Shown piece after piece: positions 1 to 35,814 of a DNA stretch of 35,814 nucleotides (position 1 is the stretch's first letter; each line of letters begins with the position of its first letter). The DNA comes from Candidatus Cloacimonadota bacterium (GTDB taxonomy: Bacteria; Cloacimonadota; Cloacimonadia; Cloacimonadales; TCS61), in NCBI GenBank assembly GCA_021157645.1, contig JAGGWC010000105.1, forward strand, positions 1 to 35,814, written 5' to 3'. A program made the position numbers and the translations under genes. Under the pieces are notes generated by a model. It saw only the letters and a program-made list of their open reading frames with translations, was not told the DNA's origin and did no database searches.

Positions 1-1
1 A

Positions 2-1246
2 TTAAGTGTAGAATATTATCCTAATAAAATTGTAAATAGGAAAAAACAAGAAGAAAAAATTCAAAATTCTGTTATTACTCCACTAATGAAAAATAGTTAT
101 GTTTCACATTTATATATTTACGGACCAAGTGGTTCTGGTAAGACATTTGTTACAAGAAAGATATTTGAGAAACATTATGAAGAAATTAAGAAACGTCAGC
201 CAACTTATGAATATGTTTATGTTTGTGGATTATTTGCTAATAGTGAACATTCTTTTTATATCTCAGTATTAAAACAATTAAGTAAGTATTTTCCTATTGA
301 AATTAATGGAAGAAAATATAATAAAATAAATCAAACAGGTTGGTCAAATCAGCAATTTAGAGAAGTATTATATGAACTTGTTGAAAATAATAATCTTAAA
401 TTAGTAATAGTGTTTGATGAAATAGATAAATTAATTCTTAGAGAAAAAGATGATATGTTTTTAAATAGTATGTTTAGAGTTAATTCTGAAAGATTAAGAG
501 CTGGAAAGATTCATTTTATAGCAATTTCAAATTCTTTAGAAGTTGAGAAATATTTTGGGACTTCTCTTAATTCGATAATGGGAGGATGTAAACTTCACTT
601 TCCAGGATATTCTGTACAAGATATATTTGATATACTTCACTTATTTGCTAAAGAATCTCTCAAAGAAGGTACCTATTCTGACGAAATACTATCTAAAATA
701 GCAGAATATAGTGGTTCATTCTCTCAAGATGTAAGACGAGCAATAGGTATACTTAAGATTTCAGCAGAAAATGCAGTAGATAAGATAACTGAAGAAGATG
801 TAAATAAAGGAATAGAAGAATATGATAAAGAAACTATAAAAACAGAACTTCTTTCTATGAATTATCATCAGCAAAAAATAATATATAGCATTGCTTATTT
901 ATCTATACAAATTCATGAACAACAAAAAGAAAAACAATATAAAATTATTCCATCTCCTGAATCTGAAGTTACTGTAAATAATGTATATAATATTTATTCT
1001 CGTATTTGTAATAGTACAAGTGTGTCCCCAAAATCTAAAAGTACAGTTAGGAGAATATTAGAAGATTTTAAACAAAAAGGATTCATAAATATGCAATTAA
1101 AATATTTTGGAAGACGAGGAGTATCTACAGTTATTTCTTTGAATAGTTCAGAAGAGTTGATTGTAGAAATATTAGATAGTGATGAGAACAAATGGGGAGA
1201 GATATTAAAGAAACAAGAAGAGATAGAAGAAAATGAGCGTATTTGA
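2..1246 (+). CDS. orc1: Orc1/Cdc6-family AAA+ replication initiator, 5' end probably outside the window
   Basis: Walker A GPSGSGKT, Walker B LVIVFDEIDKL, FIAISNS sensor-like strand, winged-helix-like C-terminal part. The frame of the listed ORF (ATG 86) stays open back to nt 2 (LSVEYYPNKIVNRKKQEEKIQNSVITPL), which resembles the usual Orc1/Cdc6 lead-in before the P-loop. Confidence 0.85.
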   Translation, partial: LSVEYYPNKIVNRKKQEEKIQNSVITPLMKNSYVSHLYIYGPSGSGKTFVTRKIFEKHYEEIKKRQPTYEYVYVCGLFANSEHSFYISVLKQLSKYFPIEINGRKYNKINQTGWSNQQFREVLYELVENNNLKLVIVFDEIDKLILREKDDMFLNSMFRVNSERLRAGKIHFIAISNSLEVEKYFGTSLNSIMGGCKLHFPGYSVQDIFDILHLFAKESLKEGTYSDEILSKIAEYSGSFSQDVRRAIGILKISAENAVDKITEEDVNKGIEEYDKETIKTELLSMNYHQQKIIYSIAYLSIQIHEQQKEKQYKIIPSPESEVTVNNVYNIYSRICNSTSVSPKSKSTVRRILEDFKQKGFINMQLKYFGRRGVSTVISLNSSEELIVEILDSDENKWGEILKKQEEIEENERI

Positions 1247-1260
1247 GGTGAATAATAAGA

Positions 1261-1626
1261 ATGTATGATGAGTTAATAAATAATAGAAATCAATTAGCAG
1301 AAATAAGAAGGTACATAGATGTGTATATGAAAAAAATAGGAACACTTCAAGTACGTTGCCCAAAATGTGGAACAGTACAAGCTACAACTACGCCTAGAGA
1401 AAAAGTATGTATATCTTGTCATAAAACATTTAGTATCTTTCCTACAAGACAGTCAGCCAGAATCGCAGATACAGACGCAATGAAAGCAAGAAGACCTTTA
1501 ATTATAAATTTAGCAGTATGGGTTAGGAGAGAAAGACAAAAATTAATTGTTAAGAGAAAAATAGAAAATAGAATAAAATTTGTTCAAGAAAAGAACAAAG
1601 AATATGCTAGAAAATATGGAGAGTAA
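1261..1626 (+). CDS. zinc-ribbon protein (121 aa) with basic C-terminal half
   Basis: CPKC-x13-CISC four-Cys ribbon. GAGGTGA SD at 1245-1251. Confidence 0.7.
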   Translation: MYDELINNRNQLAEIRRYIDVYMKKIGTLQVRCPKCGTVQATTTPREKVCISCHKTFSIFPTRQSARIADTDAMKARRPLIINLAVWVRRERQKLIVKRKIENRIKFVQEKNKEYARKYGE

Positions 1627-1640
1627 TTAAAATATAAAAG

Positions 1641-1799
1641 ATGAGAGAAATACTGAAGTTCAAAAAAGAGCTAATTGAAGCAATGATTAAAAGAGAAGTA
1701 ATCCCTTTTAAGAAAAGAGTTGACAGATTAATGGCTTCAGCTAATAATCTAACAGAAGAAAAACGGAAGGAAATATTAGATGAAATTAAAGATGAATAA
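1641..1799 (+). CDS. small helical protein (52 aa), not in ORF track
   Basis: ATG 1641 to TAA 1797-1799, read by hand (MREILKFKKELIEAMIKREVIPFKKRVDRLMASANNLTEEKRKEILDEIKDE). It fills an otherwise empty gap on the coding strand. Confidence 0.35.
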   Translation: MREILKFKKELIEAMIKREVIPFKKRVDRLMASANNLTEEKRKEILDEIKDE

Positions 1800-1900
1800 G
1801 TTAAAAGAAAAGATACACTATCTTGAAATTATTAAGTTAAGATTTGGAGGCACAACTAAGAGCTTAACAAAGCTTATAGAAGCATACAAAAAGAAAGAGA

Positions 1901-2779
1901 ATGAAAAAAGAAAATCAAACTAATGTCTTCTCAAGTATAGGAAGAATAGTAGCTGGAAGCTATTATGATATGCAAGAGATTAGAATATCTACATTAAATA
2001 GGATTAGAGATGTAATAAGAAAGAAAGCAGAAAACATTGGATTTAAAGAAGTTGAGAAAAAAAAGAAAAAGAAAACAAATATAGAAAAATATACTGACAA
2101 ACAATTAATAGAAATTCTTCCTAAGTTAGATTATACTAAAGAAGAAATAAATTACATTAAAAGATGTTTTGACTTGGCTGATGAAAGTACCAAACTAGAA
2201 AACAAATATAAAAGAGCTATGCTTGAATTTGTAAACAATGAACTAATATACACAGAGTTTTTAAAAAAGATTAAAGGTATTGGACCAGTATTATCTGCCA
2301 ATTTAATTAAAGAATTTGGCTATTGTGAAAATTATGACAATGTAGCTAAGTTATGGGCACATACAGGAAATCATGTAGTTGAAGGAATAGCTCCAAAAAA
2401 GAGAAAAGGAAAAGATATAACTTTTAGTCCAAGACTAAGAACACTTACTTGGAAATTAAGTGATTGTTTAATGAAAAGTAATCATGGAATTTATAGAGAT
2501 ATTTATGATAATGAAAAAGAGAAACAGCTTACAATAAAATATAAGCAAGGAGAGTTATTAAAGAAGTATGGAAAACCATACAAGAAAGAAGATGTAACTT
2601 TAAAGAAATTACACGCACATAATAGAGCCTTAAGAAAAATGAGAAAATTGTTCTTAGCTCATTACTGGGCTTGTGCAAGGGAATTAAAAGGTCTAGATAC
2701 AAGAGAACCATATGTAAAAGAAAAGCTAGGTCATAAAAATATAATCACATGGAAACAAGCAATTGTAAAGGAAAAATGA
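1901..2779 (+). CDS. HhH DNA-binding protein resembling the C-terminal Transposase_20 domain of IS110-family recombinases, no DEDD/RuvC-like domain visible
   Basis: LKKIKGIGPVLSANLIKEFGYCENYDNVAKLWAHTGN...RKGKDITFSPRLRTLTWKLSDCL follows the IPGIGp..aa.L.aEiG...F.....l.a..G...G...LR..l pattern. The N-terminal ~110 aa are Lys-rich/helical only. Confidence 0.45.
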   Translation: MKKENQTNVFSSIGRIVAGSYYDMQEIRISTLNRIRDVIRKKAENIGFKEVEKKKKKKTNIEKYTDKQLIEILPKLDYTKEEINYIKRCFDLADESTKLENKYKRAMLEFVNNELIYTEFLKKIKGIGPVLSANLIKEFGYCENYDNVAKLWAHTGNHVVEGIAPKKRKGKDITFSPRLRTLTWKLSDCLMKSNHGIYRDIYDNEKEKQLTIKYKQGELLKKYGKPYKKEDVTLKKLHAHNRALRKMRKLFLAHYWACARELKGLDTREPYVKEKLGHKNIITWKQAIVKEK

Positions 2780-2792
2780 ACTATTATATATA

Positions 2793-2972
2793 TGAAATCC
2801 ATCTAATTGGTGTGAACCGTCTCGAGGTTGAAACCCAAAAAAAGTATGTGAGCCAAAATTGTGATGAAAACCTCTACGTAATTGCGAACCATAGATTTTA
2901 TGAAGTTCATCAAATATTTGTGAACCACCATATATTTGAAATCCATTAACAAGATGTGAGTCAAAGAATTTA
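2793..2972. repeat. 5 x 36-bp phased array = ten 8-bp boxes on an exact 18-bp lattice (A box TGAAAyCC alternating with B box TGyGArCC)
   Basis: Unit starts are 2793, 2829, 2865, 2901 and 2937. A boxes: tgaaatcc, tgaaaccc, tgaaaacc, tgaagttc, tgaaatcc. B boxes at unit positions 19-26: tgtgaacc, tgtgagcc, tgcgaacc, tgtgaacc, tgtgagtc. A slipped sixth copy overlaps the next CDS. Confidence 0.8.
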
Positions 2973-2975
2973 AAA

Positions 2976-3290
2976 ATGAAAAAAAGAACAAGATGTGACA
3001 TATGTGGAAAGAGATTAAGAAAGATATACTTTATAGAAGACTTAGGAGTATGCTCTACTTGCTATAGACGATATGGACACAACATAGGAGAAATTCCACC
3101 ATATAAACAAGGAAAGCATTTTTCCAGCAAGATATTTAGAGACTTTTGGACATATTCTCATGAAAAGTTACTCAATAAAGTGTTTACACATACAGATAGA
3201 ATAAGAAATAAAATAGAAGCAAGATATTACTATAATAAACGTAAAGAGAAAAAGAGCAATACTGATAATGAGAGAAAGTCGTTAAGCTAA
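2976..3290 (+). CDS. zinc-finger protein (104 aa), basic
   Basis: CDIC-x15-CSTC. Lys/Arg-rich C-terminus. Confidence 0.65.
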   Translation: MKKRTRCDICGKRLRKIYFIEDLGVCSTCYRRYGHNIGEIPPYKQGKHFSSKIFRDFWTYSHEKLLNKVFTHTDRIRNKIEARYYYNKRKEKKSNTDNERKSLS

Positions 3291-3438
3291 TTAGTTTGGT
3301 GTAGCGTCCCTTGGGAACGTAAGCTAAACTTGCAGAAATGCGCTGTTTAACGACCTCTAAACCAAAATGAAAAAATATATAAATCAGTAATGCTTATATA
3401 AGACCCATAAAAAGTTAAAATAACATATTACATTCAAA

Positions 3439-3612
3439 ATGCAAGAAAGAACATATGCGGTAAAATGCCCACATTGTGGAACTAAAAGAATTGTACGTGA
3501 AGCAAATACTTCTAAGTTGATTAAATGTTATCATTGTAATCTAGAAGCACCTTTTAAGTATTGGATAATTTTAGGAACATATTTAGAAGGTATTCCAGAA
3601 GAAGTAGATTAA
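3439..3612 (+). CDS. zinc-ribbon mini-protein (57 aa), not in ORF track
   Basis: ATG 3439 to TAA 3610-3612, read by hand: MQERTYAVKCPHCGTKRIVREANTSKLIKCYHCNLEAPF... with CPHC-x16-CYHC. Confidence 0.5.
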   Translation: MQERTYAVKCPHCGTKRIVREANTSKLIKCYHCNLEAPFKYWIILGTYLEGIPEEVD

Positions 3613-3629
3613 AGTTAAAGGTGAAAAAA

Positions 3630-3968
3630 ATGAATATTGAAGAAGAAAAAGAAAGATTAAATAAATTATATAACAAAACAGAAACAATACCACCAGAAAA
3701 ACCAAGAGTTCAACAACAACCATTTCCACAACAGCAATATTACCCACCGCAACCAACATATCCAGTACAACAGCCAATATATCCTCCACAATATCCTAGA
3801 GAACTAGATTATGGGAGAAGTTCAAATTTAAGAGATATTCTTAAACTTGCAGACAGAATTGAAGAAAACAAAAGAATTAATCAAAAGTGGTTTAAGATTA
3901 TAGCAGCATTAGTATTCTTAGTTATTTTATTGATATTAATAAGTACTAACATGCTTCCTTTAGGATAG
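3630..3968 (+). CDS. Pro/Gln-rich tail-anchored membrane protein (112 aa)
   Basis: In-frame ATG 3630 follows AGGTGA (3619-3624). The listed start 3561 would overlap the zinc-ribbon ORF. PQ-rich tract QQQPFPQQQYYPPQPTYPVQQPIYPPQYP. C-terminal TM IIAALVFLVILLILIS. Confidence 0.6.
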   Translation: MNIEEEKERLNKLYNKTETIPPEKPRVQQQPFPQQQYYPPQPTYPVQQPIYPPQYPRELDYGRSSNLRDILKLADRIEENKRINQKWFKIIAALVFLVILLILISTNMLPLG

Positions 3969-3976
3969 AGGTAAAA

Positions 3977-4276
3977 ATGGATAATAAAGATAAGTTAGAA
4001 AAAATAAAAAAAGAAATAAAAGAATTAGATACAGACACCATTTTAGTTAAACCAACTACATTTGATGAAGTTAAAATAGGTGATAAAGTATTTGGAACAT
4101 ATGATGCCTATTTTGGAGAAACTGTATTTATAGGTTTTGTTTTAAATAAAAGAAGACAATTAATTACAAGAAGACAACTGTTCATTCTTTCACCTATAGA
4201 TAATATAGACACAGGTATGACATATTTTGTAGCATACAAAGATAATATCATTAAATTATATAAATTATGCAAATAA
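3977..4276 (+). CDS. hypothetical protein (99 aa)
   Basis: ORF track. ATG sits inside the AGAGGTAAAAATGG initiation cassette. No motif recognised. Confidence 0.55.
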   Translation: MDNKDKLEKIKKEIKELDTDTILVKPTTFDEVKIGDKVFGTYDAYFGETVFIGFVLNKRRQLITRRQLFILSPIDNIDTGMTYFVAYKDNIIKLYKLCK

Positions 4277-4587
4277 ATTTTGATAAATGGAAAGGTAAGA
4301 CTGCAAAGATAGATACCTGGCACATATTCCAACGAACTACTAAATTAAGACCAAAGCCAACATGGTTTTGTAAATTACATACAGAAGTACTAGAAATAGT
4401 TGATGGAAATGAAATTACAGCATCTCGTTTATTTCAATTACGAACACCCAACTCATGGTCTATAACTTCCAACTTACAAAAAGTACTTAACCATTATAAA
4501 GTTAAAACAATAAAAGAACTTATTGGAAAAGAAGTGATAATAACTGTTAAAGAAAACCCTAAGTGGTTGGAGTGGAAAGTGAAATGA
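4267..4587 (+). CDS. hypothetical protein (106 aa)
   Basis: ORF track. Overlaps the upstream stop by 10 nt. No motif recognised. Confidence 0.55.
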   Translation: MQINFDKWKGKTAKIDTWHIFQRTTKLRPKPTWFCKLHTEVLEIVDGNEITASRLFQLRTPNSWSITSNLQKVLNHYKVKTIKELIGKEVIITVKENPKWLEWKVK

Positions 4588-5474
4588 GCAAGAAGTGGAT
4601 AATATTAATAGTAGCAGTATTAATAATTGGTGTAATTTATTATAAGCCAGAAATAGTAGATGCACCTATTGGAAATTCCATTGATTCTCTTACGAACAAA
4701 TTATTTAAATTCTTAGACTACAGAAATGATATTCCTGAAAATACAACTCCACACAATTATACTTACATACCTAAAAAAACCACAGAACCAATAAGTATTG
4801 CTTGTTGGAATTTACAGGCATTTGGGAAAACTAAAGCATCAAATGATAATTTATTATATTATTATGCAAACAAATTAGACGATTATGATATTTTTGTAGT
4901 TCAAGAAATAAGAGATTCTTCAGGAGAAGCTATTGAAAAGTTAGCTTCAAAATTACCAACTTATAATTATATTATAACAAAGAGGGCAGGAAGTACAAGT
5001 GTTAAAGAGCAAGAAGCATTATTTTATAATTCAAGGGTAAATCTCACTCAGTATACAGACTGGACAGACATTAAAGCTAGTGAATTTGAAAGACCTCCAT
5101 TAGAAGCAAGGTTCAAAGCAGATAACTGGACATTTACAATTTATTCTCTTCATATAGACCCAGACAATGCTGAAAGAGAAATGATTTATCTTGAAAGAAT
5201 GGCTTCGAATAATATTGGAGACACAATTGTAATTGGAGATTTAAATGCAGATTATCCTTACTATCCTGAAAAAAAGAACTTTTTAGATTGGAATTGGGTT
5301 ATAAATGATTCTGTAGATACTACAGTTTCAGATATTGATGCTACATATGATAGAATAATTATAGATAAAGAAGCTGAAAATAATTTAATCTCTGGAGGGG
5401 TTATGACAGATGTTATAAGTAGCCAGAGCGACCATTATTTAATTTATGCTACATTCAACTCAAAAGTACCATAA
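4584..5474 (+). CDS. membrane-anchored/secreted DNase I-family (EEP superfamily) nuclease
   Basis: ATGA-coupled ATG 4584 (listed start 4563 is GTG). N-terminal TM WIILIVAVLIIGVIYY. DNase I-like motif series: IACWNLQAFGKTKASN, YDIFVVQEIRDS, IYSLHIDP, IGDLNADYPY, DTTVSDIDATYDRIII, SDHYLIYATF. Confidence 0.8.
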   Translation: MSKKWIILIVAVLIIGVIYYKPEIVDAPIGNSIDSLTNKLFKFLDYRNDIPENTTPHNYTYIPKKTTEPISIACWNLQAFGKTKASNDNLLYYYANKLDDYDIFVVQEIRDSSGEAIEKLASKLPTYNYIITKRAGSTSVKEQEALFYNSRVNLTQYTDWTDIKASEFERPPLEARFKADNWTFTIYSLHIDPDNAEREMIYLERMASNNIGDTIVIGDLNADYPYYPEKKNFLDWNWVINDSVDTTVSDIDATYDRIIIDKEAENNLISGGVMTDVISSQSDHYLIYATFNSKVP

Positions 5475-5490
5475 TGAATATATATTCAAA

Positions 5491-5577
5491 ATGAAAAATA
5501 TAAGTAAATTAGTTTGGGGAATAATAACATTAGAAATAATTGTAGGCATATTGCTTATATTCCTCATTTCAAAATGA
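5491..5577 (+). CDS. 28-aa single-TM micro-protein, not in ORF track
   Basis: MKNISKLVWGIITLEIIVGILLIFLISK. Its TGA overlaps the next ATG (ATGA at 5574-5577). Confidence 0.3.
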   Translation: MKNISKLVWGIITLEIIVGILLIFLISK

Positions 5578-5699
5578 ATGAAGAAGAAATAAAATATTTA
5601 AAAGAACACCCAAAAGAATATTGGAAAGAATGTTTAAAATTAAGAAAAATAGGTAGAGAAAAAGCAAAAGAAATTACTGAAGAAGGAAAAAATGAATAA
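5574..5699 (+). CDS. 41-aa charged helical micro-protein
   Basis: In-frame ATG 5574, ATGA-coupled to the upstream micro-ORF. The listed start 5514 overlaps that micro-ORF. Confidence 0.35.
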   Translation: MNEEEIKYLKEHPKEYWKECLKLRKIGREKAKEITEEGKNE

Positions 5700-5841
5700 A
5701 ACATTAAATACAAAAGATGAAGAAAGTATGTATAATGCTTTTGTTAAAATAGGTCAAATTGAAATTGAAATTCATAGGCATAAAAAGAGAATAGAAGAAT
5801 TAGAAAAAAGAAAATCAGATTTAATTAAAATTTACAAGTAA
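5692..5841 (+). CDS. 49-aa coiled-coil-like micro-protein, not in ORF track
   Basis: ATG 5692 to TAA 5839-5841, read by hand (MNKTLNTKDEESMYNAFVKIGQIEIEIHRHKKRIEELEKRKSDLIKIYK). It ends 1 nt before the next ATG. Confidence 0.35.
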   Translation: MNKTLNTKDEESMYNAFVKIGQIEIEIHRHKKRIEELEKRKSDLIKIYK

Positions 5842-5842
5842 A

Positions 5843-6289
5843 ATGAGATTAATACATCAAGCAGCGAAGGTAGTCCTAGCAGTACAAGCTAAGACAGTAA
5901 TTAATCCTAAGACTCAAAGAGAGCTATTTAAATGGACTGGAAAGAAACTCCCACCATTATCTTATTTTAGATTTAGACCATATATTATCCCAGCATTCCA
6001 GAGCAATAAACCAATTAATATTTCATTAATAGAAGATTATAGAGATTTAAGAAAAGAGTTTGGATTGATAATAGTTTCAAAACCAGTTAGGAATAAATGG
6101 TTTAAGAATCAAAAAGTTAGATATATCTTAACATCAAAAAAATTACCAAGAGGATATGTATGTACATCAATACCTAGAGATGTAAAAGTACAATATGATA
6201 AAGCAAATAATAGAATAAGATTAGTAGGTCGAAATGTATCTCCAAGTGCTATAGGTCCTTGGGTATATTTAGACGAGGAGGAAATATAA
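5843..6289 (+). CDS. hypothetical basic protein (148 aa)
   Basis: ORF track. No motif recognised. Confidence 0.55.
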   Translation: MRLIHQAAKVVLAVQAKTVINPKTQRELFKWTGKKLPPLSYFRFRPYIIPAFQSNKPINISLIEDYRDLRKEFGLIIVSKPVRNKWFKNQKVRYILTSKKLPRGYVCTSIPRDVKVQYDKANNRIRLVGRNVSPSAIGPWVYLDEEEI

Positions 6290-6290
6290 A

Positions 6291-6608
6291 ATGAAAGCAA
6301 TATTATACATTGAAAATGAAGATGAATTAAAGAAAGTTGTAAAGTTTTTAGAAGAAGATAAAGTATTTGTAAAAGAACCTAAAGATAATCCTAAAACTAA
6401 ACCTAAAGATAAACTTAAAAAATCTAATGCTGGAAGGAAGAGCGTGGGTGAAATAGTTAAAGAATGGTTTGAAGTAAATAAGCCAATAGAATTTCAAATT
6501 CCAGCAGTAGCAGATATGCTAGGATTAAGTTCTCCTACTATTGCTAAATACTTCCCTAGAAAAGAATACAGGTATATTGAATCTAGAAGGACATGGGTTA
6601 GAAGATGA
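6291..6608 (+). CDS. helix-turn-helix DNA-binding protein (105 aa)
   Basis: C-terminal HTH-like IPAVADMLGLSSPTIAKYF after a Lys-rich linker. ATGA-coupled to the downstream ATPase gene. Confidence 0.55.
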   Translation: MKAILYIENEDELKKVVKFLEEDKVFVKEPKDNPKTKPKDKLKKSNAGRKSVGEIVKEWFEVNKPIEFQIPAVADMLGLSSPTIAKYFPRKEYRYIESRRTWVRR

Positions 6609-8026
6609 GTTTCATATATGATGAACCAGAAAAGATAAAGAAAATATACATAAAGGAACTGCCAGTTCTAATTAATGAAAGTAATGAGTTGGTTTGTATT
6701 CCACATTCTCCAGATAAGCCAGTTATAGGTGTAGTAGGACAAAGGTCTTCTGGTAAGTCGTTTTTAGCACATGGGATAATAGATAGAATTTATTGGTACT
6801 GGGGAGAACCACTTATTAGTATGAATGATTTAACTCATGAATCTTATATTTGGTCTACACGAAATAAGATGAAAGCTCAAGTTAAAATACTTGAGAAATA
6901 TGGTGAAAAACCTATGCCATTACCAATAGCATATATTTATCCTTATTTTAAAGGATTTAAGCCACCTGAACATGAATACATCTCTATGAGTATTCCATTT
7001 GAAGATTTTTTGAAGAACTCTCCATACTTTTTAAGATTAAAGCAATCTGAAAAATATTTAGATTTGAATTTAAGATACATTATAGATTGCAAAACTCCAG
7101 AAGAGATTCAAGATATTTTATTAGATAAAATAAAAAATAGAAGCATTGTAAATACAATAATGGCTTCTATGTATAGATATTTAAATCAAGAGATAACTGA
7201 TTTCAATTCTCCAGCACCAGCATATTTAGACATAAGCAATACTTCTGATTTTGATGCTATGTCTGATTTTGAAGGAATGCAATATGACTTAAAGGAACAT
7301 CCAGTATCAAAGCGAGAATATGGTCCTGTTAAAATGACTGAAGAAGAAAAAGAATTTATATATTCTGAATTCAAAGATAATAAAATTATAAGGGATTTTT
7401 CAAGTGTTGATTTTGATAAAACCAAATCCTATTATTGGTTATATCGCTCAAGGTATAATCCTTTATTAGCTTTAGTTAGACAGAATTTAGTTCCAGTAAT
7501 AAATACAGAACAGCTCTTATCTAAACCTTATTTCCATCCATATATGTATTATTTACTTGATACTATAATTCATAATCAATCAAGAGACTATTATTTCGAA
7601 TCTCATAAAATTCCAATATGGATACATCTTGAGGAAGTTACGAGAATAGCTTCAACACAATTAAAAGAAAAGACATCCCAAAAGCTAATTGAAATAGCTC
7701 AAACAGGAAGACCATTAAGAATGGGAATGATATATGTAACTCAAGATTATAATAAAGTGGATACAATTATGCGTTCACAAACTACTTATTTATTTACTTT
7801 CAGGTTCAAAGATAAATCTCAAGCATCTCAAATTAAATCAGATATGGGTCTTGCAGAATATGAAGAAGACGAAATTCTTCATTTAAAGAAGCATCAAGTA
7901 TTTGCTTCTACAACAGACCATTTTGTAATATACTCTCCAGATGGAACAAGATACACTACAGATAAAAGCCAGAAAGGAAGGTCTTTACCGCCCCTTTCGC
8001 AACACAAATCTCCTGGAGCTGGGTGA
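6605..8026 (+). CDS. FtsK/HerA-superfamily P-loop NTPase (473 aa)
   Basis: Walker A GQRSSGKS (nt 6737-6760), Walker B-like IWIHLEEV, then GRPLRMGMIYVTQDYNKVDTIMRSQTTYLFTFRFKD. This resembles the HerA/FtsK 'GRk.G..l...tQ.p..l...v..n....i.lrl' block. Confidence 0.65.
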   Translation: MSFIYDEPEKIKKIYIKELPVLINESNELVCIPHSPDKPVIGVVGQRSSGKSFLAHGIIDRIYWYWGEPLISMNDLTHESYIWSTRNKMKAQVKILEKYGEKPMPLPIAYIYPYFKGFKPPEHEYISMSIPFEDFLKNSPYFLRLKQSEKYLDLNLRYIIDCKTPEEIQDILLDKIKNRSIVNTIMASMYRYLNQEITDFNSPAPAYLDISNTSDFDAMSDFEGMQYDLKEHPVSKREYGPVKMTEEEKEFIYSEFKDNKIIRDFSSVDFDKTKSYYWLYRSRYNPLLALVRQNLVPVINTEQLLSKPYFHPYMYYLLDTIIHNQSRDYYFESHKIPIWIHLEEVTRIASTQLKEKTSQKLIEIAQTGRPLRMGMIYVTQDYNKVDTIMRSQTTYLFTFRFKDKSQASQIKSDMGLAEYEEDEILHLKKHQVFASTTDHFVIYSPDGTRYTTDKSQKGRSLPPLSQHKSPGAG

Positions 8027-8030
8027 TAAA

Positions 8031-8621
8031 ATGAAATATAAAATAGCTATTTTAGCAATACTCTCAATAGCCTTATTAGTGCCTACAGTAAGTGCTAATT
8101 TGGTCTGTACTTGGGAGGATAATACAACCTATACATGTAATGGAACAGTGACTACAGATAATACTTCAGAAGTTATATGCACTAATCTCGAAGACCTAAA
8201 TATAACTGGTTCAGATTCTTGGTTAAAATCAGAGCTAACTGATTATAGAAATCTTTGGCAAGAGTGTCTTACATCAAATAAAAAACCAGAAGATTATATC
8301 CCTACCAGAGAAGAAGTAATCAGTTCTTCATACTATGTTGATTTGAATAAACAATATGAAGACTTGAAATCAGAGTATAATTCATATAAGATGAATTCAG
8401 TTTCTAATTCACAATATAATTCCTGTAGAGAAGATTTGAATAGATGTAATAATGACTTAAATCAAAAAGGAGGAATCCAATGGACTCAAGTTCTCGGAGG
8501 TGCAGCTGCAGCAATATTAGGTATGATGATGTGGGGAAAGAACCCTAAAGATTTATTAGGCGGAAATAAAAAAACACCACAACCAGATGTAATTCGAGAG
8601 TTTGGTCCAGGACATTTATAA
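8031..8621 (+). CDS. secreted protein with C-terminal TM segment (196 aa)
   Basis: In-frame ATG 8031 after GGTGA. Signal peptide MKYKIAILAILSIALLVPTVSA. Several Cys. C-terminal hydrophobic VLGGAAAAILGMMMWG. The listed start 7941 overlaps the ATPase gene. Confidence 0.65.
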   Translation: MKYKIAILAILSIALLVPTVSANLVCTWEDNTTYTCNGTVTTDNTSEVICTNLEDLNITGSDSWLKSELTDYRNLWQECLTSNKKPEDYIPTREEVISSSYYVDLNKQYEDLKSEYNSYKMNSVSNSQYNSCREDLNRCNNDLNQKGGIQWTQVLGGAAAAILGMMMWGKNPKDLLGGNKKTPQPDVIREFGPGHL

Positions 8622-8622
8622 A

Positions 8623-9147
8623 ATGGTAGAAGAATTAAGAGTACCAAGGTTTCCTTGGCTATATTTTGGAGATGGAACAGTAGCCCAATTATTAAACCAT
8701 AAAGTAGATATAGATAGTGATGGTACAGAAATAGTAGTATTGCGGTTTAAGCCGACCCAAGCACTGAAACAAAAGTATTCAATAAAACCTGAAGAATTGG
8801 ATATGGATGGAGCTATTACTAAAAAGTATCCAAAGGAATTCTTTGTAGCAGGGGATAGAACAGACCCAATATGGAGTGCTTGGTTTTTAGAATGTAATTA
8901 CTTAGGTCAAGAAACAGAATTAAGCAACAGACGAATTGACTTGCTTACAATGATAAGAGGTTATAAGAAATACATAGCTACATTAAAAGCAGAGTTAGCA
9001 TTTATGCATGACACATTAAGAAAAGCAAGGTCTGAGATTCCAGAATGGGCAAGAACATATACTGAAATTCAAAAAGCAATAACTCCGAAGAGAGACAGAG
9101 GAGATGAAGATGAAAAAAATCCATATGCTCCACCATATGAGGATTGA
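8623..9147 (+). CDS. hypothetical protein (174 aa)
   Basis: First ATG, 1 nt after the upstream stop (listed start 8602 is TTG). No motif recognised. Confidence 0.55.
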   Translation: MVEELRVPRFPWLYFGDGTVAQLLNHKVDIDSDGTEIVVLRFKPTQALKQKYSIKPEELDMDGAITKKYPKEFFVAGDRTDPIWSAWFLECNYLGQETELSNRRIDLLTMIRGYKKYIATLKAELAFMHDTLRKARSEIPEWARTYTEIQKAITPKRDRGDEDEKNPYAPPYED

Positions 9148-9152
9148 TTAAA

Positions 9153-9653
9153 ATGAAAGAAAAAATTATAGATATAAAAGATATTATGAAGAAGATAGAT
9201 ATAGATGACTTAAAATCAAATCCAATACATGCATATCTCTTTCAGTACAACAGTATATTAAAGAGCATTTCTTACAGCGTAAAAAACATAGCTGGAAAAC
9301 CAGTAAATCTAAATTCTGGAGAGACAACATACTCTGAAATAAACAAACTGAAAAAGAAAATAAGAGAAGGAAATGAAGTTCCTTATCTTCCAGAACTGTC
9401 TTATTGGAGAGCTGCAATGCAATTACTTAAACTACAGGAACAGCTTTTAGGTCTCAAGGACGAGATAATTAAAGCAGCTACAAACACAATAGGAAATGTC
9501 TATCTCTACTTAATGGAAAATAAGGACTTCTTTCCGAAAGTTGCAGATAAAATAAAAAATGAAAAAAAGGAGGTGAGTAAGCCTGGAAAGGACTTCCGAG
9601 AGCTTCCCGAAGAGTCGTTGGAGGATGTCGACGACCTCTTGGAGGAAGACTAA
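9153..9653 (+). CDS. helical protein with strongly acidic C-terminus (166 aa)
   Basis: First ATG (listed start 9144 is TTG). C-terminus is EESLEDVDDLLEED. Confidence 0.55.
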   Translation: MKEKIIDIKDIMKKIDIDDLKSNPIHAYLFQYNSILKSISYSVKNIAGKPVNLNSGETTYSEINKLKKKIREGNEVPYLPELSYWRAAMQLLKLQEQLLGLKDEIIKAATNTIGNVYLYLMENKDFFPKVADKIKNEKKEVSKPGKDFRELPEESLEDVDDLLEED

Positions 9654-9735
9654 AATCGGCATAGGGAGGTTAAATGGATAAAAGAGTGTCCAAAGGAAAT
9701 GTAGGTTATGAATTAATATTCAAAATGCTATTAGA

Positions 9736-9806
9736 CTATTTGGTTAACTAATATGCTATTTGGTTAACTAATATGCTATTTGGTTAACTAATATGCTATT
9801 TGGTTA
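9736..9806. repeat. 3.5 perfect tandem copies of a 20-bp iteron ctatttggttaactaatatg
   Basis: Identical copies at 9736-9755, 9756-9775 and 9776-9795, plus a partial copy at 9796-9806. A degenerate lead-in atgctattaga sits at 9725-9735. Each unit carries the near-palindrome TGGTTAACTA (core GTTAAC). Confidence 0.9.
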
Positions 9807-9838
9807 TGTAAATTTAAAAATGAAAAGAGGAGAGTAAT

Positions 9839-10426
9839 ATGAAACTTGATAAGAAAAAAGAAAAAGAAGAAAAAGAGAAGAATAAAAAAGGAAACTATAA
9901 AGTTTGTAAATATTGCGGAGCTAGGATGTATAAAAAAGATATGACTCCTGCAGCGTGGGCTAAAAAGAAATTTTGTTCTGAAGAACACAAAAACAAATAT
10001 TACTACTGGATTCAAAATAAAAAGAAAGAAGAGAGAGATAAATTTAAAGAAAAATTTGAAATTCAAGGAATTAAAGAAATAAATAAATTACGAGATAATA
10101 AACCGATACCTTTTGAGTCACCATTATTTAAAAAAATGAGTGTTCAATTACCTACGAAATATCATAAGACAATGAAAACATTTACAAATTTTAAAAGTGT
10201 AATGGTTTATATTTCACCACAAATAAATGTTAGAGATTTTTCAACAAAATTACACATTTCGGTAAGAGTTCTCGTAAGAGGTTATTGGGCTTACGCATCT
10301 GTATTTAATATTTCAGAGAAGAACCTAATAAAATTTCTAAAAGCAATGAAAGAATATAAGGAAAAAGTAAAGAATGCTAAAGGTAAAATAAAAATAAATG
10401 AAAGGGGAGTTATTTTAGAAGTATAA
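9839..10426 (+). CDS. Lys-rich zinc-binding protein (195 aa)
   Basis: CKYC...CSEEH motif near the N-terminus. GAGGAGAG SD-like purine run upstream. First gene after the iteron array. Confidence 0.6.
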   Translation: MKLDKKKEKEEKEKNKKGNYKVCKYCGARMYKKDMTPAAWAKKKFCSEEHKNKYYYWIQNKKKEERDKFKEKFEIQGIKEINKLRDNKPIPFESPLFKKMSVQLPTKYHKTMKTFTNFKSVMVYISPQINVRDFSTKLHISVRVLVRGYWAYASVFNISEKNLIKFLKAMKEYKEKVKNAKGKIKINERGVILEV

Positions 10427-10435
10427 GAGGTCAAA

Positions 10436-10804
10436 ATGGAAGAATATGAAGAAGAGGACGAATGGTCGGACAGAAACGCAATTATATTGAGAAAACCGAA
10501 AATTTGTCCTACATGTGGTAAGGAGGATTTGGGAATTGGTGATTGGCTTAATCTTATTTTTTACAAACTTGAAGAAAGAGATTCATTTGTTTTAAAAGCC
10601 AATAAACAAAATCTTCCTATAGCTGAAAGACTAATAAGAATGTTGAGTATAGTTGGAGTTGTAGTAGTTGATAGAAAAAAAGAAGTTAAAAAGTTGAAAT
10701 ATCATGGATATAAGTCAAAGAATATTAAAGACTATATAACAGAAATTACAATTATTAAATTTGAAAAAATGCCACAAATAAAAGGACTGGAGAAATTAAG
10801 ATAG
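10436..10804 (+). CDS. hypothetical protein (122 aa), acidic N-terminus, single CPTC motif
   Basis: ORF track. AGAGGT SD-like site 6 nt upstream. Confidence 0.55.
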   Translation: MEEYEEEDEWSDRNAIILRKPKICPTCGKEDLGIGDWLNLIFYKLEERDSFVLKANKQNLPIAERLIRMLSIVGVVVVDRKKEVKKLKYHGYKSKNIKDYITEITIIKFEKMPQIKGLEKLR

Positions 10805-11416
10805 ATGGCATATGAATCTGAACTTGAGCAACAGAGAATTCATGAACAAGTAGAAAAAGAAAGAACAAAACCAAGCTTATTGAGTAAAATTAGCTATACT
10901 CAAATTTTGTTTTTTATAGGTATTATTGCATTTATCTTTTTTTATATTACTTCAGGTGGTAAGAATGTAGAATATGTTTACTTTTTATTATTACTTATGG
11001 TTTTATTAGTTCTTGCTAATTTGAAGAAAAATGTAGACAGAAAACTTACAGAAGAAGAAGCAAGAGCCATAGCTTATGCTTGGTTAAAGAATAGACAAAA
11101 GACAGTTCCTGGATTTATACAAGGAACTATTTTATTTCCAGGACCAGCTAAAGAGCATACATTTCAACATGAACCAGACTATTGGGAATTTTATGTACAA
11201 ATACGAGATTTAGATTATAGAACACATAAATATTCTGTTGCAGTTTATTCAATAGGTAATTGGATTGGGCATATTAAACACTTTAGACCTAGACCTGGCG
11301 GTTGGACAGGAGAAGAATCTCCAGACTTATTCAAGATATATGTTCCTAGAGATTCAAAAATGCCTTATAATCCCCCTAGACAACAATTTAAAAAAATAAG
11401 AGGGTGGTGGAGTTAA
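10805..11416 (+). CDS. membrane protein, 2 TM plus soluble C-terminal domain (203 aa)
   Basis: Hydrophobic helices ILFFIGIIAFIFFYI and VYFLLLLMVLLVLANL. ATG directly abuts the upstream TAG. Confidence 0.6.
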   Translation: MAYESELEQQRIHEQVEKERTKPSLLSKISYTQILFFIGIIAFIFFYITSGGKNVEYVYFLLLLMVLLVLANLKKNVDRKLTEEEARAIAYAWLKNRQKTVPGFIQGTILFPGPAKEHTFQHEPDYWEFYVQIRDLDYRTHKYSVAVYSIGNWIGHIKHFRPRPGGWTGEESPDLFKIYVPRDSKMPYNPPRQQFKKIRGWWS

Positions 11417-11417
11417 A

Positions 11418-11735
11418 ATGGAAAAAGAAGAATTAAAAATATTTTTGAAATATGTATTTACAAAACCAATACAAGATTTTATTGCAGTATTACGTAAACC
11501 TAGCAACTGGTATACTATTTTACTAGTATTTGCAGTGTTTACTTTAATAAATGCATATATTAGAGCAGGATATGTTATTTCTAAAATGAAAATTCCATTC
11601 CATGTTTTTCTAGTATATTTAATGCTATTTGTAGTTGTAGCATTGTATAAAGAATGGATTGGTGGAAAATGGAAGCATGAATTAAGGAAGAAATATTTAG
11701 AAGAATTAGAGAAAAAACGAAAAATATTTAAATGA
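11418..11735 (+). CDS. small membrane protein (105 aa)
   Basis: Two hydrophobic helices. GGTGGTGGAG upstream. Confidence 0.6.
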   Translation: MEKEELKIFLKYVFTKPIQDFIAVLRKPSNWYTILLVFAVFTLINAYIRAGYVISKMKIPFHVFLVYLMLFVVVALYKEWIGGKWKHELRKKYLEELEKKRKIFK

Positions 11736-11827
11736 TGAATGTTCATAATTACCCCTATAAAGCATTGATAGCTTGATGCGATGTGGTTTTTAAAGTCAAA
11801 AAGCAACCAACCGCACCCTTATTCTTA

Positions 11828-11839
11828 AATTTTATAGAC
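11828..11839 (+). promoter_or_regulatory. possible archaeal TATA box (aaattttataga) for the 11888 gene
   Basis: TTTATA lies ~50 nt upstream of the ATG, and AGGTGA (11872-11877) lies between them. It sits in a 152-bp non-coding gap. AT-rich background makes this weak evidence. Confidence 0.3.
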
Positions 11840-11887
11840 ATTGCTGTAATACAAGCTTGAGCTTTAAGATTAGGTGAAAAGATAAAA

Positions 11888-12835
11888 ATGGCAAACAAGA
11901 ATTCTAGCTTGTTGCTACTAGGAGCAATAATTATTATTGCATTTTTAGCAACAGGTGGAAAATTAGGCGGACTTTTTTCCGCAGCTGACACAAACATTGG
12001 CGACACTGGAAGTACAGACACTGGGACTACTGATGTAACACCAACACACTGTGAAGGAATTTCAAGCGTAAAACTATTATACGACGATAAAGATGCTTAC
12101 AAATTAGGAACAGACCCTGGAAGCGTATTGACGATATATGACCCAATTGCTATGACTGTAGCAGACGATGCAACAAGTACAACAGGTCCTACATTAACTG
12201 AATATAAAGCATTAGCAGGAGATAATGCAGGAACTCCAAGTTCTACATATTTTGCAAAAGAATTAGACTTTGAAACAGGTTGTGATGATATACATATTCA
12301 ACCTAAATTATACAAAGCAGGAGCACCTACATTAACATTTGTAAACGACAATGGAATTACACAAAATTCAGATACTAATGATGAAGCAATGGATGCTAGT
12401 TCTTCATATACTCCAGAATTAACTATTAAAGCACCAGCTGATGAATGTTCAAGTGTATACGGAGCATATGTAGTAGCTGAATATGATGCAACATATATTA
12501 AATCTGTTACACCTGTTAGTGGATTAACTGATGCAGACGTAGGAGTATACATAGCACACACTACAAATCAATCAGAAAGTGGAAATGACTTTGACCAATA
12601 TAAAGTAATGAAATATTCTGGAAAATTATGTGACGGAGCAAAAGATACTGTATCTTTCAAAGTTGAAACAACTTCATCAACACCTGGAGAAGATGCAGGA
12701 AACATACAAGTATATTGGTTACCAATAAACAAAGACTTAAATGCAGATACTTATGCATTAATAACTGGAATATACGACGAAGATAACAACGCTATATACA
12801 TTGGAAACACAAGTGCTTACTACTACGGTGCATAA
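11888..12835 (+). CDS. candidate major structural (capsid/envelope) protein, 315 aa
   Basis: It has its own upstream gap with TATA-like and SD sites. GC is clearly higher than in neighbours (sampled lines ~37-47% against ~30%). Composition is Thr/Asp/Ala/Gly-rich and Lys-poor. N-terminal hydrophobic segment LLLLGAIIIIAFLATGG. It is followed by the only clean hairpin/oligo-T terminator I found. The functional call is inference only. Confidence 0.4.
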   Translation: MANKNSSLLLLGAIIIIAFLATGGKLGGLFSAADTNIGDTGSTDTGTTDVTPTHCEGISSVKLLYDDKDAYKLGTDPGSVLTIYDPIAMTVADDATSTTGPTLTEYKALAGDNAGTPSSTYFAKELDFETGCDDIHIQPKLYKAGAPTLTFVNDNGITQNSDTNDEAMDASSSYTPELTIKAPADECSSVYGAYVVAEYDATYIKSVTPVSGLTDADVGVYIAHTTNQSESGNDFDQYKVMKYSGKLCDGAKDTVSFKVETTSSTPGEDAGNIQVYWLPINKDLNADTYALITGIYDEDNNAIYIGNTSAYYYGA

Positions 12836-12845
12836 ATAAACAATT

Positions 12846-12868
12846 GAGGGCTTTTAGCCCTTTTTTTA
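12846..12868 (+). terminator. hairpin plus T7 tract
   Basis: gagggc-tttta-gccct followed by ttttttt (12861-12867), 11 nt after the stop codon. Confidence 0.6.
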
Positions 12869-12880
12869 TTTATATATAAA

Positions 12881-13585
12881 ATGGTACATTTAGTACAAGA
12901 AAAAAGCACTCCTATATTCATCCTTCTCTCACTTATTTTAATATTCTTATTAATTAATTATGATGCGTCAGTATCAATCCCATATATTAGTATTGCATTA
13001 CTTAATTTAATGATTTATTTCGCATATAATAGGTTCAAATTGTCTTTTGATAAGAATGTAAATTGGCTTCATGCAACTATGTTGGGTGTGATAGTTACAG
13101 CAGCATTTATTTTAGTTATGAATGTTCTCGGTAAATTTCTTATGCCTTCATCAATTATTACCCCTTTTTCAGTTATAGAAGTTATGGCTTCTCAATTACC
13201 CAGACCATTATTATCTCAATCTTTGTTCTTTACATGGTTAAGTGTAGGAGTAATATTTCCTATACTTGAAACTGACTTCTTCTTTGGAAGAATATTAGAT
13301 GTACTTGCTACCCGATTTAAAGTAGCATTAAATTATGATTTTTCAAATCGTAAAACTTGGATGTTAATCTTTTTAGTATCTTCATTATTTGCAATATTTC
13401 ATGTAACTGCTAAAAGAGGAAATTTAGATATTGGATTATTATTTACATTTATATTTGGAATAATCAGTTGTTGGATGGTTTTAAAGTATAAGCGTACAGC
13501 TGAAGCGGTAATGTTTCATGTCATAGCAAATACTACATATCTAGTATTTGCAAATCTAGCAATAATACAAGCAGCTCTACATTAA
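12881..13585 (+). CDS. CPBP (CAAX protease/Abi) family intramembrane protease, divergent motif 1
   Basis: Polytopic membrane protein. Motif 2 is SSLFAIFH and motif 3 is MFHVIAN. Motif 1 reads FPILETDFFFGRIL instead of the canonical EExxxR/FRG. Confidence 0.6.
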   Translation: MVHLVQEKSTPIFILLSLILIFLLINYDASVSIPYISIALLNLMIYFAYNRFKLSFDKNVNWLHATMLGVIVTAAFILVMNVLGKFLMPSSIITPFSVIEVMASQLPRPLLSQSLFFTWLSVGVIFPILETDFFFGRILDVLATRFKVALNYDFSNRKTWMLIFLVSSLFAIFHVTAKRGNLDIGLLFTFIFGIISCWMVLKYKRTAEAVMFHVIANTTYLVFANLAIIQAALH

Positions 13586-13638
13586 TCATACTCTTAAATA
13601 TAAAAAATAGGGATAAAAGTTAAAACAATAAAAAAATT

Positions 13639-13648
13639 AAGGAGGTGA
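13639..13648 (+). promoter_or_regulatory. near-perfect Shine-Dalgarno AAGGAGGTGA
   Basis: Complementary to the conserved 16S 3' end. It lies 8 nt upstream of ATG 13657. The same 15-mer taaggaggtgaaaaa recurs before ATG 21967. Confidence 0.6.
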
Positions 13649-13656
13649 AAAAGCAA

Positions 13657-13842
13657 ATGAATTTCGATTGGAAGAGATTCCTGATTATAGCAGTAGTAGG
13701 TGTTTTAGTATTTGGCTTTATAGCAGACCCACTAGCAGGAATCGTTAAGTACAACATATTAGGAATACTACAAATAGGAAGAATGTTGGCTTTTGGAATT
13801 GCAGTGTTTATTGCTGAAAGCGTTTATTCCTATTTTAAATAA
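13657..13842 (+). CDS. 61-aa two-TM protein, candidate abundant virion/membrane protein
   Basis: First ATG after the perfect SD (listed start 13645 is a GTG inside the SD). MNFDWKRFLIIAVVGVLVFGFIADPLAG...MLAFGIAVFIAESVY. Confidence 0.6.
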   Translation: MNFDWKRFLIIAVVGVLVFGFIADPLAGIVKYNILGILQIGRMLAFGIAVFIAESVYSYFK

Positions 13843-13847
13843 ATAAG

Positions 13848-14096
13848 ATGGTAAGTAAATTGCGAGCGTGGTTATATTTCAACCAACTAGGCTTTGGAAT
13901 CGGAGCATTTTTTGGATTAATATACACACGACTATTTACAAAAGGAACAGTTCTTTATTCGATTTTTAATTTACCATCCAGGCTCGCAATGCTCTTTACC
14001 AAGAGCAACTTACTAATCTTACTTTTTGTTGTTATTTTTTATGCATTTTTATTTGCATATATTCAGTCTAAAATAAGGAGAAAAAGAATAGTATGA
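13848..14096 (+). CDS. 82-aa two-TM protein
   Basis: ORF track. Hydrophobic helices. Basic C-terminus. Confidence 0.55.
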   Translation: MVSKLRAWLYFNQLGFGIGAFFGLIYTRLFTKGTVLYSIFNLPSRLAMLFTKSNLLILLFVVIFYAFLFAYIQSKIRRKRIV

Positions 14097-14323
14097 ACTT
14101 AAAATATTATTTAAGGAAATATAAGAAAGTATATGGTTCAATAGCAGGAATAATACTCTTAATTCATTTCCTAAAATTAGCAGGTCTTCTTTTATTTGAA
14201 GATTTAATAGTCCTTAAAATAGGAGCTACAGAGTGGAACTGGGCTGTAAAAATATCAGTTGTAATACTCTTAGCATTAGTAATATTCCATGAAGATAATA
14301 ACTTTTATAGAGGTAAAAAATGA
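14093..14323 (+). CDS. 76-aa two-TM protein
   Basis: ATGA overlap with the upstream gene. AAGGAG at 14075-14080. Confidence 0.55.
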   Translation: MNLKYYLRKYKKVYGSIAGIILLIHFLKLAGLLLFEDLIVLKIGATEWNWAVKISVVILLALVIFHEDNNFYRGKK

Positions 14324-14667
14324 CTAGATATGAAGTATTCATAGGATTATTTGGAACAATTCTCTTAACTAGAGCTATTTGGTATATGCTTACAATATAC
14401 CATACTGGAGTATATTTAGTCATATTATTAGGAGTTCTATTATTAATGATGAAACCAAAGATACTTAAAAGACTTCCAGATTTCAAAGCATTTAGTAAAA
14501 CTGTTCAAAACAGAGCATTATCTTCTATTTCAGCATTGCTTATTGGCTATGGGGTATGGATGTTCTTGAATCCTTTTATGTATAAGTATAAATATTGGAT
14601 TTTAGGAATAGGACTATTCTTAATTATATTCCAGCAATCATTGGGAGAGGTGTTTAATCATGGCTAA
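14320..14667 (+). CDS. 115-aa multi-TM protein
   Basis: ATGA overlap with the upstream gene. 3-4 hydrophobic helices. Confidence 0.55.
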   Translation: MTRYEVFIGLFGTILLTRAIWYMLTIYHTGVYLVILLGVLLLMMKPKILKRLPDFKAFSKTVQNRALSSISALLIGYGVWMFLNPFMYKYKYWILGIGLFLIIFQQSLGEVFNHG

Positions 14668-15472
14668 AAAATCAAATAATGAGATATTGTTTTTAATAAT
14701 AGGAGCATTGGTAGTTTTAGTAATTATAAAATATCCCTCAATTTTACAGGGAAACAATAATGATTTCAATTATGACAACAATATAAATCAAGATTTTGAA
14801 ATGCAAGAAAAATCATGTAGTGAGTATAGTATTTATAATCAATATGTTAGTGATTTTGGTTTAAGAAATGTAAATGCTTTAAATTCATTATGTGAAAAAA
14901 TATATGCACCAGGAACAACTACAGAATCAGATGAATATAGTTGTTATATAGATGGTGCTGAATATAGTTTTGTATGTCCAGGAACAGATACATGGGATTC
15001 ATTACCTTCTTCAAGTAATTGGAAAATATTTGTAAGTGCATTCGAAAAGAAGTGTGATTCTATGAATGCTAAGTTTATTTGTAGAACTGATTATTTTGGA
15101 TGTATATGTAATAAAATACCTCCTTCTTATGATTATTCTCAAGAAGAAGATAATAATGAAGAACAAAATCAAGAAGAAGTAATTCAATGTGAAGATGTAG
15201 TATTACCTGAATATGGGGATTTAGGTGGAATTTGTAGAGAAAATGGTTATTGTGCTGGTTCAAATGAAGTCTGTGATAGTTATTGGGACTATTTAAATCA
15301 AGTACATAAATGTGGATGTACAGATAAAGCATACTGTGGTCAGTATTGTTATGAATATTTGTGGGATAAATGTGTTTGTCCACCAAACAGTCATGAAGAA
15401 GTTGTAACTAAGAGTACTATAGAATGTGTTCCAGATAATTGTGAATGTAGTGGTTCAGAGGTGATATGCTAA
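14660..15472 (+). CDS. Cys-rich secreted/signal-anchored protein (270 aa)
   Basis: N-terminal anchor ILFLIIGALVVLVII. Many Cys in the ectodomain. Acidic linker EEDNNEEQNQEE. Confidence 0.6.
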   Translation: MAKKSNNEILFLIIGALVVLVIIKYPSILQGNNNDFNYDNNINQDFEMQEKSCSEYSIYNQYVSDFGLRNVNALNSLCEKIYAPGTTTESDEYSCYIDGAEYSFVCPGTDTWDSLPSSSNWKIFVSAFEKKCDSMNAKFICRTDYFGCICNKIPPSYDYSQEEDNNEEQNQEEVIQCEDVVLPEYGDLGGICRENGYCAGSNEVCDSYWDYLNQVHKCGCTDKAYCGQYCYEYLWDKCVCPPNSHEEVVTKSTIECVPDNCECSGSEVIC

Positions 15473-16887
15473 TGGTAAGAAGAAATAAATTAACGAGTCT
15501 TTTGAACAGAAGAATTTCTAAGTCATTTAAATTATGGCATATAATTGCATTTTTATTTGCTATAATAATTATATTTAATAATTATAATGCTACTACTTCT
15601 CAAAGTGCATCTTTAGTAAATATAGGAGGTCAGGATTTTAGATTAGCATATCCTGTTATGAAAGCATATAGATGCGAACCTTCAGGACCTGAACAATCGT
15701 TTTATATTCATTCAGAAGGTAAAAAAATATCAGGGAAGATTTATTGTACTAATTCTGTTTCAGTATCTTCCCAAGATGCTCTAACAACATATAATGGGGA
15801 AAAATATGATGAATTACCAAAAATGCAAAAAGATTCTGGAAAATATTCTATTCCTTACTGTCATGTTTATGTTAAAGCAAATTTAAAAACTGTTGGGACA
15901 TTATCTATTTGGCAATGTGATAAAAATGATAATTGTTATGAATATAAAGGAACATTAAGTAATAATCTCTGGAATGATATTGGAAAGATAGGTCAAACAA
16001 CACCTTATGAGTATATTAAATTCGAAACTGGAGGATTACTTGTTTATCCTGATGTAACATTTAGAGCAGATTATGTTCCTTATGGACTTCATCTATGGTC
16101 TACAACCGCAGGATATGGAATTTTAAAATATCCTACCTGTGATTTATCTTCCTTTTTAGATGAACAAGGTAAATATGATTGGAAAAAAATAGGAGGTTCA
16201 GATGTTGTAAATGGTTATTTAGGTTTTGATAAACAAATAAACATTATTGAATATTGGAATGATGTATCTATAAATTTAAACTCTAAAATGAGACAAAGTG
16301 CATATAATCCTCAAACACAAAGATTATGTTTAGACCATAAGCTATGGACTGTAGATAAATTTGCTAATTATTATTATCCTAAACAAGTAGTTCAGCAGGT
16401 AGATTGTTGTCCTGGAGAAATAGTTGGAACGTTAATGTGTGGTGAAGATTATACTTGGTCTACTACTACAGGTTCTTTAGAGGGACAACCCTGTATGTCA
16501 GATATTGAGATGCCTGATGTTCCTTATTATGGAGAAAATAAAGTAGAGAAATGGCATTGTATAAATGGAAAATGGGAAAGAAATATTGTAGCTGTTGAAT
16601 GTATTGAAAATGCTGATTGTCCAGATAAAGAAGGAATGGTAAAAACATGTATAGATTATGAATGTAGATATAGTCAGAGTGCTGAATATATTAAAACAGA
16701 TACATTAGATTCTATATTTGGAAATTGGAATTTCTTAAAAGGACTTCAAAACTGGTTAAAAGGTATAGGATTAAATCTTGATTTAGGAACTCTAAAATGG
16801 GTTTTCTTATTTGGGATTGCTTTTTTAGTTATAATCTTACTCTCTGGAGGCAGAGGAGGAGGAAGAGCAGTGGTGGTAGCAAGATGA
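15466..16887 (+). CDS. Cys-rich membrane protein with N- and C-terminal hydrophobic segments (473 aa)
   Basis: N-terminal WHIIAFLFAIIIIF. C-terminal WVFLFGIAFLVIILL followed by a GGRGGGR tail. ATG 15472 is an alternative start. Confidence 0.6.
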   Translation: MLMVRRNKLTSLLNRRISKSFKLWHIIAFLFAIIIIFNNYNATTSQSASLVNIGGQDFRLAYPVMKAYRCEPSGPEQSFYIHSEGKKISGKIYCTNSVSVSSQDALTTYNGEKYDELPKMQKDSGKYSIPYCHVYVKANLKTVGTLSIWQCDKNDNCYEYKGTLSNNLWNDIGKIGQTTPYEYIKFETGGLLVYPDVTFRADYVPYGLHLWSTTAGYGILKYPTCDLSSFLDEQGKYDWKKIGGSDVVNGYLGFDKQINIIEYWNDVSINLNSKMRQSAYNPQTQRLCLDHKLWTVDKFANYYYPKQVVQQVDCCPGEIVGTLMCGEDYTWSTTTGSLEGQPCMSDIEMPDVPYYGENKVEKWHCINGKWERNIVAVECIENADCPDKEGMVKTCIDYECRYSQSAEYIKTDTLDSIFGNWNFLKGLQNWLKGIGLNLDLGTLKWVFLFGIAFLVIILLSGGRGGGRAVVVAR

Positions 16888-18422
16888 AAAAAATAATTAT
16901 TTTAGGATTAATATTAGTATTAATAGCACTTCCAACAGTAAATGCTATGACTGTTATTTCTAAAGATGAAATGCAGTTAAGAATATCTCAAACGACTAGT
17001 TTTGTGGATTTTATAAAAGAGTATTTTGGTTTTATGACTACAGGTAGCCAATATCATCCATGGTTATGCGAACATACTACAGGAATAATATATTGTGATG
17101 GTACTGAGAGTTATTGTTTAGCATTCTGTTGTAATAAAGGAGATTATGATGCATGTGATGATTCTGAGAGTTGTACTAGTAATTCAGATTGTGATACAGA
17201 TGAAATTTGTTGGGGAAGCCCTAAAAAATGTGTGGAGTTAGATTGTCCTTCTGGAACTATTCCTGAAAATCATGAATGTGTATCTACATCAACATGTACA
17301 GATTCAGATGGTGGAAAAAACTATAATGAAAAAGGAGTTGTAACAGTTACTTCAAATTCAGGAGAAGTTAAGAAATATGATTATTGTAGTAGTGGAACTA
17401 CCTTAAAGGAAAGATATTGTAGTTCTGGAGAAGCTAAAACTACATCTCATACTTGTCCAGGAAGCTGTTCAGATGGAAAATGTATTTCTAGTGGTGGTTC
17501 AGGAACATGTACAGACTCAGATGGTGGTTTAGATTATTCTATGAAAGGAACATGTGTAGATGATGCAGGTTCAAATACAGATTATTGTGATGGAGATACT
17601 TTAAAGGAGATGTATTGTGATAGTCATCCATATACTGGTGATAATGTATGTTATGTTTCGTCTTATTCTTGTCCTGGTGGTTGTCAAGATGGAAGATGTA
17701 TAACTAGTAGTTCTCCAGAAGTGACTATTTTATACCCTGAGAATGGAAAGGATTTCCAAACTTCAGCTTCAAAATTAGATAAAGTAATATTGAAAGTTAA
17801 TGTTAAGGATACTGATGGAGATAAAATGACTGTTGAATTTCTAATTAAAAAAGATAATGTTGGTTATTTAGCATCTACTAAAACAGGAGTAAGTAATGGA
17901 GAAGTTACAGCTACAATTATAAATATTCCTCCAGCTAGATATGATTGGGAAGTAAATGTAGATGATGGAGAAACTACAACTACAAAATCAAGTTATTTTA
18001 CAGTATCTACAAATATGGGTGGAGAACAGAATGGTACTTCAGGAGATGAAACAGATTCAGATGGAGATGGAATACCTGATGATATAGATGACTTCCCATT
18101 TGATGGAGATAATGATGGCATTCCAGATGACCAAGATGTATATGACAACACTTGGAATTATTCTATTGGAGATGAAAATACTGAAATAGGAAATTCTTCA
18201 GCCTCTGGAACTTTTTGGGTTGTAAAATCTTCAGGAGGTACGAAAGAATGTATAGAAGTAAGTAAGGCGGAATATCCTACAGGATATGTGAGTAAAGAAG
18301 CATGTTTATCTGCAATTAAAGAAGATACAGAATATGTATCTCCAATAGATATTAAGGATATACCTATATGGGTTTGGGGAGTATTAGGAGTAATTGTCCT
18401 TTTAATAATAATTAGAAGATAA
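16884..18422 (+). CDS. secreted Cys-rich protein: 2 x CTDSDGG-type domain, Ig-like domain, TSP3-like Ca-binding Asp repeats, C-terminal anchor (512 aa)
   Basis: ATGA-coupled ATG 16884 gives the signal peptide MKKIIILGLILVLIALPTVNA (listed start 16797 overlaps the upstream gene). A duplicated ~71-aa domain starts at nt ~17293 and ~17505. DSDGDGIPDDIDDFPFDGDNDGIPDDQD at ~18046-18140. C-terminus is IPIWVWGVLGVIVLLIIIRR. Confidence 0.7.
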   Translation: MKKIIILGLILVLIALPTVNAMTVISKDEMQLRISQTTSFVDFIKEYFGFMTTGSQYHPWLCEHTTGIIYCDGTESYCLAFCCNKGDYDACDDSESCTSNSDCDTDEICWGSPKKCVELDCPSGTIPENHECVSTSTCTDSDGGKNYNEKGVVTVTSNSGEVKKYDYCSSGTTLKERYCSSGEAKTTSHTCPGSCSDGKCISSGGSGTCTDSDGGLDYSMKGTCVDDAGSNTDYCDGDTLKEMYCDSHPYTGDNVCYVSSYSCPGGCQDGRCITSSSPEVTILYPENGKDFQTSASKLDKVILKVNVKDTDGDKMTVEFLIKKDNVGYLASTKTGVSNGEVTATIINIPPARYDWEVNVDDGETTTTKSSYFTVSTNMGGEQNGTSGDETDSDGDGIPDDIDDFPFDGDNDGIPDDQDVYDNTWNYSIGDENTEIGNSSASGTFWVVKSSGGTKECIEVSKAEYPTGYVSKEACLSAIKEDTEYVSPIDIKDIPIWVWGVLGVIVLLIIIRR

Positions 18423-20641
18423 TGAGAAGAAAGACAGAAATAAAATGGTGGCATGTAGTCTTAGCAATAGTTATACTTCTTTTTATGGGAAACAGATATG
18501 GATTATTTACTTTTGGATATACTCCATCAAGTGCTTCTTTTGTTCAATATGCAGGAGAGTTACATATACAATATGCTAGTTGGTGGGATGATAATAGATT
18601 TAATTCAGATACTACAGTCGAAATCGGAGATTATAAATTTGAAACTATAAAATATGACCAATTTTTAAGAGGATATTGTGATTCAACAGATGCTCCAGTA
18701 CAATATTGTCATGTAGTTAATAATGGTGGGAATCATCTGTATACTAATGGAATGCAATGTACTTTATTAAGTAATTATACAGATGAACATGGTTGTGAAG
18801 TTAAAGAATATCACTGTAAGTATTATTCCTGGTCTAATAATTGTGCTAGATATGGTGCAGGGTCACATACTACTTCATGTAATTGTTTAGGGCAAGTACC
18901 AAATTTTCATCACATGCCTACTAGAGATGCAGAATCAGACTATATTAAAGGAGGATATACAGAGTCTTATACAGATTCAGGAGGACATATAAATTATGGC
19001 TGTTCATATGTAATTAAAGTTTATAAAAATAATGAATTAATAGATACTATAGGTCATGCTACAGGAAATGCAGCAAATATGACTGGAAGTTCACAAAGAG
19101 ATTATGAGTATATTCATGCGGAATTTGGAGAACAGAAATGGTATAATTATCACGAATGTAATTCTATTCTAAATAGATTTACAGTAAAAGTTCCAAATGA
19201 TGCATTTAATATCTCTATTTCAACTCCAGAAGAGTATTACATACAAGGAGATGATGCTGTAAGCACAATTAAGATAATAAATAATTGGAAACCTGTAACT
19301 TCAAGGGTAGCTATAAAAGTATGCCAACCTACCTTTGGTTCAAAACATTGTGAGATTTATTCTCAAAAAAAAGAGTTGGTTTTAGGAGAGAACAATATTA
19401 ATTATTCAGTACCAACAAGACATACAGCAGAAAAATTAGAAATAACTCCTACTGTCGAAGTATATCTTAATTTAAATACTTTTAATTTAAATGGATTAAA
19501 TGTTGAAGCATGTAAGGTTAAGAATGATAATTTAAATGCTTATTGTGATAAAAGCAATATAGGAAGTGGATTAATAAAGGTTGACAAAGCAAAAGCAGCA
19601 GGGTATGTATTATATACTATTGGTTCAGTTACTACAAATACTACAATTGTAAAAGTATATCCTAAAGAATATGAAGAATTGTTAGAAGCAAATCAAACAA
19701 TTCTTACTTTAAATCAATCCTTAGAAGAACAAGTTGCTATAATTAAACAATTAAATGCTTCAATACAGTACAAAGCAGAAATAATTCAGAATTTAACAGA
19801 TAATTTAGCAGTTCAAGCAGAATATATTCAAGAATTAACAAATAGAGCAGATGAACAGGCTCAATATATTGACCAATTAACAGATAATATAGATGAGCAA
19901 AGAGTGTTAATAGAACAATTGACACAAGAAAGAGACCAACAACAAGCAATCATAGACCAATTAAATCTTAATATTAATGAAAAAGTAGAGTTGATACGGA
20001 GTCTTAATGCTACTATTGAAGAACAAGATGAAATGATTGCTCATTTAAGTACAACCTTACAAGAAAAAATAGAATTAATAAATCAATTAACAGCTACAAA
20101 TGAAGAACAAGCAAGATTAATAAGATTAATGAATCTAAGCTTTGCAAATGAATCTTATATTATAGACCAATTAAACAATAAAATAGAAGATGACGCAGCA
20201 GTAATTGGTAATCTTACAGATTCTCTTTCACATCAGGCAGAAATTATTAAAAATATGAATAGAACATTACAAGAAGATGCAATATTAATTCAACAACTAA
20301 CTGACAGTAATGCTAGACAAGCAGAAATAATAAAGAAACTTAATCTTACTGTAGCTGAACAAGCAGAAATAATAAATAATATGAATCTCAATCTTGAAGA
20401 ACAGGCTCAAATAATTAAAGACCTTAGATTAAAAGTAGACGAAGAACAGGAATTAGTAAATAACTTAAATTTAACTGTACAGCAACAACAGCAATTGATA
20501 GAATTATTAAAGAATACTGAGCCAGACCCAATACCACAAGAAGATAATGGCTTCAAGATTCCGAAAGATATTGGAGGAATTCCAACATGGGTAATAATAA
20601 TTGGAGGTGTAATATTCTTATTAATAATAAGAAGACTGTAA
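18422..20641 (+). CDS. spike/fibre-like protein: signal anchor, Cys-rich head, ~280-aa coiled-coil stalk, C-terminal anchor (739 aa)
   Basis: TAATG overlap with the upstream gene. N-terminal WWHVVLAIVILLFMG. 14-residue repeats cover the C-terminal third. C-terminus is IPTWVIIIGGVIFLLIIRRL. Confidence 0.7.
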   Translation: MRRKTEIKWWHVVLAIVILLFMGNRYGLFTFGYTPSSASFVQYAGELHIQYASWWDDNRFNSDTTVEIGDYKFETIKYDQFLRGYCDSTDAPVQYCHVVNNGGNHLYTNGMQCTLLSNYTDEHGCEVKEYHCKYYSWSNNCARYGAGSHTTSCNCLGQVPNFHHMPTRDAESDYIKGGYTESYTDSGGHINYGCSYVIKVYKNNELIDTIGHATGNAANMTGSSQRDYEYIHAEFGEQKWYNYHECNSILNRFTVKVPNDAFNISISTPEEYYIQGDDAVSTIKIINNWKPVTSRVAIKVCQPTFGSKHCEIYSQKKELVLGENNINYSVPTRHTAEKLEITPTVEVYLNLNTFNLNGLNVEACKVKNDNLNAYCDKSNIGSGLIKVDKAKAAGYVLYTIGSVTTNTTIVKVYPKEYEELLEANQTILTLNQSLEEQVAIIKQLNASIQYKAEIIQNLTDNLAVQAEYIQELTNRADEQAQYIDQLTDNIDEQRVLIEQLTQERDQQQAIIDQLNLNINEKVELIRSLNATIEEQDEMIAHLSTTLQEKIELINQLTATNEEQARLIRLMNLSFANESYIIDQLNNKIEDDAAVIGNLTDSLSHQAEIIKNMNRTLQEDAILIQQLTDSNARQAEIIKKLNLTVAEQAEIINNMNLNLEEQAQIIKDLRLKVDEEQELVNNLNLTVQQQQQLIELLKNTEPDPIPQEDNGFKIPKDIGGIPTWVIIIGGVIFLLIIRRL
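19688..20527 (+). repeat. 20 x 42-nt (14-aa) in-register coding repeat, consensus QAEIIxQL(N/T)xxxxE
   Basis: Hand alignment from ANQTILTLNQSLEE to QQQLIELLKNTEPD needs no indel. Confidence 0.8.
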
Positions 20642-20642
20642 A

Positions 20643-20786
20643 ATGGCAATGGAAATATTCGCAAAGATAGGATTAATTTCAAGTAAAATAATAGAATTGT
20701 TATCAGTGAATACAGGACAATCTAAAGACACAATTGTAGGCGTACTGGTGATATTAGTAATATTGTTTTATTGGTTAAAGAGGTAA
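20643..20786 (+). CDS. 47-aa tail-anchored micro-protein, not in ORF track
   Basis: MAMEIFAKIGLISSKIIELLSVNTGQSKDTIVGVLVILVILFYWLKR. Starts 2 nt after the upstream stop. Confidence 0.4.
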   Translation: MAMEIFAKIGLISSKIIELLSVNTGQSKDTIVGVLVILVILFYWLKR

Positions 20787-20788
20787 AA

Positions 20789-20920
20789 ATGGTATTAAGA
20801 AGAAGACCCAGAAGTGGGTATGGTTTAAAGGATGGAAGTAGAAGAGGTCTAAAAAATGGAGGAAGAGGTAGAAATAAGACATCTAAATGCAGACATCCTA
20901 GTAAAAAAAGAAGATGGTAA
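20789..20920 (+). CDS. 43-aa highly basic Arg/Gly-rich micro-protein, not in ORF track
   Basis: AGAGGTAAAAATGG cassette. MVLRRRPRSGYGLKDGSRRGLKNGGRGRNKTSKCRHPSKKRRW (17 K/R of 43). Confidence 0.5.
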   Translation: MVLRRRPRSGYGLKDGSRRGLKNGGRGRNKTSKCRHPSKKRRW

Positions 20921-21516
20921 AATATGTAAAAAGAAAATATATTTCAAAAACAAATGTAAGGTCTCATTATAGAAGAATTAATGGAAGAGAAATAAGAGTC
21001 AGACCTTATGAAAGAAGAGTTAAGAGAGCGGAATATGGATATTTACCTAGAAGTATGACAAATAAAGAGTATAAACGAATATTCTCACCTAATGCCGATG
21101 CAGATGAAGATGGTATTAGAAACTGGGATGATTGTAGACCTTTTGATAATTCTAAACAAGATTCACAATTTCTAGTTTCAATTCCATTTTTATATTCTTT
21201 AGATGTAGAAGCTAAAGATGAGTTAGAAGCTGAAAGAAGAGCAATTGAAATTTTAGAGAGTGAAGTTGATTCTTTTAGTTCTAATGGAAGTATAGAAGAT
21301 ATTACTTTTTCAGGATTACCTAATGATTTTGAAAAAGTAGAGGAAGGAAAATGGTCTGTAATCCTTAAAGGAAAGTATATAGATTATGTTACTGCTGGGA
21401 CGGCTGAAGAAGCTGAAGAAATAGCTGAAGAAGAAATATATAAAGATATAGGTGTAAACGGAACTATTACTGAAATAGATTATAGTGATATTGAAGTTCA
21501 AGAAATTAATGAATAA
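20914..21516 (+). CDS. bipartite protein: basic N-terminal ~55 aa, acidic C-terminal domain (200 aa)
   Basis: MVKYVKRKYISKTNVRSHYRRINGREIRVRPYERRVKR..., then DADEDGIRNWDDCRPFD, then a Glu-rich domain. Confidence 0.6.
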   Translation: MVKYVKRKYISKTNVRSHYRRINGREIRVRPYERRVKRAEYGYLPRSMTNKEYKRIFSPNADADEDGIRNWDDCRPFDNSKQDSQFLVSIPFLYSLDVEAKDELEAERRAIEILESEVDSFSSNGSIEDITFSGLPNDFEKVEEGKWSVILKGKYIDYVTAGTAEEAEEIAEEEIYKDIGVNGTITEIDYSDIEVQEINE

Positions 21517-21519
21517 AAA

Positions 21520-21666
21520 ATGGTAATCAAAAAGACAAGTAAAGGGTATATACTGTTCAGCAAAAGCAAACCAAGAAGAAAATTAGGAGGACCATATAAA
21601 AGAAAATCAGATGCCTTAAAACGAGAAAGGCAGGTACAATTTTTCAAACATCATAAGAAGAGGTAA
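21520..21666 (+). CDS. 48-aa basic micro-protein, not in ORF track
   Basis: MVIKKTSKGYILFSKSKPRRKLGGPYKRKSDALKRERQVQFFKHHKKR. Confidence 0.45.
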   Translation: MVIKKTSKGYILFSKSKPRRKLGGPYKRKSDALKRERQVQFFKHHKKR

Positions 21667-21668
21667 AA

Positions 21669-21839
21669 ATGGTAAGAAAAGCAAAATCAGGACAATATAG
21701 AACCATAGTTCCTAAAAAAGGAGTATATATACATGTTAAGAAAACAAAAAAAGGAAAAATGGTTGCAACTAAATTAAGAAGAACTAAAGCTCATGCAAGA
21801 AGAACTCGAAAACCAAGAGTTCAAAAAATAAGGAAATAA
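21669..21839 (+). CDS. 56-aa basic micro-protein, not in ORF track
   Basis: AGAGGTAAAAATGG cassette. MVRKAKSGQYRTIVPKKGVYIHVKKTKKGKMVATKLRRTKAHARRTRKPRVQKIRK. Confidence 0.45.
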   Translation: MVRKAKSGQYRTIVPKKGVYIHVKKTKKGKMVATKLRRTKAHARRTRKPRVQKIRK

Positions 21840-21861
21840 TGCTCTTTTGAGGTGATAAAAA

Positions 21862-21933
21862 ATGGTAAAAAGAAGAAGAAAAACCAAAACTACTAAAAAG
21901 AGAAAGACAACAAGAAGAAAACGAAAGAGATAA
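21862..21933 (+). CDS. 23-aa protamine-like peptide, not in ORF track
   Basis: GAGGTGA SD at 21849-21855. MVKRRRKTKTTKKRKTTRRKRKR (16 K/R of 23, no acidic residue). Confidence 0.4.
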   Translation: MVKRRRKTKTTKKRKTTRRKRKR

Positions 21934-21952
21934 AAAGAATAAACGCTTAAAT

Positions 21953-21962
21953 AAGGAGGTGA
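21953..21962 (+). promoter_or_regulatory. near-perfect Shine-Dalgarno AAGGAGGTGA
   Basis: Lies 4 nt upstream of ATG 21967. Same sequence as at 13639-13648. Confidence 0.6.
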
Positions 21963-21966
21963 AAAA

Positions 21967-22173
21967 ATGTTAAGATTTGATGTAAACAAAATGAGAACTA
22001 TGACCACAGCAGTATTTGCATTGCTTTTTTGGGAATATGGTTTACGAAGATTACTAAATATTGATTTCTTTAACTTAAGTAACATGCTGGTCTACGGTAA
22101 CTTTAATGCTGGAGTACTTTTAGCATTATTAGGTGGTCTAGGTGCATATTGGATGTACAAGAGGTTGATATAA
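21967..22173 (+). CDS. 68-aa two-TM protein
   Basis: Perfect SD. Hydrophobic TTAVFALLFWEY and AGVLLALLGGLGAYWMY. Confidence 0.6.
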   Translation: MLRFDVNKMRTMTTAVFALLFWEYGLRRLLNIDFFNLSNMLVYGNFNAGVLLALLGGLGAYWMYKRLI

Positions 22174-22174
22174 A

Positions 22175-22525
22175 ATGCAAAACGTAAGAGAGACACTATT
22201 TGGTAGAATGAATGTAGCTAGTATATTTGGGGCAGTGTTATTAGCGATATTTTTGATAGCATTGGCACAAAAATTTATAGGTAAATACTTTATAAATTTT
22301 GGTACAGTAATATCTTTTGCATTTATATTGATAATAACATATGCAGCAATGGTATATGTAAGGTCATATGGACTTGGTGTTGAAAAAGGAGTAAAAGTAC
22401 AATATGGTGGATTAATAGTGATAATTGTATTGTTTGTAATATTATACCTTATGAGATACCAATTTGGCTGGCTACAAGAAGATTTTACAATAGTAAACCA
22501 AGCATTTAGTTTATTAGGAGTATAA
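22175..22525 (+). CDS. 116-aa three-TM protein
   Basis: ORF track. ATG 1 nt after the upstream stop. Confidence 0.6.
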   Translation: MQNVRETLFGRMNVASIFGAVLLAIFLIALAQKFIGKYFINFGTVISFAFILIITYAAMVYVRSYGLGVEKGVKVQYGGLIVIIVLFVILYLMRYQFGWLQEDFTIVNQAFSLLGV

Positions 22526-22544
22526 ATAAGGACTTTAAATAATA

Positions 22545-25500
22545 ATGAAAGTTAAAAGCAGTCTTATAGTTAAAAAGTCCTTAGTCCTAGCTATATCTAT
22601 CTTTTTTTTATTACTTTCAGTTAATATTGCTTCTGCATCATATTCCTTTGATACTGAAGTAGATGTTGGATATATATACTACTATAATTCTACTGCTGGA
22701 ACATACTCAGCCAATTTAGCATCAAGTTCATTTGATTATTTTCCAGACAATGCTGTTGCGGGGGATATGCTTTATTTTGGCGGTTCATATAATCAATATT
22801 CAGCACCATGGCATAATTTGAAATTTTATGTAGGAACACCACTACAAGCAACAAGCATTACTTTAGCATGGGAATACTACAATGGCAGTGCTGGTGCATG
22901 GGAAGCAATACCTAATTTAGTAGATAACACCAATGCTTTTCAAAACTCTGGAGAGAATTCAGTAACATTTCCAGTTCCACCTCATATGTATTCTGATGCT
23001 CGTTTTTGGAGTCTTGATATGTATCATGCAGGTTTAAGTTTTAACAATTGGGTAAGAGCGAGAATAGTAAGTGTAAGTGGATTAACTGAGGGTGGTGCTC
23101 AATCGACACAACAGGTTAAATGCAACGACAATGTAATTACAGTAAAAGATGAAACTGATGTAACACTTTCAAGTATTTACAACGCAGATGTTAGTAATGG
23201 TTGGGGGCAAGTATCAAAATTGTCGAACCAGTCATATCTTATTAAACCAAATTTGTTCTTAATAAATAGCAGTTTTACATCTACAAACGAAATATTTCAA
23301 GTAGGAAGAGAAGACTATCCTGTTGTTTTTTCTGTAGATAGTGATAGTAGCTTCCAACTTGGAGTGTTAACAGGAGATTATGGTAAAGATGGTTCTACTC
23401 TATATCTTCACTCAAGAGAAGGTCGTGGAGCTTTAGGTTATCCTAAATTGTCAAATGCTAAAATCTATGCTTCAAACATAATAAGACCACAAGGGCATAT
23501 TGGTTCGCTTGAATTAAACGGAGCTATAGATTTAAGAGATTCTATTTATACAAGTAATACAACTATAACCATAGGTTCATCTGCAACTGGATATATTAAG
23601 AGGACTCTTTTTGCAACACCAATATGGGTTTATATATTTTCTACAGGTGTTGATATAGATACTTTGAAAATGACGCCTGAATGCGGAGGTATTCTTGCTC
23701 CATTATGGTCTGGAGGTGATGTAATTATTAGAAATGTTAAATTTACTTCAACTCAAAAATTAGACCGTTACTATGCAGCCAATGTATATCTAATAAATTG
23801 TGAAGGACCAACAAATGCCAATATTGTATCAACAGAGCCACGTCTCACTAATGATGTATATGTTTATAAAAAATTCACTTTTAATTTAAAAGTTGTAGAC
23901 AAGGACGGAAACCCAATAAGCGGAGCTAATGTGACTCTTAAAGATACAGATGGTAATACTACTTTTACTGCATTAACTAATTCATCAGGACAGATAGATG
24001 AGCAAACAATTACAACTTATCAAAAATGGTGGGTATATGCTGAAAGCTGGGCAGAACATACAAAAGATTATAATCCTTTTACTTTGACTATTTCAAAAGA
24101 TAATTATATTTCATATAATGTACAATCAACTATAGATATTAAGCAAGATTTAACAATAGCATTAGCAGGTGAATGTGACCCAGACCCAGATTATTCAGAT
24201 GCATATCACCATTATCCAATGAAATATGATTCATCAACAAACACTATAATAGTTTGGGGAAATGATGGAACTGGGACAAATTGTGGACCTAATAGTAATG
24301 AAACATGTACAGCTATGGGTAACAATGATTCAAATCCTATAAACTTTGATAAAGTATGGGAATTTGCTCATGGTGCTAAGGGAACATGCTTACTTGGGGA
24401 TAAATATATTTTCAAGACACATTTACAAATAGGAGACGGAACAACTCCTACAGTTTTTCACGACTTTGGAAAGCAAGTAACATTTGAAGATGGTATTATT
24501 AGTAATTATTATGAAGATTTAATTAAAGTAATGAATAATGCTAATTTTACTCTAGGAGTACTTGAAAATGAAACTGAGAAAATAGGTAAAGACGGAGTAC
24601 AAATGGTGTTCTTAGAAAGTACGTACTATCCTGAAATTATTTCATATACTGGTGGAATTATTAGAGTTTACGCCAGTTCTTTTATTTCTCCATATGCCAG
24701 AACTTATTTATATACTAATACAAATGATAGTAGAGTATATAACTCCCTTCTTACAGGAAATTACACAGGAGGTACTATACCTTATGGAGGTATGATTTTA
24801 AGAGGAGATAATGGATTAACTGCAGATTACTTTAATATAATATCTACAGGCGGTTCATATGGTATACAAAACCTTCATGGAACTATTGAAGATATTACTA
24901 TTTTACATACTCCTCAATATTCAGTAGCGTTTACAGTTAATGGTGCAACAATGAAAAATATTTATGTTAGAGATAGTGGTCCAATTAGAACATGGGGATT
25001 ATCTGAACCAGCATATCTTGTAGATTGTGATATTGATAATTGGGTGTTTAGTTGGGGTGGAACTAATACTAAAAATATTTACAGACAATACAGTTTTTCA
25101 CTTAAACTTACAGACAATGCTGGAAATTATATTTCTGGAGCTAATGTAACGTTATATGATAAAGATAATAATGTAGTATTTACAGACCTAACAAACTCAT
25201 CTGGGCAGTTATCATCAGGCACTCAAACAGTAACTTATGGATACTATAACCAAACAGGGGGGAATACACCTTACTTAAAAACACCGCATTTATTAGTAGT
25301 AACAAAATCAGGTTATGTTCCTATTAAATTAAATTTAACAATGGACTCTAAAAAAAGCTTAGAGTTAGAAATGCATGGAAAGCGAAACCTCTACCCAATA
25401 AATCTAGCAATGATTTCAGGCACTGAATATAAAACAGGAGAGGATATTTATGTAGCTGTTCAAGTAACAGACGCGTATGGAGACCCAGTATCAGGAGCTA

Positions 25501-28500
25501 CATGTACATTTGATATTTACAAGCCAGATATGACTTTATGGCAGAATGATGTTCCTACAACTTATTTAGGGAATGGGGTTTATTATAATAATTCATTAAC
25601 TGCTCCGAGTACATATGGTTCATACACATATATAGCCAATTGTACATATAGTGGAACTAATTCTTATGAATCAAAAACCTTTCATGTAGCTGAATGGACA
25701 GGAGACATAACAAATATTCTTAATAATATTACAAATACAGTTATTCCTTACCTTCAAGATATAAATAGTACAGTTTATTCAAATAATGTTTTAGTAACTG
25801 AAATAAACACAACTACTCATAGTACATTAACTAAATGGGGTTCTCAAACTGCTCAAGCACTTTATGATTTAGAAAGCAGTACGAATACCATAGCAGATTA
25901 CATTAATACTACTAGATGGAATACTAATGTATTCTCAGATGTAATGAATAAATGGGGAAGCTATTCAGCTTCAAGTTTATATACAATAAGTGAACAAGCA
26001 AAGAATATTAGTCAATATATAAATGAAACAAGATGGAACACTAAAGTAGCTCAAGACCTTTATGATATAAGTAATGATGCATATACTATGGCAAGTTACA
26101 TCAACTCAACAAGATGGAACACTAAAACAGCCCAAGATTTATATGATATAAGCAGTGAAATTAAAACATTAGCTACAGAAATTAACACAACTACTCACAA
26201 CATATATACTATAGTTTCAGCAATTCAATCTGATGTAACATATTTATATAATAGAGAGAATTGTAGTTCTTATACTTCTGAAATTGGGACAAAATGCTGG
26301 TATTTGGATAATATAAATGATACTTTAGGTACTGTAGGAACTTCACCAGCAGATATATGGTCATATTCTTCAAGAACATTAACTGACTGGTCTTTTGCTA
26401 ATTTAGTATGGTCATATTCAACAAGGTCTTTAACTGATTATGGAAATCAAAATAATATTTACAGTATTGTTCAGGATTTAGAAGATATGCATAATTGTAC
26501 TTATTCACCAAATACAAAAATATGCCAGTATTTATCTGAAATTAATACAACAACTCATAATACATATACAGCAGTAAATGCTCTAAATGATATTACTGCA
26601 TCTGATGTATGGTCTTATGCTACAAGAACATTAACAGATTATTCTGGAGTTTGGTCTGTAGCCACAAGAACATTAACAGATTACAATCAAACCTTAATGT
26701 GGACGTATTTAGAAGATATTAATACTTCAACAGCTACAACAATTCCAAATTTAATAAATTCATTGAATGATATATCTGCTTCAGATGTATGGACTTATAC
26801 AACTAGAGATTTAACAGACTACAACCAAACACATATGTGGATATACTTAAGTGAAATAAATTCCACTACTCATAATCTTCCATCAGCATCTGATATATGG
26901 ACTTATACTAACAGAAATTTAACTTATATTGATTGGGGAACTGGAGCAACATATGTATGGAATGCGACAAGCAGAGAATTAACAACTTATCCATCAACTA
27001 GAGCAGTATTAACATTAGACATATCAAAATCAGGTCTCATAAATACAACATATTATGATGTAGCAAGTTCACATATATTTGATTCAACAGAACCAGACAA
27101 CGATGAAATATTTAAGACTAATTTCTATAAAAAATATGGAATAGATATAGGATATGTACCAAACAATGTCACAAATGGATACCTTATTTACTGGCTTAAA
27201 AAAATAGGAAATCCGACAGGATACTTAAACATAACAATAGATGGTTCACTTATTAAGACAATAGATGTATCAACATTGTCAACAGATTACACTAAATTCG
27301 TAACACAATTCGATAAGTCAAATATAACAGATTCTTATGTAGAAGTAGAATTTATTGGACAGTCAGCATGGACACAGGCAAATGATGTATCTTTAGGAGG
27401 TAGTAATCAAATAGCAATATATTCAATGGAAAGTCCAGATAATTCGACATGGGTACACCCAACTTATGAATACATAATTGGTCTTACTATAGAATATAAC
27501 CAAGAATCCATAGCAGACCAGATGAATGAAGAAAGTGTTTATATTCAAAAGAAATCGCCAGAAGCAATTTGCCCAGGTCAAACAATTTGGAGTACATTTG
27601 AATTTTATGACTACCAAGGAAATGCATTAGACATACAAGCTTTGCCGACATGTAGTTTACAAAAAATAAATGACGATGGAACAATTACTGATTTAGGGAG
27701 TGCGAATATAGATGTAACTGAAACAGGACATCATAGGATTAGAGTAGTTAAAAATGGAACATATACAGGAACACTTGAAAATAATGGATTATACAAAATA
27801 AAATGTATAAATATAAACATAACTACTCAAGGTGGAAATATAGTTACCATAGAGAATCAAGGAACTCATTTCAGAACTCTAACAACTTCAGAATGTAACT
27901 ACTTTAATAATTCAATATTAGCAACACAAACTAATATTACATCTATTATCTCTCATGGAGATGCTAATTGGTTAACAGCAACAGGATTCTTAACTGGAGC
28001 AGAACTTAATGCTTCTCATGGAACAGGAAATTATAATACGACAGGAACATCTCCAAGTGAAATATGGTCATATGCTACTAGAACTATAACTGGAGGTAAT
28101 TTAACTACTATGGACTGGACTAAGGTTTCAGATTTGTCTAATTTAGCTACTCAAAGTAATATTACATCTATTATCTCTCATGGAGATACATATTGGATAA
28201 CTGCAGATTTATCTAATGTTCCTGCAGATGTATGGTCTTATGCAACAAGAACATTATCAGATTACTCAGGAGTATGGAATTTTCCATCTAGAAATTTAAC
28301 TTATATTAATTGGGGTAATGGAGCAGGTTATATTTGGAATTATTCGAATAGAAATTTAACATATTATGAAGGAACTTCTCCAGAGGAAGTTTGGAATTAT
28401 TCAAATAAAACATTAACTACTCAAGATTGGGTAACTTTAGCAGATATTGCTAATTTAGCAACTCAAGATAATACTTCAGAAATAAAGAATTTAATAAACT

Positions 28501-29351
28501 CATTAAATAATCTCTCAGCAAGCGATGTATGGTCATATGCTACTAGAACATTAACAGACTACAACCAAACAGATATGTGGATATACCTACAAGACATAAA
28601 CACCTCTCAAATATCTGCAGGAGATGTATGGAATTATACTAATAGAGTATTAACTAATTATTCAGGAGTATGGAGTTTTACTACTAGAACATTAACAGAC
28701 TACAACCAAACAGATATGTGGATATACCTACAAGACATAAATACAACAGTATCTTCAATAAGTACTAATACCTCGAATCAAACTCAAATCTTATCTTATC
28801 TTCAAGATTTATGGGAACATACTTATACCAATTCATCTATCATAAATTTAGAGAATATTACTTCTTCAACATTATCAGCGACATCAAATATCACTATAAA
28901 CTATAATATAAGTGTACCAATTAAAGCAGGGTTTTCTGCAGGAGATTATTTACCAATTAGAATAAAATATTATTTCTTAGATAGTGATGGAAATTGTATT
29001 AATCAGGGAACAGACAATACAAGTCCTCATTGTACTCCTTTAACAGTATCAGCAGTAGGAAGAGCCAATGATACTTTATCATTGAATGTAAGTATGCGTC
29101 CTAATTTAGATGTGGGGAATTATTCAATAGTAAGAATTATTGAAGTTGACCCAAATAATGTTTGGATAGTATATGGAATTCATAATATAGGAAGTATAAA
29201 AGTAGAACCATACAATGTAAGTTTATTAAAAGAGCATAAATTATTTAAGTTGCAATATGTATTACTTATTATGGGAATATTTATGGTTTTTTTATTTATG
29301 AAAGATGGAAAAAAAGATAATATATCTAGTCATAATGCTTATGAGTATTAA
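22545..29351 (+). CDS. giant secreted, C-terminally anchored surface/spike protein (2268 aa)
   Basis: Signal peptide ending SVNIASA. Two CarboxypepD_reg/PEGA-like modules (FTFNLKVVDKDGNPISGANVTLKDTDGN... at ~23871-24164; YSFSLKLTDNAGNYISGANVTLYDKDNN... at ~25088-25375). INTT(T/R) helical repeats. At least 15 copies of W-x-[YFAV]-x-x-[RK]-x-[LI]-[TS]. Very many N-x-S/T sequons. C-terminal TM LQYVLLIMGIFMVFLF. Confidence 0.8.
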   Translation: MKVKSSLIVKKSLVLAISIFFLLLSVNIASASYSFDTEVDVGYIYYYNSTAGTYSANLASSSFDYFPDNAVAGDMLYFGGSYNQYSAPWHNLKFYVGTPLQATSITLAWEYYNGSAGAWEAIPNLVDNTNAFQNSGENSVTFPVPPHMYSDARFWSLDMYHAGLSFNNWVRARIVSVSGLTEGGAQSTQQVKCNDNVITVKDETDVTLSSIYNADVSNGWGQVSKLSNQSYLIKPNLFLINSSFTSTNEIFQVGREDYPVVFSVDSDSSFQLGVLTGDYGKDGSTLYLHSREGRGALGYPKLSNAKIYASNIIRPQGHIGSLELNGAIDLRDSIYTSNTTITIGSSATGYIKRTLFATPIWVYIFSTGVDIDTLKMTPECGGILAPLWSGGDVIIRNVKFTSTQKLDRYYAANVYLINCEGPTNANIVSTEPRLTNDVYVYKKFTFNLKVVDKDGNPISGANVTLKDTDGNTTFTALTNSSGQIDEQTITTYQKWWVYAESWAEHTKDYNPFTLTISKDNYISYNVQSTIDIKQDLTIALAGECDPDPDYSDAYHHYPMKYDSSTNTIIVWGNDGTGTNCGPNSNETCTAMGNNDSNPINFDKVWEFAHGAKGTCLLGDKYIFKTHLQIGDGTTPTVFHDFGKQVTFEDGIISNYYEDLIKVMNNANFTLGVLENETEKIGKDGVQMVFLESTYYPEIISYTGGIIRVYASSFISPYARTYLYTNTNDSRVYNSLLTGNYTGGTIPYGGMILRGDNGLTADYFNIISTGGSYGIQNLHGTIEDITILHTPQYSVAFTVNGATMKNIYVRDSGPIRTWGLSEPAYLVDCDIDNWVFSWGGTNTKNIYRQYSFSLKLTDNAGNYISGANVTLYDKDNNVVFTDLTNSSGQLSSGTQTVTYGYYNQTGGNTPYLKTPHLLVVTKSGYVPIKLNLTMDSKKSLELEMHGKRNLYPINLAMISGTEYKTGEDIYVAVQVTDAYGDPVSGATCTFDIYKPDMTLWQNDVPTTYLGNGVYYNNSLTAPSTYGSYTYIANCTYSGTNSYESKTFHVAEWTGDITNILNNITNTVIPYLQDINSTVYSNNVLVTEINTTTHSTLTKWGSQTAQALYDLESSTNTIADYINTTRWNTNVFSDVMNKWGSYSASSLYTISEQAKNISQYINETRWNTKVAQDLYDISNDAYTMASYINSTRWNTKTAQDLYDISSEIKTLATEINTTTHNIYTIVSAIQSDVTYLYNRENCSSYTSEIGTKCWYLDNINDTLGTVGTSPADIWSYSSRTLTDWSFANLVWSYSTRSLTDYGNQNNIYSIVQDLEDMHNCTYSPNTKICQYLSEINTTTHNTYTAVNALNDITASDVWSYATRTLTDYSGVWSVATRTLTDYNQTLMWTYLEDINTSTATTIPNLINSLNDISASDVWTYTTRDLTDYNQTHMWIYLSEINSTTHNLPSASDIWTYTNRNLTYIDWGTGATYVWNATSRELTTYPSTRAVLTLDISKSGLINTTYYDVASSHIFDSTEPDNDEIFKTNFYKKYGIDIGYVPNNVTNGYLIYWLKKIGNPTGYLNITIDGSLIKTIDVSTLSTDYTKFVTQFDKSNITDSYVEVEFIGQSAWTQANDVSLGGSNQIAIYSMESPDNSTWVHPTYEYIIGLTIEYNQESIADQMNEESVYIQKKSPEAICPGQTIWSTFEFYDYQGNALDIQALPTCSLQKINDDGTITDLGSANIDVTETGHHRIRVVKNGTYTGTLENNGLYKIKCININITTQGGNIVTIENQGTHFRTLTTSECNYFNNSILATQTNITSIISHGDANWLTATGFLTGAELNASHGTGNYNTTGTSPSEIWSYATRTITGGNLTTMDWTKVSDLSNLATQSNITSIISHGDTYWITADLSNVPADVWSYATRTLSDYSGVWNFPSRNLTYINWGNGAGYIWNYSNRNLTYYEGTSPEEVWNYSNKTLTTQDWVTLADIANLATQDNTSEIKNLINSLNNLSASDVWSYATRTLTDYNQTDMWIYLQDINTSQISAGDVWNYTNRVLTNYSGVWSFTTRTLTDYNQTDMWIYLQDINTTVSSISTNTSNQTQILSYLQDLWEHTYTNSSIINLENITSSTLSATSNITINYNISVPIKAGFSAGDYLPIRIKYYFLDSDGNCINQGTDNTSPHCTPLTVSAVGRANDTLSLNVSMRPNLDVGNYSIVRIIEVDPNNVWIVYGIHNIGSIKVEPYNVSLLKEHKLFKLQYVLLIMGIFMVFLFMKDGKKDNISSHNAYEY
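28540..28741 (+). repeat. 61-bp perfect direct repeat inside the giant gene (28540-28600 and 28681-28741)
   Basis: ctactagaacattaacagactacaaccaaacagatatgtggatatacctacaagacataaa occurs twice, 141 nt apart (in frame). Confidence 0.85.
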
Positions 29352-29880
29352 TATAGCATATGCTTCAAACAGCATAGGAACAGTAGTAGTAGAAGACTAT
29401 ACATCCCCAAATATTACTATATTATCACCTATAAACAAAACATATAGTTCATTAGATGTAAACTTAAATGTATCTGCTGATGAAAATATAAGTGCATGGT
29501 GGTATTCATTGAATGGAGTTAATTCCACATTTACACCAAATACAACCATATCTGCAAGAGCTGGAAGCAATTCATTAATAGTATATGCTAATGATACTAA
29601 CAATAATACTGGTTCTTCATCTATAACTTTCAATGTTAAATTGGAATCTGGATGGAATATTCAAAATACTTCAATTGTTACTGTTAATACAACATCTAAA
29701 GAAGATGAATATAAAAAAGAGATATATACTGCTGGAGTGAGATTGTCTCCTCAACACCCATATTTAGTTCCAGGAGCTACATTTATCATATTAATAATTG
29801 CAATATACATACTATTAAGTTATCAAGAGGAAGAAGATAAGAAAAAGCAAAAAAGAGGTAATCCAAATGAAGTCAAGTAA
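29305..29880 (+). CDS. secreted Ig-like-domain protein with C-terminal TM anchor (191 aa)
   Basis: Signal peptide KKIIYLVIMLMSINIAYA. Motif WWYSLNG...SNSLIVYANDTNNN. TM ATFIILIIAIYILLS followed by a charged tail. Start overlaps the upstream gene by 47 nt, so the start site is uncertain. Confidence 0.6.
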   Translation: MEKKIIYLVIMLMSINIAYASNSIGTVVVEDYTSPNITILSPINKTYSSLDVNLNVSADENISAWWYSLNGVNSTFTPNTTISARAGSNSLIVYANDTNNNTGSSSITFNVKLESGWNIQNTSIVTVNTTSKEDEYKKEIYTAGVRLSPQHPYLVPGATFIILIIAIYILLSYQEEEDKKKQKRGNPNEVK

Positions 29881-32800
29881 GAGTAAGCTAACAACATTAG
29901 TATTATTAAGTCTATTGTTAATAATACCTGCGTTATATATGCAAGCTACAACTGCTAAAGGAACAGCACAAACAATAAAAAATGTAACTATTAAAAGAGG
30001 ACCTTCTTGGGAAGAAACTTGCCACCCAGTAACAACTACAAAAGAACACTGTTTTACAAATTACTGTGTGGATTGGGAAATCAATGAAACTACTGAAGAA
30101 CCTTATTGTGTAGATATGAGAGACACATATTGTAGGAATTCTACATATACTACTACAGAATGTACAAGAACATTGTATTCAGGAACAAGATTTATTGAAA
30201 AGCATAAAGGTCATAAAGATTATGTTCCTATGGATGAAGTAGTTAATGTTACTTATGTAAATGATTCAATTGTTTTATCTTGGTGGGATAAAAGAGTAGT
30301 ACTAGAGCCATATATTGAAATTAATAATAATAAATATAAACTTAAAAATATGCCTGCATCTTCTTCAAATCCAAATGTTCCAACTAAAAACAAATTGAAA
30401 TTTCTTACAAAAATAAAAGACAACAAGTATTCTTATTATTATAATCATACAATGGATGCTAAATTAGGCAAGAGTTCCTCTAAAAAAGAAGTGTTTAATA
30501 CTTTTGGATATAATATTTCAGAAAGTAATGCTAACTGTACATTTAAAAACAATGCTTTAATTTGTGATGAAATAGAAATAAACTTTGCTCAAGCAGTCAA
30601 TGAGCAGAACTTAACTTTATATACAGAAAAAGAAGGTAAAAAACTTAAAGGTATTTCAATCAAAGCTGAAAAAGAAGGAACATCAATATTTTATATAGAC
30701 CCTACAATTCAATTACAAGATAATGTTACTGAAAATTTAAATGATGCTAAAATTTTAGAAGATTATCCAGATTATAATGCTGCAACATCAAAGTTACAAG
30801 TAGGATATGCAAATATAACTGCTTCATTACTTATGTTTAATATTTCTTCAATTCCAAATAATGCAAATATTATTGATGCAGGATTATATCTATATCAAAA
30901 TGTCATAGGAGGTACTCAAAAATTAGTAGGAGTTAAAGTATGTAATACTTCTAGAAATTGGAACGAAGAAACAGTTACATGGAATACTAAACCAATACAA
31001 GGAGTATGTTCAGATAATATAGAACAAAATCCTGCCAATACAGCTGGTTGGAGAGGTCCTTGGGATGTTACTTCTTTGATTAATACTACATATAATAATG
31101 TAAGTTTGGAATTATATCCAGATATTTCAGATACAGATTGGGATAATGATATAATTCAATATAATTCAAAAGAATATGCAACAGCATCTTTAAGACCATA
31201 TTTAAATATAACTTATTCTAATTCTACAAACATATCAGATTGTGCTGTATTGGATATTCCTGGGCATACTTACTATTTAACAACAAATATTACAGATTCT
31301 TCTACATCTTATTGTATGAATATTTCAGCTAACAACGTAACATTAGATTGTCAAGGGCATACAATTGACGGTGACGATGCTGCTGACTATGGTATTTATA
31401 TTAAAAGGAGTTCATCAATAAATAGTAATATTGTTGTTAAAAATTGTACTATTACTGACTGGGATACATATGGGAGTTATATTGCTACAGCAAATAATGT
31501 AACTTTTGAAGATATAACTTATACTTCAAATCCAGATATGGCATTATATGTAGCAAGTGACTATAATAAATTTACAAATATTATTAGCAATTATAATGGA
31601 CGTGGAATTACTTTGAATTATGCAGATTCAAATACTTTTACTAACATAATAGCAAATTCAAATCCATATGGAGGTATCTATTTATGGTATTCAAATTCAA
31701 ATATTTTTGCAAATATGACAGTAAATTCAAATGCTAATTCAGATAATGCAGGTATTTATTTATATTGTTCACATGCAAATGTAATTACGTATTCTAAAAT
31801 TGAAAATAATTCTAATTCTGGGATTACTTTATGTTATTCAGATGGGAATGTAGCTAATAAAATATATAATAATTTATTTAATAATACTAATAATATTGTA
31901 TTTGTAGGTACAGAATATTCTAATAATTGGAATACAACATATCAATCTGGAACAAATATTTATGACTCTAGTATAGGATATATTGCTGGTAATTGGTATT
32001 CAGGATTTTCAGATAATTCCACATTATGTCCAGATACTACAGGAGATGGATTTTGTGATAATGCTTATGATGTAAAAAATAATACTGCTGGGTGTGATTC
32101 AAATAATTGTGATTATAAACCTATAAGTTCATTCTATGGAAATCCAACAAATCAAGCACCTTCATTTACAGTAACTCCAGATGATGCTTCTACTGTTGGC
32201 TCTCCAACTAATGTAGGTCAAAATGTAACTTTCACAGCAACAGCAACAGATGCAGACGGAGACAATTATACTTTATATATATGTAAAACTAATGCCTTCT
32301 CCAGTGGAAGTTGTACAGGTGGAGAATGGTGTCATTCAACAAGTACAACAAGTGGCTCTCAAGCATCTTGTAAATACTTAACACAAGATTCAGATTCAAC
32401 TCAAGAAAGCTGGTATGCTTTTGCTTATGATGGAACATCAGCATCCTCCTCAAGTTCTACATATTCTCCTATGAATATTAATCACAGACCATATGCTTCA
32501 GGAGTAGTTATAAATGATTCCACACCATACACAGATTCTATAATTCAATGTAATTATACTTTTAATGATGCAGATGGAGATTCAGAAAGTTCTGTAGCTT
32601 ATAAATGGTATAAAAATAATGTTTTAATATCTGGAGAAACTTCCAGCACTCTAAATTTAAGTGTAGCAGGTAATGGAAATAAAGGAGATATAATTAATTG
32701 TTCAGTTCAAGTAACAGATGAACATTCATTTTCAGATGATGTTTATGTAGCATCGAGTGGAGTAACAATACAGAATTATGCCCCAAATACAGTAACTTCT

Positions 32801-35257
32801 CCAAATTCACCAACTGATACGATTACTGGACAAGCATTATCTGTAAATTTAAATGTAACAGTAAGTGATAATGACTCAGATACAATGAATGTATCATTTT
32901 ATAACAATGATACAAAAGCTCAAATAGGAACTACTCAAACAAGTATAGCATCAGGAAGTACAGCTCAAGTAACTTGGTCAGGTCTTTCAGCAGGAACTAC
33001 TTATTCATGGTATGTAAATGTAACTGATGGAACAGATACTACTAAAAGTTCAGTTTGGACGTTTACTACTTCATATACTCCTATATTAACAGCATATGAC
33101 ACATATCCAGATACAGCATACACAAATACAGATTTGAAATTTAATATAACATGTACAGACCAAGATTCAGGAGACACAATTACAGGATACTTACAAGTAT
33201 ATAATGGAACAACTCCTTATGGTTCTGTTCATAGTAGTACAGTAACTAATGGCACTGAAACTACTTTATTCACTTTAGGTTCAGGAAACACTACTAAAGG
33301 TGAAACTTGGAAAGGAGAATACTGGTGTGGAGATGGAGTTTCTAATTCAAGTAAACAAAATGATAGTGTTACTATTTTAAATACAGCACCAACAACACCA
33401 ACAAGCAGTACATTAAATCAAACTATATATGTAGGTCAAAACTTAACAGCTACATGTTCTGGCTCTACTGACTTAGATTTTGATTCAATAACATATTATT
33501 ATAGATTTTACAATGAAAATGATGCAACTGAACTTCAAGCATATTCAACAGATAATACATATGTATTACAATCAACAGATGCCCACGATGTAATAAATGT
33601 AACTTGTAAGGCATATGACGGAACTGCTTATTCTTCAACTTTATCAAATACTACAACAGTAAGCAACACAGCCCCAACAGCTCCAGATGTAGGATTAAAT
33701 AGTAGTATAACAGTAGGTCAAACATTAACAATTACTTGTGAAAATAGCACAGATATAGATTCAGATTCTTTAACTTATTATTCAGAATTATATAATATAA
33801 ATGATTCAACAACATTAAAAGCATACTCAACAAGTATGACATATACTATTCAAACATCAGATGCCCATGATACATTAAGAGCAAGATGTAAGGCATCAGA
33901 TTCATATACTAATTCAACAGAAGGAGAAAGCAATATTACAGTAAGCAACACAGCACCAAACATAAATTCATATGCTTCAGTACCTGAAGCTCCAGAATAT
34001 ACAAATACAACTTATCTTACGATAAATATCACAGACATAGATAATGACAGTATGTCTTGGTGTAATTTTACAGTAACAGCACCAAATGGAACTATTATAT
34101 TAAATAATATTAATGGAACACATTCAGGAGTTATATGGAATTCAACTACTTTCAATTTAACAAGTACAGGAACAAAATATGGAACTTGGGAATATAATGT
34201 ATCTTGTTATGATGCATATAACACCGCATCCCAATCTTGGACATATACTTCAACTATAGGAACATACAACTACACACCTTACGAAACCTGGACATTCTCT
34301 CAAACTGCTGGAAATACAGAATTAAAGACATTTATTTTTGATGCAACTGGAGAGAATAGTAGGAATAATATAGTAAATGGAAGTGTGGAAGGAGACTTAG
34401 CTAATTCATCTTATTATCTTACTGTTTCATATAATACTACTTCATTTTATATTCCTGTAAATGGAACAGTATCAATACAAGCAAACATAACTTCAGACCA
34501 TGATAACACACCTGCTGGAACTTATACTGGAAACCTAACATTTAATAGAACAGATGATGGAACTATTTTGAAAATACCTGTAAGTTTTTCAGTAGCTGGA
34601 ACTTCCGCAGATATAAATGTAGACCCAACATCTAAAACAACGACTATGTATGCTTCAGATACTAGTACTTGGACATTAAATGTATCAAATGTAGGAGATA
34701 GAACTGCTACAAATTGTAGTTGTACTTTTGCAGGAACTATACAGCCATTCTCATCATGTGTAGAAGAGCCCTTTAATGTTTCATATGGAAATTATACTCT
34801 AGTATCTGTAAAATATACTAATCCCTCAGAAGGAGATTACTCAGGAACATTAACTGTTTCCTGTACTTCAACTGCAAGCGGGGGAACAGATACAGCTTCA
34901 GTTAATCCTATAAGCTTATCAGTATTAGCAGCACCCTCTGGAGGCGGGGGTGGAGGAGGTTCATATGTTCCTCCTGAGAATAATATAACTATTCCAGAAC
35001 CAGCAGTATGCGGTGATGGAATATGTGAAGATGAAAAAGGAGAGAATTCATGGAATTGTCCAGATGACTGTGCTGGTTTAAGCTTAAAAGGATTAGTATT
35101 AGGAAATTCCAAATCAAGAATATTCCAAATATTATTAATAGTCTTTTTAGGAAGTATTATGTACTTATCCTATTCTGAAAAGAAAAGAAAACTAAAAGTT
35201 TTCGGAGGTAAAAATGGCAAAACGTGGAAAATCCCGAAGTTCTTCAAGAAAGGTTAA
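29867..35257 (+). CDS. giant secreted, C-terminally anchored adhesin/spike-like protein (1796 aa): DNRLRE-like domain, right-handed beta-helix (NosD/PbH1-like), multiple Ig-like modules, Gly6 linker, CGDGICE...CPDDC knot
   Basis: Signal peptide LTTLVLLSLLLIIPALYMQA. ASLLMFNISSIPNNANIIDAGLYLYQ...NWNEETVTWNTKP (~30715-31215). Repetitive N-x-x-x-N-I/ITL beta-helix rungs (~31240-31950). Repeated TAPT..-linked Ig-like units (~32150-34600). GGGGGG at 34938-34955. TM IFQILLIVFLGSIMYL. Confidence 0.8.
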   Translation: MKSSKSKLTTLVLLSLLLIIPALYMQATTAKGTAQTIKNVTIKRGPSWEETCHPVTTTKEHCFTNYCVDWEINETTEEPYCVDMRDTYCRNSTYTTTECTRTLYSGTRFIEKHKGHKDYVPMDEVVNVTYVNDSIVLSWWDKRVVLEPYIEINNNKYKLKNMPASSSNPNVPTKNKLKFLTKIKDNKYSYYYNHTMDAKLGKSSSKKEVFNTFGYNISESNANCTFKNNALICDEIEINFAQAVNEQNLTLYTEKEGKKLKGISIKAEKEGTSIFYIDPTIQLQDNVTENLNDAKILEDYPDYNAATSKLQVGYANITASLLMFNISSIPNNANIIDAGLYLYQNVIGGTQKLVGVKVCNTSRNWNEETVTWNTKPIQGVCSDNIEQNPANTAGWRGPWDVTSLINTTYNNVSLELYPDISDTDWDNDIIQYNSKEYATASLRPYLNITYSNSTNISDCAVLDIPGHTYYLTTNITDSSTSYCMNISANNVTLDCQGHTIDGDDAADYGIYIKRSSSINSNIVVKNCTITDWDTYGSYIATANNVTFEDITYTSNPDMALYVASDYNKFTNIISNYNGRGITLNYADSNTFTNIIANSNPYGGIYLWYSNSNIFANMTVNSNANSDNAGIYLYCSHANVITYSKIENNSNSGITLCYSDGNVANKIYNNLFNNTNNIVFVGTEYSNNWNTTYQSGTNIYDSSIGYIAGNWYSGFSDNSTLCPDTTGDGFCDNAYDVKNNTAGCDSNNCDYKPISSFYGNPTNQAPSFTVTPDDASTVGSPTNVGQNVTFTATATDADGDNYTLYICKTNAFSSGSCTGGEWCHSTSTTSGSQASCKYLTQDSDSTQESWYAFAYDGTSASSSSSTYSPMNINHRPYASGVVINDSTPYTDSIIQCNYTFNDADGDSESSVAYKWYKNNVLISGETSSTLNLSVAGNGNKGDIINCSVQVTDEHSFSDDVYVASSGVTIQNYAPNTVTSPNSPTDTITGQALSVNLNVTVSDNDSDTMNVSFYNNDTKAQIGTTQTSIASGSTAQVTWSGLSAGTTYSWYVNVTDGTDTTKSSVWTFTTSYTPILTAYDTYPDTAYTNTDLKFNITCTDQDSGDTITGYLQVYNGTTPYGSVHSSTVTNGTETTLFTLGSGNTTKGETWKGEYWCGDGVSNSSKQNDSVTILNTAPTTPTSSTLNQTIYVGQNLTATCSGSTDLDFDSITYYYRFYNENDATELQAYSTDNTYVLQSTDAHDVINVTCKAYDGTAYSSTLSNTTTVSNTAPTAPDVGLNSSITVGQTLTITCENSTDIDSDSLTYYSELYNINDSTTLKAYSTSMTYTIQTSDAHDTLRARCKASDSYTNSTEGESNITVSNTAPNINSYASVPEAPEYTNTTYLTINITDIDNDSMSWCNFTVTAPNGTIILNNINGTHSGVIWNSTTFNLTSTGTKYGTWEYNVSCYDAYNTASQSWTYTSTIGTYNYTPYETWTFSQTAGNTELKTFIFDATGENSRNNIVNGSVEGDLANSSYYLTVSYNTTSFYIPVNGTVSIQANITSDHDNTPAGTYTGNLTFNRTDDGTILKIPVSFSVAGTSADINVDPTSKTTTMYASDTSTWTLNVSNVGDRTATNCSCTFAGTIQPFSSCVEEPFNVSYGNYTLVSVKYTNPSEGDYSGTLTVSCTSTASGGTDTASVNPISLSVLAAPSGGGGGGGSYVPPENNITIPEPAVCGDGICEDEKGENSWNCPDDCAGLSLKGLVLGNSKSRIFQILLIVFLGSIMYLSYSEKKRKLKVFGGKNGKTWKIPKFFKKG

Positions 35258-35402
35258 AAAGAAAAGAATACCTAAAAAATACAGAGTATTAAAAAAAGAA
35301 CAGCCAACGTGGGCAATACAAGATAAAAAAACAGGAAGGTTAGCTGGAAGAGTATCTGAAGGAGAATACTATATGGGATATAGAGTAAAAAGGAAACGTT
35401 AG
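35214..35402 (+). CDS. 62-aa basic protein
   Basis: GGAGGTAAAAATGG cassette. MAKRGKSRSSSRKVKKKRIPKKYRVLKK... Overlaps the end of the giant gene by 44 nt. Confidence 0.5.
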   Translation: MAKRGKSRSSSRKVKKKRIPKKYRVLKKEQPTWAIQDKKTGRLAGRVSEGEYYMGYRVKRKR

Positions 35403-35427
35403 TTGGTTTTGTTTAGAAACCAACTAA
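35399..35427 (+). terminator. perfect 11-bp stem / 7-nt loop hairpin overlapping the stop codon
   Basis: ttagttggttt-tgtttag-aaaccaactaa. No long T tract follows, so a terminator role is uncertain. Confidence 0.4.
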
Positions 35428-35490
35428 TAGAATTAGTTTAGTAAAATAGCGAAAACTATTTAAATGATTATTATTAATAATAATACTAAC

Positions 35491-35628
35491 ATGAAAGATA
35501 TAACAATTAAAGTTAAACCCGACATTTATTTTGAATTAGTAAGTCTTAAAGGAAAATTAAAATGTAAGACTTGGGATTCTTTATTTAGAAAATTGATTAT
35601 GCTCTCAAAAGATGAGAGAGGTGAATAA
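35491..35628 (+). CDS. 45-aa ribbon-helix-helix (CopG/antitoxin-like) candidate, not in ORF track
   Basis: MKDITIKVKPDIYFELVSLKGKLKCKTWDSLFRKLIMLSKDERGE. The pattern is a beta-strand followed by two helices, typical of small archaeal RHH proteins. Confidence 0.4.
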   Translation: MKDITIKVKPDIYFELVSLKGKLKCKTWDSLFRKLIMLSKDERGE

Positions 35629-35690
35629 AAATGGATGAAGGCGATGAAGAAGAATAAAATGCTCACATATATATGTGGGGTGAAGATAAA

Positions 35691-35814
35691 ATGAAAAATA
35701 TCGGATTAATGGCAGCATTGGTTGTTAGTGTCTTATTATTAGGCATTGGAACAGCTAGTGCAACTACAACAGGATTTGAGTTACACAAAGCAGTTACTGT
35801 AAAAGGTGACTGGG
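35691..35814 (+). CDS. secreted protein, 3' end outside the window
   Basis: GGGGTGA upstream. Signal peptide MKNIGLMAALVVSVLLLGIGTASA. The frame is open to the window end. Confidence 0.5.
   Translation, partial: MKNIGLMAALVVSVLLLGIGTASATTTGFELHKAVTVKGDW

Follow-up and report, generated by a model that had tools for sequence, protein, structure and literature searches.

The window analysed here, a stretch of 35,814 nucleotides filed under Candidatus Cloacimonadota bacterium (assembly GCA_021157645.1, contig JAGGWC010000105.1), contains a run of five consecutive open reading frames that begin with Met-Val and would code for small, strongly basic proteins. This raises the question of whether such frames are real genes or a by-product of A/G-rich sequence and, if they are genes, what their products do. 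The observation as a whole was partly confirmed, and three of the five (b43, b48 and b56, Table 1) are real conserved genes.

The coordinates, lengths and K/R counts of the original prediction were all recovered (for example, 17 K/R among 43 residues in b43, and 16 among 23, or 70%, in b23, which has no acidic residue at all), and ATGGTA opens all five ORFs. The four small proteins have net charges at pH 7 of +15.6, +15.7, +22.7, and +15.5, and the pI of the small basic proteins of the run is 11.5-12 with net charges of +15 to +23. A makes up 46% of the region and G 21%, and it had been cautioned that such a sequence can generate K/R-rich frames by chance. However, ATG-initiated ORFs of at least 20 aa occupy 97.6% of positions 20789-21933, while in dinucleotide shuffles the coverage was on average 20% (sd 11, maximum 60%) and in 0 of 1000 did it match the real value. 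As the open frames in the shuffles fall far below 97.6%, the A/G-rich composition does not explain the open frames taken as a whole. In the public assemblies four of the five are absent or only partly called, which illustrates how annotation cut-offs systematically lose small genes. For the five ORFs, Pfam and PHROGs gave no match at E<=1, the small neighbours gave no result either, and neither DUF5872 nor DUF6321 was matched in Pfam (E<=1) by the five ORFs or by 20 relatives of b48. An Rfam scan of the region detected no RNA family, and a promoter and terminator scan gave no signal exceeding chance. The possibility that the five ORFs are paralogues was discarded, as hhalign found the b48 family to be unrelated to b43, b56, and b200.

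Table 1. Small genes and gene-boundary repeats of the window (all on the forward strand).
Feature	Coordinates	Strand	Remarks
47-aa hydrophobic (TM) protein, directly upstream of b43	20643..20786	+	gene-called in public assemblies
Gene-boundary repeat, 16 nt exact	20778..20793, copy 2 at 21658-21673	+	
b43, 43 aa, basic, Gly/Arg-rich	20789..20920	+	undescribed 'KDGS...GGRGRN.T..CRHP' family
b200, 200 aa, basic head plus acidic tail	20914..21516	+	dispensable cassette
Gene-boundary repeat ATAAAAAATGGTAA, 14 nt exact	21513..21526, copy 2 at 21855-21868	+	
b48, 48 aa, predicted beta-beta-beta-alpha	21520..21666	+	very large uncurated mini-protein family
b56, 56 aa, basic, core G(E/Q)YRT.VPKKGVYIHVKK	21669..21839	+	dispensable cassette
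b23, 23-aa ORF, 16 K/R	21862..21933	+	putative coding
Sixth small basic protein, 62 aa, 24 K/R, pI 11.3	35214..35402	+	same start context, GGAGGTAAAAATGG

Conservation of the small ORFs, which the original prediction had singled out as the decisive test, was found for b43, b48, and b56 but not for b200 and b23. The b43 family is defined by the core KDGS..G.K.GG.GRN.T..CRHP, invariant within a basic ORF of 39-46 aa and shared by seven lineages, with 22 invariant columns across five sequences in one alignment (A8). Homologues are found at L013-L018 and L106 (IMG/VR), in ANMV-1 (AJP62016.1), which is a published archaeal virus, and in two copies in a Methanosarcinia-class MAG (G105). The range so far is archaeal or likely archaeal only, made up of ANMV-1, this MAG, and host-unassigned uncultivated contigs. 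The ANMV-1 core is only 57% identical in nucleotides, and 16 of its codon differences are synonymous against 4 non-synonymous. The protein is probably a disordered Gly/Arg-rich peptide with an invariant Cys-Arg-His-Pro end.

The b48 family is of another order of magnitude. A phmmer search of 1.84 billion representative sequences retrieved 199 matches at E<=1e-3 (6 of them at E<=1e-10), with identities of up to 70%, and the family occupies at least 278 viral loci in IMG/VR and at least 533 cellular loci in species genomes. Its consensus is MI+KT.KGYVL.SK..+LGGPYKT..EA.KRERQVQFFK, and b48 belongs to it over its full length, with near-invariant G9, S14, L22-G-G-P-Y26, A32, R35, Q38, F42, and K43 (A2, A6). 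Among cultivable phages, Aeromonas phages 1233 and LAh_6 have a gene of this family. The AF2 model (pLDDT 91.2) has a three-stranded sheet plus a helix, from which we can say with confidence that b48 is predicted to be a folded mini-domain and not a disordered polycation. No match was obtained with NCBIfam for 70 relatives, with PDB sequence profiles or, for the model, with Foldseek against the PDB; VIA-align gave generic matches only (Z<=5.3) and BFVD returned uncharacterized phage proteins only. The predicted antiparallel sheet with a C-terminal helix is reminiscent of the YegP/UPF0339 (DUF1508) and DUF2188 mini-domains, with VIA-align Z of 4.1-5.0 against PDB 3bid, 2k7i, 6q2z (HVO_2922), and 2k49, scores that are within the generic range. 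However, b48 passes no family-model threshold (0 hits to the DUF2188 and YegP-like Pfam models, and one of 20 relatives reaching DUF2188 with E 0.0035, below threshold), and those families themselves have no assigned function.

Among cellular genomes, the chromosomes of Acidobacteriota, Rokubacteria, CPR bacteria, and Methanoperedens carry many members of the b48 family, adjoining metabolic genes; because it is found in such ordinary cellular operons, the family is not virus-specific. It is also found fused to ART-PolyVal, cytidylyltransferase-like, DUF5824, DUF5661, and peptidase S49 domains, that is, enzymes of the "polyvalent protein" type (a literature search for DUF5661 and DUF5824 returned no paper). 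We are therefore dealing with a very widespread folded domain of 45-50 residues that is present in viruses, bacteria, and archaea.

The homologues of b56 are P0157 (L019-L021) and a 63-aa ORF of L022, with 64-72% identity. Searches of IMG/VR, of cultured phages and of 392 Methanosarcinia-class genomes did not find the family, and a scan of JGI metagenomes found nothing beyond a contig already known. Synonymous and non-synonymous codon differences were 13/7 and 16/7 against the two relatives, and in the comparison of b48 with the strain variant L007 all six substitutions were synonymous. Taken with the figures for b43, these counts point to purifying selection on the three genes. We propose that b56 has a conserved beta-rich core. 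Each of b43, b48, and b56 defines a conserved family that is missing from every curated library.

The two other ORFs are a different matter. For b200, a search of 5.8 billion proteins found no homologues beyond near-identical copies, and none in phages. Its head (residues 1-56) has a charge of +14.6 and its tail of -28, and a 48-aa ORF of the L019 array is similar to the head in its motif VRSHYRR..G..I.V..Y.RR (pair E 2e-4); the single-sequence AF2 model had a pLDDT of 38 and was unusable. We propose a basic, hairpin-like head joined to a very acidic tail. As for b23, it is preceded by the SD sequence GAGGTGA at the usual distance, and variants that are 98% identical encode the same peptide, with one synonymous change, uninformative at that level of identity. 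The SD site, the start junction described below, and this identity are what supports it, none of them independently, and it is a putative gene.

All the starts had been predicted to have purine-rich SD sites. Looking for an SD-like pentamer within -16..-4, this held for 20789, 21669, and 21862 but not for 20914 and 21520. The start of b200 overlaps the stop of b43 (ATGGTAA) and that of b48 is found 3 nt past the preceding stop; with stop and start adjacent and the SD site absent, both look like cases of coupled re-initiation. The prediction of a shared start sequence was borne out, with RGAGGTAAAAATGG present at 3967, 20779, 21659, and 35204 (four copies, against 0.01 expected). The 16-nt repeat spans the K-R-stop of the upstream gene, the SD of the next one and its ATGGT start, and in this way the basic gene tails at 20779 and 21659 double as the ribosome-binding site of the gene that follows. 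In the case of b43 the SD (AGAGGT) falls inside the KR tail of the 47-aa TM gene. A second junction, the 14-nt ATAAAAAATGGTAA, is common to the starts of b48 and b23. The protein starting at 35214 has exact copies on 8 public contigs.

Some of these genes come and go between strains. The whole of b200, exactly 606 nt (20914-21519), is missing from variants L007-L010, and b56 (about 21652-21833) is missing from L008-L010, all of them ca. 98% identical and with the adjacent reading frames intact at both indels. The 606-nt indel is delimited by two ATGGTAA starts, that of b200 and that of b48, the second being within the ATAAAAAATGGTAA repeat. Since strains that are so similar lack them, b200 and b56 are not essential packaging components, and these strains provide a natural experiment with and without each gene. 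At larger distances, tblastx of the window against L013, L019, L022, and L106 found that the small genes are the sole similarity, and in the L019/L020 array the b56 homologue is found next to a b48-family gene and to a protein with the SHYR motif of the b200 head. From these comparisons the b43, b48, and b56 families move between viruses that are otherwise unrelated.

The placement of the run inside a structural module, as originally suggested, is plausible. The small genes belong to a block of structural-type genes that all point the same way, the flanks of the run coding for a TM-anchored coiled-coil protein and for giant Big_1 / beta-helix proteins, and in other viruses the homologues of b43 and b48 adjoin genes for structural proteins, terminase or portal. 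The b43 homologue of ANMV-1 is 2.7 kb upstream of terL and that of L106 is flanked by a phrog_399 "structural protein" and a virion-structural-like gene; in L022 a Zot-like/head-morphogenesis ATPase follows the b56 homologue. On IMG/VR contigs, the commonest large neighbors of b48-family genes belong to terminase large subunit, portal, and head-tail adaptor PHROGs, in a tally that has no matched control. The element itself is probably an uncultivated archaeal tailed virus; the virus type is weakly established, as the TerL-like PHROG match covers the C-terminal part only, and no capsid protein was identified in the element. The archaeal assignment comes from the contig's own genes, against the marker genes of the bin, which are bacterial (including a bacterial L9), the MAG having no archaeal SSU rRNA, histone, S3Ae or McrA. 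Being bacterial by its markers, the bin is no guide to the identity of the host. The TerL-like protein had no relative among 62 genomes of the bin's family, and searches of IMG/VR with the 200-aa, 116-aa, and 739-aa proteins found no relative of the whole element.

What could these proteins do? The explanation that we tentatively prefer, at slightly less than an even chance, is that real but unrelated genes for cationic mini-proteins, coupled in their translation, follow one another in a late or structural block and behave as exchangeable cassettes, with coating of the genome as the proposed role. From their charge and context the small proteins probably bind nucleic acid, which they would contact electrostatically. 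They would be synthesized alongside the virion proteins, and for this reason they would most likely coat or neutralize the viral genome during packaging, or accompany it. Some members would be redundant accessories, and the genes would be swapped singly as cassettes, with the short junctions (K-R-stop / SD / ATGGTAA) at their boundaries. If they are packaged with the genome, they would show how some prokaryotic viruses neutralize the charge of their DNA; if they are not, they become candidate small effectors directed at the host.

This last option is the main alternative, and we consider it unlikely but worth serious attention. The genes would be accessory ("moron"-like) cassettes for host takeover or counter-defence whose products, the acidic-tailed b200 included, target nucleic acids or proteins of the host, as DNA mimics, regulators or inhibitors, and are not parts of the virion. 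Many phage small proteins do affect host processes (review, PMC11323111), which speaks for this role, as do the variable presence of the genes among near-identical strains, their individual exchange between unrelated elements and the fusion of the b48 domain to domains that characterize phage polyvalent proteins (ART-PolyVal and nucleotidyltransferase-like). The cellular b48 genes and the polyvalent fusions are as compatible with a binding module of general purpose, or with counter-defence, as with a capsid role. However, the run belongs to a co-oriented structural-type block where promoter and terminator signals do not exceed chance, the b43 and b48 homologues recur next to structural and packaging genes, and PHROGs and Pfam gave no match.

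A more ambitious form of the genome-coating explanation, which we hold to be improbable, is that archaeal tailed viruses share an exchangeable toolkit of unrelated polycations that are packaged and neutralize the genome independently of histones or polyamines; the junctions would be recombination joints, and b200 would chaperone the polycations before packaging. More improbable still would be that these are RNA- or ribosome-binding mini-proteins that tune translation or RNA stability like small basic ribosomal proteins, whose size and composition they share (that of b23 is eL41-like). The spread of the b48 family over many phyla, reduced-genome CPR bacteria included, suggests a housekeeping type of binding, and dsRBD-like and ribosomal chains appear with low Z in the fold searches. 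Against this, Pfam, NCBIfam, and PDB sequence searches found no ribosomal protein match (for eL41 and b23 there was no Pfam hit, with a 23-residue low-complexity query that is near the HMMER scoring limit), the fold matches are generic, and the cellular neighbors of b48 are metabolic genes and not ribosomal operons. Finally, that some of the small ORFs, b23 above all, are untranslated chance frames in an A/G-rich spacer is barely credible: the composition favors K/R codons and b23 has no diverged homologue and a single synonymous difference among variants, but cross-lineage conservation, synonymous excess, and the shuffle test exclude it for b43, b48, and b56, and b23 has a good SD and the 14-nt junction of b48.

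The preferred explanation, genome coating by exchangeable cassettes, can be compared with two known situations. In lambdoid phages, conserved gene-boundary sequences promote mosaicism. Similarly, here the breakpoint of a whole-gene indel falls on identical short start sequences (ATGGTAA at 20914 and 21520), although only one of the two indels ends on a repeat, the repeats are 7-16 nt long, and a causal role for them is what we infer. The other comparison is with the adenovirus core peptides (pVII, mu/pX) and with P64 of ascoviruses, a protamine-like DNA condenser of a eukaryotic virus (PMC6163548), which are also small, extremely K/R-rich, and encoded among late or structural genes. The original prediction had drawn this parallel, and by analogy protamine-like condensation of the genome is possible, but it is weakened by the absence of b200 and b56 from some strains, by the predicted fold of b48 and by the proximity of its family to metabolic genes in cells. 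There is no sequence relationship with the known core proteins, to which the five ORFs are linked by no Pfam or PHROG family at E<=1, and inspection of the five sequences by eye showed no (M/L/I)xGG processing sites. Strains can also do without two of the members. In Arg/Lys content, b23 (16 of 23 residues) and, roughly, b43 (17 of 43) come close to adenovirus core peptides and protamine-like condensers, whereas b48, predicted to be folded, departs from them.

The 20789-21933 region holds five consecutive ORFs, named here by their length in residues. We recomputed the ORFs and their basic residues and recovered the positions and counts of the original prediction, together with the ATGGTA start common to all five. 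The four small proteins (b43, b48, b56 and b23) have a pI of 11.5-12 and a net charge of +15 to +23 in polycations of only 23-56 residues, while b200 joins a head (residues 1-56) of +14.6 to a tail of -28. ORFs that begin with ATG and are 20 aa or longer take up 97.6% of the region, a value attained by none of 1000 dinucleotide-preserving shuffles of the same stretch (mean 20%, sd 11, maximum 60%), and in the two sub-regions with small ORFs only the coverage was likewise beyond the shuffles. At least four of the five members are real genes, and by hhalign the five proteins are not paralogues of each other.

Gene array and its flanks
Feature	Position	Strand	Description
Upstream flank	18422-20641	+	coiled-coil protein, 739 aa, C-terminal membrane anchor
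b43	20789-20920	+	43 aa ORF
b200	20914-21516	+	200 aa ORF
b48	21520-21666	+	48 aa ORF
b56	21669-21839	+	56 aa ORF
b23	21862-21933	+	23 aa ORF
Downstream flank	from 21967	+	two small membrane proteins and a 2268-aa protein

Conservation had been set beforehand as the deciding test, and b43, b48 and b56 are kept with an excess of synonymous changes. The 24-codon core of b43 has only 57% DNA identity to its homologue in the virus ANMV-1, with 16 synonymous and 4 non-synonymous codon differences (11 and 2 against the IMG/VR contig L106). For the 32-codon core of b56 the corresponding figures against two relatives are 13/7 and 16/7. In the b48 frame of the variant strain L007, six of the six substitutions are synonymous, and the same changes would alter five residues in each of the two other frames. 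Judged by these codon changes, the three genes are under purifying selection; chance ORFs are excluded for them. In the variant strains b23 differs by a single synonymous substitution and its peptide is identical; no diverged relative of it was found, for which reason its coding is only plausible and a chance ORF is possible.

Several public assemblies (L002-L006) hold exact or near-exact copies of the array region. Four contigs of other samples (L007-L010) have flanks ca. 98% identical to the window and lack two segments. The first, 20914-21519, is exactly 606 nt, the whole of b200 from its ATGGTAA to that of b48, so that in these strains b43 is followed by b48 with the same 7-nt overlap. The second, ca. 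21652-21833, is the whole b56 gene; without it b48 is 47 aa long, has a somewhat altered basic tail and ends at a stop codon of its own. The neighbouring frames are all intact after both indels. In other words, b200 and b56 are dispensable in nature, and a gain and loss of whole genes at start-codon junctions, as documented here, is new. No homologue of b200 was found past the near-identical copies, and its single-sequence structure model was unusable; that it is a gene is argued from its length and from how cleanly it behaves as a cassette. Array-type genes also move singly between otherwise unrelated elements: tblastx of the window against each of five contigs (L013, L019, L020, L022 and L106) finds similarity in the small basic gene and nowhere else.

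The original prediction placed a Shine-Dalgarno (SD) site before every start. An SD-like pentamer is present for 20789, 21669 and 21862, and there is none for 20914 and 21520. The b200 start (20914) overlaps the b43 stop within ATGGTAA and the b48 start (21520) lies 3 nt past the b200 stop; since neither has an SD, both look like cases of termination-reinitiation coupling. The motif AAAATGGTA has six copies in the window, four of them in the array, against 1.2 expected, and RGAGGTAAAAATGG is found at 3967, 20779, 21659 and 35204. The 16-nt AAGAGGTAAAAATGGT is identical at two junctions (20778 and 21658), where it provides the Lys-Arg-stop of the upstream protein, the SD and the next Met-Val. 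As it serves protein end and SD at once, the "basic tail" signal is partly tied to the ribosome-binding site. Such short identical junctions may act as recombination joints; of the indel breakpoints, one falls exactly on a junction and the other does not. No Rfam family matched the array region, nor were promoter or terminator signals above chance found there. Elsewhere in the window, a sixth basic protein of 62 aa (35214-35402), with exact copies on eight public contigs, overlaps by 44 nt the 3' end of the gene for a 1796-aa beta-helix protein, and in some strains (L189, L190) a further 54-aa gene comes after it.

The b43 family is, going by its sequences, new and so far known only from archaeal or likely archaeal elements. 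A 39-aa homologue (P0159) is present in a second metagenomic lineage (L013-L018), and the L106 homologue is flanked by phrog_399 "structural protein" and a virion-structural-like gene. ANMV-1 (KP703175) is a published virus from methane-seep sediment, for which an archaeal, possibly ANME, host was argued from a TATA-binding protein and ANME-like genes (PMC4372165). Its homologue is AJP62016.1, annotated as a 40-aa hypothetical, 2.7 kb upstream of terL. One of 392 Methanosarcinia-class genomes has homologues on two contigs. The alignment (n=5) has 22 invariant columns, with a core KDGS..G.K.GG.GRN.T..CRHP followed by basic residues. The L013 lineage has another array in this style (L013:5179-6540), in which a 219-aa protein (53 K/R) is followed in turn by a basic-tailed membrane protein of 67 aa, a basic ORF of 46 aa that starts MV (GAGGAGG SD) and a 43-aa ORF (17 K/R). 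In ANMV-1, unannotated tandem repeats lie upstream of the TATA-binding-protein gene (L191:10200-10600, KP703175 ca. 12860-13260); their translated frames give a ca. 21-residue unit three to four times, and they may be iterons or a repeat element of another kind.

Homologues of b56 occur in two other lineages at 64-72% identity. In L022 the gene is ahead of a Zot-like/head-morphogenesis P-loop ATPase. In L019 and L020, whose two samples also yielded two of the strains without b56, it lies inside another run of small basic genes, unrelated to that of the window (L019:860-1960, L020:1170-1973). The order there is a 48-aa SHYR-motif protein, a 73-aa protein (30 K/R), the 98-aa b56 homologue, directly after it a 48-aa b48-family gene, and an 85-aa MV-start protein. 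The motif of the first, V+SHYR+..+.I+I+.Y.R+, resembles the b200 head (E 2e-4 for the pair).

The b48 family is much larger. Searched with phmmer, 1.84 billion representatives yielded 199 proteins at E<=1e-3, six of them at E<=1e-10, with identities of up to 70% over ca. 43 residues; most are stand-alone ORFs of 44-60 codons. No sequence model in Pfam, PHROG, NCBIfam or PDB covers the family, the sole touches among relatives being one to DUF2188 (E 0.0035) and two to SPOR. The AlphaFold2 model (pLDDT 91.2, 70-sequence alignment) places three strands (residues 2-6, 9-13, 21-26) ahead of a helix (29-46); as modelled, b48 is a folded mini-domain. Fold searches gave only generic matches (Z<=5.3; YaiA, YegP/UPF0339-type proteins, HVO_2922) and, in BFVD, uncharacterised phage proteins; the likeness to YegP/DUF1508 and DUF2188-type mini-domains is in layout only. 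The large size and confident predicted fold of this uncurated family are new. There are at least 278 loci in IMG/VR (GC 29 to 74%) and at least 533 in species-representative genomes, including Terriglobales, Rokubacteria/Methylomirabilota, many CPR lineages, Gammaproteobacteria and Methanoperedens. When the nearest large neighbours on viral contigs are tallied, as raw counts without a matched control, the families that come up most often are terminase large subunit (several PHROGs, the top two with six members each), portal and head-tail adaptor. Cellular neighbours are ordinary metabolic genes, e.g., 2-oxoacid dehydrogenase E1beta/E2, aminotransferases and SDRs. In Terriglobales and Rokubacteria MAGs (L108:3967-6537, L109, L111-L116) the gene apparently lies between a transketolase-like E1beta and a 2-oxoacid dehydrogenase E2, with 2-oxoacid_dh, Biotin_lipoyl and E3_binding on five neighbours each, a cellular, non-viral setting of the family. 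The domain is also found in longer proteins, fused with DUF5824, DUF5661, ART-PolyVal, cytidylyltransferase-like and peptidase S49 domains.

The window is an entire contig of a 1.5-Mb MAG, with all long ORFs on the + strand and a GC of ca. 30%; no other contig of the bin is as long, as low in GC or as deviant in tetranucleotide usage. The bin is bacterial: it carries ribosomal protein L9, and archaeal S3Ae, histone, SSU rRNA and McrA were not found in this 73%-complete genome. The Orc1/Cdc6 of the window has AAA, lid and winged-helix domains over threshold and matches 381 plasmid records (the ten commonest genera are archaeal, mostly haloarchaea) and no phage record; all 12 listed matches are archaeal. 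Because of this protein, and of b43 being common to ANMV-1 and a Methanosarcinia-class MAG, the contig is probably mis-binned and the host probably archaeal. A 473-aa protein (6605-8026) has a terminase-large-subunit match (phrog_2666, E 1e-10, C-terminal residues 340-446), which suggests a tailed virus, and a weak Pox_A32 match; no capsid or portal protein was recognised in the window. ENA scaffold_71 (L002/L188, 58,574 bp) carries a further 27 kb or more of the element beyond the end of the window, including a small C2H2 zinc-finger-like ORF and a block of minus-strand genes, none with an assigned family. This brings the complete element to ca. 62 kb at minimum.

Being polycations, co-oriented and coupled with structural-type genes, the array proteins are probably made late and would bind nucleic acid. 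Because b43 and b48 homologues recur beside structural or packaging genes, we tentatively favour association with the genome, in the capsid or en route into it, as the single most likely role. It is rather unlikely that they are instead accessory host-directed effectors, a reading favoured by b200 and b56 being dispensable, by the fusions of the b48 domain in polyvalent-type proteins and by the distribution of its family in cellular genomes. Binding to RNA or ribosomes appears improbable. The acidic tail of b200 could, as a speculation, mask polycations or mimic nucleic acid. The array, known here from genes rather than virions and without sequence relationship to the adenovirus and ascovirus-type condensers, is like them in composition only.
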